In this document: piece by piece, positions 1 through 64,000 of the stretch
How positions within the stretch are numbered: the first letter of the stretch is position 1
How the letters are laid out: each line of letters starts with the position of its first letter
Assembly (NCBI RefSeq): GCF_003334785.1
Contig: NZ_QOWV01000012.1
Origin: Escherichia coli
Lineage (GTDB): Bacteria; Pseudomonadota; Gammaproteobacteria; Enterobacterales; Enterobacteriaceae
Strand: one strand, 5' to 3'
Length of the DNA: 64,000 bases
Notes under the pieces: generated by a model
What the model was told of the DNA's origin: nothing
The model's database searches: none
What the model saw: the letters and a program-made list of their open reading frames with translations, nothing else
Program-made: the position numbers and the translations under genes

Positions 1-536
1 AAGAGAAGTAGTTGGTGATGATGGCGCTACCGCTGGTTTGATATGCGGCGAAAATCACTTTATCGCGTTCGGTAATTTCACCTTCCTGCGCCAGCTCTTT
101 GGTCATACCGGCGGCGGCATCCGTGTTTTGCAGGTTAGCGATCAGCGCCAGCGAGCAGATCCCTGGAATGCCCAACAACGGTTTTAGCACAGGTGTCATT
201 AACTGCTGCGCGGCGCGTAATCCACCAAGACCATCGGTAATTGAAATAATCCCCAGAGAGAGAATGACTGACGGTGCCAGCTCCAGCGCAAAGAGAAAGC
301 CATCTTTAGCCCCCGCGCCACCCGCCCCGCGAAATGAGGTGGTGGCTCCATTCGCACCAGGCAGTTGCCCAAACGATCCGTTCAGAACGGAAAAATCAAA
401 AACGCGCCACCAACTGTCTGTCCCGGAAAAAACACCGGAAAAAAAGATTATGGTGAGAAAAAAAGCCAGATACCCTTTAATGCCCACTTTTTCTGTCGCC
501 AGCTCCCCGGCTACAGCATCCCCTTGTTGTGTCATA
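1..536 (-). CDS. yjiH: Inner-membrane protein YjiH, N-terminal part; gene runs off the window start (3' end not in window)
   Basis: Minus-strand reading frame open from the ATG at 536 to position 1 with no stop; translation begins MTQQGDAVAGELATEKVGIKGYLAFFLTIIFFSG, hydrophobic membrane-protein character. The plus-strand ORF 99-575 in the track is its antisense shadow. Confidence 0.7.
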
Positions 537-784
537 ACAATCCCCATTGTTTTTTTGTGTTTGTGTGTTGCTTGAGCCAGGAAAATTCCTGGAGCGGAAA
601 AACCTTATCAGCCATGTGGGTATGGGGAAAATGCAAGTATGTTTCTGGCTATGCGTTTTTTGCATAGCGGAAAAATTACGCTGTGTGGAAAAGGCTCTGC
701 GCAGGATTGAGTTGCAGAAAATTCATAAACCCAGTGACAATGACATCAGTAAATAAAAACAGAAAATCCAGGGACGAAAACGAG

Positions 785-1339
785 ATGGCAAAGTACAACG
801 AAAAAGAGCTGGCGGATACGAGCAAGTTTTTAAGTTTTGTCCTCCGACACAAACCGGAGGCGATTGGTATCGTACTTGACCGTGAAGGATGGGCGGATAT
901 CGATAAGCTTATACTCTGTGCCCAAAAAGCGGGCAAGCGGTTAACCCGTGCATTGCTGGATACCGTGGTCGCTACCAGTGATAAAAAACGTTTTAGTTAT
1001 TCCAGTGATGGTAGGTGCATCCGCGCGGTTCAGGGGCATTCGACTTCGCAGGTCGCTATTTCCTTTGTCGAAAAAACACCGCCACAGTTTCTCTACCACG
1101 GTACGGCAAGCCGTTTCCTTGATGAGATAAAAAAACAGGGGCTGATTGCAGGGGATCGTCATTACGTGCATCTCTCTGCTGATGAAGCAACGGCACGCAA
1201 AGTGGGAGCAAGACACGGATCGCCGGTTATCTTAACCGTCAAAGCACAGGAAATGGCGAAACGAGGTATCCCTTTCTGGCAAGCGGAAAACGGAGTCTGG
1301 CTGACATCAACGGTTGCGGTCGAATTTCTTGAGTGGTAA
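785..1339 (+). CDS. kptA: RNA 2'-phosphotransferase (Tpt1/KptA family)
   Basis: ORF 683-1339; internal ATG at 785 gives 184 aa starting [43 protein letters not shown], which matches KptA as I remember it. Confidence 0.85.
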
Positions 1340-1351
1340 GGGAAACACTCC

Positions 1352-2530
1352 TCATGAAGTGACCACTTGCAGCTTAAATAATTGTACTGTGCTGATAAGC
1401 GCAGCAATAAACAACGCCGCCGCGCCGCAGAGAGTGGCGCCGGCAAGCGCCGATGTTCCATTGCCGAGCATACTGGTCAGCGCCGGGCCGAGGATTTGTC
1501 CAATGCCGTAAATGAGCGTCACAAAGCCTAAAAGATTGAGATTTCCCGGAACGCTCAGTTGGCGGGCGATAGTCATCACCAGAGATGTCGTGCCCATAAA
1601 GGTACCGCCAAAACCGATACTACTAATGATAAGCAAGAGAGGAGAGTCGCTGGCGAGAGTAAGCAGCACACTGATAGCCTGCACCAGCAAATTCGCCGTC
1701 AGGCAAGGCAAAGCCCCCCAACGTTTTGCTGCCCATAGCCAGCCAAAGCAGCCTGGCACAATTGATAAGCCGACTAACGTCCAGAGATGGGCGGTTAACA
1801 ATGGTGAGCCTGCATCTTTCGCCATGAGCGGCAGGTAAGTCGCGACGATGATATAACCAAATCCCGCCAGGCCGTACAGAATAGCCAGTAACCACCAGCT
1901 CATTATCTGTTGCTCCGTTTTTGCCAATGGCATTGGTGCGATGGCGTGTTTTTTCGAGGGCATTAAAAGCGTAAGTGCAATCAGCATCATGCCAGAAAGC
2001 GCCCCGGCGCCTTGCCATAACGTTTGCGAGGATAAGGCAAAATGCAGGCCTGCCAGAACATATTCGTTGCCCAGTGCAATGCCAATGCCAACGCCAGAAA
2101 ACAAAGCTGCCAGCACAAAAGGATGGCGCGTGTGCTGCATAATCAGCGTCGAACCAAAAATCAGCATACCGGCGCTGGCGACACCCGCCAGGAAGCGAAT
2201 CAATAACACCAGAATAAATGGCGGCAACCATGCCATTGCGAGGATCAACAACCCGCTCGCCAGGGCAGAAACCAACAGAAATGGGCGCAGGCGCGACGGC
2301 TGGTGAAATGCGCCAAACGAAAATAGCAGACTGCCAGCCAGATACCCCGCATAGTTGCCGCTGGCAATCCACGAGAGCTGGCTAAATGAAAACGCCCCTT
2401 CCGCCATCATGACGGGCAACATAGGCGTATAAAGGAAGCGACCTAATCCCATACCTAAGGTCAGAACCAGCATCCCGAAAAGCGCGGTGCTGAAAGAAAA
2501 GCGTTCTACGGGATGCGAGGACGAAGGCAT
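1352..2530 (-). CDS. yjiJ: MFS-type membrane transporter YjiJ (392 aa)
   Basis: 392-aa ORF, strongly hydrophobic with many predicted TM segments; position between kptA and yjiK as in E. coli. Confidence 0.8.
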
Positions 2531-2597
2531 GTTTAACCTTGTATGTCATTTTTGTTGTTAACAAGTTAATAACAAAAAGGTGAAATATGCCAGCCTG

Positions 2598-5705
<3,108 letters not shown>

Positions 5706-5820
5706 GATTTTCCTTCCCCGTACCACGGGAGATAATGAAAAGAGGCCACATTATTACCATTCTTTTAGTGTGGTTTATTTGATCTCTCTCGCGGTTAGCC
5801 ACTTAGTTTTTCATGGATTT

Positions 5821-7101
5821 CTAAAAATTGCCGAGGGGGAACAAGGCCGGTAGCTGCGACAGCAAATATAAAATTAGCCCAATACAACCGCCGACCAGCG
5901 TACCGTTGACACGGATAAACTGCAGATCTTTGCCGATATTTAACTCGATTTGCCGCGACATATCCCGCGCATCCCAGCTTTTTACCGTGTCGCTGATATG
6001 GCGCGTCAGGAATGCGGAAAACTCAGGCGCGACGCGGTGCGCGGCTTGTTCCAGATGACCATTTAACGACGCCCGCAAGGCATCATCGGCAATTAACGTT
6101 TCGCCAAACCATTGACCCGCCCGCGCGATACGTTCTTTCACACGAGAATCTTCACTGTTGATATCCACTTTCAGCCATTCCCGTAAATCCCCCCACAATT
6201 CACTGAGATAGCGGTTAAAAGCTTCATCTTCTTTCAGATAACTTTTTACGGCATCGGCTCGCGCTGCCATTTCAGGATCGTTTTTCAACTTGTCGATCAG
6301 GGCAAAGGTGGCGCGATCAAATGCATGGCGGATCTGATGCGCACGATCGCGGCTGATATCATCAAGCAAAGAATTCACCGCGTCAGAAACCAACTCCGCG
6401 CTATGTTCGCCCAGCCATTCAGTAGGCAAAATTTTGGCTTTCAGCGGATGCTCGCTCTCCAGCCAGCGAACAATTTGCTGGGCAATAAACTTGCGCGATT
6501 TATCGCGCTGGAGAAGGGCGATCAACTGTGCGATCAGCGTATCCAGCAGCACCTGATGACGATTGTTTTTGGTCATACTCTCCAGCATCAACGCACTGGT
6601 TCCGGAAAGATCGACCTTATCAATCGCCCGATGGACCGCGCGCTTAAGCAGGCGCTGAATACGCGCATCATCGGTCAGTTCAAGAAAACCGCTCATGATC
6701 TGCAACAGATGCTGACCAACGCGGCGGGCGTTCTCCGGCTGACTAAACCAGTTGCCAATCAACAACGCCGGTTCGTGACGTCGAATCAATGCCACCAGCG
6801 ACTGGGTATCGAGAAATTTTTCCTGCACGAACTGACCGAGATTTTCGCCAATCCGGTCTTTATTACGCGGGATAATCGCCGTATGACGAGAAATGATCGG
6901 AATCGGCACGCGGCGAAACAGCGCCACCACCGCAAACCAGTCCGCCAGCGCGCCGACCATCGCCGCTTCAGCAATCGCCTTCACGCCGCTCACCCAAAAA
7001 TTGGGCGGCAAAAACAGCGTAACGACAAAGGTAGCAGCGGCGATAAGCAGTAAAGAGAGCGCCAACATTTTGGCGCGTCTGAGTTCAATGAGTTTATTCA
7101 T
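5821..7101 (-). CDS. yjiN: DUF445-family inner-membrane protein YjiN
   Basis: 426-aa ORF with N-terminal TM helices, conserved synteny between yjiM and mdtM. Confidence 0.75.
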
Positions 7102-7141
7102 AACGTTAAGAATAGAGCCTGACGGCAGGATCGCGCAAAAA

Positions 7142-8374
7142 TCACCGCTCCTCCGCCAGCTCGGCAGCCTGATGTTGGCGCACGCGATTGAGCAATCCTG
7201 CCAGGGTGAAAACGACGATAACGCCCGCCACGACGGCTAACAGATGAAACGGCAAGCGACCGCCGTTAAACCACAGCCAGCGGCCGATTTCGACCGAGAC
7301 AGACATCACCATCAGGATCACCATATTCAGCGATGCGGAGACGGTCCCTTTCGGTAAGTTATTGGAAAAAAGCGTAAAGCGGAATAAGGTCGGGAAGATC
7401 AAACCAATCCCGAAAGCATACAGACTGGTGCCCAGCACCGACCACAGCCAGACGTGCGGTGACAGCAGATTGCCGATAATCAACAGCGCGAGGCCGACCA
7501 GTTGAATGGGTACGGCACGCCAGATAAAGCGCGGTTCGGTCGGATCTTTAACGAAACGCGCCACGATGGCATTCGCGACAATCACCGCGCCGAACACCGG
7601 AACCTGTGTCCAGGCGAACTGCGAAGTTGTTAAGCCGCCCGCGTCGATCAGGATCACCGGCGAGACAGCCACCCAACTCATCATTGGGATATAGCTTAAA
7701 GAGATGGTTGCTGCGCCAAAGAGGAACAGCCGATTGCAAAAGACATTACGAAAATCGCGCAAGACGCTTTTGGCGCTAAATGGAACCGCGCCGCGCTTCA
7801 CCGTCTCTGGCATCGCCAGCAGTAAGCCAACAAATGAGATAAAACCCATAACCGCAATGATGGCAAAAAGGACTTTCCAGTGCACAAAGTGCATCAGAGC
7901 TGCGCCGGAAAGCGGGCCAATAATCGGCGCAATCAGTACGATGGAGGTGATAATCGCCATCAACTTAATCCCTTTTGTCTGTCCGAACGCCTCCTGCACC
8001 GTGACATAACCAACGGTAGCAATAAAACAGATACTGGTGCCCTGAATTGCACGCGCGATAAGAAACTGTGTCATAGACGTGGTGAACATTGTCGCAGCGC
8101 AGGCAAGGGTAAATATTAGCGCCCCGGTAATCAGCACCGGCCTGCGGCCAATCCTGTCGGAAAGTGGCCCCAGCAGCCACTGCAACGCCATACCGCCAGC
8201 GAGATAGAGACTGACGGCTGCCGGGGCCAGACTGACATCGGCATTAAAATCACGGACCACATTAATGATCCCCGGCTGGATCAGATCCGTCGACAGGTAC
8301 GCGGCAAAGTCATACAAAATCAACGCCATCGGGAAAAACAGCGTGGCGGCATGGCGGGCAAAAAAACGTGGCAT
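7142..8374 (-). CDS. mdtM: MFS multidrug efflux transporter MdtM
   Basis: ORF 7142-8383; ATG at 8374 gives 410 aa starting [26 protein letters not shown]; 12-TM MFS pattern. Confidence 0.85.
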
Positions 8375-8840
8375 AACAAACAACTCCTTGTCCGGAGAAC
8401 CCCAATGGGGAAAACGAAATTCAATACCGTCGGTAATGACGAAAGGCAGGCGAGAAGGACAAATGTACTGAATTTCATGTAATCAACCACTCTGCCTGTG
8501 AACACACAGACAGAGAAATACCTTCTGATTCCAGGTCAGAATGTATAACGATTACAAATAGTCATCAGCACATTACACCTCTTGAATTGATGGGTTGCAT
8601 AGAAAATATACACCTTAAGTGTAATTAAAATTTGCGGTTAATCAAAAGAGCGCGGTGGAAAGGGGAATATCTGCCGGGTACAGGAAATGTAAAACGCGAG
8701 CCTGTTTCCGGAAAAATGTATCGTTTGCAGACGAACAAAAATAGCCTGGAAAGCGCCTCGGGGAACGAGAAATTGCCGGGTGAGAATGGTTTTGTTAGTC
8801 GCTAAAGTCGGGCCATCTTATCAACAGGTGACGGATCGCC

Positions 8841-9785
8841 ATGACAAACTTCACGACCAGCACGCCGCATGACGCATTGTTTAAATCTTTTCTCACGCAT
8901 CCGGATACCGCGCGGGATTTTATGGAGATCCACTTACCTAAAGATTTACGTGAACTGTGCGATCTCGACAGCTTAAAACTTGAATCCGCCAGCTTTGTCG
9001 ATGAAAAATTGCGGGCGCTACATTCCGATATTCTGTGGTCGGTAAAGACCCGCGAAGGCGATGGCTATATTTATGTGGTGATTGAACATCAGAGCCGCGA
9101 GGATATTCATATGGCCTTTCGCCTGATGCGCTATTCTATGGCGGTGATGCAGCGCCATATCGAGCATGATAAACGCCAGCCGCTACCGCTGGTCATCCCG
9201 ATGCTGTTTTATCACGGTAGCCGTAGTCCTTACCCCTGGTCCCTGTGCTGGCTGGACGAATTTGCCGACCCGACTACCGCACGGAAAGTTTATACCGCCG
9301 CGTTCCCGCTGGTGGATGTCACTGTCGTGCCAGACGACGAGATTGTGCAGCACCGCAGAGTCGCTCTGTTGGAGTTGATCCAAAAGCATATTCGCCAGCG
9401 CGATCTGATGGAGCTTATCGATCAACTGGCAGTATTACTGGTTACAGGGTGCGCTAATGACAGCCAGATAACCGCGCTGTTAAATTACATTTTACTGACT
9501 GGCGATGAAGCGCGTTTTAAGGCGTTTATCAGCGAACTTACCAGGCGAATGCCACACCACAGGGAGCGAATAATGACAATTGCAGAGCGAATTCATAATG
9601 ATGGATGGCTGTTGGGAAGGGAGAAAGGGAAAGAAGAAGGGGAACAGCGCCTCCTCCGATTGTTGTTGCAGAATGGGGCAGATCCTGAATGGATACAAAA
9701 GATTACCGGACTTTCGGCAGAGCAAATGCAGGCATTAGAGCAGCCCTTGCCTGAAAGCAAGCGCGAACCATGGATCGAATACTAA
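8841..9785 (+). CDS. rpnD: Recombination-promoting nuclease RpnD (Rpn/YhgA-like, PDDEXK_7 family), intact
   Basis: 314-aa ORF; N-terminal HDALFKSFL...[10 protein letters not shown] motif characteristic of Rpn/transposase_31 proteins; location corresponds to yjiP/yjiQ. Confidence 0.75.
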
Positions 9786-9807
9786 TCAGAGGCTGATGAC
9801 AAACGCA

Positions 9808-9910
9808 AAGCAGCCTGATGTGCTACGCTTATCAGGTCTACATAACCCATTAAATATATTGAACTTTAAAAATTTTGTAGACCTGGTAAGGCGTTCACAT
9901 AGCATCCGGC
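9808..9910. repeat. Degenerate REP-like palindromic element
   Basis: Inverted repeats caggtctaca / tgtagacctg and REP-like ggtaaggcgttcacatagcatccggcat downstream of rpnD. Confidence 0.35.
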
Positions 9911-10027
9911 ATGAACAAAGCGCACTTTGCCTAAGCCATGCTGTAACGTGGCGATGACCCTGCAAAGATAAAACGAGTTACAGGCGATTCGTGAGAGTAA
10001 ATCAGGGGCCTCGGCACTAATTCGAAT

Positions 10028-11440
10028 TTATTCCATTGCCCGATACACGGCATCGCCAATTTGCTTTAGTGCTTCGCGATAGGTTTCGCTGAGCGGCAAA
10101 GCGCAGTTGATGCGCAGACAATTACGGTATTTGCCGGAAGCCGAGAAAATCGAGCCTGCTGCCACCTGGATTTTCATGCGGTACAGCTGCCGCGCGACGC
10201 AGACCATATCGACCTGTTCAGGCAATTCGATCCACAGTAAAAATCCGCCTTTCGGGCGCGTAATACAGATTTCGCAGGGAAAATATTCCCGTATCCAGCA
10301 GGTATAAAGCGCCAGATTGCGCTGATAAGTCTGCCGCATCCGCCGGATATGGCGATGATAGTGACCTTCCAGCACAAACGTTGCCGCCGCCATTTGCGTG
10401 GACGGCACATTAAAGCTGCTGATGGCGTATTTCATATGCATCAGTTTATCGTGATAACGCCCCGGTGCGACCCAACCCACGCGCAGGCCTGGTGCAATGC
10501 TTTTACTGAACGAGCTGCACAACAGCACTCGCCCGTCGATATCCCAGGAATGAATGGTCCGCGGGCGCGGATACTCCGTTGCCAGTTCGCCGTAGACATC
10601 ATCTTCAAAAATCACAATATCATGACGCTGAGCGAGAGAGAGAACGGCCCGTTTGCGCGCGTCCGGCATAATAAATCCCAGCGGATTATTACAGTTTGGC
10701 ACCAGAATGATGCCTTTAATCGGCCACTGTTCCAGCGCCAGTTCCAGCGCTTCAACGCTGATGCCAGTTTCTGGATCGGTTGGGATTTCAATCACTTTCA
10801 CGCCCATACCGCGCAGCATCTGCATCGAACCGTAATAACAGGGGGATTCGACCGCGACAATATCGCCCGGTTTACACACCGCCATTAACGCCAGCGACAT
10901 CGAGTTATGGCAGCCGCTGGTGATAATGATGTCATCGGCGGTGACCACCGAGCCGCTGTCGAGCATCAGGCGGGCAACCTGCTCACGCAATACCCGCTGA
11001 CCGGCTAACAAGTCATAACCGAGAACGGTTTGCAGATTATGCTGCACCACCCGGCTTAGCTCCCGCCACAGCGGTTTCAGGCTGGGCGTTTCGACATCCG
11101 GCGTGCTTTTGCTTAACGGAACAATGGAACTGTCGCTATGCGCTTCCAGCATATCCAGCACCTGATCCCACTGGGTAATTTCCACCGGACGCTGCACCGG
11201 ACGCGTCATTGGTGGCACTGGCGGCTGGGCTTTACGTTGTGCGACAAAATAACCCGAACGCGGCTGTGGGGTGATGAGCTTCATCGTCTCCAGCGTCTGA
11301 TACGCCTGCTGCACGGTGCTGATGCTGACGCCGTGCTTCTGGCTTAAGCTGCGCACCGACGGCAATTTCTCCCCGTGACGATACAGCCCTTGCTCAATCC
11401 GCTCGGCAAGTAGAGTCGCCAGATGTTGATAACGCGTCAT
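10028..11440 (-). CDS. yjiR: MocR-family (GntR HTH plus aminotransferase domain) transcriptional regulator YjiR
   Basis: 470-aa ORF; N-terminal winged-helix GntR motif (LPSVRSLSQKHGVSISTVQQAYQTLE) followed by a PLP-aminotransferase-like domain. Confidence 0.85.
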   Translation of the reverse strand: MTRYQHLATLLAERIEQGLYRHGEKLPSVRSLSQKHGVSISTVQQAYQTLETMKLITPQPRSGYFVAQRKAQPPVPPMTRPVQRPVEITQWDQVLDMLEAHSDSSIVPLSKSTPDVETPSLKPLWRELSRVVQHNLQTVLGYDLLAGQRVLREQVARLMLDSGSVVTADDIIITSGCHNSMSLALMAVCKPGDIVAVESPCYYGSMQMLRGMGVKVIEIPTDPETGISVEALELALEQWPIKGIILVPNCNNPLGFIMPDARKRAVLSLAQRHDIVIFEDDVYGELATEYPRPRTIHSWDIDGRVLLCSSFSKSIAPGLRVGWVAPGRYHDKLMHMKYAISSFNVPSTQMAAATFVLEGHYHRHIRRMRQTYQRNLALYTCWIREYFPCEICITRPKGGFLLWIELPEQVDMVCVARQLYRMKIQVAAGSIFSASGKYRNCLRINCALPLSETYREALKQIGDAVYRAME

Positions 11441-11616
11441 GCTGTATTCCTTATTTGGACCATACAGAGAGAAAAACCGGTACAGATGAGGCTAAAAAAC
11501 CGGATGCAGATGCTGTTTTAACCTGTCTGTATGTTAAATAAAACTAATATTTGCATCTGTATTGTGAACTGCCAGAAGACGGATGATGAAGCCTCTGAAA
11601 GATGAGGAGGCAGCAG

Positions 11617-11781
11617 ATGGAATTTCACGAAAACAAAGCCAAAACGCCGTTTATCGGCCTAGTGCAACTCTGGCAGGAGGTGAGGCGTTGGCGGCGGCAA
11701 ATGCAGACCCGACGAGTGTTACAGCAGATGAGTGATGAACGGTTGAGGGATATCGGGTTACGCAGGGAGGATGTGGAGTGA
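11617..11781 (+). CDS. yjiS: DUF1127 small protein YjiS (54 aa)
   Basis: ATG at 11617, TGA at 11779-11781; translation MEFHENKAKTPFIGLVQLWQEVRRWRRQMQTRRVLQQMSDERLRDIGLRREDVE read directly from the sequence; below the ORF-track size cut-off. Confidence 0.65.
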   Translation: MEFHENKAKTPFIGLVQLWQEVRRWRRQMQTRRVLQQMSDERLRDIGLRREDVE

Positions 11782-12277
11782 GGGGGGATATAAATTTATA
11801 TAATAAAACGTTTTTATGTTTTTAAATTAAGTTATAAAAATTTTCCCGAGACTATTCATCAATAGGTATGGAGTGTACAGGAATATCTTCTTCACTAACC
11901 TCTTTAAACTCATGTCGATAATGGTCAAAAAACGCACAGTGATTACTTGTGTTTTTTGACTGACTTTACAACTCTCATTATTCGCTATTGTGAAGTTTCT
12001 CTAATTGTTTTATATCCTGGAAAGTTAAATGTTAGTTACTGCATACTTTTTTATTTTTTGAGATTTATTTTCATTTGAAATTATAAAGTCAGGTGATAAA
12101 TGAGTTGTGATTAATAGATAGTTGATATCATTTTTATCTAAAATTGATTTATGGTGCCGACCTGAAAAATTAGCTATTGCCGCCTGATTAATTATACGAT
12201 ATTTTTAAAGGTTTTCTTTCAAATTAGAAATATTCTGGGGTTTTGTTTTTGTATCTTTTATCTCTAAGGAGCTTGCT

Positions 12278-15043
12278 TTGGGTCAATCAGAATACATTTC
12301 ATGGGTAAAATGTACTTCCTGGCTAAGTAACTTTGTGAATCTTAGAGGGTTGAGACAACCGGATGGCCGTCCTCTTTATGAATATCATGCAACCAATGAT
12401 GAATATAACCAATTAACGCAGCTACTCCGTGCAGTCGGTCAATCACAATCTAATATATGTAATAAGGACTTTGCTGCCTGTTTTGTTCTTTTTTGCTCTG
12501 AGTGGTACCGCAGGGATTATGAACGGCAATGCGGATGGACGTGGGACCCTATATATAAAAAAATAGGGATTTCATTTACCGCCACAGAGCTTGGTACCAT
12601 CGTACCGAAAGGGATGGACGATTACTGGCTGCGCCCAATTCGATTTTATGAATCTGAACGACGCAATTTTCTCGGAACATTATTCAGTGAAGGTGGTTTA
12701 CCTTTCCGGTTACTCAAAGAATCAGACAGTCGCTTTCTGGCTGTTTTCTCCAGGATCCTTGGACAATATGAGCAAGCAAAGCAGTCAGGTTTTTCTGCCC
12801 TTTCGCTGGCAAGAGCCGTCATAGAAAAATTAGCGCTGCCAACTGTTTTTAGCGAAGATACTTCTGTAGAACTTATCAGTCATATGGCTGATAACCTCAA
12901 TTCCTTAGTACTTACTCACAACCTAATAAATCACAAAGAACCAGTACAACAGCTTGATAAGGTTCACCCTACCTGGCGAAGCGAGTTTCCAATACCGTTA
13001 GATGATGAAACAGGAACGCATTTTTTGAATGGACTGCTATGCGCAGCCTCTGTAGAGGCTAAGCCTCGACTACAAAAAAATAAGAGTACGCGTTGCCAAT
13101 TCTATTGGTCAGAAAAGCATCCAGATGAGCTTAGGGCGATAGTATCTCTCCCTGACGAAGTTTCCTTTCCTGTAACAAGCGAGCCGTCAACTACGCGCTT
13201 TGAACTTGCCATTTGTGAAGATGGTGAGGAAGTCTCTGGCCTTGGGCCAGCTTATGCTTCCCTGGAAAACAGACAGGCAACAGTTCGATTACGTAAAAGC
13301 GAAGTGAGATTTGTCAGGCAAAATCCATCGGCAGGTTTGTCGTTAGTGGCTCGTGCTGGAGGGATGATTGTTGGGAGCATTAAACTTGATGACAGTGAAA
13401 TTGCCATTGGTGAGGTGCCGTTAACCTTCATCGTTGATGCAGATCAATGGCTGTTACAGGGACAGGCCTCCTGTAGTGTGCAAAGCAGCGATGTTCTGAT
13501 TGTGCTCCCTCGGGACAATAGTACTGTTGCTGGTTTTGATGGCCAATCGAGTGCAGTAAACGTATTAGGACTTGTCGCTATGACTCTGGCGGTTGCTCTG
13601 CGTCAGGCGCTAGCGGGCGTTCTGGGTATCTCCGGCGCAGAACTCGGCTATTCTGTACGCCCGGTCAGACTGGAGGATGGGCAATCGGTATTAGCCGTTC
13701 AGCTTTATGATGTGATCAGCGGTGGTGCAGGTTTTGCCTCCAGCGCACCGGTACACATTGAAGCTATTTTGCAGGGAATGGTGAAACAGTTAGGTTGCCG
13801 CCATTGTGATACTGCATGTAGTGAATGCCTGCTTGATTCCCAGACTCGCCACGATCACGATTTGCTGGATCGCAAAGCGGCGCTGGCCTGGCTTGGCGAT
13901 GACTTCACGTATTACATCGGTTTACCGGATGAAGAGACATTCTCGCTGCCGGATGCCCGCTACTGCCCTGGCGCTATTGGCGATACGATTCGCCGGGCGA
14001 TTAACGAAGGCGCTGAAAAGCTCACCCTGTGGATGACCGGCGCGCCCAATGAGTGGGATTTATACGCCCGTCAGTTCCGCGCGGCGGTTCAGAGCTATCG
14101 GCTAAAAGACAACGTCGAGGTCGATCTTGTTATACCTGCGGGAGTGGATGACCCGGATCTGTTGTATGAACTATCGCAATTTACTGCGCTGGGTGTGCGG
14201 CTGTGCCATGTTGAACAGGATCTGCAATTGCCGATCGTTGCCCAGGTTACCTTTGCCGATCGCGTGATGACGCTGGCTTCTCGCAGCCAGCAGGCAACGA
14301 TTCCGGGGCCGGAGTGGCACCTGAATGACGAACTGGTGGTGCGTAGTCTCGGTTATAAAACGGTAGAACTGAACGAGTTTATTCTGCCGGCTAAAGCCGC
14401 CAACGCTGTCGAGCGGGTCAAAGACATTCAGATCCACAAACAGTTGAATGGACCACTTTCGCAGTTTGGACAACGCTTCTGGGACGTGCTGTTTAACGAC
14501 CATGAAGAAGCACAGTCACTGATGAATAACACGCGAATTACCGGCGTTCACTATACCGATCGCTATCTGCAAAACCCGGTTGCGCTGGCGTTGTTGGGAT
14601 CAATTCTGAGACCGCTAAAAACAAAGCTGACCGATGGCGCTGAAGTGGCGCTGGATACGCTGTTTAAAGATAAAGATCGCCCCGGTAACCGGCCTTTCCA
14701 TGACTGGATGAGCATAGCGGATTTTCAGGATTTCGCTGATCAGTGGTTTGCTGCTGCGCTGGGCAGGCCGATAGAACTAACGGTGTTCGACTCGCCGCGC
14801 GATATCCCTCACCATCGTAAACTGACGGTGACTTTTGAGGATGGTCAGGTTTTGAAGATCCGCTTCGATCAGGGGATGGGCTACTGGCGTATCAACTTTG
14901 CATCGCAATGGCATTACTTTGACTTCCGCGATGACGTTTCTTTCCAGTTAGTCAAAATGGCTCAGGCCTGCAATGAAGGAAATGTGGCCAACAGCGAAGA
15001 GAGCTGGGCAACGGATGTGCTGGTGGAGGTGAGCGCCTCCTGA
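12278..15043 (+). CDS. Uncharacterised 921-aa protein in the immigration-control region; candidate single-gene defence / anti-MGE factor, function unknown
   Basis: Uninterrupted 2766-nt ORF; TTG start at 12278 preceded by AAGGAG 8 nt upstream; 0.5-kb AT-rich leader; intrinsic terminator immediately after the stop; CxxCx3CxxC motif at aa 507-517; no Walker A found by eye. It occupies the slot where K-12 has yjiT/yjiV/mcrC/mcrB. Confidence 0.7.
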
Positions 15044-15052
15044 TGATGTGCC

Positions 15053-15081
15053 GCTCCCGATGTGGTGTCGGGAGCGTTTTT
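15053..15081 (+). terminator. Rho-independent terminator after the 921-aa ORF
   Basis: gctcccga-tgtggtg-tcgggagc hairpin followed by gttttt, 10 nt after the TGA at 15041-15043. Confidence 0.6.
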
Positions 15082-15085
15082 CCAT

Positions 15086-15427
15086 TCAGGCAACTTTCTG
15101 TTTACCGGCAATCACCCCAATAAATTCCTGCACCTGCTTTTGTTTACGCGCCGACAGCTTGCACACCCTGCGCAGCGACTGCATCAGTTCGCTCTCTTCG
15201 GCGGCGGGTGGTTGAGCGGTGAGGACGATGCAGCCTTCCATCACTTTGACATCTACCGCCGTGCCGGTGGCAAAACCGGCGGCTTCCAGCCACTGACCTT
15301 TCAGGGTGATGGCGGGAATATGCGCGTGATCCGGGTAGCGGCTCGCATAACCGACGGTGACATGACGGTTATTTGCCGGAGAGACTTCTGCTTCGAACGG
15401 TTGTGCAATAGAATACGTGTCAGTCAT
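15086..15427 (-). CDS. symE: SOS-induced toxin-like protein SymE (type I toxin, AbrB/SpoVT fold)
   Basis: ORF 15086-15484; ATG at 15427 gives 113 aa starting [52 protein letters not shown], matching SymE. Confidence 0.85.
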
Positions 15428-15497
15428 AACTGCTATTCTCCGATAATAGTGATTGTGATGAGCGGTGCGGGTGTGTTGGCGCACATCCGCACCGCGC
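15421..15497 (+). ncRNA. symR: SymR antisense sRNA (cis-encoded antitoxin RNA of symE), approximate ends
   Basis: Established knowledge: SymR (~77 nt) is transcribed antisense across the symE RBS/start from a promoter inside symE. Sequence shows a TAGAAT -10 at 15409-15414 on the plus strand and a 9-bp stem hairpin (gcggtgcgg ... ccgcaccgc) ending at 15496. Confidence 0.45.
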
Positions 15498-15503
15498 TAA
15501 ATA

Positions 15504-15519
15504 CCTGGATATATCATCA
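15504..15519. promoter_or_regulatory. Candidate LexA box in the symE promoter
   Basis: CTGGATATATCATCAG fits CTG-N10-CAG with an AT-rich core, 77-92 nt upstream of the symE start; symE is known to be LexA-repressed. Confidence 0.45.
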
Positions 15520-15607
15520 GTAAATACAGGGAAAGTCCAGCTAAAAATAGAATAAAATGGTCAGTTCCTGGAATGATTTAAATATATTTATGTGAGTTAT
15601 GATTGGC

Positions 15608-15642
15608 GTGAAATAATAAAAGGCGCACCGGAAAGGTGCGCC
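15608..15642 (-). terminator. Rho-independent terminator of the hsdMS operon
   Basis: Minus strand: ggcgcacc-tttcc-ggtgcgcc hairpin followed by a T-rich run, just downstream of the hsdS stop. Confidence 0.6.
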
Positions 15643-15654
15643 AGAAAATAATGA

Positions 15655-16968
15655 TCAGGATTTTTTACGCGAGGCTTTTTTACCTCCGCTGGCTGCGCGT
15701 TCAGCTTTGATTTTTTCCAGCAACGCGGCGGCGCTGTTTTCTCCGCTGATTAATTCCGGGTTTTCGGCCCGCCACTGGGCGGTGAGTTCACCACGGAACG
15801 CTTTTGCCAGGATGGATTGCGTCAGGTTGTTAACGCGGGCTAAGGCGTTGTTGACCTGTTTTTCTATGGTGTCTGCGTAGGCGAAGAGCTGCTCGACGCG
15901 GCGAACGATTTCGTGTTGTTCGGGGAGTGGAGGAACAGTTATTGGGTATGCAATTAATTTCTGTGCATTAATATTTGATTGACTGACCCCATCAGATTTT
16001 ACTGAGTAGCAATATTGCCTCCCCAAAATGCTATTTAAATGGTAGTTAAGATAGTCAGGGTTTAAATCAGGTAAACATTGAACCCTAATCAAATAACCTG
16101 CATAAATAGCTGGTTGCTCTGATTTATATATGGCTGTTTTCCCGACAAGTTCAGGACTATTTGTACGATTGAATAATACATCATTGTACTCAAGTTTATA
16201 CTTTTCAATTTCTATGGTATCTGAAGTATAGACTAGATCCGTCCAGTCCAATTTTCCGCCCTGAAGATTGCCCATTCTTAATACAGGAATGAGTCCTTCT
16301 TTATTAGACTTAGATGACGTTCCATAACTTGGTTTTTTTATAAATTCCCCAAGTTTGCCTTCTATCCACCCAGACAGGCTCGAATTATCTCTCCAGTCTT
16401 CAGTTAGTTTTCCACTTACCGCGGCACCCAGCACCGCCTGACGAAAACGTTTCAGGATTTGTGGGATTTGCTCAAGACGTGCTTTGGTGCTCTCTACCTG
16501 CGCCAGCAGCGTATCGAGTTTTTCAGCGATGATTTTTTGTTCTGAAATTGGAGGAAGTTGTATTTCCCAAGCCTCCATTCCAGCTTTGGTAATATGTGGC
16601 ATTGCCACGCCGTGAGCCGATGCTTTAAGTGCCTCTGTAATATTCAATAATGCATAATAAGCAAATTGCTTATTAAGTGCAGGGGATGTTTCAATCTTCC
16701 AAATATGGTAGTGATAAATTAGTTTATGATCCCACTTCGACCAATATGGACCAAATGTTGCTGACCAAGCATATAGGAGATCATTTTTATAGCAATATTT
16801 ATCTTCCTGTAGCTCTAAGTTGGAATAAAACCATTTATTCCCTCCATTCAAATTTTGAATTCTGAGAATAGGAACACCTTCTGTGAGCATTTCTTCTTTC
16901 TTATATGCTCTGCCATTGATGAGGGTCAAAACATCACCCAACTGGCATATTTGCCAATTTTTACTCAT
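15655..16968 (-). CDS. hsdS: Type I restriction-modification specificity subunit HsdS (type IA / EcoKI family frame, non-EcoKI target-recognition domains)
   Basis: 437-aa ORF; central (LPPISEQKIIAEKLDTLLAQVESTKARLEQIPQILKRFRQAVL) and C-terminal (EQHEIVRRVEQLFAYADTIEKQVNNALARVNNLTQSILAKAFRGELTAQWRAENP) conserved regions match the EcoKI family; the two variable domains differ; ATGA overlap with hsdM. Confidence 0.9.
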   Translation of the reverse strand: MSKNWQICQLGDVLTLINGRAYKKEEMLTEGVPILRIQNLNGGNKWFYSNLELQEDKYCYKNDLLYAWSATFGPYWSKWDHKLIYHYHIWKIETSPALNKQFAYYALLNITEALKASAHGVAMPHITKAGMEAWEIQLPPISEQKIIAEKLDTLLAQVESTKARLEQIPQILKRFRQAVLGAAVSGKLTEDWRDNSSLSGWIEGKLGEFIKKPSYGTSSKSNKEGLIPVLRMGNLQGGKLDWTDLVYTSDTIEIEKYKLEYNDVLFNRTNSPELVGKTAIYKSEQPAIYAGYLIRVQCLPDLNPDYLNYHLNSILGRQYCYSVKSDGVSQSNINAQKLIAYPITVPPLPEQHEIVRRVEQLFAYADTIEKQVNNALARVNNLTQSILAKAFRGELTAQWRAENPELISGENSAAALLEKIKAERAASGGKKASRKKS

Positions 16969-18554
16969 TCCTTCACCCCACCAAACGCTTCTTCCAGCAA
17001 CTGACGCTGTGCATCCGCCTCATCGCTCGCCCCCAGTTCACGCATCAGCGCATCCAGTTCACCCAGCGCCTGTACCAGTTCGCCCATCGCTTCTGCCGCT
17101 AATACATCCGGCTCCGGCAGGTTGTCGGCGTCAATGCTGTCTTTATCTTTCAGCCAGGAGATATCCAGCGAATCGGATTTCGCGGAGCGGATCCACTCGC
17201 GGCTGAACTTGCGCCAGCGGCTGGTAGCCAGATGCTGATCGGTATTTTTGTTCTCTTCGCTGTCGGCAACTTCCGTCTCTTCGGCGTTAAAACTCCATTC
17301 CCCTTCAGTACGCGGGCTTAAGCCGTGGGGATCTTCGCCATACACGCGCTCAAACGGCTGCAAATGCTCGTCGGTAAACGGCGTGCGTTTACCAAAGCTC
17401 GGCATATTGGTCCGCAGGTCGTACACCCACACGTCGTCGGTGCAGTTCTTATCCTGATGCGGGTTCGCCACTGTGCCTTTGGTAAAGAACAGCACGTTGG
17501 TCTTCACGCCCTGCGCGTAAAAAATACCGGTCGGCAGACGCAGAATGGTGTGCAGATGACACTTATCCATCAGGTCACGACGGATGTCGGTGCCTTTGCC
17601 GCCTTCAAACAACACGTTATCTGGCACCACCACCGCCGCACGACCGCCGGGATGCAGCGTTTCGATAATATGCTGCATAAAGCACAGCTGTTTGTTGCTG
17701 GTCGGGTGAACAAAGGTGCGGGTAATGTTGGTGCCTGCGGCGCTGCCAAACGGCGGGTTAGTGGCGACAATATGCGCCTTCGGCAGGTTTTCACCGTCGC
17801 TGCCCAGGGTGTTGCCCAGACGGATTGCGCCGCCGTGGTCGAGGTTGCCTTCAATATCGTGCAGCAGGCAGTTCATCAGCGCCAGACGACGGGTGCCGGG
17901 CACCAGTTCGAGGCCGATAAACGCGCGGTGGATCTGGAAATCCTGTGTGTCGCCATCAAGGTCGTCCAGATCGTTAGTCTGCGACTTAACGTAGCGGTCG
18001 GCTTCAATCAAAAAGCCCGCCGTACCCGCTGCCGGGTCCTGCACCACTTCACGCGGCTGCGGTTTCAGCAGATGAATAATGGTTTTAATCAGCGGACGCG
18101 GGGTGAAGTACTGGCCCGCGCCAGACTTGGTTTCGTTCGCGTTCTTCTGCAACAGCCCTTCGTACATATCGCCGAAGTCATCGCGCGACTTACCGTGCGC
18201 ACCGTTGTACCAGTCCAGTGAATCCATATTGCTGACCAGTTCGGTCAACTGTTTTGGCTGGGTAATGGTGGTGTTGACGTTCTGGAACACCGCCTGCACC
18301 AGCTTTTGATTGTCGGCGCCCAGATGTACCAGCAGGTTACGGTAGAACTGCAACTGCTCCTGACCGATACGGGATTTCAGGTCGTCCCAGCGGTAGCCTT
18401 CCGGCAGGTATTCCGCTTCCTGTCTGGTTTCTTTACACATTTTCAAAAACAGCAGCGAGGCGAGTTCATTGACGTAGTTTTGATAGGAAACGCCGCCATC
18501 GCGCAGGTTGTCGCACAGCTTCCACAGCTTGGCGACCAGATCGTTATTGTTCAT
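16965..18554 (-). CDS. hsdM: Type I R-M DNA methyltransferase subunit HsdM (EcoKI-like, N6-adenine)
   Basis: 529 aa, MNNNDLVAKLWKLCDNLRDGGVSYQNYVNELASLLFLKMCKET..., NPPF catalytic motif present; near-identical to EcoKI HsdM as remembered. Confidence 0.95.
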   Translation of the reverse strand: MNNNDLVAKLWKLCDNLRDGGVSYQNYVNELASLLFLKMCKETRQEAEYLPEGYRWDDLKSRIGQEQLQFYRNLLVHLGADNQKLVQAVFQNVNTTITQPKQLTELVSNMDSLDWYNGAHGKSRDDFGDMYEGLLQKNANETKSGAGQYFTPRPLIKTIIHLLKPQPREVVQDPAAGTAGFLIEADRYVKSQTNDLDDLDGDTQDFQIHRAFIGLELVPGTRRLALMNCLLHDIEGNLDHGGAIRLGNTLGSDGENLPKAHIVATNPPFGSAAGTNITRTFVHPTSNKQLCFMQHIIETLHPGGRAAVVVPDNVLFEGGKGTDIRRDLMDKCHLHTILRLPTGIFYAQGVKTNVLFFTKGTVANPHQDKNCTDDVWVYDLRTNMPSFGKRTPFTDEHLQPFERVYGEDPHGLSPRTEGEWSFNAEETEVADSEENKNTDQHLATSRWRKFSREWIRSAKSDSLDISWLKDKDSIDADNLPEPDVLAAEAMGELVQALGELDALMRELGASDEADAQRQLLEEAFGGVKE

Positions 18555-18647
18555 TGTGAGTTCCGTAAATTAAGCAGCGGCCCAAATTTATTGGGCCGCA
18601 TAAGAATAAATTGCCGAGGGTAATATACACAAAATCATTCAGGTTGC

Positions 18648-18752
18648 ATCAAGGCGGCAAGTGAGTGAATCCCCGGGAGCGTACAGAAGTACGTGACCGG
18701 GGTGAACGAGCGCAGCCAACGCAGAGGCAGCCTGAAGGATGAAGTGTATACG
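18648..18752. repeat. ERIC/IRU (enterobacterial repetitive intergenic consensus) element
   Basis: aagtgagtgaatccccgggagcgtacagaagtacgtgaccggggtgaacgagcgcagccaacgcagaggcagcctgaaggatgaag matches the ERIC core in the hsdM-hsdR intergenic region. Confidence 0.6.
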
Positions 18753-18754
18753 TG

Positions 18755-21700
18755 TCAGGCCAGCTCGTCCCAGATATAATCGCTGAATTTATCGAGCAGG
18801 TTGTCGAGATTATCGTCAAAGGTTCTTTGCAGCATCGCCTTCCCGCCGCGACGGTGGAAGTTGCCGGTTTTGAAGACATCGTCGTCGAGCACCACTTTCT
18901 CTTTCAGCGCCTGTGCTAAACGATCGAGCCAGCTTAATTGCTCGCTGCTCCAGTCGTTTTCGCCCTTGATGCGCGTCAGCGCGTGATCGACACGTTCCTC
19001 AAACGGTTTCAGCGCATCGCCCACCGCAGCGCGGCGAATATGTCCAATCAACCGGGCGGCAATATCTTCATTACGCGTCTCTTTCCACGCTTTGCGCAGG
19101 GAAGATTCCTCAAAGTGCTGGCGGTCAAACCACTCCTGGAGTTCGACCAGCCCTTTACGGGTGAGATCGCGCGGGCGATTGATCACCGCCTGCAATGCCG
19201 GTTGCGCGTTCGGGGAACGTTGCACCAGCGAGTCAAAGGCTTCGAGGAAATCCTGCGGCGTGTCGTAATCACCGTACAGCGATTTTACGCTCAACACTTC
19301 ATCGTCGATATCGAGGAAGATCGGCGCATCATTCAGGTTATTGATATCAGTTTTCAGCTTTTCCAGGCGGGCGATAAAGCCAGGCAGCTTGTTAAAGACT
19401 TCGGCGCTCCAGTGCGGCCCTTTTTCCCGCAGGCGCGAGGCGAAGCCGTTAAAGCCCACCCCCGCCGCGTCCTGGCATAGCTCATCCAGACGACGCACCT
19501 GTTTATCTATCGTTTCGCTGCGGTCACGGTTAAACGTGGCCAGGCCGATGATGCGCTGGAGCTTCGCCACCAGTTGTTCATGGCTGTGCTCGGCAAAACT
19601 GCGGCCATCCGCTTCGGTGATTTTATAGGTTTCTGAATCGGTAATTTCGTTGACCAGCGTTTGCAGCTCCACCTTAGGACGCACCACCACCGGACGCATG
19701 GTGTCGACGCTCTCCAGCGTGCTGTATATATCGACGCAGTCGAAAATCTTAAAGCTGGTTTTATTCACGTCCGGGCACAAGCGCGTGGCGCGGCCTTTCA
19801 TCTGCTCGTACAGAATACGGCTGCGTACTTTACGCAGGAACACGATGTTACAGATCGACGGAATATCGACGCCGGTCGTCAGCAGGTCGACGGTTACCAC
19901 AATATTGGGCAGCCGCTCTTTATTGAAGCGGGTGATCATGGTCTGCACTTTGCGCGCGTCTTTATCGGCATCACCGGTGATCTTGATTATCGCGTCGTGC
20001 TCCAGTTGCGGATACTTTTTCTTGAACGCGGTACGCAACTCTTCCACCACCATATCGGCATGGGCATTGGTGACGCAGAAGACCAGCGTTTTTTGCGACC
20101 CGGTCGGGTCAAGGTAGTTGGTGAGTTCGTTACAGACGGCGCGGTTAAACGCCGGGATCACCAGGCCACGGTTAAAGTCGGCGACCTCAAAATCCTGATC
20201 GTCTTCCAGGGTGTCGTTGATTACTTCCCCCTGCGGGCTGATGCGCTCTACCTGTTCGCCTTTGGAGAGATAAACACCCTCCTGTGCGTTGCGGGTGGTG
20301 ATCTGAATTGGTGGATCCTGGTCGATCAGAAAACCGTCGATAACCGCGGTACGGTAGGTATAACGGTAAACCGGCTCGCCGAAAATCTGCACCGTATGCA
20401 ACGCCGGGGTGGCGGTGAGGGCGATTTTTATCGCATCGAAGTGATCGAGAATGCGACGGTAGGCAGAGACATAATCCAGCTGGCTGCGGAACTGTAGTTC
20501 GCCTTCGGTCTGCTCTTTATCGAGAATATAGCCGCGATGCGCTTCATCGACGACGATACAGTCGTAACGGGCCACCGGCATCGGTTCATCTGATTGCAGG
20601 GTGCGTTTCACCAGCGACTGTACGGTGGCAACGTGAATTTTGGTGCTGTCTTCCGGGAATTTATCCGTCAGCCCTTTAATGTCGAAAATGCTGTTGAAGG
20701 TGTCGCCGTTAATACGCGTATCTTCAAACGCCCCCAGCGCCTGCTCGCCAAGAGAACGGCGATCCACAAGGAAGAGAATGCGTTTAAAACGCTGGGACTG
20801 GATCAGGCGGAACATCATGGCAATTGCGGTGCGGGTTTTACCGGTACCGGTCGCCATCGCCAGCAGGATCTCTTGTTGACCCTTGACGATTGCCTTTTCC
20901 ACCGCGCGGACGGCATCTTCCTGATAATAACGCAGGCCCAGCTCGCTCATGCCGGGATTATCGGCAAACCACTGATTCTGTTTTTGCGGTTCGCTGCCGA
21001 GCATTTCCAGCAGCTCTTCCGGGCGATGCCACTCGGGTAAGGCTTTCGACATATTGCGGGTATCACGCACGTCGCGATACCAGATGCCACTTTTAGTCTT
21101 CATTGCTGCGCGGTATTCGCGCCCGTTGGTGGAGTAGCAGAAGGGGATTTTAAACCGTTGTTGGCCGCTGGAGTCCTGCCAGCTAGTTTCATACTCCGGC
21201 ACCGCTTCATGCACTTCATCCGGTGAGTAGTGCTCAAGCAAGGTTTCCCGCAGGAAGCCATTATCGAAGCATTTACTGTAGCGATACGACTCATTGAGCT
21301 TGCCGGGAACGTCGATATTTTTACGTTTCGCCTCTACCACCGCGATGGGTTTGAGGCCGACAAACAGCACATAATCCGCAAAGCCCTGTTTACCCGTTTC
21401 ATCTTTCCCGGTCGGCCATTCGGCAATGGCTTTATTGACGCCGGGTTCCGGGCGCGCGCCTTTGGAGAAGCGCAGGGTTTTGCTATCGGCCTGCCAGCCT
21501 GCTTTACGCAGTTGCGCATCAATCAGGAAGCGGCTCTCTTCTTCGCTAAGGTTGAGTGTGCGCTTGATGGCCTGATCGGTAATTTCTTTGTGGTAAGCCT
21601 TACGTTCCTGTTCAGTCTGTTTGGCCAGTTCCGCGTTCTTCTCGGCGAGCTGTGCTTCCAGCGCCGCAAGGCGAGCCTGGGTTTGCGCTTCTGTTTCCTG

Positions 21701-22267
21701 CTGTTTGCCTTCCAGAATAGCGATATAGCCGTTCAGGGCAACCAGCTTCTGCTGTTGCGCTTCGACTTCTGCCTGAGTCTGCGCTTTTTCTCGCACCTGC
21801 TGTTCAAGCTGTTGTTTTAGCGTCAGCACTTCCTGGTGATAGAGGTTCTCGCCACGTTCTGGTAACACAAACACCGGCACCGGGAAGTCATAATCTTTAG
21901 TGACCAGACGGTAGTACCAGACAGCCAGGCGGAACCCGAGTCGCAGGCACATCTGGGCATCGTCGAGATCGTTGTGATATTCGTGCACCGCCTGGTTACC
22001 AATGCGGCGTAATTTGTGAAATACAGAGAGAATGTTGTCATCAACGAAGGCGATTTTGCCGAGTTCGCGCAGGAGATCGTGTTGATTCTCACAAGGGGGG
22101 ATGTTGAGTAACAGACCAAGATGTTTCGCTGTGGCTTCGCCAAACATACGCATTTTAATTAGCGTCGTATTGGGATCATCCGGGTAGTTATTTTCCGCCG
22201 CACAGGCGATGGCATAAGTGAAGTCGTTGACGCCCTTCAGGAATTCGAAGTTGGATTTATTCATCAT
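18755..22267 (-). CDS. hsdR: Type I restriction enzyme R subunit HsdR (EcoKI-like helicase/endonuclease)
   Basis: 1170 aa starting MMNKSNFEFLKGVNDFTYAIACAAENNYPDD; SF2 helicase motifs (ATGTGKT, DEAH) present. Confidence 0.95.
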   Translation of the reverse strand: MMNKSNFEFLKGVNDFTYAIACAAENNYPDDPNTTLIKMRMFGEATAKHLGLLLNIPPCENQHDLLRELGKIAFVDDNILSVFHKLRRIGNQAVHEYHNDLDDAQMCLRLGFRLAVWYYRLVTKDYDFPVPVFVLPERGENLYHQEVLTLKQQLEQQVREKAQTQAEVEAQQQKLVALNGYIAILEGKQQETEAQTQARLAALEAQLAEKNAELAKQTEQERKAYHKEITDQAIKRTLNLSEEESRFLIDAQLRKAGWQADSKTLRFSKGARPEPGVNKAIAEWPTGKDETGKQGFADYVLFVGLKPIAVVEAKRKNIDVPGKLNESYRYSKCFDNGFLRETLLEHYSPDEVHEAVPEYETSWQDSSGQQRFKIPFCYSTNGREYRAAMKTKSGIWYRDVRDTRNMSKALPEWHRPEELLEMLGSEPQKQNQWFADNPGMSELGLRYYQEDAVRAVEKAIVKGQQEILLAMATGTGKTRTAIAMMFRLIQSQRFKRILFLVDRRSLGEQALGAFEDTRINGDTFNSIFDIKGLTDKFPEDSTKIHVATVQSLVKRTLQSDEPMPVARYDCIVVDEAHRGYILDKEQTEGELQFRSQLDYVSAYRRILDHFDAIKIALTATPALHTVQIFGEPVYRYTYRTAVIDGFLIDQDPPIQITTRNAQEGVYLSKGEQVERISPQGEVINDTLEDDQDFEVADFNRGLVIPAFNRAVCNELTNYLDPTGSQKTLVFCVTNAHADMVVEELRTAFKKKYPQLEHDAIIKITGDADKDARKVQTMITRFNKERLPNIVVTVDLLTTGVDIPSICNIVFLRKVRSRILYEQMKGRATRLCPDVNKTSFKIFDCVDIYSTLESVDTMRPVVVRPKVELQTLVNEITDSETYKITEADGRSFAEHSHEQLVAKLQRIIGLATFNRDRSETIDKQVRRLDELCQDAAGVGFNGFASRLREKGPHWSAEVFNKLPGFIARLEKLKTDINNLNDAPIFLDIDDEVLSVKSLYGDYDTPQDFLEAFDSLVQRSPNAQPALQAVINRPRDLTRKGLVELQEWFDRQHFEESSLRKAWKETRNEDIAARLIGHIRRAAVGDALKPFEERVDHALTRIKGENDWSSEQLSWLDRLAQALKEKVVLDDDVFKTGNFHRRGGKAMLQRTFDDNLDNLLDKFSDYIWDELA

Positions 22268-22454
22268 TGTTATTAATCCATTGCTGTGTGGGCCTGTCCA
22301 AATATTTAAGGCCCATAACGTCTTATCTTAGCTTTCTGTACCTTTCCGGACAATGACCGGAGTCACAGCAACTGACTCATTTCTAACGTGTTCGTCTATT
22401 TTGGTAGTGTTATAGTAGCCGAAAAACATCTACCTGATTCTGCAAGGATGTACT

Positions 22455-23369
22455 ATGACGGTTCCTACCTATGACAAATTTATTGAACCTGTTCTGCGTT
22501 ATCTGGCGACAAAACCGGAAGGTGCAGCCGCGCGTGATGTTCATGAGGCTGCCGCGGATGCATTAGGACTGGATGACAGCCAGCGAGCGAAAGTCATTAC
22601 CAGCGGACAACTTGTTTATAAAAATCGTGCAGGCTGGGCACATGACCGTTTAAAACGTGCCGGGTTGTCGCAAAGTTTGTCGCGTGGCAAATGGTGCCTG
22701 ACTCCTGCGGGTTTTGACTGGGTTGCGTCTCATCCCCAGCCAATGACGGAGCAGGAGACGAACCATCTGGCCTTCGATTTTGTGAATGTCAAACTTAAGT
22801 CACGGCCGGATGCCGTCGATTTAGATCCGAAAGCCGACTCTCCCGATCATGAAGAACTAGCAAAGAGCAGCCCGGACGATCGGTTAGATCAGGCGCTAAA
22901 AGAGCTTCGTGATGCGGTGGCTGATGAGGTTCTGGAAAACTTATTGCAGGTTTCTCCTTCGCGCTTTGAAGTCATTGTTCTGGATGTTTTGCATCGCCTG
23001 GGGTATGGCGGCCACCGTGATGATTTGCAGCGTGTTGGCGGTACTGGAGATGGTGGCATCGATGGTGTGATATCGCTTGATAAACTTGGCCTGGAGAAAG
23101 TTTATGTTCAGGCAAAACGTTGGCAGAACACTGTAGGCAGGCCAGAATTACAGGCATTTTACGGCGCACTGGCTGGGCAAAAGGCGAAACGTGGGGTGTT
23201 TATTACCACTTCTGGATTTACGTCTCAGGCGCGTGACTTTGCTCAATCCGTCGAGGGTATGGTGTTGGTTGATGGGGAACGCCTGGTGCACTTAATGATC
23301 GAAAACGAAGTAGGGGTTTCTTCACGTTTGTTGAAGGTGCCGAAACTGGATATGGACTATTTTGAGTGA
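22455..23369 (+). CDS. mrr: Mrr type IV restriction endonuclease (modified-DNA dependent)
   Basis: 304 aa starting MTVPTYDKFIEPVLRYLATKPEGAAARDVHEAAADALGLDD; divergent from hsdR as in the K-12 immigration-control region. Confidence 0.9.
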   Translation: MTVPTYDKFIEPVLRYLATKPEGAAARDVHEAAADALGLDDSQRAKVITSGQLVYKNRAGWAHDRLKRAGLSQSLSRGKWCLTPAGFDWVASHPQPMTEQETNHLAFDFVNVKLKSRPDAVDLDPKADSPDHEELAKSSPDDRLDQALKELRDAVADEVLENLLQVSPSRFEVIVLDVLHRLGYGGHRDDLQRVGGTGDGGIDGVISLDKLGLEKVYVQAKRWQNTVGRPELQAFYGALAGQKAKRGVFITTSGFTSQARDFAQSVEGMVLVDGERLVHLMIENEVGVSSRLLKVPKLDMDYFE

Positions 23370-23414
23370 AATATCAGGCCGGATGCGGCTGCGCCTTATC
23401 CGGCCCATAACCCC

Positions 23415-24371
23415 TTACTTCCTCAACCCCGCAAACGCCGCCCGAATCTCATCCTCCGGCAACTGAATCCCGATAAACACCATCGTGCTATGCGGTTTTT
23501 CATCGCCCCACGGTCTGTCCCAGTCGGCGCTGTAGAGGCGCTGGACGCCCTGGAACAGCAGGCGGTTAGCTTCGCCGTCAATCCACAGCATCCCTTTGTA
23601 ACGCAGCAGTTTATCCGCCGATTCCAGCAGCAGGTTTTCCATCACGCGGGAAACTTCGCTGATATCTACCGGGTAATCCAGTTCCACCACAATCGACGAA
23701 ATATCGTTTTGTTTATCCGCGATAAAGTGGAAACGCGGTTTGGTGCTGACGACGTTCTCTTCCAGCATAAAACCGTTGGTGTTGAACAGCAGGCCCAGGT
23801 CGATGTCGCCGTGGGTAACGGTGTAGACCGGTGCACGGGCGTTGATGCGCGCCAGGCGTTCGCGCAGTTTTTCTGCTTCGCCTGCGACGTCGGTTTTAGT
23901 CAGCAGAATACGGTCGGCGTAGCCAACCTGTGACTGGGCGATGGTGAACTGGTTCATCTGCTCATCGGCATGTACCGCATCCACCAGCGCAATCACGCCG
24001 TCCAGCAGGTAACGCTGGCATAAAATCTCATGGGAGAAAAAGGTCTGAATAATCGGGCCGGGATCGGCCATGCCGGTGCATTCAATGACCAGACGGTCGA
24101 ACTGAATATTGCCCTTGTCGAGATTATCCAGCAGGTCGAGTAGCGCGTCCTCCAGCTCGTTGGAGCGCGAACAGCAGATGCAGCCGTTGGTCAGCGTTTT
24201 GATCTGCGTGGCGCGGTCACCAATCAGTTGATCATCAACGGAGACTTCGCCGAATTCGTTTTCAATCACGGCAATCTTGTAGCCGTGTTGTTCGTTAAGA
24301 ATATGGCGCAGCAGGGTGGTTTTGCCCGCGCCTAAAAAACCGGTGAGTAGGGTAACTGCAATCGGGTTCAT
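23415..24371 (-). CDS. yjiA: COG0523/G3E-family P-loop GTPase YjiA (putative metal chaperone)
   Basis: ORF 23415-24455; ATG at 24371 gives 318 aa starting MNPIAVTLLTGFLGAGKTTLL (Walker A) with a CxCC motif (GCICCS). Confidence 0.85.
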   Translation of the reverse strand: MNPIAVTLLTGFLGAGKTTLLRHILNEQHGYKIAVIENEFGEVSVDDQLIGDRATQIKTLTNGCICCSRSNELEDALLDLLDNLDKGNIQFDRLVIECTGMADPGPIIQTFFSHEILCQRYLLDGVIALVDAVHADEQMNQFTIAQSQVGYADRILLTKTDVAGEAEKLRERLARINARAPVYTVTHGDIDLGLLFNTNGFMLEENVVSTKPRFHFIADKQNDISSIVVELDYPVDISEVSRVMENLLLESADKLLRYKGMLWIDGEANRLLFQGVQRLYSADWDRPWGDEKPHSTMVFIGIQLPEDEIRAAFAGLRK

Positions 24372-24381
24372 GCTCTCTCCA

Positions 24382-24585
24382 TTAACAACAGCGCATACCG
24401 CCTTTACCATCGCCGCCGTAGCGCGCGTTCTGGCGTTCGCGGAAGAATTCTTCATAGCTCATGTACGGCTTGTCGGGATGGTTGGTCTTCATATGCTCGA
24501 CGTAGTTGTCGTAGTCTGGAATGCCAATCAACATCTTCGCCGCCTGGCCGAGATATTTTTTTGCCTGTCCTAAGTTACCAAACAT
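24382..24585 (-). CDS. yjiX: DUF466 small protein YjiX (67 aa)
   Basis: 67-aa [61 protein letters not shown] immediately downstream of btsT. Confidence 0.75.
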
Positions 24586-24634
24586 AGTTCACTCTGATAA
24601 GAACAAAGCCCCGCCGAAGCGGGGCTAAACACGG

Positions 24635-26785
24635 TTAGTGGTGCGAAGAGATCTTCACGCCGCCTTCCGGGATTGGAACGTACGGTGTTTCTTTGTCAGT
24701 ACGTTTGTCGCTGTTACGCACCTTCAGCCAGGTTTTGAAACCGTAGAAGATGATGCTGTACACCACAATCAGGAACAGAATACTCAGGCCCGCGTTGGTG
24801 TAGTTGTTCACAACAATGTGGTTCATGTTGGCAATCTGCTGCGCCGTCAGGTCAGTACCGTTAGCAATCTTCTCTTTGTACTGGCTTGCCATGTAGAAGA
24901 AGCCTTCCATCTGTGGGTTGGTGCTGAACAGTTTCAGACCCAGTGCCCAGGTGGTGCAGATAAGCAGCCATACAGCCGGAACAACGGTAACCCAGATGTA
25001 TTGGGTGCGCTTCATCTTAATCAGCACAACGGTGCCCAGTACCAGCGCCACGGCTGCCAGCATCTGGTTGGAGATACCGAACAGCGGCCACAGGCTCTTA
25101 ACGCCGCCCAGCGGATCGACCACGCCCTGATACAGCAGGTAGCCCCACAGACCCACACAGCCCGCAGTACCGATGATACCGGCAACCAGAGAGTCGGTTT
25201 TTTTCAGGAACGGGATGAAGTTACCCAGCAGGTCTTGCAGCATAAAGCGGCCAGAACGGGTACCCGCATCCAGCGCGGTCAGGATGAACAGGGCTTCGAA
25301 CAGAATACCGAAGTGATACCAGAAGCCCATGTCAGCCATCGGCAGCACTTTGTGGAACACATGAGCGATACCTACCGCCAGCGTCGGCGCACCACCTGCA
25401 CGGTTCAGGACAGAAGGCTCACCAATGTCTTTCGCGGTTTGCAGGATCTGCTCTGGCGAAATCACGAAGCCCCAGGAGCTGACGGTTGCCGCCGCGTGTG
25501 CGGTAACGTCTTTCAGCTGCGCCATGATGATCGGCGCGTTCTCGCCACCCATTTCATGCAGGTTAGGCATGGTGATGCCAAGGCCAGCAGGCGGGGTATT
25601 CATCGCGAAGTAAAGACCCGGTTCGATGATGGACGCAGCAACCAGCGCCATAATCGCCACGAAGGACTCCATCAGCATTGCGCCGTAGCCAATGAAACGC
25701 GCGTCGGTTTCATTAGCCAGCAGTTTCGGCGTCGTACCGGAAGAGATCAGCGCGTGGAAGCCAGATACCGCACCACAGGCGATGGTGATGAACAGGAACG
25801 GGAACAGAGCGCCTTTCCACAGCGGGCCAGTACCGTCAATGTACTGGGTCATCGCAGGCATTTTCAGTTCCGGGTTCAGCACCACGATACCCAGCGCCAG
25901 GCCGACGATAACGCCGATTTTCAGGAAGGTTGCCAGATAGTCGCGCGGTGCGAGGATCAGCCACACCGGCAGCAGTGCGGAAACAAACGCATAGCCAATC
26001 AGCGCGAAGGTAATGGTGGTGTCTTTAAAGGTCAGTGCCGGACCCCAGTACGGATCGTGAGCAATCACGCCACCGAAGTAGATAGAGGCAACCAGCAGCA
26101 CGATACCAATGACAGAGACTTCACCCACACGCCCCGGACGGATAAAGCGCATGTAGATACCCATAAACAGCGCAATCGGTACGGTTGAGCAAACGGTGAA
26201 AACACCCCACGGGCTTTCGGCCAGGGCTTTAACCACAATCAGCGCCAGGACGGCAAGGATGATGATCATGATTAAGAAACAGCCAAACAGCGCGATAGTC
26301 CCCGGTACTGGTCCCATCTCTTCTTTGATCATCTCACCGAGAGATGCGCCGTTACGGCGAGAGGAGATAAACAGCACCATAAAGTCCTGTACCGCACCGG
26401 CCAGTACTACCCCCGCCAGCAGCCACAGCGTGCCAGGTAGGTAGCCCATCTGCGCGGCGAGAACCGGACCAACCAGCGGACCAGCACCGGCGATAGCGGC
26501 GAAGTGGTGACCAAACAACACGTAACGGTTGGTCGGAACGTAGTTCAGACCGTCGTTGTTAATAACCGCAGGCGTCGCGCGCGTGGGGTCGAGTTTCATC
26601 ACCTTCTGGGCGATGTACAAACTGTAGTAGCGATACGCCACCAGATACACCGACACAGAGGCGACCACGATCCACAGGGCGCTGACGTGCTCCCCCCGAC
26701 GTAATGCAACTACCGCGAGGCAGAATGCACCGATGATTCCGAGAATCACCCAGGGTATGTGCTTGAATAGTTTTTTCGTATCCAT
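24635..26785 (-). CDS. btsT: CstA-family pyruvate/H+ symporter BtsT (YjiY)
   Basis: ORF 24635-26800; ATG at 26785 gives 716 aa starting MDTKKLFKHIPWVILGIIGAFCLA; polytopic membrane protein. Confidence 0.9.
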   Translation of the reverse strand: MDTKKLFKHIPWVILGIIGAFCLAVVALRRGEHVSALWIVVASVSVYLVAYRYYSLYIAQKVMKLDPTRATPAVINNDGLNYVPTNRYVLFGHHFAAIAGAGPLVGPVLAAQMGYLPGTLWLLAGVVLAGAVQDFMVLFISSRRNGASLGEMIKEEMGPVPGTIALFGCFLIMIIILAVLALIVVKALAESPWGVFTVCSTVPIALFMGIYMRFIRPGRVGEVSVIGIVLLVASIYFGGVIAHDPYWGPALTFKDTTITFALIGYAFVSALLPVWLILAPRDYLATFLKIGVIVGLALGIVVLNPELKMPAMTQYIDGTGPLWKGALFPFLFITIACGAVSGFHALISSGTTPKLLANETDARFIGYGAMLMESFVAIMALVAASIIEPGLYFAMNTPPAGLGITMPNLHEMGGENAPIIMAQLKDVTAHAAATVSSWGFVISPEQILQTAKDIGEPSVLNRAGGAPTLAVGIAHVFHKVLPMADMGFWYHFGILFEALFILTALDAGTRSGRFMLQDLLGNFIPFLKKTDSLVAGIIGTAGCVGLWGYLLYQGVVDPLGGVKSLWPLFGISNQMLAAVALVLGTVVLIKMKRTQYIWVTVVPAVWLLICTTWALGLKLFSTNPQMEGFFYMASQYKEKIANGTDLTAQQIANMNHIVVNNYTNAGLSILFLIVVYSIIFYGFKTWLKVRNSDKRTDKETPYVPIPEGGVKISSHH

Positions 26786-26842
26786 AGTAAAACCTGGCAT
26801 TTTACTCGTCGTCTTTTGGCTTACAGGTGCGGCAGCTGCGTT

Positions 26843-26897
26843 CGTTCACCTCTGACACTTACTGTTGTAAGCTCCCGGGGATTCACTCACTTGCTGC
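26843..26897. repeat. Partial ERIC/IRU-like element, inverted relative to the copy at 18648-18752
   Basis: Reverse complement (ggcagcaagtgagtgaatccccgggagcttacaacagtaagtgtcagaggtgaacgaacgcagc) aligns with the ERIC copy at 18655-18715. Confidence 0.5.
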
Positions 26898-27135
26898 CTT
26901 CCTGCAAACCAAAATCCATAGAGTAATTTGTTAATCATAGGCCGAAGCCGTTCTAGGTTTGCGTTGCGTTTGAGGAGGTAAATTGACCGCTATCCTGCAG
27001 TGATGTTGCCAGAGATACGCGCGCGTAAAGTAAGGTAAATAACTGAGTGGTTATTTTAGGGATGTAAGCGGTCAGGAATGGCGGTGAGCGGTTGGGCAAG
27101 AATTATTCATCGGGTGGATATGTGATTGAGATCAC

Positions 27136-27171
27136 AATAAAAATGCCCCTTCGACGAATGCGTGAAGGGGC
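27136..27171 (-). terminator. Rho-independent terminator downstream of hpaC
   Basis: Minus strand: gccccttcacgcattcgtcgaaggggc hairpin followed by attttt, a few nt after the hpaC stop. Confidence 0.55.
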
Positions 27172-27177
27172 TGGAGC

Positions 27178-27690
27178 TTAAATCGCAGCTTCCATTTCCA
27201 GCATCACCGGATGGAAACGGCGTTTAAAGTAGATAAGTCCGTGACCTTCTGCACTGAGGATGATGTTTTTAATCTCCACCAGATACACCAGATGTGTGCC
27301 AATTGCCTGCACATCGCGGATCTCACCTTCAAGACTGGCCAGCGAACCTTTTAGCACCGGCTGCGCCAGCGGACCTTTTTGCCAGCATGAGAGGCTAAAA
27401 CGCTCTTCCATCGCCATGCCTGTCATGCCCGCGAAGTGGCGTGCCATCAGTTCCTGCTCATGGTTGAGGACGTTGACGCACAACTTGCCGTTGCCCTGAA
27501 AAACCGGGTTCATCGCACTGTTGGCGTTAATGCACACCATCAGCGACGGTGGTGTATCCGTGACCGAGCAGACAGCCGTTGCCGTAATCCCGCATTGTCC
27601 GGTGTCGCCCTCGGTGGTGATAATATTTACCGCTGCCGACAGGCTGGCCATCGCGTCACGAAAGCGCAGGCGTTGTTCATCTAATTGCAT
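27178..27690 (-). CDS. hpaC: 4-hydroxyphenylacetate 3-monooxygenase reductase component (flavin:NADH oxidoreductase)
   Basis: 170 aa, flavin-reductase-like; directly downstream of hpaB. Confidence 0.9.
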   Translation of the reverse strand: MQLDEQRLRFRDAMASLSAAVNIITTEGDTGQCGITATAVCSVTDTPPSLMVCINANSAMNPVFQGNGKLCVNVLNHEQELMARHFAGMTGMAMEERFSLSCWQKGPLAQPVLKGSLASLEGEIRDVQAIGTHLVYLVEIKNIILSAEGHGLIYFKRRFHPVMLEMEAAI

Positions 27691-27707
27691 CTTAACCTCC
27701 TGCTGCG

Positions 27708-29270
27708 TTATTTCAGCAGCTTATCCAGCATGTTGATATCGTCGTTGTTGTGCAGGTGCGGCACAGTCCAGCCGTTCTGGTCGTATTCCGACAGGCAGCG
27801 ATCAACCATCGCCATCATCTTGTCCATATTGCCGGAGCTTTGTGCCTGGCGCAGACACTGCAGGCGAATCTCATCCTGGCTACCGGAGTAGTTGATTTCA
27901 TACAGTTCGTGGCGACCACCAAACTCGCTGCCAATGGCGTCCCACATCAGTTTGAGGATCTTGATGCGCTGGACGTGATCCATACCATTCGAACCGCGCA
28001 CATACTTCGCCAGATACTGGTCGATCTGCGGATTGTTCAGGTCACGGGCACTGGAAGGGAGGTAGATCAGGCCACTGGTAACGTTGCGTTCGATAATGTT
28101 TTTGATCTTCGCGTAGGCCATTGGTGCCAGTACGCGATAGGTTTGCAGTGCGGCATGATCCGGTAAATAAGCCCCGTTGACCCACGGCGTCGCTTCAGAA
28201 CACATCGAGTCACTCAATGCCCAGAAGGTGTTGCGCCACGCCACCACTTCACCGAGATCGGCCTGCACACCACGGAACTCCAGGGTGCCGGTACATTCGA
28301 GTGATTTTTTCAGCAGTGCCGTAATGAAGTCGAGTTTCACTGCCAGGCGCACACAGGCTTGCAGCGGATACATACGGGCAAAACCGCCTTCCATCGTCCA
28401 GCGACGGCAGCGATCAAAATCGCGGTAGATCAGCACGTTTTCCCATGGGATCAGCACGTTATCCATCACCAGAATCGCATCATTCTCATCGAAGCGGCTG
28501 GAGAGCGGGTAGTCATACGGTGAGCCGGTAGCACCCGCGACCATCTCATAAGAGGCGCGGGAGATTAATTTCACGCCATCAGCATCCATTGGCGCAACGA
28601 ACATCAGCGCGAAGTCCGGGTTTTCGCCCATTACTTGTGCCGAGCCGAAGCCAACCATGTTGTAGTGAGTCAGCGCCGAGTTGGTGGCAACCACTTTCGC
28701 ACCGCTAACGATAATCCCGGCGTCAGTCTCTTTTTCCAGCTTGATGTAAACGTCTTTCACTTTATCGGTCGGCAAATGACGATCGATCGGTGGGTTAACA
28801 ATCGCGTGGTTAAAGTAGAGGCCAGTTTCCTGAATACGGGTATACCAGTTACGGGCGTTCTGCTCGAACTGACCGTAAAAGCCCGGATTCGCGCCCAGTG
28901 CGCAACCGAAAGCAGCTTTGTAGTCTGGGGTACGGCCCATCCAGCCATAGCTCAGGCGTGACCACTCAGCGATGGCGTCGCGTTGCTGGCGCAGGTCGTC
29001 GGCACTTTTCGCCACGCGGAAGAATTTATGGGTATAGCCGCCGCTGCCGGTGTCGGTGTTCCAACACAGAGAGTCCTGCATCTCCGGTTTGTGCAGCGCG
29101 TCGTACAGTTGGGCAACAGACGCTGCCGCATTACGAAATGCCGGATGAGTAGTGACGTCTTTCACTCGCTCGCCATAGATATAGATCTCGCGACCATCCT
29201 GCAGGCTTTTCAGATACTCTTCCCCGGTGAACGGACGTTGGGTACTGGCGCGGAAATCTTCTGGTTTCAT
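27708..29270 (-). CDS. hpaB: 4-hydroxyphenylacetate 3-monooxygenase oxygenase component
   Basis: 520 aa, MKPEDFRASTQRPFTGEEYLKSLQDGREIYIYGERVKDVTTHPAFRNAAASV..., two-component flavin-dependent monooxygenase. Confidence 0.9.
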   Translation of the reverse strand: MKPEDFRASTQRPFTGEEYLKSLQDGREIYIYGERVKDVTTHPAFRNAAASVAQLYDALHKPEMQDSLCWNTDTGSGGYTHKFFRVAKSADDLRQQRDAIAEWSRLSYGWMGRTPDYKAAFGCALGANPGFYGQFEQNARNWYTRIQETGLYFNHAIVNPPIDRHLPTDKVKDVYIKLEKETDAGIIVSGAKVVATNSALTHYNMVGFGSAQVMGENPDFALMFVAPMDADGVKLISRASYEMVAGATGSPYDYPLSSRFDENDAILVMDNVLIPWENVLIYRDFDRCRRWTMEGGFARMYPLQACVRLAVKLDFITALLKKSLECTGTLEFRGVQADLGEVVAWRNTFWALSDSMCSEATPWVNGAYLPDHAALQTYRVLAPMAYAKIKNIIERNVTSGLIYLPSSARDLNNPQIDQYLAKYVRGSNGMDHVQRIKILKLMWDAIGSEFGGRHELYEINYSGSQDEIRLQCLRQAQSSGNMDKMMAMVDRCLSEYDQNGWTVPHLHNNDDINMLDKLLK

Positions 29271-29520
29271 GTCGACCTCTACAGTATTAATCGGAATACG
29301 ATTGTTAATTTTGTGTGTTGTTTTTGTTATTCAATTGAAGCTTGCAGGGGCGATTACGGGAAGAGACTTTTGGGACAATGGCTGGTACTTTTCAGGTCGG
29401 GTACGGTTTTGTGATCGAGGTCGCTTTTAGCGATTTTTGACGTTACTAAATCCCCTTGCTCCAGGCGGAGAAAGGGGAATAGCAGGTGGTGCCTGGTTTC
29501 CCGTTAAGGCTAAGGGATTT

Positions 29521-30411
29521 TCACGTCACAGGTACTTTTTTGGCACGATAAGCACTGGGCGAGCAACCGACTAAGCGATAAAAAAAGCGCGCAAAATAAG
29601 CCGGATCCTTAAAACCGAGTTGCCAGGCAATATTGTTCACGGCGTTATCAGAAAACAGCAGCAGCCGCTTGGCTTCTCGCAGCTGCCTGTCGAAAATCAA
29701 CCGTTTTGGCGGACGGTTGGCAAAGCGACGGCAGATGTCCGTGAGTCGTGATTCGGTGATATGCAGTTCGTTAGCGTAATCCGGTACTGTCCAGTGCTGA
29801 TGAAAATGGCTTTCAATCAGCATATGAAAACGCTGGAACAGTTTTAATTCTCCGCGCATCCCGCTGGCGGCATGGTCGTCGAGTTTTGCGTTACGCAGCA
29901 GTAGGGTGAACACTGCCTGTGCCAGGAGCGTCAGGGTGTGTTCCCGTCCAGGCAGTTGTTCCACCGATTCCCGCTCTATCAGTTGCCAATAGTGTTCCAG
30001 CGCCGCCAGTTCGTCGGGTTTATCTGCCAGTGACAGGCAAATCCCCGGCAGGCCGAAGGTTTCCCGAGTGCCCGGATACAGAACTTCCAGCAGGGGCCAG
30101 ATCAGATCTTCCCGTACCGTCAACACATGACCGTCGGCGTCAGACTCCGTAATAAACGCATGAGGTACTGACGGCGGCGTCAGGACAAACAGGGGCGCTT
30201 CCACCGAGTAGCGATGATCGTCAAGCTGTAGCTCAATCTGTCCGCTATTGAGGAAATGCATCTGAAAGTACTGTTCGTGGCGATGTGGCAGCATATGGCG
30301 GCCAAAAAATGCCGCCATGCGGGCGAACGACTGATAATGCACATCGTCCGTACCCAGGCTTTCATCGTACTCTTTGCTGATATCAATATTGGCAATCTGA
30401 CGGTCACGCAT
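29521..30411 (-). CDS. hpaA: AraC/XylS-family activator of hpaBC
   Basis: 296 aa with C-terminal AraC-type HTH; upstream of hpaBC. Confidence 0.85.
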   Translation of the reverse strand: MRDRQIANIDISKEYDESLGTDDVHYQSFARMAAFFGRHMLPHRHEQYFQMHFLNSGQIELQLDDHRYSVEAPLFVLTPPSVPHAFITESDADGHVLTVREDLIWPLLEVLYPGTRETFGLPGICLSLADKPDELAALEHYWQLIERESVEQLPGREHTLTLLAQAVFTLLLRNAKLDDHAASGMRGELKLFQRFHMLIESHFHQHWTVPDYANELHITESRLTDICRRFANRPPKRLIFDRQLREAKRLLLFSDNAVNNIAWQLGFKDPAYFARFFYRLVGCSPSAYRAKKVPVT

Positions 30412-30420
30412 CGTCGTTCC

Positions 30421-31797
30421 TTACGGGGTCGCTCGCGGACGGGAGGACTGCATTGGAATCGCCCAGATAATCCCCGCACCAATCACCAGCAGCGCGGCAA
30501 CAAACCACAATCCACTGTTAAAGCTGCCGGTCAGATCTTTCAACCAGCCGATCATAAACGGACTTAATGCTGAACCAATGTTGCCAGTGGCGTTGATCAC
30601 CGCAATACCGATCGCTCGTGCCCGCAGGCTGATGGACTGATCCGGTGTTGTCCAGAAAATCGCCATTGCGCTGAATGATCCTGTCGAAGCCATAATGATC
30701 CCCAGCATCTGGATCATGTTGTGATCAGTTGCCGAAGCCAGTAACCAACCAGCGGCAGCGAACAAATAAGGAAGGGCGGTGTGATGCCTTCGTTCCTGGC
30801 GGTGATCTGAGTGACGGCTCCAGTAAATCATCCCGAGAATGGTACAAATCTGCGGTACGGCGGCCAGCAGGCCGATGGTGATATTACTGCTGCCCTGATT
30901 AAAGCTTTGCAGGATCTGCGGTGTCCAGATGCTGATCGCACTAAGTGTGTTGGTCAGGCAGAAATACGCCAGGGTATACATCATCACCACCGGAGTGAAG
31001 ATCTCCCGCCACATGCTGCGTTGTTGCATGGCGTGGTGGCTGATGGCTCCCTCTGGCTGAACCAGCGTCAGACGATCGTTATCCATCATCTCTTGCAGGC
31101 ATTTTTTGTCTTCTTTCGTCAGCCACTTAGCTTTGTCCGGTGAGTCATCAAGCCAGAACCACACCATGATGCCGAGTAATACCGACGGGAAGCCTTCCAG
31201 CAAAAACAGCCACTGCCAGCCTTTTAATGCCATTACGCCATCCAGCGACAAAATGTAGCCGGAAACGATCGATCCCAACGCTGTCGTTACCGGCATTGCC
31301 ACCATAAACAAGGCGTTGGCACGGGCGCGGAAATAGGCCGGAAACCAGAAGGTTAAATACAGCAGAATGCCAGGCAGAAAGCCGGCTTCGGTAATGCCAA
31401 CCAGTATACGCAGTACGTACAAGCTGGTGGGGCCAGTGGCAAACATGGTGGCAGTAGAGGCGATGCCCCAAAGCACCATGATGGTGGCGATCCAGCGCCG
31501 CGCACCGACAATACTCAGCATAATGTTGCTGGGAATGCCGAAGATGACATAAGCGGCGTAGAACAGGGTGGTGGCGAGGCCAAACATGGTGGCGCTCAGA
31601 CCGAGGTCGCGTCCCATCGTGAGTCCGGCAAAGCCGATGTTGATGCGATCAAGGAACGAGAAGATAAACAGCACGAACAGAAAGACGATCAGGCGGCGAA
31701 ACAGCTTCTTAATAACCGCCTGTTGTCCGGCAGTCAGCGCTTTATGCTGATTCGCCGGATCGATACTCTCCGGTATGGCAGGTGAGGTGTCGCTCAT
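30421..31797 (-). CDS. hpaX: 4-hydroxyphenylacetate MFS permease
   Basis: ORF 30421-31857; ATG at 31797 gives 458 aa starting MSDTSPAIPESIDP; 12-TM MFS pattern. Confidence 0.85.
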   Translation of the reverse strand: MSDTSPAIPESIDPANQHKALTAGQQAVIKKLFRRLIVFLFVLFIFSFLDRINIGFAGLTMGRDLGLSATMFGLATTLFYAAYVIFGIPSNIMLSIVGARRWIATIMVLWGIASTATMFATGPTSLYVLRILVGITEAGFLPGILLYLTFWFPAYFRARANALFMVAMPVTTALGSIVSGYILSLDGVMALKGWQWLFLLEGFPSVLLGIMVWFWLDDSPDKAKWLTKEDKKCLQEMMDNDRLTLVQPEGAISHHAMQQRSMWREIFTPVVMMYTLAYFCLTNTLSAISIWTPQILQSFNQGSSNITIGLLAAVPQICTILGMIYWSRHSDHRQERRHHTALPYLFAAAGWLLASATDHNMIQMLGIIMASTGSFSAMAIFWTTPDQSISLRARAIGIAVINATGNIGSALSPFMIGWLKDLTGSFNSGLWFVAALLVIGAGIIWAIPMQSSRPRATP

Positions 31798-31857
31798 TTT
31801 TCTTCCTCTAATGGGATTTTTGTAGGGTACGACAAGGTTTATGGCGGATGCGCACAA

Positions 31858-31970
<113 letters not shown>

Positions 31971-31971
31971 A

Positions 31972-32760
31972 TTAATACACGTCGGGCTTAATCGCTGTAG
32001 CCTGCGCACCAAACCGTGCTGCCAGCGCTTCGGCGGCGCGGGCGAGCAGGGTGGTGTCAACGCCGACGGCGACAAACAGCGCGCCCAGTTCCAGATAGCG
32101 TTTTGCCAGTTGCTCATTGGCGATCAGGATCCCCGGCGCTTTGCCCGCTTCGCGGATCTGCACGATCGCCTGCTCAATCGCGGCCTGTACTTCCGGGTGC
32201 TGAGGATTACCGGCATAACCCATATCGGCGCTCAGATCCGCCGGGCCGATAAACACGCCGTCGACCCCTTCCACGTCCAGAATCTGCGGTAAGTTCTTCA
32301 TTGCCTCACGCGTTTCGATCTGCACCAGCACGCACATTTGATCGTTGGCTTTTTGCAGGTAATCAGGAATACGATTCCAGCGCGAGGCTCGGGCCAGCGC
32401 ACTGCCCACACCGCGAATACCGGCGGGGGGATAACGGGTGGCGCGTACCGCTTCACGGGCTTCGTCAGCGTTTTGAACCATCGGCACCAGTAAGGTTTGT
32501 GTGCCGACATCCAGCAGTTGTTTGATTTGCACCGGATCGTTCCACGACGGACGTACCACCGGCTGGCTGGGGTAGGGCGCAATCGCCTGTAGCTGGGTGA
32601 GCACGGTTTGCACGTTATTCGGCGCGTGCTCACCGTCGATCAATAACCAGTCGAATCCTGCTCCGGCCAGTAACTCTGCGCTGTAGCTGCTACTTAGCCC
32701 CAGCCATAATCCGATCTGCGGGCGGCCTGCTTTCAGCGCCGCTTTAAAACTGTTTTCCAT
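31972..32760 (-). CDS. hpaI: 4-hydroxy-2-oxoheptane-1,7-dioate (HHED) aldolase
   Basis: ORF 31972-32901; ATG at 32760 gives 262 aa starting [26 protein letters not shown] (HpcH/HpaI aldolase family). Confidence 0.85.
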
Positions 32761-32770
32761 CGTTCTCTCC

Positions 32771-33574
32771 TTAAACAAAGCGGCAGCTAATGGAGCCCAT
32801 GTTGCCGTAATCGACGTGGAAGGTATCGCCCTTACGCGCCGGAACCGGGCGGGTGAACGAACCGCCGAGAATGATTTGCCCGGCTTCCAGTTGTACGTCA
32901 TACGGTGCGAGTTTGTTCGCCAGCCAGGCCACGCCGTTTGCCGGATGATTTAGCACACCAGCGGCGACGCCAGTTTCTTCAATCACGCCATTGCGATACA
33001 TCAGGGCGGAGATCCAACGCAGATCCAGTTCGTCTGGTTTGATCGGACGACCGCCGAGGATCACTCCGGCGTTGGCGGCGTTATCAGAAATGGTGTCGAA
33101 CACTTTGCGCGGGCGCTGGGTTTCCGGATCGATGTTGTGGCAGCGGGCGTCGATCAGCTCCAGCGCCGGGATCACGTAGTCCGTGGCGTTGTAGACGTCG
33201 AACAGCGTGCAGTTTGGCCCACGCAGCGGTTTTGCCAGCACAAAAGCCAGCTCCACTTCAATGCGCGGCACGATAAAGCGATCGGTCGGGATATCGCTGC
33301 CATCGTGGAAGAACATGTCGTCCAGCAATGCACCGTAATCTGGCTCGCTGATTTGTGAGCTGGCCTGCATCGCTTTCGAGGTCAGGCCGATTTTGTGGCC
33401 TTTCAGCGTGCGGCCTTCGGCGATTTTCAGTCGGACCCATTCGCGCTGTACGGCGTAGGCGTCTTCAATGGTGATCTCCGGGTAATCCAGCGAGATCGCG
33501 CGGATCTGTTCACGCTGTTTTTCTGCCTGATCCAGACGCTGGGCGATCAGGGTGTGGGTGTGTTTATCGAACAT
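32771..33574 (-). CDS. hpaH: 2-oxo-hept-4-ene-1,7-dioate hydratase
   Basis: ORF 32771-33592; ATG at 33574 gives 267 aa starting [26 protein letters not shown]. Confidence 0.85.
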
Positions 33575-33641
33575 AGCGATATCCTGTGGCATTGCCGGAT
33601 GCGGCTGCGCCTTATCATCCAGCCTGGAAGCTGGTGCAAAT

Positions 33642-34022
33642 TTATTTAAACAACGCGTGTACGTTGTTCTGTTTGAAATTCAACGTCGGGTGCAGCTCTG
33701 CAATCTCAAATGAAAGCGCCAGGTAACGGCTCTCCATCAGTGAGGCGAAGTGCGTTTTAATCAGATCAAACAGCATTTCGCCTACTTCCTGACGGCTTTC
33801 CAGACTGCGCCCGCTGCCGATTTTTAGCGTCATATGCACAAAGGCGTAATCGTGCTTGCCATCAGCCATTTGCCAGGTATCGATCCAGTGTGCCCGGCTA
33901 CGTATTCCCCCAAGCGGAAAAATCCCCGTCGCCGCCAGTGCGGTGTTAACACTGGCAAACAGCTCAGGTAAGCGGGCTTCTTGACGAATATTTTCAGTAC
34001 ATTCCACGATAAAGTGCGGCAT
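33642..34022 (-). CDS. hpaF: 5-carboxymethyl-2-hydroxymuconate isomerase
   Basis: 126 aa, [46 protein letters not shown]. Confidence 0.85.
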
Positions 34023-34031
34023 GGTTTTTCC

Positions 34032-34883
34032 TTACGCGGGAAGCGGGAAAACAGCGTTAACCTGACCAGTGCCAGAGCTTGGGAACAGCTCGGTAATAAA
34101 CTCCACCTTGCCGTCGTATTTATCCCAGCCGAGCATCCCCAGCAGCATCACCGTGTCGTGCATATTGCCTTCGCCGTAGCAGTAGTCGGCGTACTCCGGC
34201 AGCATATTGCAGAACTCTTTGAACTGGCCTTCGCGCCACAGCTTCACCACGCGCTCGTCCATCTGGCGGTCGAACTCGCGGGTGTAGCTGTTCATCCCTT
34301 CTTCTGCACGCTGATCGTCAATAAAGCGGTGCGATAACGAACCGCTGGCAAGGACCGCCACGGTGCCGTCGTACTGTTCGATCGCTTTCAGAATCGCTTC
34401 GCCCAGCTTGCGGCTGTCGGCAAAATCATGAACGGTACAGAATGCGGAGATGGAGACCACTTTGAAGTGCTTGTCTTCATTCATGTAGCGCATCGGCACC
34501 AGCGTGCCGTATTCCAGTTTCAGGCTGGGAATGTTGTGCGTTTTTGCCCGCACGCCGAGCTTTAAGGCTTCATCGGCAATTAGCTGCCCCAACTCCGGGT
34601 TGCCCTCGTAGTTGTAGGTCATGTCACGAATAAAATGCGGCAGCTCGTTACTGGTGTAGACGCCTTCAAAATGGTCTGCACAGTTGATGTGATAAGCACT
34701 GTTGACCAGCCAGTGGGTATCGAAAACGATAATGGTATCGACGCCCATTTCCCGGCAACGCTTGCTGATCTCTTTATGCCCGTCGATCGCACCCTGGCGG
34801 CAACCGTGGTTTTTCCCAGGCAGCTCAGAGAGATACATCGACGGTACGTGCGTGATCTTGGCGGCTAACGCTAACTTACCCAT
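34032..34883 (-). CDS. hpaD: 3,4-dihydroxyphenylacetate (homoprotocatechuate) 2,3-dioxygenase
   Basis: 283 aa extradiol dioxygenase, MGKLALAAKITHVPSMYLSELPGKNHGCRQGAIDGHKEI. Confidence 0.9.
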   Translation of the reverse strand: MGKLALAAKITHVPSMYLSELPGKNHGCRQGAIDGHKEISKRCREMGVDTIIVFDTHWLVNSAYHINCADHFEGVYTSNELPHFIRDMTYNYEGNPELGQLIADEALKLGVRAKTHNIPSLKLEYGTLVPMRYMNEDKHFKVVSISAFCTVHDFADSRKLGEAILKAIEQYDGTVAVLASGSLSHRFIDDQRAEEGMNSYTREFDRQMDERVVKLWREGQFKEFCNMLPEYADYCYGEGNMHDTVMLLGMLGWDKYDGKVEFITELFPSSGTGQVNAVFPLPA

Positions 34884-34884
34884 A

Positions 34885-36351
34885 TCAGACTCCCCATTTC
34901 GGAATTGGATGGTCGCCCATGGAAATGCAGACGTTCTTCATTTCCGCGAACACTTCGAAGCTGTACTCACCGCCTTCACGCCCGGTGCCGGAGGCTTTTA
35001 CGCCGCCAAATGGCTGGCGCAGGTCACGCACGTTCTGGGTGTTGACGAACACCATGCCAGCTTCAATGCCACGCGCCAGGCGTAACACTTTGCTGACATC
35101 CTGTGTCCAGATGTACGACGCGAGGCCGTACTCCACGTCGTTTGCCAGACGTAAGCCTTCGGCTTCGTCTTTAAACGGCAGCAGGCAGGCGACCGGCCCG
35201 AAAATCTCTTCCTGGGCAACGCGCATACGGTTATCTACGTCCGCCAGCACCGTTGGGCGCAGGAAGTTGCCGCCTTTCAGGTGTGCAGGCAGGTCAGACG
35301 GTTTATCCGGGCCGCCCGCCAGCAGGGTTGCGCCTTCTTCAATGCCGAGACGGATATAGCCGGAGACTTTATCCCAGTGTTGCTGGCTGATAAGCGCCCC
35401 AACCTGGGTATTCGGATCGTTCGGATCGCCCACGCGCAGACGGTTGGCGCGTTCGGCAAAGCGTTTAACGAATTCCGGGTAGATGCTTTGCTGAATAAAG
35501 ATGCGCGAACCGGCGGTGCAGCGCTCGCCGTTGATCGAGAAGATGGTGAACAGGGCGGCGTCCAGCGCGCGTTCAATATCGGCATCTTCAAAAATCAGCA
35601 CCGGCGATTTACCGCCCAGTTCCATGGAGTATTTTTTCAGCCCGGCGTTTTTCATGATGTTGCGCCCGGTGGCCGTACCGCCGGTGAACGACACGGCACG
35701 TACGTCATGATGACGAACCAGCGCATCGCCTGCGGTTGCGCCGTAGCCCTGTACCACGTTCAGCACGCCTGCCGGAATACCGGCTTCCAGCGCCAGCTCA
35801 CCCAGGCGGTCAGCGGTCAGCGGGGAGAGTTCCGACATTTTCAGTACCGCGGTATTGCCCAGCGCCAGACACGGCGCGACCTTCCATGTGGCGGTCATAA
35901 ACGGTACGTTCCACGGCGATACCAGCGCACAAACGCCCACCGGCTGCACCAGCGTGTAGTTGAGCATCTTGTCGTCAACCGGATAGGTCTTGCCGTTCAT
36001 CTGCTGGCAGACTTCCGCGAAAAATTCAAAGTTGTGGGAAGCGCGTGGGATCAACACATTTTTGGTCTGATGGATCGGCAGGCCGGTGTCCGCGGTTTCC
36101 ATCGCGGCGATCTCTGGCACGTTCTGGTCGATCAGATCGCCCAGACGGCGCATCAGGCGCGCACGCTCTTTCATCGGCAGATTGGCCCATTTCGGGAACG
36201 CCTCTTTCGCTGCCGCTACCGCCTGATTGATCTCCGCTTCACCGCCAGAGGCCACATCCGCCAGCACTTCACCCGTTGCCGGATTGGTGGTCTGAAAGTA
36301 GTCGTTACCTGCAACATTTTTGCCGTTGATCCAATGATTTACTTTTTTCAT
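34885..36351 (-). CDS. hpaE: 5-carboxymethyl-2-hydroxymuconate semialdehyde dehydrogenase
   Basis: 488-aa NAD-dependent aldehyde dehydrogenase, MKKVNHWINGKNVAGNDYFQTTNPATGEVLADVASGG. Confidence 0.9.
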   Translation of the reverse strand: MKKVNHWINGKNVAGNDYFQTTNPATGEVLADVASGGEAEINQAVAAAKEAFPKWANLPMKERARLMRRLGDLIDQNVPEIAAMETADTGLPIHQTKNVLIPRASHNFEFFAEVCQQMNGKTYPVDDKMLNYTLVQPVGVCALVSPWNVPFMTATWKVAPCLALGNTAVLKMSELSPLTADRLGELALEAGIPAGVLNVVQGYGATAGDALVRHHDVRAVSFTGGTATGRNIMKNAGLKKYSMELGGKSPVLIFEDADIERALDAALFTIFSINGERCTAGSRIFIQQSIYPEFVKRFAERANRLRVGDPNDPNTQVGALISQQHWDKVSGYIRLGIEEGATLLAGGPDKPSDLPAHLKGGNFLRPTVLADVDNRMRVAQEEIFGPVACLLPFKDEAEGLRLANDVEYGLASYIWTQDVSKVLRLARGIEAGMVFVNTQNVRDLRQPFGGVKASGTGREGGEYSFEVFAEMKNVCISMGDHPIPKWGV

Positions 36352-37637
36352 TTCGCTGTTTCCTCACTCACAATTCGGTTCACCAGGCAGCCCACGCCTT
36401 CTACTTCCACCACTACTTCATCGCCAGGCACCACGTCAGATAAGCCTTTTGGTGTGCCGGTGGCGATCATGTCGCCCGGATTCAGGGTCATAAATTCGCT
36501 TAAGTAGGCGATCAGGAAGGGCACGCTGAAGATCAGATCGGCGGTGGTGCCTTGCTGGCGTAACTCGCCGTTGACGAAGGTGCGAAGGGTCAGATTATGC
36601 GGGTCCGGGATCGCCTCTTTCGGCACGATGGTTGAAAGCATCGGCGTCAGTCCGTCGCGGCTTTTTACCCGCAGGTTAGGGCGGTAGTAGTTTTCCAGAT
36701 AGTCGCGAATGGCGTAGTCGTTACACACGGTGTAGCCCGCGACATAATCCATGGCATCGGCTTCGCTGACGTTACGCGCCTGTTTGCCAATAACTACCAC
36801 CAGCTCCGCTTCATAGTGCATGTATTCAATATTGTTTGGACGCACGGAGGTCTGGTTATCGCCAGTGAGGGTATTTGGCGCTTTCAGGAACACCAGCGGT
36901 TCTTCCGGTGGCTTAAATTCCAGTTCGCTGGCGTGGTCGGCGTAGTTCAGGCCGAGGGCAAACAGCGTGCCGTGCGGGTGTGGCTGCGTTGGGAAGCTCT
37001 TGCGCGTGGTCACTTCACGTTCGTCCACTACCGGATTTTCCAGCGGCGGGAAACCTTCTGCGAGAACACGAACGCGATCGCCTGGCTGTATTTCCACGCG
37101 CGCCTGTGGCGTGCCGAGCAGAATGGCATCGCCTGGATTCAGTGTGGCAAATTCGCTCAGGGCGCTCAGCAACTGCGCGGCGTTACGTTGTAAATCGGCG
37201 GTATTCCAGTGATCGGCAGGACGCCCGTTGATCTCGGTATAGATGGTCAGATTATCGACATTGCTGAGAGCCACGGTTTCGCCAATGGGGCAGAATCCAT
37301 CACGACATTTTGCTTTGATTGCCGGGCGGTAAAAGCTCTCTTCCGGCAGGCTGACGTCGTTAGCCAGCGCATATCCGGCGATGTACTCTGCCGCATCTTC
37401 TTCACGTACTTTCGTCGCCGTTTTTCCCACAATCAGCGCAACAGTCGCACCGCTCAGTACCTTTTCACCCTGTGGAAAGGGAATCGGTTCACCGCAACCA
37501 ATCACCGTATTGCGCGGTTTAATAAACCAGACCGCAGTTTTAGGCGGGGCTTTGTAGGGGGATTGCTGGAACGCTTCCTGCCATGCATCAAGTTGGCTGC
37601 GATGGTTCAACGCTACGGCGAAGATAGTGCCTTTCAT
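36348..37637 (-). CDS. hpaG: Bifunctional 2-hydroxyhepta-2,4-diene-1,7-dioate isomerase / 5-carboxymethyl-2-oxo-hex-3-ene-1,7-dioate decarboxylase
   Basis: ORF 36348-37643; ATG at 37637 (GAGGAG Shine-Dalgarno upstream) gives 429 aa; duplicated FAH-family domains. Confidence 0.85.
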   Translation of the reverse strand: MKGTIFAVALNHRSQLDAWQEAFQQSPYKAPPKTAVWFIKPRNTVIGCGEPIPFPQGEKVLSGATVALIVGKTATKVREEDAAEYIAGYALANDVSLPEESFYRPAIKAKCRDGFCPIGETVALSNVDNLTIYTEINGRPADHWNTADLQRNAAQLLSALSEFATLNPGDAILLGTPQARVEIQPGDRVRVLAEGFPPLENPVVDEREVTTRKSFPTQPHPHGTLFALGLNYADHASELEFKPPEEPLVFLKAPNTLTGDNQTSVRPNNIEYMHYEAELVVVIGKQARNVSEADAMDYVAGYTVCNDYAIRDYLENYYRPNLRVKSRDGLTPMLSTIVPKEAIPDPHNLTLRTFVNGELRQQGTTADLIFSVPFLIAYLSEFMTLNPGDMIATGTPKGLSDVVPGDEVVVEVEGVGCLVNRIVSEETAK

Positions 37638-37662
37638 TACCACTCCTCGGATTCGATCATCT

Positions 37663-37686
37663 TAATCATTAATATGTTAATGATTA
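37663..37686. promoter_or_regulatory. Perfect 10-bp inverted repeat (TAATCATTAA-tatg-TTAATGATTA), candidate HpaR operator in the hpaG promoter
   Basis: Palindrome seen directly, 26-49 nt upstream of the hpaG start in the hpaG-hpaR divergent region; HpaR is known to repress this promoter through palindromic operators. Confidence 0.4.
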
Positions 37687-37908
37687 CTTTTATTCCCGAT
37701 TGCGTAGTTTGGCAAAAGTAAGTGATGTAAATGTGATCTAATTAACAAACTATTTACATTTAAAGATAATAAAATATTAAATATCATTAAGTTAATAAAA
37801 TATCATCAATTTTGATAAAATCAGGAATTGCAGGGACAGCGCAGTCCCGGTAACGTGACGATTAACTGTTTCTATATTAATAATTTTGAATTTTTCAGGG
37901 GAAAGATA

Positions 37909-38355
37909 ATGCACGACTCTCTAACCATTGCGTTGCTCCAGGCGCGAGAAGCGGCGATGAGTTATTTTCGCCCAATCGTTAAACGGCATAATTTGACTGA
38001 GCAACAGTGGCGCATCGTGCGTATTCTGGCGGAAAGCCCATCAATGGATTTTCACGATCTGGCGTATCGTGCCTGCATTTTGCGCCCAAGCCTGACCGGG
38101 ATCCTTACGCGGATGGAACGCGACGGTTTAGTGTTGCGATTAAAGCCGATCAATGATCAGCGGAAGCTCTATATCTCGCTGACCAAAGAGGGGCAGGCGC
38201 TGTATAACCGCGCTCAGACACAGATTGAAGAAGCCTATCGGCAGATTGAAGCTCAGTTTACTGCCGAGAAAATGCAACTGTTAACCCATCTGTTAGAGGA
38301 ATTTATTGCTCTGGGCAATTCCCGACAAGAAGACATCCCGGGCGATAATGAATAA
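37909..38355 (+). CDS. hpaR: MarR-family repressor of the hpa meta-cleavage operon
   Basis: ORF 37828-38355; ATG at 37909 gives 148 aa starting MHDSLTIALLQAREAAMSYFRPIVKRHNLTEQQWRIVRILAESPSMDFHDLA (MarR winged helix). Confidence 0.85.
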   Translation: MHDSLTIALLQAREAAMSYFRPIVKRHNLTEQQWRIVRILAESPSMDFHDLAYRACILRPSLTGILTRMERDGLVLRLKPINDQRKLYISLTKEGQALYNRAQTQIEEAYRQIEAQFTAEKMQLLTHLLEEFIALGNSRQEDIPGDNE

Positions 38356-38473
38356 CTTTTTAGTATCTGATAACCAGCCCCTGGTTTTTCCATGGATGGC
38401 GGGTTACACCTTTTCATAAAGTTTTTGCTTTCCAGGCCGAAAATCTTGCATCGGTCCACAGGAAAGAGAAACC

Positions 38474-40138
38474 ATGTTAAAACGTATCAAGATCGTGACC
38501 AGCTTACTGCTGGTTTTGGCCGTTTTTGGCCTTTTACAACTGACATCAGGCGGTCTGTTCTTTAATGCCTTAAAGAATGACAAAGAAAATTTCACTGTTT
38601 TACAAACCATTCGCCAGCAGCAATCCACGCTGAATGGCAGCTGGGTCGCGTTGTTGCAGACGCGTAACACCCTCAACCGCGCGGGTATCCGCTACATGAT
38701 GGATCAGAATAATATTGGTAGCGGTTCAACCGTTGCTGAGCTGATGCAGAGTGCCAGTATTTCGCTGAAACAGGCGGAAAAAAACTGGGCGGATTACGAA
38801 GCGTTGCCGCGTGACCCGCGTCAGAGCACCGCCGCAGCGGCAGAGATCAAACGTAATTACGATATTTATCACAATGCGCTGGCGGAGCTGATCCAACTGT
38901 TAGGTGCAGGCAAAATCAACGAGTTCTTTGATCAGCCGACTCAGGGATATCAGGACGGTTTCGAGAAGCAGTATGTGGCTTACATGGAACAAAACGATCG
39001 GCTCCATGATATCGCCGTCAGCGATAACAATGCCTCCTACAGCCAGGCGATGTGGATTCTGGTGGGCGTGATGATCGTCGTACTGGCGGTCATCTTCGCC
39101 GTCTGGTTCGGTATTAAAGCCTCGCTGGTAGCGCCAATGAATCGCCTGATTGACAGCATTCGTCATATTGCAGGCGGCGATCTGGTGAAACCGATTGAGG
39201 TGGATGGCTCTAATGAGATGGGGCAACTGGCAGAGAGTTTGCGCCATATGCAGGGAGAGCTGATGCGTACCGTCGGTGATGTGCGCAACGGGGCCAATGC
39301 CATCTATAGCGGTGCCAGCGAAATCGCTACCGGCAATAACGATCTCTCTTCGCGCACCGAGCAACAGGCTGCTTCGCTGGAAGAGACGGCAGCCAGCATG
39401 GAGCAACTGACCGCAACGGTGAAACAGAACGCCGAGAATGCGCGCCAGGCCAGCCACCTGGCGTTAAGTGCTTCTGAAACGGCGCAACGCGGCGGCAAAG
39501 TGGTAGATAACGTGGTGCAGACTATGCGTGATATCTCCACCAGTTCGCAGAAAATCGCCGATATTATCAGCGTAATTGACGGCATTGCCTTCCAGACCAA
39601 TATTCTGGCTTTGAACGCGGCGGTTGAAGCAGCGCGTGCGGGTGAGCAAGGACGTGGTTTTGCGGTGGTTGCGGGAGAAGTGCGTAATCTGGCCCAGCGT
39701 AGCGCCCAGGCGGCTCGTGAAATTAAAAGCCTGATTGAAGACTCGGTGGGGAAAGTGGATGTTGGCTCTACGCTGGTCGAAAGCGCCGGGGAAACAATGG
39801 CGGAGATTGTCAGTGCTGTGACCCGCGTGACGGACATTATGGGCGAAATTGCTTCTGCTTCTGATGAGCAGAGCCGTGGTATCGATCAGGTTGGCTTAGC
39901 GGTTGCTGAGATGGACCGGGTAACTCAACAGAACGCCGCGCTGGTGGAAGAATCTGCCGCCGCCGCCGCCGCGCTGGAAGAGCAGGCCAGTCGCCTGACC
40001 GAAGCAGTGGCAGTGTTCCGGATTCAGCAACAGCAGCAACAGCAGCGTGAAACATCGGCTGTGGTAAAAAACGTGACGCCAGCTACGCCGCGTAAAATGG
40101 CAGTGGCAGATAGCGGGGAGAACTGGGAAACGTTTTAA
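38474..40138 (+). CDS. tsr: Methyl-accepting chemotaxis protein I (serine chemoreceptor)
   Basis: 554 aa, [57 protein letters not shown] ... C-terminal NWETF pentapeptide. Confidence 0.95.
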
Positions 40139-40144
40139 TCGCCA

Positions 40145-40177
40145 TAAAAATGCCCGATAAGCAAAATGTTATCGGGC
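40145..40177. terminator. Hairpin between convergent tsr and yjjL, probable bidirectional terminator
   Basis: gcccgataa-gcaaaatg-ttatcgggc 9-bp stem flanked by A/T runs. Confidence 0.5.
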
Positions 40178-40186
40178 ATAGGGAGT

Positions 40187-41548
40187 TTAATCTTTACGCG
40201 GGTCGTTGATCGGCTGACGAACCAGGAAGATGTACGCCAGTGCTCCCGCTGCGGTGACGCAACCGCAGATGATTAGTGCCAGACGGAATGAGTGGGTGGT
40301 ATCAACAATAAAACCAGTAATGATCGGCGCAAAAGAGGCGCAGATGAAGCTGGCAAAGTTCTGGATACTGCCCACCGACGCCGTCATGCGAGAAGCAACT
40401 GCGACGTGGATCAAGCCCCAGCAGGATGTTCCGGCAAAGTGAATACAGAACAGTGCCATGCCAATCAGCAGAACCGCCGTCATGGATGTTGTCGCTTGCG
40501 GTACGACCAGCGTAAAGGCGGCAGAACAGAACATCCCGGCAATAATGCAGATCTTACGGCTTTTAATCGGAGCCATTCCCCCTTTGACCAGCCAGTCAGT
40601 AACGTAACCGTTGACCAGCATCCCGGCAGCCCCAAACAGGAAAGGGATAGCCGCCATCAACCCTGTGCTTTTTAAATCCAGGTTATAGGCTGTTTGCAGG
40701 TAACCAGGAAGCCAGGCCAGATACAGCCACGCAGTGTAGTTGATGCCACTGAATCCGAGCATCATTCCCCACATTGTGCGGTTACGGAACAGGCTGCGCC
40801 ATTCGGCAAAACTGAGCGGATCTCGGCGGGCATTGACGCTACCTGCATTGAGATAAGCTTGTTCAACGGCAGTCAGTTCTACGTGCTCGCGGTTGCGATA
40901 GAGCATATACCAGCCAATGGCGAGAAAAATCCCCAGCACACCAATGGTAATAAACATCCCACGCCAGCCCATCACCAGCATCATCGCCGCCAGAATCGGT
41001 GGGCTTACGGCAACGCCAATGGTAGAAGCTGCGTTGAAGAAGCCCATCGGGCGTCCGCGCTCTTTGATGTTGAACCAGTCGTTAATGACTTTTACGCCAC
41101 ATGGGTTCATCGGCGCTTCACCAATCCCCATACCGATACGCACCAACACGAACTGCGTAAAGCTGTGCACCATGCCAGACATGGCCTGGAACAGTGACCA
41201 GAAGAACATCCCCAGTCCCAGCATCAGGCGTGGGCCTTTACGATCCAATAGTGGGCCGCAAGGAAGTTGCGCAATCCCGTAAGCGAGTGAAAACACGGAG
41301 AGCAAAGCGCCGATTTCGGTGGCACTTAATCCCAATTCTTCACGAATCGTTAAATTTGCTACCGACAGCGAACTGCGGTCGAGATAATTGATTACCGCCG
41401 CAAAAAATAATAACAACATGGCGGTGGTTTGAATGCGTTTAATTCGGGTACTGCGTTGAACTAATCCATCTGGTGGCACGGGAATATCTGCCGACGAAGA
41501 TGGAGTAAATGAAGAACGCGGATCGAGGGTGATATTTTCTTTTTCCAC
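40187..41548 (-). CDS. yjjL: MFS transporter YjjL (L-galactonate transporter LgoT)
   Basis: 453-aa polytopic MFS protein; synteny with yjjM/yjjN. Confidence 0.85.
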   Translation of the reverse strand: MEKENITLDPRSSFTPSSSADIPVPPDGLVQRSTRIKRIQTTAMLLLFFAAVINYLDRSSLSVANLTIREELGLSATEIGALLSVFSLAYGIAQLPCGPLLDRKGPRLMLGLGMFFWSLFQAMSGMVHSFTQFVLVRIGMGIGEAPMNPCGVKVINDWFNIKERGRPMGFFNAASTIGVAVSPPILAAMMLVMGWRGMFITIGVLGIFLAIGWYMLYRNREHVELTAVEQAYLNAGSVNARRDPLSFAEWRSLFRNRTMWGMMLGFSGINYTAWLYLAWLPGYLQTAYNLDLKSTGLMAAIPFLFGAAGMLVNGYVTDWLVKGGMAPIKSRKICIIAGMFCSAAFTLVVPQATTSMTAVLLIGMALFCIHFAGTSCWGLIHVAVASRMTASVGSIQNFASFICASFAPIITGFIVDTTHSFRLALIICGCVTAAGALAYIFLVRQPINDPRKD

Positions 41549-41762
41549 GCCGGACTCCTGTATTTATAATTTTAATTGTTTACGTAATTGTGCATTACGC
41601 AAGGTTGACATTAACGGCAGGTTAAAGTTTTAGGACTTTACTACCGCTCACAAAAACATTTTTAGTCGACTGATTGTGAGCATAGGTAAGCGGGAATTTC
41701 CCGGTATTTATCTTTTGATAAAACCGTGCACCCGCTAATAGTTTGCTGTTTTTAATCCGTAC

Positions 41763-42677
41763 TTAATGAGCATAACGCGTGTTCTCATTAATGGATCGAA
41801 TCATTGATTGTTTAGCTGAATTCAAATGGTTACGGAGCGCAAGGGTGGCATCAAGGTCACTGCGGCAAATCAGAGCGCTGAGAATGGTCATATGCTCATC
41901 GACGGCAATGATATTGCGCTGTTTAAGATCGCTTTCGTCCCATTGATAGTGAAAATGAAAGATGACTGAGATGATCTCAAGAGATTGATCAAAAAAGATA
42001 TTGTCGGCAGCTGAAAGCAGTAAGGAGTGAAAATCTCTGTCAAGTTGCGAGAACATGCGAAAGCTATTGCCGATGTTGTCACGCAGTAGCCGATGACGTT
42101 CGAGCATGGTTTTCGCCTGCAGCCAGCGGGGATCATGATCAGGCAGGTTGAGAAAGTGCTGAAGTGAATGTGTTTCGAGCATTTCGCGTAGTTCAAACAG
42201 CTGCTCGGCGTAGGATTGATCGAATTGCTTCATGCTCCACTGGCCGCGCTTTTCGCTTTGAATAAGATTATAACGGCCGAATTTTAAAAGATATTCTCTT
42301 ACTACAACCGGGCTGACACCCGCGGCCCGAGCCAGTTGCAGTTCAGAAAAAGTTTCCCCAGGGCGTAACTGGCGCTGGTTTATCATCGTGAAAAAAGCCT
42401 GCTCAAACACTTTGTTTTGTTCACTCATTGAAGCGGTAGTACAGGCGAAACCGTCATCATGGTCAGGTTTACGCGCAATCACATAGTCGTTTCCAACCTG
42501 CGTTAAGACGCCGCATTCGCGTAAGTGGCTGAGAATATGACGCACTGTAGTGCGGCTGATGTTGTACATTTCCGCCAGCGCACTTTGCGATGGAAGTGGG
42601 GAAGGGATATGACCCCGCGCCATATCATCAATGACCTGGTTAATCACATTGTGGCGTAAATTTTGTGAACGACTCAT
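41763..42677 (-). CDS. yjjM: GntR/FadR-type regulator YjjM (LgoR)
   Basis: 304 aa with N-terminal HTH (MYNISRTTVRHILSHLRECG). Confidence 0.85.
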   Translation of the reverse strand: MSRSQNLRHNVINQVIDDMARGHIPSPLPSQSALAEMYNISRTTVRHILSHLRECGVLTQVGNDYVIARKPDHDDGFACTTASMSEQNKVFEQAFFTMINQRQLRPGETFSELQLARAAGVSPVVVREYLLKFGRYNLIQSEKRGQWSMKQFDQSYAEQLFELREMLETHSLQHFLNLPDHDPRWLQAKTMLERHRLLRDNIGNSFRMFSQLDRDFHSLLLSAADNIFFDQSLEIISVIFHFHYQWDESDLKQRNIIAVDEHMTILSALICRSDLDATLALRNHLNSAKQSMIRSINENTRYAH

Positions 42678-42815
42678 ATTTTCCTCCTTGTGAGTCCATT
42701 AAAACCCGATTTAAAACATTTTTATGCGTGTGTTTTCACAAAACAGATTTTCCGTTCCGCTGCCATTTTTCATTTTCATTGATATCTAAGGCAACAAAAA
42801 ATGGAGAGCCGAATC

Positions 42816-43838
42816 ATGTCTACGATGAATGTTTTAATTTGCCAGCAGCCGAAAGAATTAGTCTGGAAACAACGCGAGATACCTATTCCGGGTGACAATG
42901 AAGCATTAATAAAAATTAAGTCTGTCGGGATTTGCGGTACCGATATTCATGCCTGGGGTGGAAATCAACCATTTTTTAGTTATCCACGTGTTTTAGGCCA
43001 TGAAATATGTGGGGAGATTGTTGGGCTGGGTAAAAATATTGCTGATCTTAAAAATGGTCAGCAAGTTGCTGTGATCCCTTATGTTGCCTGTCAGCAATGC
43101 CCGGCGTGTAAAAGCGGGCGTACCAATTGCTGTGAAAAAATTTCAGTCATTGGCGTGCATCAGGATGGCGGTTTTAGTGAGTATTTGAGCGTGCCGGTGG
43201 CGAACATTTTGCCCGCAGACGGTATTGACCCGCAGGCGGCCGCATTGATTGAACCTTTCGCTATTAGCGCTCATGCGGTGCGTCGCGCAGCCATTGCTCC
43301 CGGCGAGCAGGTGCTGGTGGTCGGGGCGGGGCCAATCGGTCTGGGCGCGGCGGCAATCGCTAAAGCTGATGGCGCACAGGTGGTGGTGGCGGATACCAGT
43401 CCAGCGCGCCGTGAACATGTGGCAACGCGTCTGGAGTTGCCCGTGCTGGACCCGTCAGCCGAAGATTTTGACGCGCAGCTGCGGGCGCAGTTTGGTGGTT
43501 CGCTGGCGCAGAAAGTGATCGACGCGACAGGTAATCAACATGCGATGAATAACACCGTGAATTTGATTCGTCACGGCGGCACGGTGGTATTTGTCGGCCT
43601 GTTTAAAGGTGAGTTGCAGTTCTCCGATCCGGAATTCCATAAAAAAGAAACGACGATGATGGGTAGCCGCAACGCCACGCCGGAAGATTTTGCTAAAGTC
43701 GGTCGACTGATGGCGGAAGGAAAAATCACTGCTGACATGATGTTAACCCATCGCTATCCGTTCGCCACGCTGGCAGAAACCTACGAGCGCGATGTGATTA
43801 ACAATCGTGAGTTGATTAAGGGTGTAATTACTTTCTGA
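42816..43838 (+). CDS. yjjN: Zn-dependent alcohol dehydrogenase family, L-galactonate 5-dehydrogenase YjjN (LgoD)
   Basis: ORF 42801-43838; ATG at 42816 gives 340 aa starting MSTMNVLICQQPKELVWKQREIPIP; GHE..CG Zn motif and GxGxxG Rossmann motif. Confidence 0.85.
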   Translation: MSTMNVLICQQPKELVWKQREIPIPGDNEALIKIKSVGICGTDIHAWGGNQPFFSYPRVLGHEICGEIVGLGKNIADLKNGQQVAVIPYVACQQCPACKSGRTNCCEKISVIGVHQDGGFSEYLSVPVANILPADGIDPQAAALIEPFAISAHAVRRAAIAPGEQVLVVGAGPIGLGAAAIAKADGAQVVVADTSPARREHVATRLELPVLDPSAEDFDAQLRAQFGGSLAQKVIDATGNQHAMNNTVNLIRHGGTVVFVGLFKGELQFSDPEFHKKETTMMGSRNATPEDFAKVGRLMAEGKITADMMLTHRYPFATLAETYERDVINNRELIKGVITF

Positions 43839-43865
43839 TAAGGCGAGATTATTAAAGTTGCCATG

Positions 43866-43900
43866 CAGCGTCCGGGGAAGTGTTGGGCGCTGTTTTTTTT
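43866..43900 (+). terminator. Rho-independent terminator after yjjN
   Basis: GC-rich hairpin followed by T8 (tgtttttttt at 43891-43900). Confidence 0.55.
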
Positions 43901-43977
43901 CTGTTTCTCAATGATGTTTTGTAGGCCGGAGAAGATGTGTAGGTCGCACCTTATGCGACCTACACATCAGTCAGAAA

Positions 43978-46269
43978 TTACCCTTCACGTTCCACAACTT
44001 TAATTTCCACCATGCCGATCCCGAGCTTACGCGGCGAGTGTCCGAGGATATTCCCTTCGTTGGTTGAGACAGGTTCCGGCGGCACAATTACCAGTGTGTC
44101 GGCATCGGTTGGGTTATCGAAATGCAGTGTGGTGGTGGTCACTTCATTGCCCAGCACAAGAGTTTGTTCTTCATTGCCTACGCGTACCGGAATAGGACGG
44201 CTGGCGTTATTGCCGTATGCTTTGGCGGTAATCACCAGGTCAAATTTCTTCGGCAGCGGATGCTTGTACTCGATTTTTACTTCATCGCCCAGCTGCGCGT
44301 TGGACCAGCGGCCCCACGACTCTGGACGGGAAATCCCACTAAACTGTTTCACCTCTTCTGGCGCACCGGCGACGTTGAAGATGAAACTGTCGGCTTTGTA
44401 GCGAATATCGTTATCAACAATTTTCAGCGTATCGACATTGCCTTTATAACGCGCCATGTCGATGACCGTATCTTTAAATGCCGTTTTGCCCTGCCATGTT
44501 GTTTTGTCAACATGCTGAACAATTTGCTGACCGCCAAGCTGCCCTTGCGAGACACACCAGTCGGTGGAGAGTGCCAGTTCCGGAGCCCAGAGTTGTGCCA
44601 TCTTATAGCAACGGTCAACCCAGACGAAATTGTCGCGTGGAGCGAAATCGGCCAGCTGGAAACGCAGCGGTGCTGAGTATTCGCTTTCCGGCAGCGGTTC
44701 CACGCGTTTGTCTGAAACCCGCAACAGCAGCGGCAAACGGAAATGGCTACCCGAGAAGGCAATTATGTTTTTCTGCTGGTCGATGGTGAACTCTTTCATC
44801 TCTTTAGGGAATTTCCACAGGCGGATGATATCCGGCTTCCACGCCAATGTTTTCTCTTTGATATTGAGGAAGATTTCCGACATTGACTGCCCGGATAAAC
44901 TGCTACGACCAAGTCCGAGATAGTTATCGCCACCGAGAATGTCCAGCACCGTCGCGCCGTTATCCATCGTGTTACGCTTCACTGCCAGCGTCTCTTGCTG
45001 CGGCTTGTCGCCACGAATGACAAAAAACAGGTTATTGCGATCCTGCTTATTGAGGTATTTCCACGCCGTGTTGTTCATCGCTAAATGGTCAGAAGAGACG
45101 ACGATGACGGTATCTTTAAACCACGGTGACGCTTTGATTTTGTTGATAAACGCCGCGATATTCTCCTGGCTGCAACTTACCGCGCTGAATGACTGGTTCG
45201 GCTTACCGTCAAGATCATATTTTTTGCGGTTACAGGTACGCGAGATAAAACCATCCGGGTGATGGGTATCGACTGTCAGGGTAAACAGTGAGAATCGCTG
45301 ACCTGAGCGGGAAAGCTCTTCAAACTTTTTCCACGCTTCATCGAGAACGGTATCGTCGTAGAATCCCCAGTCGTTGCGATAGTGCGGGTCGGCCACCACG
45401 CTTTTCAGCTCTTCTGAGCCGTATAAGTGGTCGAAGCCATGCGACTTCAGGAACACATCTTTACCGGCAAAACGCAGATTCGCGCCCTGCACGAAATAGT
45501 TCTGATAACCCGAGTTTTTCAGGATATCGCCCAGACAGATGTTCTGCGGGAAGAAGCTGGAGACAGAGGCGGAGGCGTTGCCTTCAAAGGGGGCAAACAG
45601 CGGTATGCCGCACTGAGAAGCCACCATGCCCGCAATCGTGTAATCCGTTCCTGGCAGCTGCTGCGTGTGGCTGAAATCCAGGCCTTCATTTTTCAACGCG
45701 CCCAGTTCAGGCGTGAGATCCGGGAAAGCTTCGTTATCAAAATAGGTCCGCTCGAGACTTTCGCCGTAGATATAAACCAGGTTGAGTTTCGGGTCAGGGA
45801 TAGTTTTCGACGGCTCTTTATAATAAGCCGCAAAGTCCGGGTCGCCATCGCGTGACTGGGATTTCACCAGTTCCGTTATCTGACGAAATGCCGGGCTGGC
45901 GTCCACCGAACCCAGCGCCAGTAAGAGCGCCAGCAGGCTGTAACCAAAATGGTGCGGATGATGGCGACGACGGCGCAGGATCCAGCCCAGCGCACCGAAC
46001 ACCGCTGTCAGCCCCAGCACAATGCCGATACCCGGCAGGATGTATTTGCTGACGCCAGCACCGGTCAGGCTGTTGGTTAAGGTATAGAGAACCGCGTCGT
46101 TAATACCAGCGCCAGTAAAATAGTCGCTGGCAAACAGGGTGATATTTAAAACGACAAATAGCCCCAGCACCGTTAATGTGGCTGCAAACCACCAGGTGTT
46201 ACGTCCCGCTTTCCATGCGTAAATCAGCACAGAGGCGAGAAAAAGGGCGAAAGAGAGTAGTTCTGACAA
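43978..46269 (-). CDS. opgB: Phosphoglycerol transferase I (osmoregulated periplasmic glucan biosynthesis)
   Basis: 763 aa, [38 protein letters not shown]..., sulfatase-like domain. Confidence 0.9.
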
Positions 46270-46522
46270 CGGGCGATCCTCACTAAACCGGGCCGTTTAG
46301 CCAACGTTTAAGCTTTTTGAGAAGCACAATGTAATGGCGTCGCCATATTGCTGCAATTCTAGTGTCAAAAAAATGCGATGTTGTTAGGAATTAGTTTATA
46401 AACAGACTTTTTTGATCGCGGTCGCTTCCCGTGTAACAGGGGGAAAACCGTCCAGGAGCAGGGAAAAGGGCAGGAGAGAGCCGCGTCAGCCGGGTAACAG
46501 CTAAAACGCGGCGTTTCGCGGT

Positions 46523-47020
46523 TCAGGAAATGAAGTTCAGCCCCTGCTTTAACACCAGATCGCAGGCTTTGGTTTTCACCTTTTCTGCCAGCGGAGTCGT
46601 TCCGATGTTATCCAGATTGAGTTGCTGACCATCTTTGGTTTTCAGCAAACCCTGAATGCCATCCAGATAGTTGGTGTCTTCTTTTTGTTCTTCACTGTTC
46701 AGGCCCAGCTTTTCCAGCACCTGGTTCTTGATGTTTTCGGCATCGGTTACCGACGCCAGCTTTTGCTTCGCGCAGTATTGCAGAATGCCTGCGGCGTTGT
46801 TCATGTTATCTGCGCTTAAGGCCTGGTTCCCGCTGCTAAGCAAGTTAGTTAATGACGCGAGCGACCAACCGCCTTCCTGTGTCGTGCTGTTTTGGTTGCC
46901 AAGTTCGCTGGCGGCGCTGGAGAGCGCATCTTTCCAGGACGCAGCATGCACCCCAGTGGAAATTAATGCGCTGGCGGCAATGGCACAGCACAGAAGATGT
47001 TTAACAGTTTTCATCATCAT
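46523..47020 (-). CDS. yjjA: DUF2501 secreted protein YjjA
   Basis: 165 aa with signal peptide (MMKTVKHLLCCAIAASALISTGVHA). Confidence 0.75.
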   Translation of the reverse strand: MMMKTVKHLLCCAIAASALISTGVHAASWKDALSSAASELGNQNSTTQEGGWSLASLTNLLSSGNQALSADNMNNAAGILQYCAKQKLASVTDAENIKNQVLEKLGLNSEEQKEDTNYLDGIQGLLKTKDGQQLNLDNIGTTPLAEKVKTKACDLVLKQGLNFIS

Positions 47021-47065
47021 TACTCAAGGTGGAATTGTGTCGCAGTATACCGCCAGAAACGGGGA

Positions 47066-47803
47066 TTAATACTCTTTACCTGTTACCCGGCTACGGTAGC
47101 TATCCCAGTTGAAGATCACCCACAAACTGTTACCCAGGCGCATACGGTCCATCACGCGTTCGCCCAGCAACTTGGTCATCTCTTCCATATTACTGTTGGT
47201 CAGCATCCCGGTTGGGCGTTTGGAAGAAGAGCGGCGATCGACGATCTGGTTGATGATCACTTTTTCGTATTTCGATTCGGTCTGCACGCCGATCTCATCG
47301 ATCACCAGCAGATCAACGTTGCTCAGATCGTTAAGCAGTTGTTCTTCGCTGGTACCGCTATTCCTGAAGGTATCTTTCATCGCCGACATAATATCGGCCA
47401 CGGTGATGATCAATACGGATTTACCGCGTAGCAGCAGCTCGTTGCAGATTGCCGCCGCCAGATGGTTTTTGCCGGTTCCTGGCTTACCAGAAAAGATGAA
47501 GCTGGCGATGTTGCCGTCAAACTCTTCGACATACTGGCGCGCTTTGCTTAACGCATTCATCTGCCCTTCACACTCAACGCGATAGTTCTCAAAGGAGCAG
47601 TTCTGATGCAGTGGACGAATACCGGAGCGGTTAAAGGTGCGCTGCATTTTCATCGCCCGATTTTCACGTTCGAGAGCGGCGGAGCGGATCGCCCCTTGTT
47701 CTTTCTGCCAGGCCAGTAGCTCTTCACCCGTTTTGAATGCAGGTTTGATATGGGCAGGCATCATTTTTTGCAGGCGTTGCATCAGGTCGCCAACGTTTTT
47801 CAT
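47066..47803 (-). CDS. dnaC: DNA replication helicase loader DnaC
   Basis: 245 aa, MKNVGDLMQRLQKMMPAHIKPAFKTGEELLAWQKEQ..., Walker A GKPGTGKNHLA. Confidence 0.95.
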   Translation of the reverse strand: MKNVGDLMQRLQKMMPAHIKPAFKTGEELLAWQKEQGAIRSAALERENRAMKMQRTFNRSGIRPLHQNCSFENYRVECEGQMNALSKARQYVEEFDGNIASFIFSGKPGTGKNHLAAAICNELLLRGKSVLIITVADIMSAMKDTFRNSGTSEEQLLNDLSNVDLLVIDEIGVQTESKYEKVIINQIVDRRSSSKRPTGMLTNSNMEEMTKLLGERVMDRMRLGNSLWVIFNWDSYRSRVTGKEY

Positions 47804-47805
47804 CG

Positions 47806-48345
47806 TTACCCTCTGAATCCTGGTGGAATTTGGCTGTCAGGTTCGCTGACCGTATTCACATCTCGTTTCGGCAGTCCGCCGTTGCTGGCACGACCGATTT
47901 GCAGGCTGCGCGCCAGTTTTTGTTGCCACTGCACATGGTGAAAGACTTTACCTTCCGCCTGCCAGTAGGCAATGAATGAGGCCAGTTCTTCGGTGGTCAC
48001 CGGCTCTCTTAGCGCCACGCCCCATAGCGCCGCCAGGCGGATAAAGTCGGCATCGGGTTGCCAGTCCGGATACATGGCGAATTTCCCCATGGGGACAGCA
48101 ACGGGAGCGGCTTGCGGTTCCTGATAGAGTTGATCGTCCAGAGCGACATCGCTTCCCGGACGCGCCAGCTTTTCTTCCAGCGCCAGCAGTTCAGCCAGGC
48201 GTGCAGGCGTGACGGCATAAAACGCCGGGGCATTGTTAGCAAATACGGCAACCACACCGCCTTCAGCTTTTGCCAGAACGGTTTGGTGATCGTGTACCAG
48301 GGCGTCAATACCAACGACGTCCGGGGTCAAAACTCTGGAAGACAT
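47806..48345 (-). CDS. dnaT: Primosomal protein DnaT
   Basis: ORF 47806-48357; ATG at 48345 gives 179 aa starting [30 protein letters not shown]; 2 nt upstream of dnaC. Confidence 0.9.
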
Positions 48346-48451
48346 ACTGTTTCTCAAATATGGAACGATGAACGAGAAGGGAGATAACTTTTATAGTAAC
48401 ACACGGAGGAGAGGAGGCTGTCTCTCATCCGTGTGCTTAAGCGAGGCAATT

Positions 48452-48925
48452 TTATACGCGAGGGCGCTTGCGGTACAACCATAATCCAGGAATGGAAAGA
48501 CCGATGGATAACGCACCAACAATCGATGAAGCTGTAAGAAAGTTGGTTAACAGGGTAATCATCAACGGTTCGCTGTAACCTAACTGGCTGATTTTTACCG
48601 CCGAAATCATTGCGGTATAAGCCGATATGCCCGGGAACATAGGGATAACGGCCGCCACGGTAAACACTTTCGGATGCGCCAGATACCAGCGCGACCATTG
48701 AATACCAATGGTGCCGACCAGCATAGAAGCCATAAAAGTTGACCACTCAATATTCAGCCCGCTGGTCATTAAGATCATTCGTGAACCATGGCCAATCGCG
48801 CCAAGCAGCGCACACCAGCGTAACGCCCGCACGGGAACGTTGAACACCATCGCAAAGCCGACCGCTGGAATGGCGGCGAGGATCATATCCTGCGCCAATG
48901 CAAACAGAAACTCGATCACACCCAT
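48452..48925 (-). CDS. yjjB: ThrE-family exporter small subunit YjjB
   Basis: ORF 48452-48940; ATG at 48925 gives 157 aa starting [31 protein letters not shown]. Confidence 0.8.
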
Positions 48926-49686
48926 CCGCGTAGCCCCCAAATCGTCAGTGCCATCACTACGCCGACGCAGGTAGCCAGCGTCAGCAGACTGGCGATCGCC
49001 CAGCGTGCCAGTCCGGTATTGATGTGGCCTTTAAACATATCGGCGACGGCATTAATCAACGGAAAGCCCGGCACCAGCAGCAGAACGCTGGCGGCCATCG
49101 CAATGGTGGGTGTATCGCTGAAAGTGGGGAGTTGCAAAAGCAATCCGGAAATGGTGGTGGCGGCGAAAGCGGTAAGGCAAAAGTTGATCTGTGGATGAAG
49201 ATGACGTTGTGCCAGCAGCTGGCGGATATACATCGCGGTCGTACTGGCAAAGAAGGTGATGACGGCACCATCCCAGCCACCGTTATTGAGTTTACAGAAA
49301 CAGGCGCAAGAAAGGCCAACCATTAAGGCTACCAGCCATCTTGGGTAACGTAATGGCTGAATTTGGCTAAATCGTTTCTCTACGCCTTTGTAATCCAGCA
49401 GATGATGCTCCGCAAGAATCACAATGTGCTGGACTTCAGTCACCACATGCATATTAATGCCGCGATCGTGATTTTTTCGTGTCGATGTCAGGCATTGCCC
49501 ATCTTTAATAGTTGTCAGCACTATGGCGTTCGAAGAGATAGAACTTTCGACGCTGTCCATTCCCAACGCCCGACCCAGTCGTGAGGAAAGCTCATCAACC
49601 AACGCGCTTTCCGCACCATGTTGCAAAAGAAATAATCCACACTGGATACAAAGCCGCGTTACGGCTCGCTGTTGCTCAGTTTGCAT
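48916..49686 (-). CDS. yjjP: ThrE-family exporter large subunit YjjP (succinate exporter component)
   Basis: ORF 48916-49749; ATG at 49686 gives 256 aa starting [32 protein letters not shown]; 10-nt overlap with yjjB. Confidence 0.8.
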
Positions 49687-50306
49687 AACTCGCCCTTTGT
49701 CATAGACGTGCTGCGTATTGTTCAGATAATGAGAATCCATTTGTATCATGAAGCACGGTTGTTTTGCGGTAGGTTAAGATCAAAATTGCGCTGATTAATC
49801 CTGGTTATCGGGACAAGCTCGGTGATAAAAAGCGAATTATCTCTCGCCGCAAACAAACTATCACATGAATATTATCACTATAATGAATTTATTGTTTTAG
49901 CCTTTACGGGTCAGGATAATAGATAGCTGGGCGCGTTTTTTAGTGTTAACAAGTTAAAATCATCAGATTTTATTGAATAAATATTGATTGTGTGATTCCC
50001 GCATTCTGCGGGAAGGGATATCATTTAATTATAAATTAAATGAATGTGATTTCTGTTTTTCATTAAGTATTCCTAACAACTTAATGTAGATATTTTAAAT
50101 GTCTCCAGGCTATTTCACCAGGTTATCATTTGATGCTAACCTTCTGACACATGCAGTGGAGTTGTTGTGCAGCAGGAGTATGCTGATATGAAAGTGAATG
50201 CTAAGGATAATTTATTCGCTTAATCTATTAATTTGCTGGAAACATTTAAGGAATGAATATCCTGAATAAACCATCATAATTTTTAGACAGTGGATGTGGA
50301 GGAAAT

Positions 50307-51032
50307 ATGTTGCCAGGATGCTGCAAAAATGGAATTGTTATCAGTAAAATACCTGTTATGCAAGCAGGGTTAAAAGAGGTCATGAGGACTCACTTCCCTG
50401 AATATGAAATAATATCCAGCGCCTCTGCGGAGGACCTTACCTTATTACAATTACGTCGTTCCGGATTAGTCATTGCTGATTTAGCCGGTGAAAGTGAAGA
50501 TCCACGTTCTGTTTGTGAACATTATTATTCTTTAATCTCACAATATCGGGAAATTCACTGGGTTTTCATGGTGTCACGCTCCTGGTATTCCCAGGCAGTA
50601 GAACTGCTCATGTGCCCTACGGCGACGTTATTGTCTGATGTTGAACCCATTGAGAATCTGGTCAAGACCGTACGTTCCGGCAATACGCACGCAGAGCGTA
50701 TCAGCGCCATGCTGACCTCTCCGGCAATGACTGAAACTCATGATTTTAGCTATCGCTCCGTCATTCTCACTCTTTCAGAGCGCAAGGTACTGCGGCTATT
50801 AGGTAAAGGATGGGGCATCAACCAGATAGCTTCATTGCTTAAGAAAAGTAATAAAACTATCAGCGCCCAAAAAAACAGTGCGATGCGTCGACTGGCAATT
50901 CACAGCAACGCTGAAATGTATGCATGGATAAATAGCGCGCAGGGTGCAAGAGAACTTAACTTGCCTTCTGTTTATGGAGATGCCGCAGAATGGAACACAG
51001 CCGAATTAAGAAGAGAAATGTCGCACTCATAG
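50307..51032 (+). CDS. yjjQ: LuxR/FixJ-family transcriptional regulator YjjQ
   Basis: 241 aa with C-terminal LuxR-type HTH; AT-rich H-NS-type upstream region. Confidence 0.8.
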
Positions 51033-51667
51033 AAAAATGCGTCATGAGTAGTATCGGTATTGAGAGTTTATTCAGAAAGTTTGCGGGCAACCCTTATAAG
51101 CTCCATACCTATACCAGTCAGGAGTCATTTCAGGATGCCATGTCGCGGATCTCGTTTGCGGCGGTCATTTTTTCTTTTTCTGCCATGAGAAGTGAGCGCA
51201 GAGAGGGATTATCTTGCCTGACTGAACTGGCGATTAAGTTTCCGCGTACCCGGCGTTTAGTTATTGCGGATGATGATATTGAAGCTCGGCTGATTGGTTC
51301 ATTGTCGCCATCACCGCTGGACGGTGTATTAAGTAAAGCGTCAACGCTGGAGATTTTTCATCAGGAACTCTTTTTGTCATTAAATGGTGTACGTCAGGCG
51401 ACCGACCGACTGAACAATCAGTGGTACATTAACCAAAGCCGGACGCTAAGCCCGACGGAGAGAGAAATATTGCGCTTTATGTCGCGTGGCTACTCAATGA
51501 CACAAATTGCCGAGCAGCTTAAACGCAATATCAAAACGATCCGCGCGCATAAATTTAATGTGATGTCGAAACTGGGCGTCAGTTCTGATGCAGGATTGTT
51601 GGAGGCCGCAGATATTCTGTTATGTATGCGGCATTGCGAAGCAAGTAATGTGTTGCATCCCTATTAA
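50990..51667 (+). CDS. bglJ: LuxR-family transcriptional activator BglJ (RcsB partner)
   Basis: 225 aa with C-terminal LuxR HTH ([45 protein letters not shown]); 43-nt overlap with yjjQ. Confidence 0.85.
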
Positions 51668-51704
51668 TCCGCATGATGCCGGGTTTACTTCCCCGGCAGT
51701 GCTT

Positions 51705-52493
51705 TCATTTCAGCGTACAATCGCCACATTGCTGCACATCCGGTAAGCGATAACGCTGGCAGCAAGTGCGGCGCACCAGCAGGCCGTCGCGCAGTACCAC
51801 GGTACGCCAGAGTGGATTATCTTCACCGTTCGTGAGCGTTTTCTCAAAAAAGATGGCATGGCGCAGCGATTCAACCGTCGCCTCGCCGAGCAGTTGCTTC
51901 ATCTCAGTGAGATACCAGTTGATCAAATAACCGGTATTACTCCAGATAAGTTTGCCGTTGATCTCTCCGGTCGCTTCTAGTGCCTGCACAACCGGAACCA
52001 GCGCCTGGCTGATTAACGTTTCCATTCGCTGCTGCGGCGAATGTGGTGTTGCGTTTTTATCGTCACACACATCGACCCAGAAACAGGCGGCACGGCCGGT
52101 TTCGTGAAACTCAGCATGGAAATGTTCCGGCGACACATCTAATGCTTTTTCCTGCGTCAGTAGCGCCAGCATTAATGGTGGCACCATCAGGCCGATATAC
52201 CATTGTGCCCATAGTGAGATCAGCGGTTTGTTCTCGCGGATCATCGTTGGTTGGTTGCGATAGATATGATCGGAATAGACCGCGAGTAGAGAACTTAGCG
52301 CATTCGGTGATGACCATTGCGCCAGCGTCATGGCGTTAAGCGGAGCGGGTTCATCCAGGCGGATAAACTCCAGCAAATGTTCACGATGTTCGGCGATCGT
52401 CGCACGTACGGCTTGTGCAAGCCCAGCATCCTGTGGCTGGAGATGCGTTCGCCAGATGATATCTTCATAGAGCGGTGCGGAACGATAGGCCAT
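51705..52493 (-). CDS. fhuF: Ferric-siderophore reductase FhuF (2Fe-2S)
   Basis: 262 aa with C-terminal C-C-x10-C-x2-C cluster motif (CCQRYRLPDVQQCGDC). Confidence 0.9.
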   Translation of the reverse strand: MAYRSAPLYEDIIWRTHLQPQDAGLAQAVRATIAEHREHLLEFIRLDEPAPLNAMTLAQWSSPNALSSLLAVYSDHIYRNQPTMIRENKPLISLWAQWYIGLMVPPLMLALLTQEKALDVSPEHFHAEFHETGRAACFWVDVCDDKNATPHSPQQRMETLISQALVPVVQALEATGEINGKLIWSNTGYLINWYLTEMKQLLGEATVESLRHAIFFEKTLTNGEDNPLWRTVVLRDGLLVRRTCCQRYRLPDVQQCGDCTLK

Positions 52494-52494
52494 A

Positions 52495-52633
52495 ATCGTG
52501 ATAGTAATCTAAATGATAATGATTGCTAATCCTAGCGATAGGTTTACCCGATAGCAAGGGATTTCTCTGGCTTGCAAATGATAAAAATTATCATATGATA
52601 TTGGTTATCATTATCAATGAAAGAGATGAAACC
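52495..52633. promoter_or_regulatory. fhuF-yjjZ divergent promoter region with multiple Fur boxes
   Basis: aaatgataatgattgctaatc and gcaaatgataaaaattatcat / gttatcattatcaat match the Fur consensus GATAATGATAATCATTATC. Confidence 0.55.
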
Positions 52634-52870
52634 ATGTTGCAACGTACGCTGGGCAGTGGCTGGGGAGTGTTGCTGCCGGGATTGCTGATTGCAGGGCTGA
52701 TGTATGCGGATTTATCGCCGGATCAGTGGCGGATTGTCATTCTGATGGGATTAGTATTGACGCCGGTGATGCTGTATCACAAACAGTTACGGCATTACGT
52801 TTTGCTACCATCGTGCCTGGCGCTTATTGCTGCCATCATGCTGATGATAATGAATTTGAATCAGGGATGA
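52634..52870 (+). CDS. yjjZ: Small inner-membrane protein YjjZ (78 aa), Fur-regulated
   Basis: ORF 52523-52870; ATG at 52634 gives 78 aa starting MLQRTLGSGWGVLLPGLLIAGLMYADLSPDQWRIV. Confidence 0.7.
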   Translation: MLQRTLGSGWGVLLPGLLIAGLMYADLSPDQWRIVILMGLVLTPVMLYHKQLRHYVLLPSCLALIAAIMLMIMNLNQG

Positions 52871-52908
52871 AAAATCAAGGAAGAAACAAGAAAGGAAGTA
52901 AAGATAAT

Positions 52909-52995
52909 TGGTGCGAGGGGGGGGACTTGAACCCCCACGTCCGTAAGGACACTAACACCTGAAGCTAGCGCGTCTACCAATTCCGCCACCTTCGC
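52909..52995 (-). tRNA. leuV: tRNA-Leu (anticodon CAG), single copy
   Basis: Minus strand reads GCGAAGGTGGCGGAATTGGTAGACGCGCTAGCTTCAGGTGTTAGTGTCCTTACGGACGTGGGGGTTCAAGTCCCCCCCCTCGCACCA, 87 nt with encoded CCA; cloverleaf and long variable arm typical of tRNA-Leu. Confidence 0.9.
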
Positions 52996-53029
52996 ATACC
53001 ATCAATTCTTAAAAAGAATTGCTACCACG

Positions 53030-53070
53030 GAGGCGCATTCTAGTGGTTTTCAGCTTTTCGTCAATAGTTA
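53030..53070 (-). promoter_or_regulatory. Sigma-70 promoter for the tRNA-Leu gene
   Basis: Minus strand: TTGACG -35, 16-17 bp spacer, TAGAAT -10, followed by a GC-rich discriminator (gcgcctcc) typical of stringently controlled stable-RNA promoters. Confidence 0.45.
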
Positions 53071-53114
53071 ATTATCGCCGGAGGTGTAATTGCTGAAAAA
53101 ATGTCCATCAGGAA

Positions 53115-53292
<178 letters not shown>

Positions 53293-53303
53293 CGGCGAGA
53301 TAA

Positions 53304-54335
53304 TTAACCTTTCTTCGCCTGGCGGGTCATAATGGCGCGATACACCTTGAAACGCCCGGTTTGCGCAATCACTTCATGGAAGCCAAATGTCTCATCCAGC
53401 ACGTCCGGGTAAGGCAGGAAGGCGTTCGCTACAATTCGCAGCTCGCCGCCGCTATTAAGATGACGCACCGCGCCGCGAATCAGCGTTTGCGCCGCATCCA
53501 GGCTGGTTTGCATCCCATCGTGGAACGGCGGGTTGGAGATGATCATATCAAAACGACCTTTCACCTCGGAAAAGACGTTGCTGGCAAAGACTTCACCTTC
53601 AACACCGTTGGCCGCAAGTGTTGCGCGGCTGGCTTCTACCGCTGGCGCAGAGACATCGCACAAGGTGAGACGAATTTTCGGCGAATGGCGCGCAAAGGCA
53701 ACTGAAAGCACACCCGCGCCACAGCCGACATCCAGCACTTTACCTTTCGTGTGCGGGGTTAACGTCGAGAGCAGCAACTGGCTACCGACATCCAGACCGT
53801 CGCGGCTAAACACGCCAGGCAGCGTTTTGACCGTCAGGCCATCGACGCTGTATTCGCCCCAGAATTTATCGGCATCAAATACCGGCTGTTTTTCCAGACG
53901 ACCAAAATAGAGGCCACAGCGACGAGCGCTGTCGACTTTATTCAACGGCGCATAATCTGCCAGCATCTGCTCGGCGCTGCGCACGCCGCTGCGGTTCTCG
54001 CCAACGACAAAAATATCTGTCCCCACTGGCAGCAGAGAAAGTAAATTCATCAACTGGAACTGGGCTTCCGGTTTGTTCTTCGGCCAGTAGTAAATCAGCG
54101 TATCGCAATCTGCGACGTCATCCACCGTGGCGACCAGACTGAAACGGGCGTTATCCCCCATCTGGCGGCTTAATACCTGCCAGTGGTGGAATTGCTGGGT
54201 ATGAGCACGGCTGGCCGCGGTATCTAAACGCGCGGGCAGGTCATCCTGTAAGTCTCCGGCAAACAGAATACGGCTTTGTTCGAAATCATCACTGTGACGC
54301 AGCAAGACTTCACTTGCCGGGGTAAATGCAGACAT
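53304..54335 (-). CDS. rsmC: 16S rRNA m2G1207 methyltransferase RsmC
   Basis: 343 aa, [38 protein letters not shown]; SAM-binding motif [12 protein letters not shown]. Confidence 0.9.
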
Positions 54336-54437
54336 GGAATGCTCCTCAATTGATACTGGCGGCGATTATAGCCATATGTTGGCGCGGTATCGACGAATTT
54401 GCTATATTTGCGCCCCTGACAACAGGAGCGATTCGCT

Positions 54438-54851
54438 ATGACATCCCGACGAGACTGGCAGTTACAGCAACTGGGCATTACCCAGTGGTCGCTGCGTCGC
54501 CCTGGCGCGTTGCAGGGGGAGATTGCCATTGCGATCCCGGCACACGTCCGTCTGGTGATGGTGGCAAACGATCTTCCCGCCCTGACCGATCCTTTAGTGA
54601 GCGATGTTCTGCGCGCATTAACCGTCAGCCCCGATCAAGTGCTGCAACTGACGCCAGAAAAAATCGCGATGCTGCCGCAAGGCAGTCGCTGCAACAGCTG
54701 GCGGTTGGGTACTGACGAACCGCTATCACTGGAAGGCGCTCAGGTGGCATCACCGGCGCTCACCGAATTACGGGCAAACCCAACGGCACGCGCCGCGTTA
54801 TGGCAACAAATTTGCACATATGAACACGATTTCTTCCCTCGAAACGACTGA
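54438..54851 (+). CDS. holD: DNA polymerase III psi subunit
   Basis: 137 aa, MTSRRDWQLQQLGITQWSLRRPGALQGEIAIAIPAHVRLVMVANDLP. Confidence 0.9.
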   Translation: MTSRRDWQLQQLGITQWSLRRPGALQGEIAIAIPAHVRLVMVANDLPALTDPLVSDVLRALTVSPDQVLQLTPEKIAMLPQGSRCNSWRLGTDEPLSLEGAQVASPALTELRANPTARAALWQQICTYEHDFFPRND

Positions 54852-55266
54852 TTTACCGGCGGCTTACCACATTGAACAACGCGCCCACGCCTTTCCGTGG
54901 AGTGAAAAAACCTTTGCCAGCAACCAGGGCGAGCGTTATCTCAACTTTCAGTTAACGCAAAACGGCAAAATGGCGGCGTTTGCGATTACGCAAGTGGTGC
55001 TGGATGAAGCTACATTGTTCAATATTGCGGTCGATCCTGACTATCAGCGTCAGGGATTGGGAAGGGTGCTGCTGGAACATCTGATCGACGAACTGGAAAA
55101 ACGCGGCGTGGCGACACTATGGCTGGAAGTCCGTGCCTCAAATGCTGCCGCCATTGCCCTGTACGAAAGTTTAGGCTTTAACGAGGCGACGATTCGCCGC
55201 AATTACTACCCCACCACGGACGGTCGCGAAGACGCCATCATCATGGCGTTGCCAATCAGTATGTAA
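54820..55266 (+). CDS. rimI: Ribosomal protein S18 alanine N-acetyltransferase RimI
   Basis: 148-aa GNAT acetyltransferase, [36 protein letters not shown]; overlaps the holD 3' end. Confidence 0.9.
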
Positions 55267-55280
55267 GACAAGGTGGAATA

Positions 55281-55958
55281 ATGAAGTGGGACTGGATTTT
55301 CTTTGATGCCGATGAAACGCTGTTTACCTTTGACTCATTCACCGGCCTGCAGCGGATGTTTCTTGATTACAGCGTCACCTTTACCGCTGAAGATTTTCAG
55401 GACTATCAGGCCGTTAACAAGCCACTGTGGGTGGATTATCAAAACGGCGCGATCACTTCATTACAGCTTCAGCACGGGCGTTTTGAGAGCTGGGCCGAAC
55501 GGCTGAAAGTTGAAGCAGGCTTGCTTAACGATGCCTTTATTAATGCGATGGCGGAAATCTGCACGCCGCTGCCGGGCGCGGTTTCTCTGCTTAACGCCAT
55601 TCGTGGCAACGCCAAAATCGGCATCATCACCAACGGCTTTAGCGCCTTGCAGCAAGTGCGTCTGGAACGCACGGGCCTGCGTGATTACTTCGATTTGCTG
55701 GTGATTTCCGAAGAAGTTGGCGTTGCCAAACCGAATAAGAAAATTTTCGATTATGCGCTGGAACAGGCGGGCAATCCTGACCGTTCACGCGTGCTGATGG
55801 TTGGCGACACTGCCGAGTCCGATATTCTCGGTGGCATCAACGCCGGGCTTGCGACCTGCTGGCTGAATGCGCACCATCGCGAGCAACCAGAAGGCATCGC
55901 GCCCACCTGGACCGTTTCTTCGTTGCACGAACTGGAGCAGCTCCTGTGTAAACACTGA
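55281..55958 (+). CDS. yjjG: HAD-family pyrimidine 5'-nucleotidase YjjG
   Basis: 225 aa with the HAD motif I DxDxT at the N-terminus ([10 protein letters not shown]). Confidence 0.9.
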
Positions 55959-56048
55959 TTGCCTCCCCCCCGTTGATGGGTAAAATAGCCGCAATTTTTC
56001 GTTTTCAACAAGCGCGGCGCGATGCCGCTTACTCAAGAAGAAAGAATT

Positions 56049-57638
56049 ATGACGTTGTCTCCTTATTTGCAAGAGGTGGCGAAGCGCCGCACTTTTGCCA
56101 TTATTTCTCACCCGGATGCCGGTAAGACTACCATCACCGAGAAGGTGCTGCTGTTCGGACAGGCCATTCAGACCGCCGGTACAGTAAAAGGCCGTGGTTC
56201 CAACCAGCACGCTAAGTCGGACTGGATGGAGATGGAAAAGCAGCGTGGGATCTCCATTACTACGTCTGTGATGCAGTTTCCGTATCACGATTGCCTGGTT
56301 AACCTGCTCGACACCCCGGGGCACGAAGACTTCTCGGAAGATACCTATCGTACCCTGACGGCGGTGGACTGCTGCCTGATGGTTATCGACGCTGCAAAAG
56401 GTGTTGAAGATCGTACCCGTAAGCTGATGGAAGTTACCCGTCTGCGCGACACGCCGATCCTCACCTTTATGAACAAACTTGACCGTGATATCCGCGACCC
56501 GATGGAACTGCTCGATGAAGTTGAGAACGAGCTGAAAATCGGCTGCGCACCGATCACCTGGCCGATCGGCTGCGGCAAGCTGTTTAAAGGCGTTTACCAC
56601 CTTTATAAAGACGAAACCTATCTCTATCAGAGCGGTAAAGGCCACACCATTCAGGAAGTCCGCATTGTTAAAGGGCTGAATAACCCGGATCTCGATGCAG
56701 CGGTCGGTGAAGATCTGGCACAGCAGCTGCGTGACGAACTGGAACTGGTGAAAGGCGCGTCTAATGAGTTCGACAAAGAGCTGTTCCTTGCGGGCGAAAT
56801 CACTCCGGTATTCTTCGGTACTGCGCTGGGTAACTTCGGTGTCGATCATATGCTGGATGGCCTGGTGGAGTGGGCTCCTGCGCCGATGCCGCGTCAGACT
56901 GATACCCGTACCGTAGAGGCGAGCGAAGACAAATTTACCGGCTTCGTATTTAAAATTCAGGCCAACATGGACCCGAAACACCGCGACCGCGTGGCGTTTA
57001 TGCGCGTGGTATCCGGTAAATATGAAAAAGGCATGAAGCTGCGCCAGGTGCGCACTGCGAAAGATGTGGTGATCTCCGACGCGCTGACCTTTATGGCAGG
57101 TGACCGTTCGCACGTTGAAGAAGCATATCCGGGCGATATCCTCGGCCTGCACAACCACGGCACCATTCAGATTGGCGACACCTTTACCCAGGGTGAGATG
57201 ATGAAGTTCACCGGTATTCCGAACTTCGCGCCAGAACTGTTCCGTCGCATCCGCCTGAAAGATCCGCTGAAGCAAAAACAGCTGCTCAAAGGGCTGGTAC
57301 AGCTTTCCGAAGAGGGCGCGGTGCAGGTGTTCCGTCCAATCTCCAACAACGATCTGATCGTTGGTGCGGTTGGTGTGCTGCAGTTTGATGTGGTGGTATC
57401 GCGCCTGAAGAGCGAATACAACGTTGAAGCAGTATATGAATCAGTCAACGTTGCCACCGCCCGCTGGGTAGAATGTGCAGACGCGAAGAAATTCGAAGAG
57501 TTCAAGCGTAAGAACGAAAGCCAACTGGCGCTTGATGGCGGCGATAACCTCGCTTACATCGCTACCAGCATGGTCAACCTGCGCCTGGCGCAGGAACGTT
57601 ATCCGGACGTTCAGTTCCACCAGACCCGCGAGCATTAA
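56049..57638 (+). CDS. prfC: Peptide chain release factor 3 (RF3, translational GTPase)
   Basis: ORF 56022-57638; ATG at 56049 gives 529 aa starting [37 protein letters not shown] (G1 motif), DTPGH G3 motif. Confidence 0.95.
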
Positions 57639-58030
57639 TTCTTGCCTCCAGGGCGCGGTAGCCGCTGCGCCCTGTCAATTTCCCTTCCTTATTAGCCGCT
57701 TACGGAATGTTCTTAAAACATTCACTTTTGCTTATGTTTTCGATGATATCCCGAGCGGTTTCAAAATTGTGATCTATATTTAACAAAGTAATGACATTTC
57801 TGACGGCGTTAAATACCGTTCAATGCGTAGATATCAGTATCTAAAGCCGTAGATTGTCATTCTACCGATATTAATAACTGATTCAGAGGCTGTAATGGTC
57901 GTTATTCATCACCCATCGCTTTTGTGATGGCGACCATTGACTTCTGTAGAGGGTGAAGTCTCTCCCTATTCAGCAATGCAACCTCGTGTTGCCAGGCTCA
58001 AATTACGAGCAAACTTACAGGAATAAATCG

Positions 58031-58636
58031 ATGACTATGACAAGACTGAAGATTTCGAAAACTCTGCTGGCTGTAATGTTGACCTCTGCCGTCGCGACAG
58101 GCTCTGCCTACGCGGAAAACAACGCGCAGACTACCAATGAAAGCGCAGGGCAAAAAGTCGATAGCTCTATGAATAAAGTCGGTAATTTCATGGATGACAG
58201 CGCCATCACCGCGAAAGTGAAGGCGGCCCTGGTGGATCATGACAACATCAAGAGCACCGATATCTCTGTCAAAACCGATCAAAAAGTCGTGACCCTGAGC
58301 GGTTTCGTTGAAAGCCAGGCTCAGGCCGAAGAGGCAGTGAAAGTGGCGAAAGGCGTTGAAGGGGTGACCTCTGTCAGCGACAAACTGCACGTTCGCGACG
58401 CTAAAGAAGGCTCGGTGAAGGGCTACGCGGGTGACACCGCCACCACCAGTGAAATCAAAGCCAAACTGCTGGCGGACGATATCGTCCCTTCCCGTCATGT
58501 GAAAGTTGAAACCACCGATGGCGTGGTTCAGCTCTCCGGTACCGTAGATTCTCAGGCACAAAGTGACCGTGCTGAAAGTATCGCCAAAGCGGTAGATGGT
58601 GTGAAAAGCGTTAAAAATGATCTGAAAACTAAGTAA
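58031..58636 (+). CDS. osmY: Osmotically inducible periplasmic protein OsmY (two BON domains)
   Basis: ORF 57953-58636; ATG at 58031 gives 201 aa starting [28 protein letters not shown] (signal peptide). Confidence 0.9.
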
Positions 58637-58762
58637 TTCGTCGTAATTCGTCCTCCCGAACTTTGTCGGGAGGCGCGATGTGCACCACACTAAAAATATC
58701 GCATTGAGTGATTTTCACGCTCATATCAAGCGGTGACATTAACTATGGTAAAGGAGACGCTT

Positions 58763-58924
58763 ATGTTTCGTTGGGGCATCATATTTCTGGTTATCGCGTT
58801 AATCGCCGCCGCACTTGGGTTTGGTGGTCTGGCCGGTACCGCTGCAGGCGCAGCTAAAATTGTCTTTGTCGTCGGGATTATTCTGTTCCTGGTGAGTTTG
58901 TTCATGGGCCGAAAACGACCCTAG
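58763..58924 (+). CDS. ytjA: DUF1328 small membrane protein YtjA (53 aa)
   Basis: ATG at 58763 preceded by AAGGAG; [53 protein letters not shown]. Confidence 0.7.
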
Positions 58925-59045
58925 ATTTCAGACCATTAAGAAAATTTTATCCAAAGCCAGTCCAGCGGACTGGCTTTTGCGGTTTTAGCGAATAATAAAT
59001 TGCGTTACTTTGTCATTCTTTCACAACAAAAACAGGAAGGCAGAG

Positions 59046-60119
59046 GTGGGGCAGCGAATACCTGTAACGCTTGGTAATATTGCGCCGTTGTCGCTAAGGC
59101 CGTTCCAGCCTGGACGAATAGCTCTGGTGTGCGAAGGCGGCGGACAGCGTGGAATTTTCACGGCTGGCGTGCTGGATGAGTTTATGCGCGCGCAGTTTAA
59201 TCCTTTCGATCTTTATCTCGGCACATCTGCCGGGGCGCAGAACCTCTCGGCGTTTATCTGTAATCAGCCCGGTTACGCGCGCAAAGTCATCATGCGCTAT
59301 ACCACAAAACGCGAATTTTTCGATCCATTGCGCTTTGTCCGTGGAGGAAATCTTATCGATCTCGACTGGCTGGTGGAGGCCACCGCAAGCCAGATGCCGT
59401 TGCAAATGGATACCGCCGCGCGGTTGTTTGACAGCGGCAAATCGTTTTATATGTGCGCCTGTCGTCAGGATGACTACGCGCCTAATTACTTTTTACCAAC
59501 CAAACAAAACTGGCTGGATGTGATTCGCGCCTCCAGTGCGATACCTGGCTTTTATCGTAGCGGAGTGTCGCTGGAAGGCATTAACTACCTGGATGGCGGG
59601 ATCAGTGATGCGATTCCGGTTAAAGAGGCGGCAAGGCAGGGCGCTAAAACGTTGGTCGTCATCCGCACTGTGCCGTCACAAATGTACTACACGCCGCAGT
59701 GGTTCAAACGCATGGAACGCTGGCTGGGTGACAGTAGCCTGCAGCCGCTGGTCAATCTGGTGCAGCATCATGAAACCAGCTATCGTGACATTCAGCAATT
59801 TATTGAGAAACCACCGGGCAAGCTGCGGATATTCGAAATTTATCCACCGAAACCATTACATAGTATCGCGCTTGGCAGTCGGATTCCGGCGCTGCGTGAA
59901 GACTATAAACTTGGGCGTTTATGCGGTCGTTATTTCCTCGCCACGGTTGGCAAGCTATTAACTGAAAAAGCGCCGCTTACCCGCCATCTGGTGCCAGTGG
60001 TGACGCCGGAATCGATCGTTATTCCGCCTGCGCCAGTCGCCAACGATACGCTGGTTGCCGAAGTGAGCGATGCTCCGCAGGCGAACGACCCGACATTTAA
60101 CAATGAGGATCTGGCTTGA
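59046..60119 (+). CDS. yjjU: Patatin-like phospholipase family protein YjjU
   Basis: ORF 59010-60119; probable GTG start at 59046 (AGGAAGG Shine-Dalgarno upstream) gives 357 aa; GGGQRG oxyanion motif and GTSAG serine lipase motif. Confidence 0.75.
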   Translation: MGQRIPVTLGNIAPLSLRPFQPGRIALVCEGGGQRGIFTAGVLDEFMRAQFNPFDLYLGTSAGAQNLSAFICNQPGYARKVIMRYTTKREFFDPLRFVRGGNLIDLDWLVEATASQMPLQMDTAARLFDSGKSFYMCACRQDDYAPNYFLPTKQNWLDVIRASSAIPGFYRSGVSLEGINYLDGGISDAIPVKEAARQGAKTLVVIRTVPSQMYYTPQWFKRMERWLGDSSLQPLVNLVQHHETSYRDIQQFIEKPPGKLRIFEIYPPKPLHSIALGSRIPALREDYKLGRLCGRYFLATVGKLLTEKAPLTRHLVPVVTPESIVIPPAPVANDTLVAEVSDAPQANDPTFNNEDLA

Positions 60120-60898
60120 TTTGCCGTTTTATCGATACCCACTGCCATTTTGATTTCCCGCCGTTTAGTGGCGATGAAGAGGCCAGCCTGCAACGCGCGG
60201 CACAAGCGGGCGTAGGCAAGATCATTGTTCCGGCGACAGAGGCGGAAAATTTTGCCCGCGTGCAGGCGTTAGCGGAAAAATATCAACCGCTGTATGCCGC
60301 ATTGGGGTTGCATCCGGGGATGTTGGAAAAACATAGCGATGTGTCTCTTGATCAGCTACAGCAGGCGCTGGAAAGGCGTCCGGCGAAGGTGGTGGCGGTG
60401 GGGGAGATCGGTCTGGATCTCTTCGGCGACGATCCGCAATTTGAGAGGCAGCAGTGGTTACTCGACGAACAACTGAAACTGGCGAAACTCTACGATCTGC
60501 CGGTGATCCTGCATTCACGGCGCACACACGACAAACTGGCGATGCATCTTAAACGCCACGATTTGCCGCGTGCTGGTGTTGTCCACGGATTTTCTGGCAG
60601 CCAGCAACAGGCTGAACGGTTTGTACAGCTGGGCTACAAAATCGGCGTAGGCGGTACTATCACCTATCCACGCGCCAGTAAAACCCGCGATGTCATCGCA
60701 AAATTACCGCTGGCATCGTTGTTGCTGGAAACCGACGCGCCGGATATGCCGCTCAACGGCTTTCAGGGGCAGCCTAACCGACCGGAACAGGCTGTGCGGG
60801 TGTTTGACGTGCTTTGCGAGTTGCGCCCGGAACCAGAAGATGAGATTGCCGAAGTGTTGCTTAATAATACGTATGCGTTGTTTAGCGTTAGTGGGTAG
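60116..60898 (+). CDS. yjjV: TatD-family metal-dependent deoxyribonuclease YjjV
   Basis: 260 aa, MICRFIDTHCHFDFPPF (TatD HxH motif); ATGA overlap with yjjU. Confidence 0.85.
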   Translation: MICRFIDTHCHFDFPPFSGDEEASLQRAAQAGVGKIIVPATEAENFARVQALAEKYQPLYAALGLHPGMLEKHSDVSLDQLQQALERRPAKVVAVGEIGLDLFGDDPQFERQQWLLDEQLKLAKLYDLPVILHSRRTHDKLAMHLKRHDLPRAGVVHGFSGSQQQAERFVQLGYKIGVGGTITYPRASKTRDVIAKLPLASLLLETDAPDMPLNGFQGQPNRPEQAVRVFDVLCELRPEPEDEIAEVLLNNTYALFSVSG

Positions 60899-60902
60899 TT
60901 TA

Positions 60903-61414
<512 letters not shown>

Positions 61415-61415
<1 letters not shown>

Positions 61416-62278
61416 CACAAATACAGCGCCGGAAATATCAACCGGCCCACCCCGCGCACCTTTAATGCATCAGCCAACGGCTCAACGTCTTCCGGCGTGG
61501 CGCTCGCCCAGCTTTGCGCCTCGCCATACACGCCGTGGGCATGAAACGCGTTCAGGCGTACCGGAACATCGCCAAGTCCCTTGATAAACGCCGCCAGTTC
61601 TTCGATGTGTTGCAAATAATCCACCTGGCCAGGGATTACCAGCAAACGCAGTTCCGCCAGCTTGCCGCGCTCTGCCAGCAAACAGATGCTGCGCTTAATC
61701 TGCTGATTATCGCGTCCGGTTAATTGTTGATGACATTCGCTACCCCATGCTTTGAGATCGAGCATTGCGCCGTCACACACCGGGAGTAATTTTTCCCAGC
61801 CGGTTTCGCTCAACATGCCGTTACTGTCCACCAGACAGGTGAGATGGCGCAGTTGCGGATCGTTTTTGATAGCAGTAAACAGCGCCACTACAAACGGCAG
61901 TTGGGTCGTGGCTTCGCCGCCGCTTACCGTTATCCCTTCAATAAACAGCACCGCTTTGCGGACATGGCTAAGCACTTCGTCCACGCTCATGGATTGCGCC
62001 ATCGGCGTGGCATGTTGCGGACACCTCTTCAGGCAGGTATCACACTGCTCGCAGACCGCAGCGTTCCACACCACTTTGCCGTCAACAATCTGCAACGCCT
62101 GATGCGGACACTGTGGCACGCACTCTCCGCAATGATTACAGCGCCCCATCGTCCACGGATTGTGACAGTTTTTGCAGCGCAGATTGCAGCCCTGCAAAAA
62201 CAGAGCCAGACGACTGCCTGGCCCGTCAACGCAGGAGAAGGGGATAATCTTACTGACTAAAGCGCATCTGCTGTTCAT
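61415..62278 (-). CDS. yjjW: Glycyl-radical enzyme activating protein (radical SAM) YjjW
   Basis: 287 aa with Cys-rich radical-SAM/ferredoxin-like motifs ([30 protein letters not shown]). Confidence 0.85.
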
Positions 62279-63800
62279 GGCTTATCACGCGCGGCTGGCG
62301 TTCCAGAATACGAGTGTTGCGTGCGGCTTCTTCGCCCAGCCAGGTGGTGTTGGTGCGTGAACCTTCGGCGCGATATTTTTCTAAATCCGACAAACGCACC
62401 ATATAACCGGTAACGCGAACCAGATCGTTACCGCTGACATTGGCGGTAAATTCACGCATTCCGGCTTTAAAGGCACCGAGGCAAAGCTGTACCAGCGCCT
62501 GCGGATTACGTTTGATGGTTTCGTCGAGCGTCAGAATGTCGCTGATGCCGGAATAATAATAAGCATGATGCGGGGCGACAGTTTGCAGATGGGTGATCGG
62601 ATCTGGCTCATCGCCATAGGGTAAACGCGCGCCCGGCGTGGTGCCGATATCGGAACTGATCCCCGACTGTGCGTGTAACATGGCGCGTTTTTGCCAGCCA
62701 TATTTCACGGGGGTATTGGCGACAAACTCCGCCAGTTGCGCGCTGATGCGATAACCCACTTCATTTGCGGCGGCTTCTTTACCGTAGCGCGCGGCAATCC
62801 CTTCTTTCTCACACAGCAAGTTAACCGCTTCCGCCAGCCCATACATGCCAAACATTGGCACAAAACGTTCAGGGTTAATCAGCCCTTCTTTCACCAGGAA
62901 GCTATTCTCAAAGAAGTGTGATTGTTGATAGAGGAATTCACACCGCGCATCGATGATGGCGATCTGCTGCTGGCAGTAGTGCGGTAGAGTGCGCGTAAAG
63001 AAGTCATCCAGCGATTCGCTGCGCTCGGCAATGGCTTTCAGGTTAAGGCGTACCAGCGTGCTGCCACCACCCGCCAGCGGCAGTGAGTTGTAACAGCTCA
63101 CAATCCCGTAGCCCCCTTTTGTGAAAATTTTATCATGCACCGGACCGTTGGCGATGTGCGGTTTGCTACATTCACAGATGTTCTTCGCCACTTCCAGCAG
63201 TAGGTCATCAGGGGTGATTTCAGGATCGTAGATAAAGGTCAGGTTCGGTGAAACCTGCTTCAACTCTGCGTCTGCACGTAAGATTGCACGGGTAATGGGC
63301 GAATCAGACGGGCCGATATTGGCGTGCATAAAGGCGTCTGGCAGGGTTCTGTCGAGGTAACGCCAGAAACGTTTTATTCGAATATCGATCTCGTCTTGTG
63401 TTAGAATTCTAACATACGGTTGCAACAACGCATCCAGTTGCCCCAGGTAGACCGGCATCGATGTGACCGACGGTACGTGGTGGTAAAGAATGGTCAGCAG
63501 AGAGAGTGCGTCATCAAGATCTTTCGCGCCTTCCAGCTCCAGCCATTCGGAACCGTTCGCCAGAAAACGGGCGTAATCGGGTAAGACATAGCGCGGTTTG
63601 TACGGCGCATGACCTTCAAACATATCGCAGATTACACCCTCATCCAGCGCACGGCGGGCTTCGGCAGGCAGCTGCGGATAAGGCAGATTGTTTTCTGCTT
63701 CAAGTGCCAGAAAATGGCGCTTCTGCTCCGGGCTAAGCACTGGGCTGGTGACAATTTGCTGGCAACGTTGTTGCAGTGCATTTTCATCAGAAGTGGGCAT
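62250..63800 (-). CDS. yjjI: Glycyl-radical-enzyme-like protein YjjI (DUF3029)
   Basis: 516 aa, [45 protein letters not shown]; 29-nt overlap with the yjjW start. Confidence 0.85.
63399..63414. promoter_or_regulatory. Perfect DeoR-operator palindrome TGTTAGAATTCTAACA (probably a distal deo operator) inside yjjI
   Basis: 16-bp perfect palindrome identical to the DeoR operator consensus; the deo operon begins just beyond the window end and is known to use operators extending into yjjI. Confidence 0.5.
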
Positions 63801-64000
63801 CTTCTTTTCCTTTTATGCCGAAGGTGATGCGCCATTGTAAGAAGTTTCGTGATGTTCACTTTGATCCTGATGCGTTTGCCACCACTGACGCATTCATTTG
63901 AAAGTGAATTATTTGAACCAGATCGCATTACAGTGATGCAAACTTGTAAGTAGATTTCCTTAATTGTGATGTATATCGAAGTGTGTTGCGGAGTAGATGT

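Follow-up and report, generated by a model that had tools for sequence, protein, structure and literature searches.

The window, by which we mean the whole 64-kb stretch of Escherichia coli DNA analysed here, contains the divergently oriented genes hpaG and hpaR on either side of a 271-bp spacer (37638–37908). hpaG (36348–37637, minus strand) is the first gene of the hpaGEDFHI meta-cleavage operon and matches the equivalog family NF011750 with 977.6 bits, and hpaR (37909–38355, plus strand), which encodes a MarR-family repressor, matches TIGR02337 with 198.7 bits against a cut-off of 121.2; the identities given to both genes in an initial annotation of this DNA are therefore upheld by their own equivalog families. 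Set against annotated E. coli HpaR, the hpaR product shows 99% identity; it carries the Pfam MarR domains PF01047 and PF12802, and its nearest solved structures are NadR (5AIP), 2FBI and the HpaR of Acinetobacter baumannii (7EL2; DNA complex 7EL3). The gene order around the spacer, hpaBA-X-IHFDEG <> hpaR-tsr, is that of the standard hpa cluster, and the hpaG/hpaR region, annotated as hpaG / hpaR, is found at 95–100% identity in 2073 of 5426 complete E. coli genomes. A single genome falls within the 80–90% identity band for this region: E. coli BS-04 (NZ_CP172819.1; L085), which has no hpa cluster and retains between btsT and tsr an unannotated remnant (3001–3398) with 85% identity to window positions 37702–38106, that is, to part of the spacer and the 5′ part of hpaR.

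Gene starts follow RefSeq, which in a 99.9% identical genome of the species places the hpaG ATG at the counterpart of 37637 and the start of hpaR at that of 37909. The initial annotation had begun the spacer at 37644 and given it a length of 265 bp because an in-frame GTG at 37643 was taken as the hpaG start, a minor slip of coordinates only, and one that conflicts with the distance of 26–49 nt between palindrome and hpaG reported alongside it. The spacer had also been called AT-rich, which agrees with a computed A+T content of 72% (G+C 28%, versus 52% for the window). On the hpaG side it includes a Shine-Dalgarno sequence, GAGGAG (37643–37648, minus strand), that is conserved across loci.

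A conserved palindrome upstream of hpaG

The perfect 10-4-10 inverted repeat that had been claimed for this spacer, TAATCATTAA-TATG-TTAATGATTA, is present at 37663–37686 both in the window sequence and in a listing of its inverted repeats, and with the annotated ATG at 37637 it does lie 26–49 nt upstream of hpaG. It has no other match in the 64-kb window when up to three mismatches are allowed, and no match in any of 100 dinucleotide shuffles. Perfect inverted repeats with arms of at least 10 nt and loops of 0–8 nt occupy only six loci in the window. The other perfect repeats with 10-nt arms lie at 16655–16675, 43938–43964, 50021–50043 (TCATTTAATTATAAATTAAATGA, at 50021), 58953–58977 and 40151–40178, the last of these being terminator-like and directly past tsr.

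The conservation of the palindrome was assessed in loci found by a scan with an HpaR alignment, limited to one genome per species, which yielded 80 loci from about 25 genera of Enterobacterales. A divergent hpaG was present in the fetched DNA of 77 of these (spacers of 261–512 bp), and with the window and L001 they make up the 79 spacers compared, ranging from Escherichia to Photorhabdus. The motif TTAA-N4-TTAA, with its centre 34–67 nt upstream of the hpaG ATG, occurs in 78 of the 79; the lone exception, Photorhabdus luminescens, has kept the site, which an insertion separates from hpaG. When 50 non-redundant Enterobacteriaceae spacers were aligned with MAFFT, the best-conserved 18-mer proved to be the core TCATTAA-YATR-TTAATGA (37666–37683), with a majority identity of 0.967 versus 0.671 for the spacer as a whole, and the outer 3+3 bp that complete the 10-4-10 repeat (identity 0.80 and 0.69) are largely specific to E. 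coli. This form of the element is that of the Enterobacteriaceae, and in Xenorhabdus and Photorhabdus it reads TTATTAA-TATA-TTAATAA. Across genera the 4-bp spacer of the palindrome reads YATR, which brings the entire site close to a 24-bp palindrome centred on AT.

Of 2072 E. coli genomes, 1108 match the window exactly over 37648–37702, and the remainder differ at one to three positions. Both 10-nt arms are unchanged in five of six aligned strains and the sixth is altered at the outermost base, 37686, the remaining variation among these strains lying in the 4-bp spacer of the palindrome and in its flanks. That 4-bp spacer (37673–37676) is polymorphic in the species, occurring as TATG, as its reverse complement CATA and as TATA. 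On the protein side, the residues of the HpaR recognition helix and wing are invariant in an alignment of 16 sequences, which was also searched for co-variation with half-site changes; a specificity switch is thus not visible, as helix and wing stay the same despite the C/G to T/A changes in the half-sites of Xenorhabdus and Photorhabdus.

Predicted promoters and a second operator

Directly upstream of the palindrome, on the minus strand, we predict the hpaG promoter, Pg, with a -10 element TAAAAG at 37687–37692 (conservation 0.90, as TAAAAG/TAAAAC) and a -35 element TTGCCA at 37710–37715 (conservation 0.92, as TTGCNA). The arrangement TTGCCA-17-TAAAAG keeps its spacing across genera, and the last base of the -10 element, 37687, adjoins the palindrome. 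A generic sigma-70 consensus scan of the spacer did not call this promoter because its -10 element has no terminal T, and the one minus-strand match that the scan did return (37795–37766) was rejected as not conserved. Further upstream, at 37732–37747, is a CRP-like site, TGTGA-N6-TAACA (TGTGATCTAATTAACA), which agrees with the core at nine of ten positions and is centred 65 bp from the centre of the operator. The 49 Enterobacteriaceae-type loci, and almost every other locus, have a site with eight to nine of ten matches 64–67 bp from the operator centre, and this conserved distance would imply class I activation of Pg by CRP.

The Pg start can be placed in two ways. Should the CRP-like site be a class I site at -61.5, transcription would begin at the A at 37678; counted 6–7 nt past the -10 element, it would begin at 37680–37681. 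With either, the predicted start would fall inside the palindrome, whose centre at 37674.5 would then stand at about +4 to +7. That the palindrome would cover the start follows from its position directly after the promoter hexamers and 65 bp from the CRP-like site.

An HpaR matrix (symmetrised, 20 bp, built from orthologous sites) gives the palindrome 26.1 bits and predicts a second operator, weaker and asymmetric, at 37865–37884. Its score of 5.1 bits in this strain, with a shuffle fraction of 0.035, is second in the spacer and third in the 64-kb window. It has one good arm, TTAATAATT, on the side of hpaR and one degenerate arm farther from it. On the hpaG strand the sequence is ATTATTAA-TATA-GAAACAGT, and the site's centre (37874.5) is exactly 200 bp from that of the palindrome and 34 nt before the hpaR ATG. 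The reading of the palindrome as an HpaR operator in the initial annotation is supported, and it was incomplete in having missed both this second site and the loop model that goes with it.

The distance between the two sites is more constant than that from either flank. Whatever the length of the spacer, 193–205 bp separate the second-best matrix site from the best one in 71 of the 79 loci, and among the 49 Enterobacteriaceae-type loci the inter-site distance is 189–201 bp with a mean of 198.9 and a standard deviation of 1.9, as against standard deviations of 5.0 for operator to hpaG and 8.3 for operator to hpaR, so that insertions and deletions are tolerated outside the operator pair and not between its members. 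A single helical phase is not supported across lineages, the distances being 180 bp in Yersinia, 189 and 193–201 bp, and 205 bp in Photorhabdus. Insertions have enlarged the spacers of three Photorhabdus loci (L076, L078, L081) to 502–512 bp, on the hpaR side in L076 and L078 and between operator and hpaG in L081, where the operator centre is 179 nt from the ATG; all three retain the 205-bp operator pair. In the Xenorhabdus loci L053–L074 an extra imperfect site, TTAACATATTGAAGAT, stands in tandem about 33 bp upstream of the primary operator. The distal site of Xenorhabdus, at 193–196 bp, is weak (3–5 bits).

For the promoter of hpaR, Pr, the consensus scan offers TTAATA-18-TAAAAT with a TG extension (37792–37821, plus strand; TGATAAAAT at 37813–37821), which we treat as a candidate since its conservation is only moderate (0.64). 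The half-site-like ATCATTAAGTTAAT at 37783–37796 was rejected as an operator: it has the wrong spacing (TTAA-N1-TTAA), scores below 0 bits and differs in strain W as well as in further strains.

The good arm of the second operator varies within the species. Position 37882 is A in the window and G in E. coli W, BL21(DE3), FORC 064 and three other sampled strains, so that the arm reads TTAATAATT here and TTAATGATT with G; the A costs the site part of its matrix score (5.1 bits, as against 6.4 with G) and makes AATGAT into AATAAT, which is more like a -10 element. An exact match to the 55 bp of the window over 37861–37915 is found in 48 of 2072 E. coli genomes, and the allele is a minority one.

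Elsewhere in the window, the second-best match to the HpaR matrix (12.4 bits) is a near-palindrome with a TTAA-N4-TTAA core, TTTTTGTTGTTAACAAGTTAATAACAAAAA, at 2547–2576 in the yjiK–yjiJ intergenic region, 24–43 nt upstream of the yjiJ ATG (2530). Of 5426 E. coli genomes, 5391 have this region, among them genomes without hpa, and the near-palindrome probably serves another regulator that acts on the MFS transporter gene yjiJ.

HpaR and competing explanations for the palindrome

The HpaR operators of E. coli W (Galán, Kolb, Sanz, García, Prieto 2003, Nucleic Acids Res 31:6598) belong to the same species, the same genes and the same gene order. Positions 37630–37769 of the window (140 bp) are identical to E. 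coli W (NC_017635.1), and the identical stretch takes in the Shine-Dalgarno sequence, the palindrome, the putative -10 and -35 elements and the CRP-like site; the window departs from W in the central part of the spacer, and also at 37859 (C in the window, T in W) and 37882 (A for G, in the good arm of the second operator). With the palindrome itself unchanged, the likeness to the published operators is drawn from this sequence identity and from secondary summaries. As one such passage relates it, HpaR binds between hpaR and hpaG and represses its own gene along with the hpaG operon; one of its sites is at about +47 of the hpaR promoter, and a loop between two sites is proposed to bring about repression (Galán et al., 2003, as summarized in PMC6888825, which names the strain ‘K-12’, a strain without the hpa pathway). 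The paired layout is likewise found here, and the predicted Pr start near 37828 would put the second operator at about +47, in agreement with the published figure (PMC6888825).

An experimental anchor is available in an orthologue. The HpaR of Yersinia pseudotuberculosis represses the hpa operon and footprints on two 15-bp sites with TTAA-N4-TTAA, centred at -8 and -189 of the hpaG1 promoter and described as ‘similar to E. coli W’ (PMC7180172). Our matrix predicts in Y. pestis the pair TTAA-TATG-TTAA and TTAA-TAGC-TTAA, 180 bp apart, whose positions match those footprints, and the proximal member overlaps a TTGACC-17-GTTAAT promoter. Yersinia thus resembles E. coli in its orthologous repressor (66% identity, Y. 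pestis), in the TTAA-N4-TTAA motif, in having two sites and in the repression of the meta operon. It differs in that its proximal site, centred at -8, overlaps the -10 element whereas the E. coli palindrome would cover the predicted start, in that its sites are 180–181 bp apart versus 200 here, in its operon hpaG1G2EDFHIXBC, which has no HpaA, and in that its HpaR has a further role as an activator of T6SS4, through an imperfect site richer in G+C. The initial proposal that the palindrome is an HpaR operator accordingly draws support from the conservation of the core, from the Yersinia footprints on the same motif and from the identity with strain W.

The closest solved relative of HpaR is NadR of Neisseria meningitidis (5AIP, 5AIQ; E = 8e-45), which is alike in protein and in regulation, as it responds to 4-hydroxyphenylacetate and has several operators flanking the nadA promoter (PMC2791445), although it regulates an adhesin gene and HpaR a catabolic operon. 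The A. baumannii HpaR (7EL2; DNA complex 7EL3) is a homologue of the same name and pathway, more distant in sequence (E = 1e-31), that binds as a dimer to a pseudo-palindrome through its winged helix-turn-helix (Permsirivisarn et al., 2022, FEBS J); its operator lies upstream of hpaA and the meta operon, and the likeness is drawn from the protein and from this description. For MarR-family operators, which accommodate a winged-helix dimer, a palindrome or pseudo-palindrome of about 16–24 bp that overlaps promoter elements of the regulated or the divergent gene is expected, and the element found here is a perfect 24-bp palindrome with an 18-bp conserved core.

Could another protein, such as FIS, IHF, FabR or CRP, own the palindrome while HpaR binds elsewhere? 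The A+T-rich spacer resembles the sites of nucleoid proteins, a 2008 paper announces in its title, as cited, that FIS controls the meta-hpa operon, and the hpaR/hpaG intergenic region was enriched in FabR ChIP-chip and ChIP-qPCR in Salmonella. The same Salmonella study, however, found the expression of hpaR and hpaG unchanged on deletion of fabR, and the proposed FabR core ACAnnTGTnnnnT is absent from the palindrome; the CRP-like site, for its part, is a separate conserved block at 37732–37747. Against all such candidates, the motif adjoins hpaR in every genus examined, and its paired occurrences fall exactly on the sites that HpaR footprints in Yersinia; we consider ownership by another protein very unlikely.

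Still less credible, in our estimate, is that the repeat works at the RNA level, through a hairpin in the leader of hpaG that governs stability or translation, and not as a DNA operator. Folding does predict the 10-bp stem in RNA, and the arms change symmetrically in Xenorhabdus and Photorhabdus (TCATTAA/TTAATGA to TTATTAA/TTAATAA) so that pairing is preserved, but symmetric changes are equally expected of a site bound by a dimer. The hairpin is moreover weak (centroid -6.8 kcal/mol, z = -0.76), with 40 of 200 shuffles folding as well or better, and an Rfam search gave no match; the same half-site stands 200 bp away on the hpaR side, where such a hairpin is impossible; and the full stem would not be transcribed, because the predicted Pg start lies inside the repeat. 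As for a functionless chance palindrome in low-complexity DNA, A+T-richness does favour inverted repeats, and a perfect one with arms of at least 10 nt and a loop of 0–8 nt arose in 1.2% of 20,000 random 271-bp sequences (first-order Markov, with the spacer's composition), but a core that keeps its place in about 25 genera, amid neighbouring sequence that diverges, leaves chance with virtually no credibility.

Proposed mode of repression at Pg and its implications

The palindrome is very probably the primary HpaR operator at Pg, and its equation with the published operator draws on the secondary literature, on the identity with strain W and on the abstract of the E. coli W study, which reportedly describes two sites, OPR1 and OPR2, bound cooperatively. 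We take the palindrome to be OPR1, the perfect palindrome at the Pg start, and the second operator to be OPR2; a text search of the literature for OPR1/OPR2 returned nothing relevant. It is almost certainly the HpaR operator already described in E. coli W in 2003, and there is nothing new at the palindrome itself.

In the mechanism we propose, an HpaR dimer would bind the palindrome as the high-affinity operator at the Pg promoter of hpaGEDFHI. As the palindrome begins one base past the -10 element and spans the predicted start, bound HpaR would block either the binding of RNA polymerase or promoter clearance. HpaR would repress its own gene from the second operator, some 47 nt into the hpaR leader, and the two operators together probably anchor a repression loop that encloses the divergent promoters and the CRP-like site. 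Loop formation is unusual for MarR-family dimers, and the loop, which combines a proposal from the literature with the conserved spacing found here, is best regarded as probable. Release of HpaR by the aromatics of the pathway, 4-hydroxyphenylacetate and 3,4-dihydroxyphenylacetate, is known from the literature. Going further, it is conceivable, if doubtful, that the spacing of ~199 ± 2 bp is under purifying selection across Enterobacteriaceae, that looping by HpaR is ancestral and required, and that the A at 37882 weakens the loop anchor, improves a -10-like hexamer and so shifts the autoregulation of hpaR.

As a discovery the locus carries little weight, since the E. coli W work of 2003 had already presented the HpaR repressor, its operators in the spacer and the loop model. 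What the comparison adds are by-products: an 18-bp operator consensus from about 25 genera, an operator spacing of about 200 bp, and a CRP-like site at a class I distance. For users of Pg and HpaR as an aromatic-acid biosensor these offer a testable promoter map, and the variants of the palindrome's 4-bp spacer together with the G/A difference in the second operator provide a natural allele series for studying looping by the MarR family.

Follow-up and report, generated by a model that had tools for sequence, protein, structure and literature searches.

The glutamine tract of the Escherichia coli Tsr tether is a short in-frame 9-bp repeat that varies in length among strains

The serine chemoreceptor Tsr of Escherichia coli carries, where the tether to its C-terminal NWETF pentapeptide begins, a run of glutamines encoded by a 9-bp repeat, and among the complete genomes that could be assigned to an allele class strains differ by whole 9-bp units only. 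In the 64,000-nucleotide stretch of E. coli DNA analyzed here (the window), this run is seven residues long (Q7). We consider it likely that the tract is best explained as an in-frame VNTR of the slippage type whose alleles are near-neutral, with a small quantitative effect. A sequence-only reading of the same DNA had taken the run for a trinucleotide slippage polymorphism that could tune the reach of CheR and CheB, an interpretation that is partly supported by the results presented below. In the literature on the Tsr linker and on repeats, we found no description of a glutamine length polymorphism; mentions of "TSR" in papers on Salmonella MLVA were set aside as irrelevant, since they refer to a reagent and to PCR targets.

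Identity and setting of tsr

The open reading frame containing the tract (Table 1) encodes a protein that aligns with K-12 Tsr over its full length at 99% identity; the sequence-only reading was right about both the gene, tsr, and the size of its product, 554 amino acids. Precomputed domain assignments for proteins identical or nearly identical to it comprise PF02203, PF00672, and PF00015 (TarH, HAMP, and MCP-signal, respectively), and on the grounds of both full-length similarity and domain content the protein is the orthologue of Tsr (serine chemoreceptor, methyl-accepting chemotaxis protein I). Its translation ends in GENWETF directly before the stop codon, with the pentapeptide present. 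Among 5,426 complete E. coli genomes in RefSeq, a tsr annotation is present in 5,383.

Synteny places the gene at the chromosomal position of K-12 tsr: on its right lie lgoT, lgoR, and lgoD in the same order as in K-12, and on its left the hpa cluster is inserted, with btsT beyond it. The hpa (4-hydroxyphenylacetate) cluster occupies positions 27178-38355 of the window. The left neighbor of tsr varies among strains, being btsT directly in K-12 and B2 strains, the hpa cluster in the window, B strains, ATCC 8739, and HS, and a hypothetical gene in O157 and EC6622; the right neighbor is either lgoT-lgoR-lgoD or an operon for a TRAP C4-dicarboxylate transporter. The lgoT reading frame is intact in the window (40187-41548, 453 aa), but in the complete genome of strain 118UI, which matches a 301-bp probe at 100%, the annotation makes lgoT a pseudogene interrupted by an internal stop (16308-17669 of its locus), so that the window does not derive from this very strain.

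Two further repeats were noted in the window. Tandem Repeats Finder (TRF) reports 4.8 copies of a 101-bp unit at 60916-61403 (94% identity, score 878), inside which there is REP/BIME-like palindromic sequence (GCCGGATAAGGCGTT..., GCCTGATGCGACGCT), and a smaller, 52-bp REP-like pair lies within the hpa cluster at 31838-31952.

Table 1. Features of tsr in the window, with the evidence for each
Feature	Position	Strand	Evidence or remark
Coding sequence of tsr (serine chemoreceptor; 554 aa with the Q7 allele)	38474..40138	+	ORF and translation; 99% identity to K-12 Tsr
(GCC)5 GCG encoding A495-A500	39956..39973	+	TRF, period 3, 5.7 copies, 100% matches
Linker/tether at the C-terminus, from I517 to E549 (33 residues; K-12, 30 residues)	40022..40120	+	Boundary from the literature; coordinates computed from ORF start
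Glutamine tract Q518-Q524 (Q7)	40025..40045	+	Sequence, CAG CAA CAG CAG CAA CAG CAG
First copy of the unit, CAGCAACAG	40025-40033	+	Sequence
Second copy of the unit, CAGCAACAG	40034-40042	+	Sequence
Partial copy, CAG	40043-45	+	Sequence
NWETF pentapeptide, C-terminal	40121..40135	+	Translation; CheR/CheB docking per PMC7390727, PMC10561060
Stop codon of tsr	40136-40138	+	ORF

The glutamine tract is built of a 9-bp unit

The presence of a seven-glutamine tract in Tsr is confirmed, and the tract lies in frame within the plus-strand reading frame. Its repeat unit is 9 bp long (CAGCAACAG) and encodes three glutamines; TRF describes a perfect period-9 array of this unit, with 2.4 copies and 100% matches at 40025-40046. 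The repeat exceeds what would be expected by chance. Besides the TRF array, Q7 exceeds every other single-residue run in the open reading frames of at least 150 aa when all six frames of the window are read, only 2 of 5,000 codon shuffles of tsr produced a self-match of 22 nt or more with a period of 9, and the number of Q7 runs expected from the composition of Tsr is about 3-9 x 10^-6.

A simple trinucleotide (CAG)n microsatellite was considered as a description of the tract and rejected: scored with a period of 3 (CAG), the tract yields just 78% matches by TRF, probes for one-codon alleles found none, and the differences between alleles are all 9, 18, or 27 bp.

Four in-frame alleles circulate among complete genomes

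Tsr of K-12 MG1655 (b4355) has 551 residues and a run of four glutamines (Q4), encoded by CAG CAA CAG CAG in the context IQQQQRETS, and its alignment with the window shows a clean 9-bp gap, i.e., one unit fewer in K-12. The sequence-only reading had given K-12 a shorter protein with a shorter glutamine run, correctly on both counts, and the seven-glutamine tract that it named as evidence against itself is not what MG1655 carries.

We counted alleles among the 5,383 complete genomes carrying the region with short probes that are unable to seed on other alleles. Q7 was found in 4,051 genomes and Q4 in 1,208; an additional 75 partial matches to the Q7 probe represent longer alleles, namely 72 of Q10 and 3 of Q13. 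Long-flank queries for Q10 and Q13 gave confounded identity bands, BLAST having joined two pieces across the gap, and the counts for these two alleles were taken from the 90-95% identity band, in agreement with the partial matches. By this measure Q10 is present in about 72 genomes (at least 60 among the matches listed, including HS, LF82, NRG857C, and MP1), and Q13 in three (RM14723, A13, and Z1323HEC0355). About 49 genomes (0.9%) match neither short probe and fall outside the allele classes. Every allele read at the DNA level follows the form CAG+(CAACAGCAG)n without imperfections (n=1-4), and probes specific for alleles with one CAG more, one CAG fewer, or a single glutamine (Q1, zero units) found no match in the 5,426 genomes. 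A sequencing or assembly artefact was rejected as the source of the variation, every allele recurring in independent complete genomes from different laboratories.

Given 4,051 genomes with Q7 against 1,208 with Q4, the window carries the majority allele and K-12 the shortest, minority allele. Q7 is therefore no unusual expansion: it is the commonest form, at about 75% of complete genomes, a frequency that describes the database and not nature, as RefSeq complete genomes are enriched in clinical clones and K-12 derivatives. As for the trinucleotide slippage polymorphism that it envisaged, a real length polymorphism of the slippage kind exists, but the unit is 9 bp and the alleles found are Q4, Q7, Q10, and Q13. 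Because the frame never changes, the variation constitutes a length polymorphism rather than an on/off switch, and a phase-variable contingency locus was rejected on the same evidence: the unit is 9 bp, and all four alleles are in frame and keep the NWETF end.

In a full-length search with Tsr of a set of 5.8 billion proteins, every match listed was a variant from E. coli/Shigella, with an identity of 97% or more. Point variants in this set included QQQQQHQ and QQQQQQH, both of which keep the Q7 length, as well as an alanine run of five residues (A5). One QQQQQHQ protein occurs on 183 contigs. By breaking the second 9-bp unit, such point changes might stabilize copy number.

The alanine run affected in the A5 variant is a second short repeat of tsr. 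Situated 50 bp upstream of the glutamine tract, with methylation site E493 on one side and E502 on the other (K-12 numbering, PMC10561060), it has the alleles A6 (about 4,980 complete genomes), A5 (16), and A8 ((GCC)7 GCG; 4), the last of these on at least two different tsr backgrounds. Whereas the glutamine tract changes by 9 bp and lies in the tether, the alanine run is part of the methylation helix and varies by one or two codons, and because of that location alanine indels should shift the helix register near site 5.

A proposed slippage-type mechanism

From the structure of the repeat we infer a slippage mechanism in which copies of the 9-bp unit would be gained or lost whole, most likely by slipped-strand mispairing during replication; an equivalent short-homology recombination between 12-bp direct repeats would be the alternative route. 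A tract of two or more units contains overlapping direct repeats of 12 bp, shifted by 9 bp from one another, an ordinary substrate for slippage or for short-homology deletion and duplication, and each step would add or remove three glutamines with the reading frame kept. The CAA interruptions bar any pure CAG run of more than two codons, so that variation would proceed in 9-bp, and not 3-bp, steps. An allele with one unit (Q4) keeps only 3 bp of offset homology, and for this reason its re-expansion or its loss to Q1 should be rare; such rarity of leaving Q4 fits both the frequent occurrence of Q4 in separate lineages and the absence of Q1. We infer from this a one-way tendency to contract toward Q4.

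Expected effect on the tether

The residues of the tether are counted from I517 (PMC10561060), which is the last conserved residue (PMC4692393), and the tether leads to the pentapeptide motif as defined previously (PMC7390727). The glutamine tract follows I517 directly and NWETF lies 25 residues beyond the tract, which agrees with its placement by the sequence-only reading in the linker ahead of NWETF. The tract is thus part of the non-conserved stretch that runs from the last conserved residue of the helix to the pentapeptide, and the tether counted from I517 has 30 residues with Q4, 33 with Q7 (the window), 36 with Q10, and 39 with Q13. Tether residues past 517 are treated as non-conserved in Tsr, and the homologous segment of Tar, the receptor to which the experimental evidence on disorder pertains, is described as unstructured (PMC4692393, PMC10561060, PMC7390727). 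In pentapeptide-bearing receptors more generally, linkers measure 29-39 aa in one species, can reach 91 aa in others, and have a charge pattern only, without conserved sequence (bioRxiv 10.1101/2024.03.07.583918).

Working linkers of such varied length and sequence are the reason why we judge near-neutrality the most likely condition of the alleles, a judgment to which the properties of the tract also lead: it is uncharged, it is proximal to the receptor body, and it sits in a non-conserved, reportedly unstructured segment. Uncharged glutamines at the proximal end would leave the charge pattern of the linker undisturbed, and any effect of the alleles on the site of action of tethered CheR and CheB would be quantitative and small.

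The size of that effect can be predicted from Tar, in which receptors with tethers of 22, 29, 34, and 46 residues still signal, tether length measurably shifts adaptation kinetics, and the peak concentration of tethered CheR moves linearly with tether length, by 0.128 +/- 0.048 nm per residue, along methylation sites spaced 1.05 nm apart (PMC10561060). Applied to Tsr, the Tar slope predicts about 0.4 nm of additional CheR reach for each step of three glutamines and about 1.15 nm from Q4 to Q13, roughly one methylation-site spacing. Tuning of CheR/CheB reach by length, as the sequence-only reading proposed, is plausible in this light. A stronger version of the idea holds that tether length is under selection, with lineage-specific glutamine numbers setting the reach of CheR and CheB and the speed or precision of serine adaptation to suit each niche. 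The linear shift measured across the Tar tethers and the predicted distances speak for it, as does the fact that several alleles are kept in circulation by repeated independent changes. We nevertheless think adaptive tuning unlikely: the difference between the common alleles Q4 and Q7 is predicted to be one third of the site spacing, all alleles fall within the ordinary 29-39-residue range of linkers, a single allele stands at 75% across the major lineages sampled (O157, ST131, Nissle, and ATCC 8739), and the genomes listed show no evident link between allele and host or niche. That recurrent gain and loss of three glutamines acts as a length dial, retuning CheR/CheB reach and access to methylation sites so as to shift the speed or precision of serine adaptation, strikes us as a little less credible still; if true, it would mean that K-12, the reference for nearly all quantitative models of chemotaxis, has the extreme short setting rather than a typical one.

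Recurrent copy-number change and recombination

To follow copy number on its genetic background, 19 full-length tsr genes, chosen for allele diversity, were compared after removal of the tract. Over a locus of 5,045 bp, BEN2908 (Q4) and TUM10828 (Q7) are separated by 4 SNPs (5,041 shared positions), 2 of which lie in tsr, and their sole indel is the 9-bp unit. SCU116 (Q10) is 4-6 SNPs from both, and Q4, Q7, and Q10 are all found within one sub-clade spanning at most 6 SNPs. Similarly, RM14723 (Q13) and MP1 (Q10) are separated by 3 SNPs in tsr. Q10 itself occurs with a K-12-type C-terminus in HS and with an ATCC 8739-type C-terminus in EC6622. On a neighbor-joining tree of the 19 sequences, at least seven copy-number changes (8 single-unit steps) are required, a figure that is qualitative and gives no rate, because the sample was picked for allele diversity and recombination is active at the locus. 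In this qualitative sense, copy number changes faster than the surrounding sequence gains SNPs, and such recurrence is in keeping with slipped-strand mispairing.

To judge from the sequences compared, intragenic recombination clearly occurs at tsr, and it could mimic part of the recurrence. ATCC 8739, Nissle 1917, and EC958, which we take to belong to different phylogroups, have the same Tsr (WP_000919544.1) and the same LgoT (WP_000410144.1), their tsr genes differing by 0-2 SNPs, which suggests horizontal exchange of the region. The alleles might be few and ancient, their copy number rarely mutating and segments of tsr being imported between lineages by homologous recombination. The proteins shared by those three strains would be expected if this were so, and the position of tsr between variable gene blocks (hpa or not; lgoT or the TRAP operon) marks a recombination-prone region. 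We regard such shuffling as very unlikely to account for the allele distribution, however, since alleles one unit apart share all but four of the flanking positions in BEN2908 and TUM10828, three alleles lie within a single sub-clade, and 3 SNPs separate a Q10 from a Q13 background; to produce these pairs, recombination would have to act through tiny conversion tracts covering the repeat alone.

The glutamine run might instead extend the last methylation helix, its length moving the origin of the tether or altering receptor packing and signaling bias; the tract does abut that helix (...AVAVFRI-Q7), polyglutamine can propagate helicity from an upstream helix in eukaryotic proteins, and the helix assignment of an AlphaFold2 model of Tsr reaches residue 528. 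This reading is hardly credible, as the model (built on an alignment of 12 sequences, 98% identical) has a mean pLDDT of 45.9, with residues 508-554 all below 50, and is too poor for structural conclusions, and as the segment past residue 517 is the one described as non-conserved and, in Tar, unstructured (PMC4692393, PMC10561060, PMC7390727).

A slippage-type VNTR remains the reading that we prefer, and related species bear on its origin. In E. whittamii the tract is CAG CAG ACG (CAACAGCAG)2, encoding QQTQQQQQQ, that is, a degenerate first unit followed by two perfect units, and two other Escherichia species have QQ[A/T]QQRQHEALPVV, without the 9-bp repeat. From this distribution, the E. coli/E. 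whittamii lineage appears to be where the repeat arose. A search of species-representative genomes with a degenerate TEAVAVFRI pattern found three Escherichia loci and three unrelated MCPs only. In the sister Escherichia species the remainder of the linker also diverges, and it ends in DNWETF.

Significance and comparison with known systems

K-12 Tsr is among the best-quantified signaling proteins, and models of adaptation now incorporate tether length (PMC10561060). Most E. coli tethers are three residues longer than that of K-12, some are six or nine residues longer, and the difference arises repeatedly; parameters obtained with K-12 may, as a caution, not be typical of the species. The natural series of 30, 33, 36, and 39 residues provides a ready test set for the tethered-enzyme model in a native receptor. 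Because the expected effect is small, the practical importance of the polymorphism is modest unless experiments show otherwise.

The closest known system is the NWETF tether of E. coli Tsr and Tar itself, the same protein and the same segment, which is a non-conserved arm of roughly 30-35 residues from the last helix of the signaling domain to the pentapeptide at which CheR and CheB dock, and which was the subject of the linker studies of Bartelli & Hazelbauer 2011 and Li & Hazelbauer 2006, as these are cited in PMC7390727 and PMC10561060. The Tsr linker of the literature is the K-12 sequence (IQQQQRETS..., 30-34 residues), whereas the linker described here is naturally polymorphic in length (Q4, Q7, Q10, or Q13).

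In mode of variation, the tract resembles the in-frame coding VNTRs, or minisatellites, of bacteria, such as MLVA loci, in which perfect head-to-tail copies vary by whole units among strains. Like them, it changes repeatedly within one background, and its unit is a multiple of three, which keeps the protein in frame; it differs in that the array is very short (1-4 x 9 bp), so that it probably mutates slowly, and in that the tether containing it is mechanistically well understood, with predictable physical consequences of its length. We did not find the tsr glutamine repeat described as a typing locus in the literature.

Two more distant likenesses are instructive. (i) In the mixed CAG/CAA polyglutamine tracts of eukaryotes, CAA interruptions suppress single-codon slippage, and in tsr too the glutamine run consists of CAG interrupted by CAA; here, however, the interruptions create the 9-bp unit that would itself slip, the run is much shorter, there is no sign of aggregation or pathology, and the setting is bacterial. 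(ii) As in phase-variable contingency loci, mutation at a defined site in an environment-sensing gene is repeat-mediated, recurrent, and reversible, but in tsr there is no frameshift or on/off switching, copy number is low, and the output is graded in steps of three residues. The tsr tract, whose polymorphism is apparently unreported, is on these comparisons an ordinary short in-frame VNTR, of known kinds, in a well-studied tether.

Follow-up and report, generated by a model that had tools for sequence, protein, structure and literature searches.

The stretch analysed here is very probably the divergent control region of yjjP and yjjQ-bglJ in E. coli, a locus described experimentally in K-12, in which a long AT-rich spacer separates yjjP from two overlapping genes for LuxR/GerE-type regulators. 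Already known (published in 2008 and reused in many later studies) are the locus with its AT-rich spacer, its organization as an operon, and control by H-NS and LeuO. Mildly new are the family-wide conservation of the gene overlap and of the AT-rich upstream DNA, a conserved TTCCTAA block, and a spacer centre that comes in two haplotypes. The comparisons set the length of the spacer to 620 bp (not 557 bp), favour the upstream BglJ start, on which the overlap depends, over the shorter Met19 form suggested by the NCBIfam model, and show that the low-GC upstream DNA and the overlap are ancestral to the Enterobacteriaceae and not a recent import. They also point to the conserved upstream element as a possible regulatory input to the yjjQ-bglJ circuit.

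Within the window (the whole 64-kb stretch of DNA that was analysed), positions 49600–51700 found a match in 5425 of 5426 complete E. coli genomes, with an identity of at least 99% in 1347. The RefSeq gene order in the identical strain FORC064 and in K-12 MG1655 is dnaC, dnaT, yjjB, and yjjP (−), followed by yjjQ and bglJ (+), and then fhuF (−) in convergent orientation. Gene content, order, and orientation (yjjB-yjjP reading leftward, yjjQ-bglJ rightward, then the convergent fhuF) are thus those of the E. coli yjjP/yjjQ-bglJ locus. The names yjjP, yjjQ, and bglJ, which an earlier note had assigned from the letters, are also the ones annotated in the matching E. coli genomes. The genes concerned are:

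48916–49686, minus strand: yjjP, 256 aa, subunit of a ThrE-family exporter ("putative succinate exporter YjjP" in K-12 RefSeq).
50307–51032, plus strand: yjjQ, 241 aa, LuxR/GerE-type regulator ("DNA-binding transcriptional repressor YjjQ" in RefSeq).
50990–51667, plus strand: bglJ, 225 aa, LuxR/GerE-type regulator, partner of RcsB.

The length of the spacer depends on which start is assigned to yjjP, and two intervals are involved:

49687–50306: divergent intergenic regulatory region of yjjP and yjjQ-bglJ, 620 bp, GC 0.347.
49687–49749, minus strand: non-conserved 21-codon upstream extension of the yjjP open reading frame, the source of the 557-bp figure.

The 620-bp spacer rests on the RefSeq yjjP start at 49686 (256 aa) and has a counterpart of 618 bp in K-12, whereas the 557 bp given in the earlier note (49750–50306, GC 0.341) are bounded by the longest yjjP reading frame (48916–49749, 277 aa, ATG at 49749). 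For comparison, yjjQ loci were fetched from about 80 Enterobacteriaceae species, the sample comprising Escherichia clades, E. albertii, Citrobacter, Salmonella diarizonae, Klebsiella, Enterobacter, Lelliottia, Kluyvera, Raoultella, Phytobacter, and Trabulsiella. Only 7 of 64 loci have the upstream ATG at −21 codons, an in-frame stop codon occurs no more than 21 codons upstream of the yjjP start in about half of them, and Escherichia sp. E1V33 has a 1-bp frame-breaking indel inside the putative extension. Consistent with this, tblastn alignments of YjjP across genera begin at residue 1 of the 256-aa form, with 83–91% identity. Given that the extension is poorly kept across species, the short 256-aa YjjP is favoured, and with it a spacer of 620 bp. 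The spacer is long, as described earlier, and exceeds in length all others of the 42 intergenic spacers compared below, but its stated length gives way to the value set by the conserved, annotated start. The 2008 Stratmann paper is said to give an intergenic region of 555 bp, which would correspond to the old 277-aa annotation of YjjP.

In base composition, the spacer (GC 0.347 over 620 bp and 0.341 over 557 bp) departs clearly from the window as a whole (0.518) and from the flanking genes (yjjQ 0.449, bglJ 0.457, yjjP 0.52, and fhuF 0.53), so the condition that the earlier note had named as refuting, a spacer GC no different from the flanks, does not hold. The coding GC of yjjQ and bglJ lies 6–7 points under the window mean, and that of yjjP and fhuF is not below average. 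Relative to all 557-bp windows of the 64 kb (sd 0.049), the spacer has a z of −3.6, with equally low values in only 0.8% of them, and it forms the second-deepest GC trough of the stretch, the deepest being at about 11788. Tracts of W6+ occur at 30.6 per kb in the spacer versus 9.0 in the window, and TpA steps at 8.9 versus 4.2 per 100 bp, so that AT content is far above average over several hundred bp, as in H-NS-silenced regulatory DNA. As a stricter control, the spacer was set against the annotated intergenic spacers of this ~64-kb region in strain FORC064 (42 in all, mean GC 0.44, sd 0.086), among which it ranks only 6th lowest in GC (z = −1.1) and first in length (620 bp versus a median of 140 bp). 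The distinctive island of low GC proposed earlier is thus borne out against the window but not against other intergenic DNA. The feature is real and not a product of chance; what is unusual is sustained AT-richness over a very long spacer rather than the GC value itself. As the GC of the spacer is normal for intergenic DNA of the region, AT-richness alone does not mark it as a target of H-NS.

The low-GC tract accompanies yjjQ-bglJ well beyond E. coli, and synteny of yjjP, yjjQ, and bglJ was seen across roughly 80 Enterobacteriaceae species. Where yjjP adjoins yjjQ (53 loci), the spacer measures 387–709 bp and has a GC of 0.32–0.44 (median 0.365), against a median of 0.55 for yjjP. At 23 further loci, other DNA lies between the two genes, amounting to ~2.6 kb in Klebsiella, Kluyvera, Raoultella, the C. 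amalonaticus group, and Intestinirhabdus and to 1.8 kb in three Pseudocitrobacter loci; in the one Klebsiella locus examined, the insert holds a pobA-like monooxygenase and an AraC-type regulator (a pobA/pobR-like pair). Here, too, GC remains at 0.33–0.44 over the 400 bp immediately upstream of yjjQ, which indicates that the tract goes with yjjQ-bglJ and is of long standing. A recent horizontal island, i.e., newly acquired DNA comprising the spacer and yjjQ-bglJ and silenced by H-NS as foreign, is thereby ruled out, and we attach next to no probability to this reading. It would account for the GC contrast (0.35 in the spacer and 0.45–0.46 in yjjQ/bglJ versus 0.52–0.53 in the flanks) and for the much faster evolution of YjjQ (55–74% identity across genera) and BglJ (about 40–69%) than of YjjP (83–91%). 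However, the locus is core in E. coli, with the spacer present at a coverage of at least 80% in 5411 of 5426 genomes, the same yjjP...fhuF context recurs in Escherichia, Citrobacter, Salmonella, Klebsiella, Enterobacter, Kluyvera, Raoultella, and others, and no mobility genes flank the locus. Any acquisition would predate the radiation of the family.

The earlier reading of the region as an H-NS-silenced operon is supported by published K-12 work. Three studies (PMC5025477, PMC3950696, and PMC2646131), citing Stratmann, Madhusudan, and Schnetz 2008 (J Bacteriol 190:926), describe yjjQ and bglJ as one operon that H-NS represses and LeuO activates, and the title of the 2008 paper places the divergent yjjP under H-NS and LeuO too. 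According to the same three studies, leuO is activated in turn by BglJ-RcsB, and H-NS repression prevails under laboratory conditions. A low GC could instead be the ordinary composition of promoter-rich intergenic DNA with no role in silencing, the spacer then standing out by its length. Its middling rank among the 42 intergenic spacers suits this explanation, as does the density of the H-NS high-affinity motif TCGATAAATT, which (with at most two mismatches) occurs 4 times in the spacer versus 1.5 ± 1.2 times in composition-matched shuffles, an excess short of significance (P about 0.07). We nevertheless regard it as very unlikely, since published genetics shows both divergent units to be repressed by H-NS, deletion of hns has been reported in K-12 to derepress a yjjQ-lacZ fusion bearing the spacer, 76 loci of many genera keep a low GC ahead of yjjQ even when other DNA separates it from yjjP, the coding GC of yjjQ and bglJ is lowered as well, and insertion sequence (IS) insertions in the spacer alter expression and are selected.

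Under the model of H-NS silencing, which we take over from the K-12 literature, H-NS would occupy the long AT-rich spacer (620 bp, 35% GC) and would silence transcription in both directions under laboratory conditions, from the yjjQ-bglJ promoter(s) as well as from the divergent yjjP promoter. LeuO, a regulator of the LysR type, would counteract this repression. The abstract of the Stratmann 2008 paper is said to map H-NS to the centre of the spacer. A downstream H-NS site or looping was not found described for yjjP/yjjQ-bglJ in the literature searched.

The spacer had also been called a leader, a term we consider unjustified. In PMC9678765, the yjjQ promoter is taken as −73 to +1, with "the yjjQ-bglJ operon" driven from there; a promoter within 73 bp of the ATG makes most of the spacer upstream regulatory DNA and not 5′ UTR. 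A long transcribed 5′ leader acting as RNA (a riboswitch, an attenuator, or an upstream peptide) is accordingly an extremely unlikely reading of the spacer, although two elements within it would be compatible with such a role. One is an open reading frame of 11 codons with a good Shine-Dalgarno sequence (50189–50224), which was rejected as an upstream peptide since it is frameshifted in other Escherichia clades. The other is the hairpin TTCCCGCATTCTGCGGGAA at 49996–50014 (−12 to −13.5 kcal/mol), which appears incidental, as K-12 lacks an intact left arm and other clades have no such hairpin. Conservation within the spacer is, moreover, lowest at its centre, and further spacer reading frames of 20–45 codons were rejected because they lie in poorly conserved DNA. 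In an Rfam scan of 48000–53500 at E ≤ 1, no family matched the spacer. The only matches of that scan were a tRNA-Leu and REP-like naRNA4 hits, all downstream.

At the other end of yjjQ, the two regulator genes share sequence:

50990–51032, plus strand: overlap of the yjjQ 3′ end and the bglJ 5′ end, 43 nt, also present in RefSeq.

The overlap of 43 nt claimed earlier is exact, with the reading-frame coordinates and RefSeq in agreement, and the start codon and ribosome-binding region of bglJ sit inside yjjQ. With the ribosome-binding site and start of bglJ within the last 43 nt of yjjQ, there is no space for a terminator between the genes, which fits the published transcription of yjjQ and bglJ as a single operon. 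Translation of BglJ likely depends on ribosomes finishing yjjQ, a coupling suggested by the overlap. Across the Enterobacteriaceae, the overlap ranges from 37 to 55 nt (40 nt in 34 loci, 55 nt in 16, 52 nt in 12, 37 nt in 6, and 43 nt in 4, the last being the Escherichia loci).

An overlap would be lost if bglJ began at Met19 (51044), leaving an 11-nt gap after yjjQ and an independently translated gene. An in-frame ATG is indeed present at 51044, and the 207-position NCBIfam model NF008548 aligns to BglJ residues 19–225 only, implying an older 207-aa form from Met19. We judge this start highly unlikely: current RefSeq carries the 225-aa form, tblastn alignments of BglJ to other genera start at residues 1–11, and an "ME" start upstream of the Met19 equivalent is found in nearly all informative loci (MD in one and MG in one; two loci, in which bglJ is truncated or the sequence fragmentary, were uninformative). 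At position 19, several genera (seven loci) have Leu or Val instead of Met. Five Citrobacter or Salmonella loci have an additional upstream ATG, yet keep the identical ME start. Residues 9–18 of BglJ are conserved in homologues (e.g., HVAIVEKC) and resemble the first strand of a receiver-like domain. These comparisons argue that the overlap is ancestral and conserved and that the 225-aa BglJ start is right.

Downstream of bglJ, the operon runs up against the convergent fhuF, and the gap between them contains one element:

51671–51702: GC-rich hairpin, candidate bidirectional terminator, filling the 37-bp gap between the convergent bglJ and fhuF.

With a folding energy of −17.8 kcal/mol on the plus strand (z −3.8) and −18.7 kcal/mol on the minus strand (z −3.5), this hairpin is probably a bidirectional terminator and would end the yjjQ-bglJ transcript before fhuF. 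A second intrinsic-terminator-like site, inside bglJ (51141–51180), was rejected: its T-run encodes the conserved VIFS(F/L)S, its hairpin is Escherichia-specific, and the z of its fold is only −1.9. The total of the intrinsic-terminator scan was not above that of shuffles.

Within the spacer, the following sites were noted:

50063–50108: block conserved across the family in an alignment of 25 genera and species, containing TATTCCTA at 50073–50080.
50122–50136, minus strand: MarA binding site (marbox) GCATCAAATGATAAC, an exact match with 0 expected by chance.
50183–50211, plus strand: predicted sigma-70 promoter-like site CTGATA-17-GATAAT (prediction only).
50298–50302, plus strand: yjjQ Shine-Dalgarno sequence GGAGG, 4 nt ahead of the ATG, as read from the sequence.

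Only two blocks of the spacer survive across genera, namely the ribosome-binding context of yjjQ (GGAT..GGAGG-N4-ATG, conserved in all aligned genera) and 50063–50108. The latter block lies about 190–245 bp ahead of yjjQ, and its TATTCCTA element is a perfect fit to the RcsB half-site consensus wwTTCykA / tatTCctA as quoted in PMC3950696. Of 78 loci, 41 have TTC[CT]?TAA at −260 to −180 relative to the yjjQ start codon, versus 5.2 ± 2.3 in shuffles, a conservation that we treat as no more than a lead, since the loci are phylogenetically non-independent. A MarA ChIP-seq peak has been reported for yjjP<>yjjQ in ETEC H10407 (PMC5684230), and the site given for it is GCATCAAATGATAAC. The −10 of the sigma-70-like site falls in a block, AAGGATAAnnAATTC (50203–50217), that is common to Escherichia, Citrobacter, and Salmonella.

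Variation within Escherichia is concentrated in one part of the spacer:

49806–50062: poorly conserved spacer centre in the Escherichia alignment, including a patch at 49877–50001.

In that alignment, conservation is seen in the 120 bp next to yjjP and in the 240 bp next to yjjQ, with a divergent centre between them. Comparison with the K-12 locus returned the same genes, order, orientation, and 43-nt overlap, 100% identical YjjP, YjjQ, and BglJ, and a 97% identical spacer, in keeping with the earlier statement that the locus agrees with known biology. The spacers differ in length (620 versus 618 bp) and at about 17 positions clustered in 49877–50001, with nearly identical flanks. As these differences fall in the centre, the part to which H-NS has reportedly been mapped, the quantitative behaviour of this allele could differ from that of K-12. 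Across complete E. coli genomes, two haplotype groups of the spacer can be distinguished by identity to the window allele, one at 99% or above (1334 genomes, including ST131 and O157:H7) and one at 95–99% (4075 genomes, including K-12 and B). SNPs located between yjjP and yjjQ have been put forward as host-informative markers (PMC11267920).

In the mouse gut, E. coli repeatedly acquires adaptive IS insertions between yjjP and yjjQ, which raise yjjP expression ~2-fold (PMC4674774 and PMC5094792). Among complete genomes, we found three natural IS1 insertions at the locus:

49845–49854: IS1 insertion in Z1324SEC0014 (swine).
49900–49909: IS1 insertion in LZSFT34.
50430–50437: IS1 insertion inside yjjQ in ETEC4090.

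The insertion in yjjQ of ETEC4090 resembles the laboratory bglJC transposon allele, which expresses bglJ constitutively.

We see a small chance that the conserved TTC(C)TAA block serves as an autoregulatory or RcsB-family input to the operon and that the two haplotype groups set different silencing thresholds according to lineage or host. Neither the block nor the two-haplotype centre was found described in the literature searched, and neither contradicts the known model.

The two regulators belong with the FixJ/NarL-type proteins (RcsB, NarL, and FimZ) in carrying a C-terminal GerE/LuxR helix-turn-helix and in giving weak full-length alignments to NarL and RcsB models. The Pfam GerE domain (PF00196) was found at residues 153–206 of YjjQ (E = 1.1e-7) and 152–203 of BglJ (E = 2.4e-12), the two helix-turn-helix regions being 40% identical to each other, and BglJ scored 383 bits against the NCBIfam BglJ equivalog NF008548 (cut-off 176). 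They differ from that group in their N-terminal halves, where neither YjjQ nor BglJ gave a significant match to Pfam Response_reg (PF00072). The phospho-acceptor Asp is reported absent from the receiver-like domain of BglJ (PMC3950696), and the conserved BglJ motif VIFS(F/L)S corresponds to the site of the missing residue. YjjQ and BglJ are thus receiver-like auxiliary regulators, atypical as response regulators. From the literature and annotation, BglJ together with RcsB activates bgl, leuO, and about ten further loci, and YjjQ is counted among the negative regulators binding the flhDC region.

As a regulatory system, the yjjP/yjjQ-bglJ locus resembles the bgl operon and leuO: in each case, the regulatory DNA is AT-rich, silent under laboratory conditions, relieved by LeuO, and activated by IS insertion, and all belong to the same feedback circuit between leuO and bglJ. 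It differs from both in that two divergent units, yjjP and yjjQ-bglJ, share one spacer.

Apart from the yjjQ ribosome-binding site, a single block upstream of yjjQ (50063-50108) is kept across the Enterobacteriaceae. It contains TATTCCTA at 50073-50080, a putative RcsB half-site that fits the consensus (wwTTCykA) at every position. The position of the motif TTC[CT]?TAA, counted between -260 and -180 from the yjjQ ATG, is kept in 41 of 78 loci, versus ~5 expected from shuffles. A strong MarA ChIP-seq peak has been reported between yjjP and yjjQ in ETEC H10407, over the reported MarA site (PMC5684230), and an exact copy of that site, here a predicted one, is present at 50122-50136 (minus strand). 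It falls on the yjjQ side of the spacer, where the sequence is conserved within Escherichia.

The centre of the spacer is polymorphic, with a 125-bp patch (49877-50001) carrying ~17 differences from K-12, whereas the 2 kb flanking it are nearly identical. The E. coli population falls into two allele groups (1334 and 4075 genomes), and a perfect 8-bp hairpin (49996-50014) in the patch is found in the window's allele only. Also in the spacer centre, an AT-rich perfect palindrome at 50021-50043, TCATTTAATT-ATA-AATTAAATGA, is a candidate dimer-binding site whose conservation is limited to E. coli and the clade nearest to it.

Across relatives, the yjjP-yjjQ interval can be far longer. In a Klebsiella locus (L070), it holds a pobA-like 4-hydroxybenzoate monooxygenase and an AraC-type regulator (653-2735), and ~2.6 kb separates the two genes in 19 further loci, mainly from Klebsiella, Kluyvera, Raoultella and the C. 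amalonaticus group, a similarity of spacing that suggests they may have the same insert. The AT-rich 400 bp immediately 5′ of yjjQ are retained in these loci. As for the coding sequences, yjjQ has a premature stop (L005, 3001-3435) in SCPM-O-B-8794, a strain filed under E. coli (92% identity) that probably belongs to a cryptic clade. In Kluyvera genomosp. 3 (L046, about 3700-4320), it is bglJ that seems to be truncated.

Early in bglJ, inside its first 190 nt, a terminator-like hairpin followed by TTTTTTCTTTTTC lies at 51141-51180 (plus strand). The hairpin is Escherichia-specific, and the T-run codes for the conserved VIFS(F/L)S motif; the hairpin is probably coincidental, though it could lead to attenuation of bglJ. 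A stable GC-rich hairpin at 51671-51702, in the 37-bp gap separating the convergent bglJ and fhuF, is likely a bidirectional terminator.

Further along the window lie two RNA features:

52909-52995, one tRNA-Leu(CAG) gene, flanked by yjjZ and rsmC
53143-53225, naRNA4 (Rfam, REP-derived; 70 bits, which exceeds the gathering score), between tRNA-Leu and rsmC

Tandem tRNA-Leu(CAG) copies number three (leuV, leuP, leuQ) in K-12 and FORC064, and two in the best-matching complete genome; the lone copy here means either that the copy number varies or that the tandem array was collapsed in assembly.

The window has further low-GC troughs at about 11500-12700 and about 15800-16500, the deepest (around 11788, GC 0.28) falling below the yjjQ spacer. 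The matching area of FORC064 holds IS30/IS600 remnants and a STY4851-family pseudogene.

Three natural E. coli isolates carry IS1 at yjjP-yjjQ (window positions):

49845-49854, yjjP-yjjQ spacer, Z1324SEC0014 (L085, swine)
49900-49909, yjjP-yjjQ spacer, LZSFT34 (L086)
50430-50437, inside yjjQ, ETEC4090 (L087)

These natural insertions, in the spacer or in yjjQ, parallel both the IS insertions that experimental evolution in the mouse gut selected and the laboratory transposon allele that makes bglJ constitutive.

Follow-up and report, generated by a model that had tools for sequence, protein, structure and literature searches.

The fhuF-yjjZ locus

The DNA analysed here (the window, 64,000 nucleotides in all) is E. 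coli chromosome, and the segment 51600-53000 is matched in 5426 of 5426 complete RefSeq E. coli genomes; strain Z1323CEC0010 is 100% identical to the window across it. Two genes diverge from a short spacer, their names being taken from the RefSeq annotation of near-identical E. coli genomes:

51705-52493, minus strand: fhuF coding sequence (siderophore-iron reductase FhuF, 262 aa), from the open reading frame and the RefSeq annotation of matching genomes
52634-52870, plus strand: yjjZ coding sequence (DUF1435 small membrane protein, 78 aa), on the same basis
52494-52633: fhuF-yjjZ spacer, 140 bp, 32% G+C, between the divergent starts

A first-pass annotation had placed fhuF leftward and yjjZ rightward of a 140-bp spacer, and the open reading frames and RefSeq annotation bear this out. 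Its gene names were right, as were its spacer coordinates (52495-52633, against 52494-52633 here). Of the 5426 complete E. coli genomes, 5425 carry the spacer at an identity of at least 90%. The window and K-12 differ at 4 of its 140 positions, with no indel, and the stronger cluster of Fur sites described below is unchanged.

Some other features of the neighbourhood can be dealt with briefly. Two open reading frames that overlap the spacer, 52544-52642 and 52465-52557 (both minus strand), are short and were not taken as genes, nor was 52523-52870 (TTG start), which is an in-frame upstream extension of yjjZ. When 51500-53500 was searched against Rfam with a permissive threshold, the spacer gave no match, which leaves a small RNA there unsupported; the only matches were to tRNA-Leu and the REP-type naRNA4 downstream. 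The tRNA-Leu(CAG) gene lies 3' of yjjZ at 52909-52995, and is present in one copy in the window, two in Z1323CEC0010 and three in K-12, so the copy number of this tandem array is variable. The naRNA4 matches lie between tRNA-Leu and rsmC, at 53143-53225 and 53254-53320, and the first of them exceeds the gathering score (70.3 bits). In the hsd/symE region (13014-13578), about 560 bp of the window replace a block of about 4.1 kb with IS3, IS30 and IS600 in Z1323CEC0010; outside that block the two sequences are more than 99.9% identical.

Fur sites in the spacer

Searched with the 19-bp Fur consensus GATAATGATAATCATTATC at up to three mismatches, the 64-kb window yields one match, at 52597-52615 (two mismatches on the minus strand, three on the plus strand), where about 0.02 would be expected by chance. 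The 7-1-7 motif TGATAATnATTATCA, at up to two mismatches, is matched three times in the whole window, each time within 52579-52616. Exact GATAAT/ATTATC hexamers lie in the spacer at 52515, 52587 and 52610.

Sites were then scored with a symmetric 19-bp weight matrix, refined on the best site of each of 16 Fur-regulated intergenic regions of K-12 (fepA-fes, fepD-entS, fepB-entC, fur, tonB, cirA, sodA, fecA, fecI, fhuA, ryhB, gpmA, exbB, sufA, bfd and fiu). The fhuF region was excluded from this training set, but the matrix was seeded with the classical consensus and so is not fully independent of the motif used in the first-pass annotation. Scored by leave-one-out, the training promoters span 11.3-21.9 bits. 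The two highest scores of the 64 kb both belong to the spacer, at 52597-52615 (23.9 bits) and 52574-52592 (15.1 bits), and the spacer sites as a whole form two groups:

52574-52621: strong (yjjZ-proximal) Fur cluster, 19-mers starting at 52574 (15.1 bits), 52580 (11.9), 52591 (9.7), 52597 (23.9) and 52603 (9.7)
52579-52593, 52596-52610 and 52602-52616: 7-1-7 units of the strong cluster, with one, two and two mismatches
52509-52533: weak (fhuF-proximal) Fur cluster, made of two 19-mers that overlap, with starts at 52509 (11.1 bits) and 52515 (12.6)
52514-52528: 7-1-7 unit of the weak cluster, with three mismatches

The three strong 7-1-7 units overlap and are centred at 52586, 52603 and 52609. 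Four spacer sites (23.9, 15.1, 12.6 and 11.9 bits) score above the lowest leave-one-out value of the training promoters, and sites of at least 9 bits number seven, versus at most four in any of the 16 training regions. The first-pass annotation had claimed at least two overlapping Fur matches and had named a weight-matrix scan with scores below threshold as what would speak against them. That outcome did not occur, and the sites do overlap, in a 6-bp register.

One natural variant of the array was found. Among the 5425 genomes that carry the spacer, eight have it at 90-95% identity, and the one inspected, E. coli strain 200112, has a 12-bp tandem duplication, TTATCATTATCA, within the strongest Fur box (locus L015, 1326-1337). 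It is equivalent to an insertion after window position 52604 and adds two hexamer units to the array.

Because the motif and the spacer are both AT-rich, chance was assessed by shuffling the spacer itself 5000 times with its dinucleotides preserved. Of these shuffles, 0.02% reached a maximum of at least 23.9 bits, 0.04% had four or more sites of at least 11.3 bits, and seven sites of at least 9 bits occurred in 0 of 5000. Elsewhere in the window, matrix matches of 11-15 bits cluster at 37593-37894, in the divergent hpaG-hpaR spacer, and at 12051-12190, an AT-rich stretch (26% G+C) running from a pseudogene to yjiS. Both groups are much weaker and sparser than that of fhuF-yjjZ, and are probably an effect of composition. 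Could the fhuF-yjjZ matches likewise be AT-rich promoter DNA that resembles an AT-rich consensus, with no Fur site present? The low G+C content of the spacer would fit such a reading, as would the 12-15 bits reached in those other AT-rich spacers. However, shuffles that keep the dinucleotides of the spacer almost never attain the observed scores, the Fur boxes are the most conserved columns in a comparison across genera (see below), and direct footprints and gel shifts have been published (PMC2189734). The footprints by themselves already refute coincidence, which we regard as extremely improbable.

The published binding data come from Chen et al. (Nucleic Acids Res 35:6762, 2007; PMC2189734), who footprinted the fhuF promoter with DNase I at Fur concentrations of 50-400 nM, showed a gel shift for the strong cluster, and found two separate protected regions. 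The high-affinity region, fhuF1 (K-12 4603763-4603815), is protected at 50 nM Fur; the low-affinity region is fhuF2 (K-12 4603680-4603733). The K-12 translation starts given in a figure of that paper, 4603686 for fhuF and 4603827 for yjjZ, served to check the constant offset (4551193) by which K-12 coordinates were converted to those of the window. After conversion, fhuF1 occupies 52570-52622 and encloses the strong cluster, while fhuF2 occupies 52487-52540, over the mapped fhuF start, and encloses the weak one. Chen et al. scored three strong sites (16.1, 20.8 and 22.3 bits) and two weaker ones (14.6 and 9.3 bits), which correspond to the three 7-1-7 units and the two weak 19-mers found here; the unit centred at 52586 is the site that they scored highest, at 4603779.

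Regulation of both genes by Fur is also documented. In nine E. coli strains, fhuF and yjjZ both belong to the core Fur regulon defined by ChIP-exo and expression, and yjjZ is upregulated by fur deletion (PMC10164565). Moreover, Fur controls yjjZ directly in CFT073 and MG1655 (PMC7157518), and in Salmonella the gene is Fur-dependent, with an iron-repressed promoter (PMC8432900, PMC8970401). The fhuF gene is repressed by Fur in iron-replete medium and derepressed by fur deletion and by dipyridyl (PMC7515728). Two further Fur-regulon papers (PMC4676285, PMC10219339) mention neither gene in their main text. At the same time, the fhuF promoter is described as binding Fur-Fe2+ weakly, a property on which the Fur titration assay, FURTA, is said to be based (PMC3050691), and fhuF::lacZ is the reporter of that assay (PMC2189734, PMC1874648). 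The claim of the first-pass annotation that iron represses both genes strongly can therefore be kept as to repression (PMC2189734, PMC10164565, PMC7515728), but the word "strong" suits yjjZ better than fhuF.

Promoters beneath the two clusters

The two Fur clusters lie about 40 bp apart in the Escherichia spacer, and each of them coincides with a promoter, known or predicted:

52523/52524 (K-12 4603716/4603717), minus strand: fhuF transcription starts (PMC2189734, Figure 5 legend; coordinates converted here)
52529-52557, minus strand: putative fhuF sigma-70 promoter, with -35 TTGCTA at 52557-52552, a 17-bp spacer and -10 TAGGAT at 52534-52529
52572-52599, plus strand: predicted yjjZ sigma-70 promoter, with TTGCAA at 52572-52577, a 16-bp spacer and TATGAT at 52594-52599

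The mapped fhuF start falls within the weak cluster, as for a repressor that overlaps the core promoter. The -35 and -10 hexamers proposed for fhuF were read from the sequence relative to the published start, and this -10 would be only 4-5 nt from the mapped starts, which is unusually close. The window has C at 52532 where K-12 has A, and the hexamer is accordingly TAGGAT here versus TATGAT there; its third and fourth positions also vary among other Escherichia and other genera. With these assignments the weak cluster covers both the putative -10 and the mapped start of fhuF, in agreement with the weak Fur affinity on which FURTA is based.

A second regulator has been linked to the same promoter. 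Zheng et al. (2001) reportedly described an OxyR binding site for fhuF. Using the OxyR consensus ATAGnTnnnAnCTAT-N7-ATAGnTnnnAnCTAT, the best match in the fhuF promoter is 13/20, at 52516-52552, which is not distinctive, as scores of at least 13 occur at ten positions in the 64 kb. Oxidised OxyR is said to repress fhuF (PMC8115020).

For yjjZ, the promoter prediction coincides with that of a holoenzyme-binding study (PMC3946193), in which identical hexamers were predicted, and would put the start of transcription near 52606. A mapped yjjZ start was looked for in the literature and not found, and the overlap of promoter and Fur sites is for that reason a predicted one. On this prediction the strong cluster would extend over the yjjZ promoter, reaching from the -35/-10 spacer to about +10: one strong unit would lie in the -35/-10 spacer, one over the -10 and the expected start, and one just downstream.

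The distance from the strong cluster to the fhuF start downstream of it is 46-98 bp, and the cluster may add to fhuF repression in Escherichia. In the first-pass annotation the whole spacer was one Fur-binding array, from which the two divergent promoters are repressed together. This is a common description of short bidirectional promoters of iron genes, and the short distance between the clusters, with the strong one at -46 to -98 of fhuF, fits such a description. Chen et al. also noted that protection by Fur extends over longer stretches when more of the protein is present (PMC2189734), and the FURTA positive control clones "FhuF1 + 2" together (PMC1874648). A single shared operator, however, would be one contiguous protected region that is inherited as a unit. 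What has been published is two separate footprints of unequal affinity (PMC2189734). In addition, it is hard to square the weak affinity of fhuF for Fur (PMC3050691) with direct control by a cluster of 22-24 bits. Inheritance, which bears on the second part of the definition, can be judged from related bacteria.

The same sites in other enterobacteria and in known systems

A scan for FhuF with one genome per species returned 12 loci. In Escherichia (E. coli, E. albertii, E. whittamii and two more lineages) the spacer is 140 bp and the sites are alike. A distance of 1417-1444 bp separates the start codons of fhuF and yjjZ in four Citrobacter loci and in one locus each of Salmonella enterica subsp. 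arizonae and Klebsiella grimontii. A gene for a membrane GGDEF protein of 348-354 aa (GGEEF motif) lies between yjjZ and fhuF in these Citrobacter, Salmonella and Klebsiella loci, on the fhuF strand. A second Klebsiella-labelled contig (L024) gave no yjjZ match and does not enter the comparison. Two further features are needed to describe this arrangement and its counterpart in the window:

About 316-1392 of each of the loci L020-L023, L025 and L027, co-directional with fhuF: diguanylate-cyclase gene
52558-52571 of the window: junction zone in alignments with the other genera, where fhuF-side homology fades by about 52567 and yjjZ-side homology begins at about 52570

The product of the interposed gene contains a GGDEF domain (Pfam PF00990, E = 5.8e-47). 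Its protein cluster is widespread in Salmonella enterica and carries only generic labels, "GGDEF domain-containing protein" or "probable diguanylate cyclase DgcQ"; the gene may be S. Typhimurium STM4551. All sampled Escherichia are without a GGDEF gene at this place.

In Citrobacter, Salmonella and Klebsiella the two Fur clusters are about 1.3 kb apart, with the GGDEF gene between them: the block CTAAATGATAATGATTGCTAATCCT remains next to fhuF, and the box GATATTGGTTATCATTATC remains next to yjjZ. The latter box is identical or one base off in Escherichia, Citrobacter, Salmonella and Klebsiella. Mean column identity among nine taxa is 0.95 in the weak cluster and 0.96 at 52596-52616, against 0.70-0.81 in neighbouring segments of the spacer, and the Fur blocks are the most conserved columns of the alignment. 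The unit at 52579-52593 (centre 52586) behaves differently, with one mismatch to the 7-1-7 motif in Escherichia and three or four in Citrobacter, Salmonella and Klebsiella. Being closer to the consensus in Escherichia, this unit makes part of the strength of the strong cluster Escherichia-specific.

The fhuF-side homology ends just past the fhuF -35, and the yjjZ-side homology starts just before the yjjZ -35. Given that the one reaches to about 52567 and the other begins at about 52570, some 1.3 kb is missing in Escherichia: the cyclase gene together with about 186 bp upstream and about 46 bp downstream of it. Klebsiella is taken here as the outgroup, following enterobacterial phylogeny. Since the gene is present in Klebsiella as well as in Citrobacter and Salmonella, its loss in the Escherichia lineage is the simpler reading, and we infer a deletion rather than an insertion. 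From the alignments with these three other genera, the Escherichia spacer is most likely a fusion of two promoter regions made by that deletion. The same comparisons suggest that the strong cluster belongs to yjjZ, and that it lies near fhuF in Escherichia only through the loss of the intervening diguanylate-cyclase gene.

The inheritance of the sites thus tells against a shared operator, in that clusters 1.3 kb apart in three other genera, each conserved beside its own gene, have not been inherited as a unit; with the two footprints, this leaves the single array a distinctly unlikely reading. The first-pass annotation was correct that the spacer holds a dense set of Fur boxes, as the matrix, the shuffles and the footprints all indicate. 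It holds them in two clusters of unequal strength and separate evolutionary linkage, not in a single cluster that the two genes share. We think it highly probable that the spacer consists of two Fur operators, characterised in K-12, each serving its own promoter, most likely brought together by the deletion.

How might the two operators work? With two operators of unequal strength, iron-loaded Fur dimers would fill the strong cluster at low concentration, and RNA polymerase would then be blocked at yjjZ. The weak cluster would fill at higher Fur-Fe occupancy, blocking the fhuF promoter, so that fhuF would be shut off only at that higher occupancy and released early as iron falls. Occlusion of RNA polymerase is the mechanism we infer in both cases, and for yjjZ the exact promoter is the predicted one. 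The loss of about 1.3 kb with the GGDEF gene would have left two Fur-regulated promoter regions, each independent of the other, no more than 40 bp apart in Escherichia.

A different role for the strong cluster would follow if it contained a second, upstream fhuF promoter, part of fhuF transcription then being under its direct control. The candidate is as follows:

52590-52617, minus strand: candidate leftward sigma-70 promoter, with TTGATA at 52617-52612, a 16-bp spacer and TATGAT at 52595-52590

It is the best minus-strand candidate of the promoter scan (10/12), and the holoenzyme-binding study predicted a fhuF promoter, TTGATA-19-GATAAT, at the same place from binding of RNA polymerase holoenzyme (PMC3946193). 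The homologous DNA in the other genera faces the GGDEF gene, and the candidate could be the former promoter of that lost gene. On the other hand, fhuF starts have been reported solely at 52523/52524 (PMC2189734), TTGATA is not conserved in C. koseri, S. arizonae or K. grimontii, and such matches are to be expected, as Fur boxes resemble -10 and -35 hexamers by composition. A second promoter here is accordingly improbable. A broader proposal, to which we give slightly more weight while still considering it doubtful, is that loss of the GGDEF gene rewired fhuF regulation in Escherichia, beyond bringing the operators closer. The unit centred at 52586 could nucleate the spreading of Fur to the weak operator, or the strong operator could house a second Fur-controlled fhuF promoter. 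If the proposal is true, the iron threshold of fhuF in Escherichia differs from that of fhuF in Salmonella, Citrobacter and Klebsiella.

On the preferred reading, with two operators and two promoters, an old observation would be explained: the fhuF reporter is unusually easy to derepress despite the very strong Fur cluster next to it. The discovery value is otherwise small: the Fur titration assay in its standard form uses the fhuF promoter as reporter, and footprints of these Fur sites were published in 2007. The sites are an ordinary example of their kind. That the Escherichia spacer would be of composite origin is a minor point, which has apparently gone undescribed.

The arrangement of the sites can be compared with general models of Fur binding. 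In the model of Escolar and de Lorenzo, Fur reportedly binds arrays of GATAAT hexamers, and in that of Baichoo and Helmann it is said to bind overlapping 7-1-7 units. The fhuF-yjjZ spacer shares the 6-bp offsets, the GATAAT hexamers and the 7-1-7 units of these models, with no difference in kind. The closest relative is of course the K-12 locus of Chen et al., which is the same locus with the same cluster structure (fhuF1 and fhuF2, three strong and two weak sites at 3- or 6-bp offsets). Of the four spacer differences, the one at 52532 (C instead of A in the window) falls in the putative fhuF -10, and no functional difference was seen. Chen et al. took both clusters as sites of the fhuF promoter, whereas the comparative data presented here assign the strong cluster primarily to yjjZ.

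The promoters of the enterobactin cluster (fepA-fes, fepB-entC and fepD-entS) likewise serve divergent iron-regulated genes with Fur boxes in a common spacer. They score 14.9-21.4 bits with the matrix, of whose training set they are part, and their spacers hold two to four sites of at least 9 bits, compared to seven in fhuF-yjjZ. Unlike the enterobactin spacers, fhuF-yjjZ has separate operators of unequal strength that are unlinked in other genera.

Follow-up and report, generated by a model that had tools for sequence, protein, structure and literature searches.

The window, by which we mean the whole stretch of 64,000 nucleotides of Escherichia coli DNA that was analysed, holds a single tRNA-Leu gene with the anticodon CAG between yjjZ and rsmC. 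This 87-nt gene occupies 52909-52995 on the minus strand, is matched over the same interval by the Rfam tRNA model RF00005 and is the only tRNA gene that ARAGORN detected in the entire 64 kb. A preliminary description of this DNA had reported a lone gene at this position and no further tRNA within 300 bp on either side, and both statements were confirmed. The gene order in collinear annotated genomes is fhuF, yjjZ, tRNA, REP elements, rsmC, holD and rimI, and the window is collinear in this respect with the annotated genomes of K-12, FDAARGOS_1337, Z1323CEC0018 and HS30-1. The convergent downstream neighbour is yjjZ (DUF1435; 52634-52870, plus strand), assigned through the ORF list, collinear annotation and an exact-protein look-up, and the upstream neighbour is rsmC (53304-54335, minus strand; ORF list and annotation), which encodes the 16S rRNA m2G1207 methyltransferase.

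On the 5' side of the tRNA gene, a consensus scan predicted a strong sigma-70-type promoter for the operon (53037-53064, minus strand), whose -35 element TTGACG (53064-53059) and -10 element TAGAAT (53042-53037) are separated by a 16-nt spacer and together match the consensus at 10 of 12 positions; the stable-RNA-type promoter that had been described here was thus recovered. The G+C-rich discriminator GCGCCTCC (53036-53029) follows, and with the 5' leader it extends to the mature 5' end of the tRNA (52996-53036, minus strand); both discriminator and leader are the same in K-12 when the sequences are aligned. Between the promoter region and rsmC lies a cluster of REP/BIME palindromic units (53125-53300), which was delimited by alignment and one unit of which (53143-53225, 70 bits) is recognized by the REP-derived Rfam family naRNA4. 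There are three such units in the window and in FDAARGOS_1337, two in K-12 and one in HS30-1, a variation that does not follow the number of tRNA genes.

The tRNA gene of the window is identical at 87 of 87 positions to leuV and leuQ of both K-12 and FDAARGOS_1337. Its leader is that of leuQ, and its trailer is that of leuV (CCA-AUUAUC), the latter assignment having been made by setting the window sequence against Table 1 of PMC2190699. The 3' trailer (52871-52908, minus strand) has no hairpin terminator, and a sequence scan of the minus strand downstream of the tRNA gene found no terminator-like site. In K-12, the leu operon is transcribed from one promoter, RNase P cuts the pre-tRNAs apart and removes the leader independently of RNase E, and the operon ends in hairpin-less, Rho-dependent termination, after which PNPase and RNase II trim the transcript; this operon supplies three quarters of the tRNA-Leu1 genes (PMC2190699). 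By analogy, a Rho-dependent end and trimming by PNPase and RNase II would be expected in the window strain. The run of eight G in the leu tRNA gene (eight C in the tRNA), which has been reported to be an indel hotspot in mismatch-repair-deficient lines, is unbroken in the window.

The preliminary description had given K-12 three tandem gene copies at this site, and this is correct: MG1655 carries leuV, leuP and leuQ here, with spacers of 34 and 28 nt, rather than a single gene. The window therefore has one tRNA-Leu(CAG) gene in the transcription unit in place of three in tandem. The difference is of a simple form. If exactly 236 bp are taken out of the closest complete relative, FDAARGOS_1337, which has three copies, what remains matches the window across 5,265 bp with 0 mismatches. 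In K-12 as in FDAARGOS_1337, leuV and leuQ are identical to each other, and leuP differs from them at one site, position 40 on the plus strand, which is tRNA position 48 in the variable arm. The identity of leuV and leuQ runs 1 nt past each gene end, so that the two form an 89-bp perfect direct repeat with a period of 236 bp; spacer 1 of the three-copy array is ACAGTCATCTTACTTTTTTTGATATCGCCTCGTT and spacer 2 is CCAGTGCGAGCAATATCAACGTGGTTTT. The end points of the missing stretch fall in these perfect direct repeats, and exactly one unit is absent. In the window, the stretch that is perfectly repeated in three-copy relatives corresponds to 52908-52996, as defined by repeat extension and a k-mer test, and the crossover or slippage point, or the collapsed node of an assembly graph, is somewhere inside this interval and has left no scar.

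We give about an even chance to the reading that the window carries a one-copy allele of the conserved leuQ-leuP-leuV operon that arose by the real loss of one 236-bp unit in the cell. The parent would have had three copies, with its outer genes leuV and leuQ forming the perfect 89-bp direct repeat 236 bp apart and leuP, with its one SNP, between them. Unequal homologous recombination or replication slippage between the outer copies would then have removed one 236-bp unit, that is, one gene-equivalent, leuP and both spacers, and would have left a single intact gene under the original promoter with the leader of leuQ and the trailer of leuV. Such an operon would yield one tRNA per transcript instead of three. 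Loss by recombination between tandem repeats had been proposed for this site from the outset, and the clean removal of one unit, with no mismatch in the flanks, supports it; on this reading, the event would have taken place in the cell rather than in the assembler.

That such deletions occur can be seen from the frequency of the one-copy state among complete genomes. Junction-specific queries with strict E-value cut-offs were run against 5,426 complete RefSeq E. coli genomes; the one-copy query was the 207-nt junction at E <= 1e-80, a cut-off that only an uninterrupted match can pass. This uninterrupted junction of yjjZ flank, tRNA and promoter flank, which the window has in the same form as natural one-copy alleles, was present in 425 of the 5,426 genomes (7.8%), a raw count that, like the other copy-number counts given here, is inflated by clonal sampling. 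The spacer-1 junction and the spacer-2 junction were each present in 4,999 genomes. Approximately 290 of the 425 one-copy genomes are of the O157:H7 type, with 99.0% identity to the junction, 73 match it exactly and the rest have 96-98% identity. Among the exact matches are the AVS, Ec-050, GF and 2020S05-013 series, clones of which every isolate carries a single copy, together with about 25 unrelated single strains and the K-12 laboratory strains MC1061 and ME8067. Because whole clones and the approximately 290 O157:H7-type genomes carry the one-copy junction, it is clear that in nature this deletion does occur, is inherited and is compatible with viability. One match to the one-copy junction comes from a record that is labelled a plasmid. 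Copy classes based on coverage of a 1,301-nt query (501 genomes at >=80%) were dropped, as matches to this query join or split at the repeated tRNA.

Two-copy arrays were found in at most about 4 of the 5,426 genomes, and such scarcity would follow from a preference for the perfect outer repeats as partners in exchange. One of these few, Z1323CEC0018, belongs to the lineage of the window itself, and we count the existence of this variant in favour of a real event. The one-copy state was already known: it is a common copy-number polymorphism of a well-studied tRNA operon. McDonald et al. 2015 (Table S1) tabulated, without discussion, variation in the number of CTG-Leu tRNA genes, namely 4 in MG1655, 2 in EDL933, 3 in Sakai, 6 in S. 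sonnei Ss046 and 4 in E. fergusonii.

Within its own lineage, the window stands apart. The comparison was made over the region 40000-64000 of the window with collinear complete genomes, and eight of the nine closest, all at 100.0% identity, exceed the window in length there by 236-237 bp and thus have three copies, and the ninth exceeds it by 121 bp and has two. A tenth genome at 100.0%, RM10410, was set aside, for an ISVsa5 insertion makes its span uninformative. No collinear complete genome of one-copy length was found at >99.0% identity over this region. Over its whole length, the window differs from FDAARGOS_1337 by 13 SNPs and two 1-nt indels. Even closer is a 145-kb contig of GCA_012211965.1, hereafter L174, which matches the window at 100.000% identity over two stretches of 17,019 and 1,126 nt and carries three tRNA genes. 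Since this clone-mate has three copies and the closest complete genomes have three or, in one case, two, the single copy is, within its lineage, private to the assembly of the window and is not a heritable trait shared by these related isolates.

L174 also carries the rare OpgB allele of the window, and it is the only carrier of this allele that was read at the tRNA locus. The allele (43981-46269, minus strand) differs from that of FDAARGOS_1337 by one SNP at 45213 and occurs on only 9 contigs of a collection of 153 billion genes, all of them drafts of 10-200 kb, which makes it a useful clone marker. A second marker is a 921-aa ORF (12278-15043, plus strand), in which the N-terminal domains of YjiT are joined in frame to the C-terminal MZB domain of YjiV, a helicase. 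The exact fusion protein is rare, with 42 blocks in the collection, every one of them on a contig <200 kb; relatives have in this region a 2,114-aa YjiV (L142) or pseudogene fragments (FDAARGOS_1337), and the 110 bp of the window at 13458-13567 stand in place of about 1.8 kb in FDAARGOS_1337. By the same exact-protein look-up, the YjjZ, YjjU and YjjG alleles of the window are too widespread to mark the clone (35,671, 65,469 and 59,368 blocks, respectively), and its hsdS protein was found in 7,579 blocks.

Several further features of the window were observed in the course of this comparison. The hsdS gene, which encodes a type I restriction specificity subunit (15655-16968, minus strand), is intact in the window and is split into two CDS in FDAARGOS_1337 by a 1-nt difference at 16827; this split may be a record error or a real frameshift. 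A complete hpa cluster for 4-hydroxyphenylacetate catabolism lies at about 27178-38355, between btsT and tsr; we take this cluster to be absent from K-12 and present in E. coli B, C and W. Between yjjV and yjjW, at 60916-61403, a 101-bp unit with REP-like palindromes is repeated in tandem in 4.8 copies with 94% matches, and, from coordinate arithmetic, the draft contig ABZEZO010000021.1 of a clone-mate appears to end in this array.

The main alternative is that the strain has three copies and that its assembly collapsed. The preliminary description had raised this possibility, and we rate its chance at a little under even. A short-read assembler working with a k-mer or overlap length of not more than about 90 would merge leuV and leuQ into one node and walk from the yjjZ flank straight to the promoter flank, dropping the loop of spacer 1, leuP and spacer 2. 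The number of junction k-mers that are absent from a three-copy relative is 0 at k = 21-89, 9 at k = 99 and 37 at k = 127. For every k tested up to 89, but not at k = 99 or 127, the one-copy junction can thus be walked in the de Bruijn graph of the three-copy genome, so that a collapse would leave the same sequence as a real deletion of very recent date. The window probably stems from a short-read draft, since every carrier of the lineage markers, whether the YjiT-YjiV fusion or the OpgB allele, is a draft contig <200 kb. The three copies in L174, which has the same rare OpgB allele and 0 mismatches over 18.1 kb, point in the same direction, and the draft contigs of other species often end inside the array, which indicates that assemblers struggle there.

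Sporadic one-copy records whose relatives have three copies also favour collapse, and the K-12 stocks provide an example. Once the same 236 bp are taken out of MG1655, its sequence agrees over 4,207 bp with the deposited complete genomes of MC1061 and ME8067 (L128 and L129), at 0 and 1 mismatches, respectively, and DH10B (L131), which we take to be a descendant of MC1061, has three copies; the single copy in MC1061 and ME8067 reflects either stock-specific deletions or assembly collapse. Three copies are also present in E. coli SCPM-O-B-8794 (L037). However, most of the draft contigs that we examined either resolve the three copies or break at the array instead of collapsing, and genuine one-copy alleles are common. 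In principle, equal coverage on the two branches that leave the repeat should not normally lead an assembler to solve the fork by skipping. Moreover, the contig of the window also reads through the 488-bp array of 101-bp repeats, in which that of the clone-mate seems to stop.

Beside a real deletion and a collapse, two other origins were considered and rejected on the basis of flank identity, the copy number of relatives and a survey of species. The allele might have been acquired by recombination from another E. coli lineage that already had one copy, with a donor resembling AVS or HS30-1, for instance, and the 73 complete genomes of many backgrounds whose 207-nt junction is identical to that of the window speak in favour of this; nevertheless, we regard such an import as very improbable. 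The flanks equal those of the three-copy clone-mate L174 for 17 kb on one side and for 1.1 kb on the other, where the L174 locus ends, without a SNP, and the 5.3 kb around the site equal FDAARGOS_1337, again without a SNP. An import would be expected to bring donor SNPs or another number of REP units, neither of which is present, and even the closest complete genomes with one copy reach no more than 99.0% identity over 24 kb.

The direction of change was read from a pattern scan of one genome per species, in which the block TAGAATGCGCCTCC, the -10 hexamer together with the discriminator, had to be followed, after a gap of 20-50 nt, by the tRNA start; this arrangement was found in at least 120 species-representative Enterobacterales genomes, the loci lying in Enterobacteriaceae, Erwiniaceae and Dickeya. 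Among the 96 loci that are not cut by the end of a locus or contig, 88 have three copies, five have two and three have one. Because 88 of the 96 loci have three copies, we conclude that three copies are ancestral and that the window represents a loss. That one copy is ancestral and three-copy strains gained theirs has in its favour nothing beyond one-copy genomes in several species (L050, L097 and L118) and is scarcely credible given these 88 loci, the approximately 92% of E. coli with three copies and the close relatives of the window, all of which have three except one with two. In the commonest three-copy pattern, seen at 20 loci, the two outer copies are identical and the one between them departs from them at tRNA position 48, and it seems that an old variant tRNA gene has been kept in the middle of the array despite concerted evolution, in other genera too. 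In another record (L141, JBJYMY010000001.1, 3277-3596, on a 3.9-Mb contig), all three tRNA genes are 86 nt long, and none agrees with the 87-nt gene when up to 2 mismatches are allowed; their length may be due to a homopolymer error affecting the run of eight G.

The reciprocal product of an exchange between outer copies also exists in the population. CP049179.1 (L136) has a five-copy array at 3276-3834 in which the copies follow the pattern G-A-G-A-G and the spacers the order s1, s2, s1, s2; it is a gain of the 236-bp unit. The fourth copy of this array has an additional G-to-A change inside the run of eight G. The five-copy junction was found in none of the 5,426 complete RefSeq E. coli genomes. 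Copy number in E. coli thus shifts mostly by two, from three to one or from three to five, and rarely by one, which is consistent with a preference for the perfect 89-bp repeat over partners that are interrupted by the SNP. One may speculate further that leuQPV is an odd-number switch with states of one, three and five copies, in which the SNP of the middle gene confines exchange to the outer copies, that losses from three to one are positively selected where growth is slow or nutrients are scarce (O157:H7, wastewater clones and old laboratory stocks), and that the window strain is a fresh case within its clone; we consider this broader proposal unlikely.

A real deletion would leave the strain with two tRNA-Leu(CAG) genes genome-wide instead of four, on the assumption that leuT, which lies outside the window, is present; this is half the normal gene number for the major tRNA reading CUG, the codon that E. 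coli uses most. An MG1655 derivative lacking all three genes (delta-leuVPQ) is viable, the share of the focal tRNA falls in it and the remaining copies do not compensate, and tRNA redundancy has been found to be of benefit in rich media and to carry a cost when nutrients are limiting (Raval et al. 2023, eLife, PMC9981150). By analogy with this deletion strain, a one-copy allele would be expected to lower the tRNA-Leu1 pool, at a mild cost when growth is fast in rich medium and with either no effect or a gain under poor conditions; applied to the window strain, this published work would lead one to expect slower growth in rich medium and perhaps an advantage in a poor one. Hundreds of public genomes already carry the allele, and a published copy-number table reflects it, so the window adds one more occurrence and no new phenomenon. 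Its value lies rather in a warning: differences in tRNA copy number at tandem arrays in draft assemblies call for confirmation at the level of reads before they are interpreted.

Among known systems, the leuQPV operon of K-12 MG1655 (b4370-b4368) resembles the window in its position in the series yjjZ, tRNA, REPs and rsmC and in its tRNA sequence, promoter hexamers, discriminator, leader and 3' trailer. It differs in having three genes where the window has one, with leuP and both spacers gone from the latter, and in having two upstream REP units where the window has three. The one-copy allele of O157:H7 and other lineages (for example TW14359 and HS30-1) has the same collinear junction of flank, tRNA and promoter as the window, with 100% identity over 207 nt in the 73 exactly matching genomes and 99.0% in O157:H7; for EDL933, the likeness is known only from a genome-wide count, the 2 CTG-Leu genes in Table S1 of McDonald 2015. 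In O157:H7 and the other one-copy lineages, the state extends across a clade or clone, whereas for the window it is found in one assembly whose clone-mate L174 has three copies. Collapsed tandem repeats in short-read assemblies are similar in that a repeated node is visited once and the loop is skipped; a collapsed repeat is a property of the assembly and not of the cell, although its sequence is the same as that of a real deletion. The engineered delta-leuVPQ strain of MG1655 (PMC9981150) likewise has a lower dosage of tRNA-Leu(CAG) genes at the same operon, along with the phenotype expected of this, a smaller tRNA share with a cost in rich medium and a benefit in poor medium, but it lacks all three genes and is left with leuT only, whereas the window keeps one gene and the promoter. 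Finally, the five-copy array of CP049179.1, beside which the tabulated 6 CTG-Leu genes of S. sonnei Ss046 may be listed, shares with the window the 236-bp unit and the identical outer partners, and it differs from the window in being a gain instead of a loss.

Follow-up and report, generated by a model that had tools for sequence, protein, structure and literature searches.

The yjjI–yjjW pair of Escherichia coli: a very probable glycyl radical enzyme and activase, tentatively linked to the breakdown of nucleosides or pentoses without oxygen

Which radical reaction, if any, is carried out by the products of yjjI and yjjW, two overlapping genes that lie back-to-back with the deo operon of Escherichia coli? 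The pair is among the few E. coli glycyl radical enzyme (GRE) systems lacking a known reaction, it belongs to the core genome, and it appears to be made only under anaerobic conditions, as prevail in the gut. To our knowledge, every GRE whose reaction has been solved (those acting on choline, hydroxyproline, isethionate and others) revealed chemistry important in gut metabolism, and YjjI has the smallest barrel of the GRE superfamily. Because it combines this smallest barrel with a position between ribonucleotide reductase (RNR) and PFL-like enzymes, its reaction also bears on the diversification of radical enzymes. An earlier note on the 64,000-nt window (the whole stretch of DNA analyzed here) had described the pair as resembling a minimal GRE plus activase. 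As detailed below, this description is borne out. The pair itself is an already known orphan system; what is new is a connection, amenable to testing, with the breakdown of nucleosides or pentoses under anaerobic conditions. The explanation we find best, although we would place it slightly below an even chance, is a functional two-gene GRE system, produced only when oxygen is absent, that operates in this branch of metabolism.

The source DNA of the window is E. coli and yjjI–yjjW is part of its core genome: several E. coli chromosomes match the 3.1-kb stretch at 100% identity, and the stretch was found, carrying the yjjI and yjjW annotation, in 5423 of 5426 complete genomes. The lengths of the two reading frames and their overlap, as given in the earlier note, agree with the coordinates in the ORF list (Table 1). 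About 70 Enterobacteriaceae loci show an identical overlap, and clostridial homologs overlap by 7–8 nt. Because of the 29-nt overlap, the two genes are implied to be co-transcribed and are probably translated in a coupled manner.

Table 1. Features of the yjjI–yjjW locus and its flanks (positions refer to the window).
Feature	Position	Strand	Description and basis
BIME/REP array	60910..61414		Four 101-bp units between convergent yjjV and yjjW, downstream of yjjW
yjjW CDS	61415..62278	minus	287 aa; predicted radical-SAM activase of YjjI, two-cluster ferredoxin insert type (ORF list)
Two ferredoxin-type CX2CX2CX3C motifs of YjjW	62021..62140	minus	Residues 47–57 and 76–86; predicted auxiliary clusters
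Radical-SAM CX3CX2C motif CNLRCKNC, codons	62165..62188	minus	C31/C35/C38; predicted ligands of SAM-cleaving [4Fe-4S] cluster
yjjI end/yjjW start overlap	62250..62278	minus	29 nt (ORF coordinates and sequence)
yjjI CDS	62250..63800	minus	516 aa; glycyl radical enzyme of the YjjI family, little more than the 10-stranded barrel (ORF list)
Glycyl-radical motif R462-V-T-G465-Y, codons	62403..62417	minus	G465, predicted radical site (translation, alignment)
Cys finger loop S235-C236-Y237-N238, codons	63087..63098	minus	C236, predicted thiyl-radical residue
16-bp perfect palindrome TGTTAGAATTCTAACA	63399..63414		Inside yjjI codons V130–T134
Putative yjjI -10 hexamer TACAAT	63834..63839	minus	Conservation
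Putative FNR site of yjjI promoter, CGCATCAGGATCAA	63861..63874	minus	Pattern scan and half-site conservation; 7/10 consensus positions; about -41 from the predicted start
CRP site 2 of divergent deoP2 promoter	63913..63926		Pattern scan and conservation; center about 92.5 bp upstream of the predicted yjjI start

YjjI scored 788.2 bits against TIGR04040 (cut-off 498.3; profile positions 1–497) and 732 bits against PF11230, and YjjW 398 bits against TIGR04041 (cut-off 250), the curated families to which the two genes give their names; by these scores, both ORFs stand well above chance. The earlier note had named the lack of a conserved glycine-radical motif or fold in YjjI as the finding that would overturn the GRE reading, and had proposed structure prediction to search for the radical loop. 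Motif and fold are both present and the reading stands. R462 and G465 are invariant among 24 diverse homologs, the RVTGY motif is at least 95% conserved among 113, and RVTG465Y aligns with RVSG734Y of PFL; in the structure model, the motif forms a hairpin between strands 460–462 and 467–469. On the opposite side, C236 is invariant and S235, Y237 and N238 are at least 95% conserved (24 and 113 homologs), with C236 aligning with PFL C419 and S235 with PFL C418. The model places C236 at the tip of a β-hairpin (strands 231–234 and 238–241). It is the sole cysteine conserved across the YjjI family, and C440 is the only cysteine in residues 330–516. The predicted model is confident, shows the 10-stranded α/β barrel with two opposing finger loops of the GRE superfamily, and gave structure matches to all GREs, with NrdD on top. 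Judged by this model, it is NrdD, the class III ribonucleotide reductase, rather than PflB that has the nearest solved fold, and hhalign paired YjjI with E. coli NrdD at a probability of 88.7% (E 2.6e-6). A PDB sequence search with YjjI alone gave no match; it was the family profile, not the single sequence, that reached PFL, YbiW and NrdD, weakly. The hhalign alignment with PflB begins at residue 90, so that a comparison of R70 with PFL R176 falls outside it. The strongly polar or charged conserved residues of YjjI (R70, D150, H159, N186, K213, R251, E305, H376, Q378, D384 and R392) would suit a sugar or sugar-phosphate substrate.

The several CxxC clusters that the earlier note saw in YjjW are the CX3CX2C motif and the two CX2CX2CX3C motifs listed in Table 1. 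The translation further contains a DGxGxR-type motif close to the N-terminus (VDGPGSR, residues 17–23) and a GGE SAM-binding motif (VSGGEAT, residues 118–124), and Pfam assigned Radical_SAM and Fer4 domains, with Fer4_9/Fer4_7 matches at residues 46–90. Runner-up models were the HypD-activase (141 bits), PflC/PflE-type and PflA models, with NrdG scoring far lower; TIGR02494 gave 136 bits, below its cut-off of 174. Enzyme and activase stay paired in all well-covered loci from Gammaproteobacteria, Clostridia and Atribacteria; of the 91 loci surveyed, 76 have the activase next to the yjjI homolog, and contig ends truncate many of the remaining ones. With an invariant RVTG465Y loop, an invariant Cys236 aligned with PFL Cys419 and an activase recognized by HMM and motifs, we consider it very probable that yjjI–yjjW encodes a genuine GRE and its activase. 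In the literature searched, we found neither a functional study nor an assigned reaction for YjjI, YjjW or DUF3029, in line with the earlier note, which gave YjjI no assigned reaction, nor did we find a report of a YjjI glycyl-radical EPR signal or of oxygen-dependent cleavage at the glycine.

As to when the pair is expressed, a generic promoter scan upstream of yjjI gave no match, and an FNR-type promoter emerged only via cross-genus alignment. Here, a half-site GGATCAA(A) is kept in 14 of 15 genera amid divergent flanks, and most aligned genera carry, at constant distance from it, a -10-like hexamer (TACAAT, TACACT or a one-base variant). The E. coli element may accordingly represent the FNR site of the yjjI promoter; the predicted transcription start falls near 63827, which would give a leader of 27 nt with AAGGA as its ribosome-binding site. 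FNR ChIP analysis placed yjjI among the operons that FNR activates directly (PMC3688515), and in Yersinia intermedia grown without oxygen yjjI and yjjW transcripts were increased 4.3-fold and 2.1-fold, respectively (PMC3792023). CRP site 2 of deoP2 might possibly serve as a shared co-activator site for yjjI; the neighboring CRP site TGTGATGTATATCGAA is a peak of CRP-site ChIP-seq data between yjjI and deoC (PMC4287617). The palindrome TGTTAGAATTCTAACA has a single exact match in the whole window, encodes YVRILTQ and is conserved, exact and at unchanged offset, in 54 Enterobacteriaceae loci. It is the DeoR operator O1 at deoP1, and the deoP1 -10 hexamer is contained in it; O2 (TGTTAGAATACTAACA) starts at 63997, at a distance of 598 bp from the palindrome.

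What the pair might act on is indicated by its gene neighborhoods. In about 70 Enterobacteriaceae species, it is divergent from deoCABD, with DeoR O1 within yjjI, and an earlier network study had assigned YjjI to a deoxyribonucleoside-degradation module (PMC2672614); speaking against a nucleoside link, a co-expression study of E. coli and Salmonella tied yjjI to nitrate/nitrogen metabolism (PMC3228777). The enterobacterial deo adjacency could be inherited synteny, since Proteus keeps the pair with no deo operon alongside, and our scan of genome contigs could not separate function from synteny because it returned Enterobacterales only. The non-enterobacterial homologs considered here passed the TIGR04040 cut-off and kept the same conserved residues. 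Of 33 such lineages, 10 have a nucleoside-catabolism or uptake gene in the same orientation no more than 5.5 kb away (9 of 29 when at least 4 kb of flank was available), compared with a background of roughly 1–3% in random neighborhoods, the latter figure being an estimate. The partners that form tight operons with the pair comprise PnrA-type nucleoside ABC transporters, ribokinase, nucleoside hydrolase and deoC/add/deoB/deoD. In one locus (L175), the order is SBP-YjjI-YjjW-ATPase-permease-permease-DeoC-Add-DeoB with every gap at or below 98 bp; others read DeoD-SBP-YjjI-YjjW (L170) or RbsK-YjjW-YjjI (L093), the final permease gene and yjjI share a 5-nt overlap in L173, and nucleoside hydrolases, ribokinase and an RbsR-like repressor accompany the pair in L145 and L151. 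At least three different gene orders recur among the nucleoside-linked loci, and the linkage has therefore been rebuilt or kept repeatedly. The commonest partner is a transporter, with an SBP in 19 loci (16 groups at 90% identity). Scores of SBP neighbors were 240 bits against Pfam Bmp and 285 bits against T. pallidum PnrA (2fqw); the ribokinase neighbor scored 335 bits (over its cut-off) and the nucleoside hydrolase neighbor 318 bits; DeoC, adenosine deaminase and phosphopentomutase were identified among the neighbors as well. Bmp-family binding proteins are not all nucleoside-specific, and among NCBIfam models the best match, to a 'putative B6' model, was weak. The pair stands by itself as a cassette amid unrelated neighbors in about two thirds of lineages; in Vibrio, Shewanella and a related MAG, the sole neighbor of note is a convergent LysR regulator. 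Several candidate partners were discarded, as proteins of 135, 222 and 339 aa, YfmF/YfmH, FtsK, a HAD phosphatase, Spx and endonuclease III proved mutually unrelated or a matter of lineage-specific synteny, and a recurring cluster of ~540-aa ORFs consisted of antisense ORFs lying over yjjI itself. On balance, comparative gene context points to nucleoside/pentose catabolism, so that the YjjI substrate is not wholly blank, and we assign the pair to this pathway tentatively, with a confidence falling just short of even.

Other explanations have to be weighed against this assignment. YjjI could be a PFL-like lyase of central fermentation acting on a small carboxylate, e.g., a 2-oxo acid, with deo adjacency and transporter operons being synteny or coincidence. 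The stand-alone cassettes seen in most lineages are what one would expect for an enzyme of a ubiquitous metabolite, FNR activates yjjI together with fermentation and respiration genes (PFL, represented by PflB and TdcE, is FNR-controlled as well), and an aldehyde dehydrogenase gene lies immediately upstream in Shewanella. Apart from the glycine motif and C236/C419, R251-x-N-L of YjjI aligns with R435-x-N-L of PFL, where R435 is a ligand of the pyruvate carboxylate, and the YjjI profile matched PFL and YbiW no worse than NrdD. However, hhalign moves the R251–R435 match by one residue, the essential C418–C419 pair of PFL is replaced by S-C in YjjI, with Ser235 at least 95% conserved, PFL-family NCBIfam models gave no match, and YjjI is, as the earlier note had remarked, much shorter (516 versus 760 aa). 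YjjW also differs from PflA by its auxiliary clusters. Operonic nucleoside genes in 10 independent lineages and in three gene orders would be hard to obtain by chance, and we regard the lyase as unlikely, albeit far from negligible. A closer relative of our preferred reading has YjjI acting on other cargo of Bmp-type transporters or on the base (a nucleobase-derived ring or a modified nucleoside) instead of ribose. It would account for the transporter, not a sugar enzyme, being the commonest partner, and draws on the varied ligands of the Bmp family, one SBP being nearest to an 'Lbp' structure (7x0r; no mention of PDB 7X0R was found in the literature searched), as well as on one operon that holds a YgeY-like M20 hydrolase. 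Yet the pentose-processing enzymes ribokinase, DeoB and DeoC recur beside the pair, the sugar is common to nucleosides while their bases vary, and, by established GRE chemistry, a thiyl radical does not readily abstract hydrogen from an aromatic base, which makes this variant quite improbable.

The NrdD-like fold raises the question of whether YjjI might be a cryptic class III RNR-type reductase that converts ribonucleotides, ribonucleosides or ribose phosphate to deoxyribosyl compounds. DeoC, an enzyme dependent on deoxyribose phosphate, adjoins the pair in E. coli and sits in the L175 operon, and YjjI shares with NrdD the 10-stranded barrel, the Cys finger loop, the C-terminal RVxGY glycine loop, the anaerobic setting and the connection to ribosyl metabolism. 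In contrast to NrdD, YjjI is ~200 residues shorter and lacks the ATP-cone, the zinc-binding CxxC pairs ahead of the glycine loop and the second active-site cysteine, the bottom-face C175 of E. coli NrdD mapping to P-R70-Y71. Since YjjI has a single conserved cysteine, reduction would be unlikely. NCBIfam NrdD models gave no match, the Pfam NRDD match was not significant (E 0.61), and YjjW is not NrdG-like, its two-cluster ferredoxin insert being absent from NrdG. E. coli nrdD mutants are unable to grow under strictly anaerobic conditions, and YjjI is therefore no substitute for NrdD. We rate the reductase as very improbable. A further comparison is with the GRE eliminases, which include CutC, HypD, IslA, the dehydratases of glycerol and propanediol and two E. 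coli orphans, PflD and YbiW, and are served by PflC/PflE-type activases. It is to this class of activases that YjjW is nearest after its own family, and a one-Cys, redox-neutral elimination would be the likeliest chemistry for YjjI. In eliminases the motif is G-C-x-E, its catalytic Glu lying two positions after the Cys, whereas the loop of YjjI reads S-C-Y-N with N238 at least 95% conserved, and their N-terminal helical region of ~250 residues is missing. By its sequence, YjjI bears the signatures of neither NrdD nor PFL nor the eliminases. Finally, the pair could be a decaying or silent relic devoid of present function in E. coli. We found no reported phenotype for yjjI or yjjW in the literature searched, some E. 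coli records contain truncated YjjI variants of 402–476 aa, and the deoP1 promoter fires antisense across the 5' part of yjjI. This is hardly credible for a pair that is intact in all but three of the complete genomes surveyed, has catalytic motifs invariant between phyla, is FNR-bound and anaerobically induced, and retains conserved promoter elements.

For the reading that we prefer, a GRE system of anaerobic nucleoside/pentose catabolism, established GRE chemistry suggests how the two proteins would cooperate. The CX3CX2C [4Fe-4S] cluster of YjjW would bind S-adenosylmethionine (SAM), with electrons arriving via the two ferredoxin-type clusters; SAM cleavage would yield a 5'-deoxyadenosyl radical, and this would strip hydrogen from YjjI Gly465 to leave a stored glycyl radical. 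Every catalytic round would involve oxidation of Cys236, in the finger loop opposite, by the glycyl radical; the resulting thiyl radical would attack the substrate, and Gly465 would regain the radical once the round is complete. From gene context, the role of this reaction would lie in anaerobic nucleoside/pentose catabolism, and the substrate would most likely be the ribosyl part common to the nucleoside-linked pathways, i.e., a nucleoside, ribose or a pentose phosphate. The reaction type could, with still greater reserve, be a redox-neutral radical elimination or cleavage like the first half-reaction of RNR. The combination of a ribosyl substrate with elimination-type chemistry is doubtful at present. 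It is likewise improbable, but worth stating, that YjjI is the founder of a new GRE reaction class, a stripped-down RNR-like barrel whose radical chemistry is directed at a pentose phosphate or at the sugar of nucleosides. The most plausible form of this would be that ribose loses a hydroxyl as in the first RNR half-reaction, with no reductive step. If true, facultative and strict anaerobes would gain an unrecognized step of nucleoside catabolism, and YjjI of E. coli would be wired into the deo regulon via FNR, the shared CRP site and a DeoR loop that encloses the yjjI promoter. The operon evidence narrows the list of candidate substrates to nucleosides, ribose, deoxyribose and their phosphates, and supplies testable regulators, namely FNR, CRP, CytR and DeoR.

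Another observation at this locus is the BIME array that follows the pair, which the earlier note had mentioned and whose extent is given in Table 1. Its units are spaced by 101 bp and share 93–100% mutual identity, and all four match Rfam RF02564 (naRNA4/REP) with 74–84 bits, each over the gathering score.

The six-frame ORF list returned yjjI and yjjW at the lengths and with the 29-nt overlap given in the earlier note, whose description is borne out in full, and the two products have every sequence and fold feature of a glycyl radical enzyme (GRE) and its activase. Against NCBIfam TIGR04040, the 'YjjI family glycine radical enzyme' model with a cut-off of 498, YjjI scored 788 bits; against Pfam PF11230 it scored 732 bits. 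The family is small (542 clusters at 50% identity with E <=0.001 among 1.84 billion representatives, many of them fragments), with members in Enterobacterales, Vibrio, Photobacterium, Shewanella, Psychromonas, Moritella, many Clostridia and Atribacteria. Alignment of 24 homologs (29-90% identity) gave 15 invariant columns, including R462 and the predicted radical site G465 in the RVTGY loop, and C236, the predicted thiyl residue, in an S-C-Y-N finger loop; across 113 sequences the same residues were at least 95% conserved. In the AlphaFold model (pLDDT 91.5, pTM 0.91), the structure prediction proposed earlier as a check, the glycine and cysteine motifs both form beta-hairpin tips. Absence of a conserved glycine-radical motif or fold had been named as the outcome that would speak against a GRE; because motif and predicted fold are both present, the GRE interpretation stands.

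The likeness to PflB-type enzymes drawn earlier holds as regards GRE character, but the closest fold is that of NrdD, the class III ribonucleotide reductase, and not that of PflB. NrdD ranked top in Foldseek with the YjjI model, and hhalign returned a probability of 88.7% (E 2.6e-6) with E. coli NrdD and of 68% (E 4.7e-5) with E. coli PflB. Comparing the family profile with PDB sequences aligned YGVVSCYN to YAIACCVS of pyruvate formate-lyase (PFL), so that C236 corresponds to C419 and S235 to C418, and LVRVTGY to TIRVSGY; the hhalign alignment with PflB agrees. Assignment as a ribonucleotide reductase was nevertheless rejected, with no ATP-cone, zinc cysteines or significant NrdD model match found, a single conserved cysteine, and NrdD C175 aligning at P-R70-Y71 of YjjI. 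A PFL was rejected on the serine at the C418 position, and a typical eliminase on the loop, S-C-Y-N versus G-C-x-E. While the YjjI fold is slightly nearer NrdD, YjjW is nearer the activases of PFL-like eliminases and belongs to the ferredoxin-insert type that these use. It scored 398 bits against TIGR04041 (cut-off 250), with models for activases of hydroxyproline dehydratase, of the PflC/PflE type and of PflA as runners-up and NrdG far lower; the cysteine clusters ascribed to it resolve into CNLRCKNC (CX3CX2C) and two CX2CX2CX3C motifs. Fitting none of the three classes and showing mixed affinities, YjjI thus is a separate, minimal lineage of the GRE superfamily.

Several E. coli chromosomes match the 3.1-kb yjjI-yjjW stretch with 100% identity, and the stretch, under the names yjjI and yjjW, was present in 5423 of the 5426 complete genomes. 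It is bordered by yjjV on one side and by the divergently transcribed deoCABD operon on the other, and the BIME array reported beyond the pair was located as four repeat units, which also match naRNA4, a REP-derived Rfam family of nucleoid-associated REP RNA. The genes yjjU and yjjV converge on yjjW, with the array in between.

Features of the yjjI-yjjW region and of homologous loci
Feature	Position	Strand	Remarks
yjjU and yjjV	59010-60898		patatin-like, 369-aa ORF; TatD-like metal hydrolase, 260 aa; 4-nt overlap
BIME/REP array	60910-61414		downstream of yjjW; 101-bp spacing; 93-100% mutual identity
RF02564 (naRNA4) matches	60995-61376		four plus-strand, 74-84 bits; one minus-strand
yjjW ORF	61415-62278	-	287 aa
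yjjI ORF	62250-63800	-	516 aa
OE-like match	63120-63135		12/16; 279 bp deeper into yjjI than O1
DeoR operator O1	63399-63414		perfect 16-bp palindrome TGTTAGAATTCTAACA; codons V130-T134, at deoP1
Candidate intragenic CRP site	63462-63477		TGTGACCGACGGTACG; ~50 bp downstream of O1
Predicted -10 hexamer	63834-63839		TACAAT/TACACT; constant distance from FNR half-site in most of 15 genera
Predicted FNR half-site	63861-63874		GGATCAA(A); 7/10 consensus matches; kept in 14/15 genera
deoP2 CRP-2 site	63913-63926		~92.5 bp upstream of inferred yjjI start
DeoR operator O2 (beginning)	63997-64000		at window end; 598 bp from O1
LysR-family genes (Vibrio, Shewanella, related MAG)	L002 10466-11362; L176 10465-11601; L177 10441-11451		convergent with activase gene
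Antisense frame over yjjI	L143 2633-4414	-	one of 11 metagenomic loci

The order yjjV, yjjW-yjjI and divergent deoCABD recurs in about 70 Enterobacteriaceae species. As Proteus keeps the pair with deo absent from that position, this adjacency alone could reflect synteny. The pair forms a stand-alone cassette in isolates of Clostridia, in a gammaproteobacterial MAG and in Vibrio and Shewanella, and in the last three it is directly followed, tail-to-tail, by a LysR-family gene. Shewanella has, immediately upstream of yjjI and in the same orientation, a gene for an aldehyde dehydrogenase. A profile built from distant family members picked out 80 loci in metagenome contigs, whose neighbouring ORFs were all clustered. 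Recurrent same-strand neighbours were a Bmp/PnrA-type lipoprotein substrate-binding protein (SBP; Pfam Bmp 240 bits, T. pallidum PnrA 285 bits), the double ABC ATPase and two permeases of such a system, a ribokinase (335 bits, exceeding the cut-off), a nucleoside hydrolase (318 bits), DeoD (BLASTP match to the E. coli protein) and, by NCBIfam matches as for the ATPase and permeases, an RbsR/PurR/CytR-like repressor, DeoC, adenosine deaminase and phosphopentomutase. Gene orders include SBP-YjjI-YjjW-ATPase-permease-permease-DeoC-Add-DeoB with every gap <=98 bp (locus L175), DeoD-SBP-YjjI-YjjW (L170), SBP-ATPase-permease-permease-YjjI-YjjW with a 5-nt overlap between the last permease gene and yjjI (L173), YjjI-YjjW-SBP-ATPase-permease-permease (L096, L104, L106), RbsK-YjjW-YjjI (L093), and transporter, two hydrolases and repressor before YjjI-YjjW (L145). 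In many lineages the pair is thus linked in operons to genes for the uptake and catabolism of nucleosides: with loci grouped at 70% YjjI identity, 10 of 33 non-enterobacterial lineages have one of these genes in the same orientation and no more than 5.5 kb away (9/29 when at least 4 kb of flank is demanded), against a roughly estimated 1-3% in a random neighbourhood. Since the surveyed homologs pass the TIGR04040 cut-off (537-804 bits) and share the conserved residues at 40-44% identity to E. coli YjjI, one function throughout the family is likely.

In the 160 bp upstream of yjjI, aligned across 15 genera, the FNR half-site and -10 hexamer are embedded in otherwise divergent sequence, and their spacing would position the FNR site at about -41 and transcription initiation at about 63827. 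Together with the CRP-2 site this layout resembles the FNR/CRP arrangement at ansB. The predicted FNR site agrees with the ChIP result of PMC3688515, where yjjI was bound and directly activated by FNR, although exact placement of the published peak here presumes an older genome numbering. Inside yjjI, the O1 stretch codes for V-R-I-L-T and uses the rare codons AGA and CTA, and O1 is exact, at unchanged offset, in 54 Enterobacteriaceae loci. The OE-like match deeper in the gene lies where the third DeoR operator, OE, is expected. The yjjI promoter would accordingly fall inside the DeoR loop, and because deoP1 and O1 sit within yjjI coding sequence, deoP1 transcription would cross about its first 400 nt antisense. 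CRP ChIP-seq peaks have been reported in the yjjI/deoC spacer and within yjjI (PMC4287617), and the intragenic site, reported for ETEC, corresponds to TGTGACCGACGGTACG in reverse complement.

Expression of the pair is anaerobic and FNR-dependent according to the literature, with anaerobic induction of both genes in Yersinia intermedia (PMC3792023). In both E. coli and Salmonella yjjI was found to co-cluster with narG, in a paper that also predicted an NrdD-like fold for YjjI (PMC3228777), and a network study placed YjjI in a module of nucleotide transport and deoxyribonucleoside degradation (PMC2672614). Our literature search found no paper assigning YjjI-YjjW a reaction, as the earlier note had maintained; the pair is a real system, already named and functionally orphan. 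By analogy with established GRE chemistry, YjjW would generate the Gly465 radical and Cys236 would turn into the working thiyl radical. From gene context, we infer as substrate a ribosyl compound common to the neighbouring nucleoside pathways. A redox-neutral elimination or cleavage is faintly suggested by the single conserved cysteine, by the abundance of conserved residues of acid/base or cationic character and by a barrel like that of ribonucleotide reductase. What this analysis adds is the closeness of the fold to NrdD rather than PflB and a specific, testable tie of the pair to anaerobic nucleoside/pentose catabolism.

Among public records (P0004, P0011, P0083, P0111) are E. coli YjjI variants cut to 402-476 aa, a 452-aa form being present on 176 contigs, and one 574-aa product in which PF11230 is joined to an aldolase domain of the DeoC type (PF01791). 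The latter comes from a contig of 2.9 kb and is probably an artefact of assembly or annotation. In 11 metagenomic loci an antisense open frame of ~540-590 aa spans all of yjjI and was favoured over the true gene by greedy ORF picking, probably a codon-composition effect.
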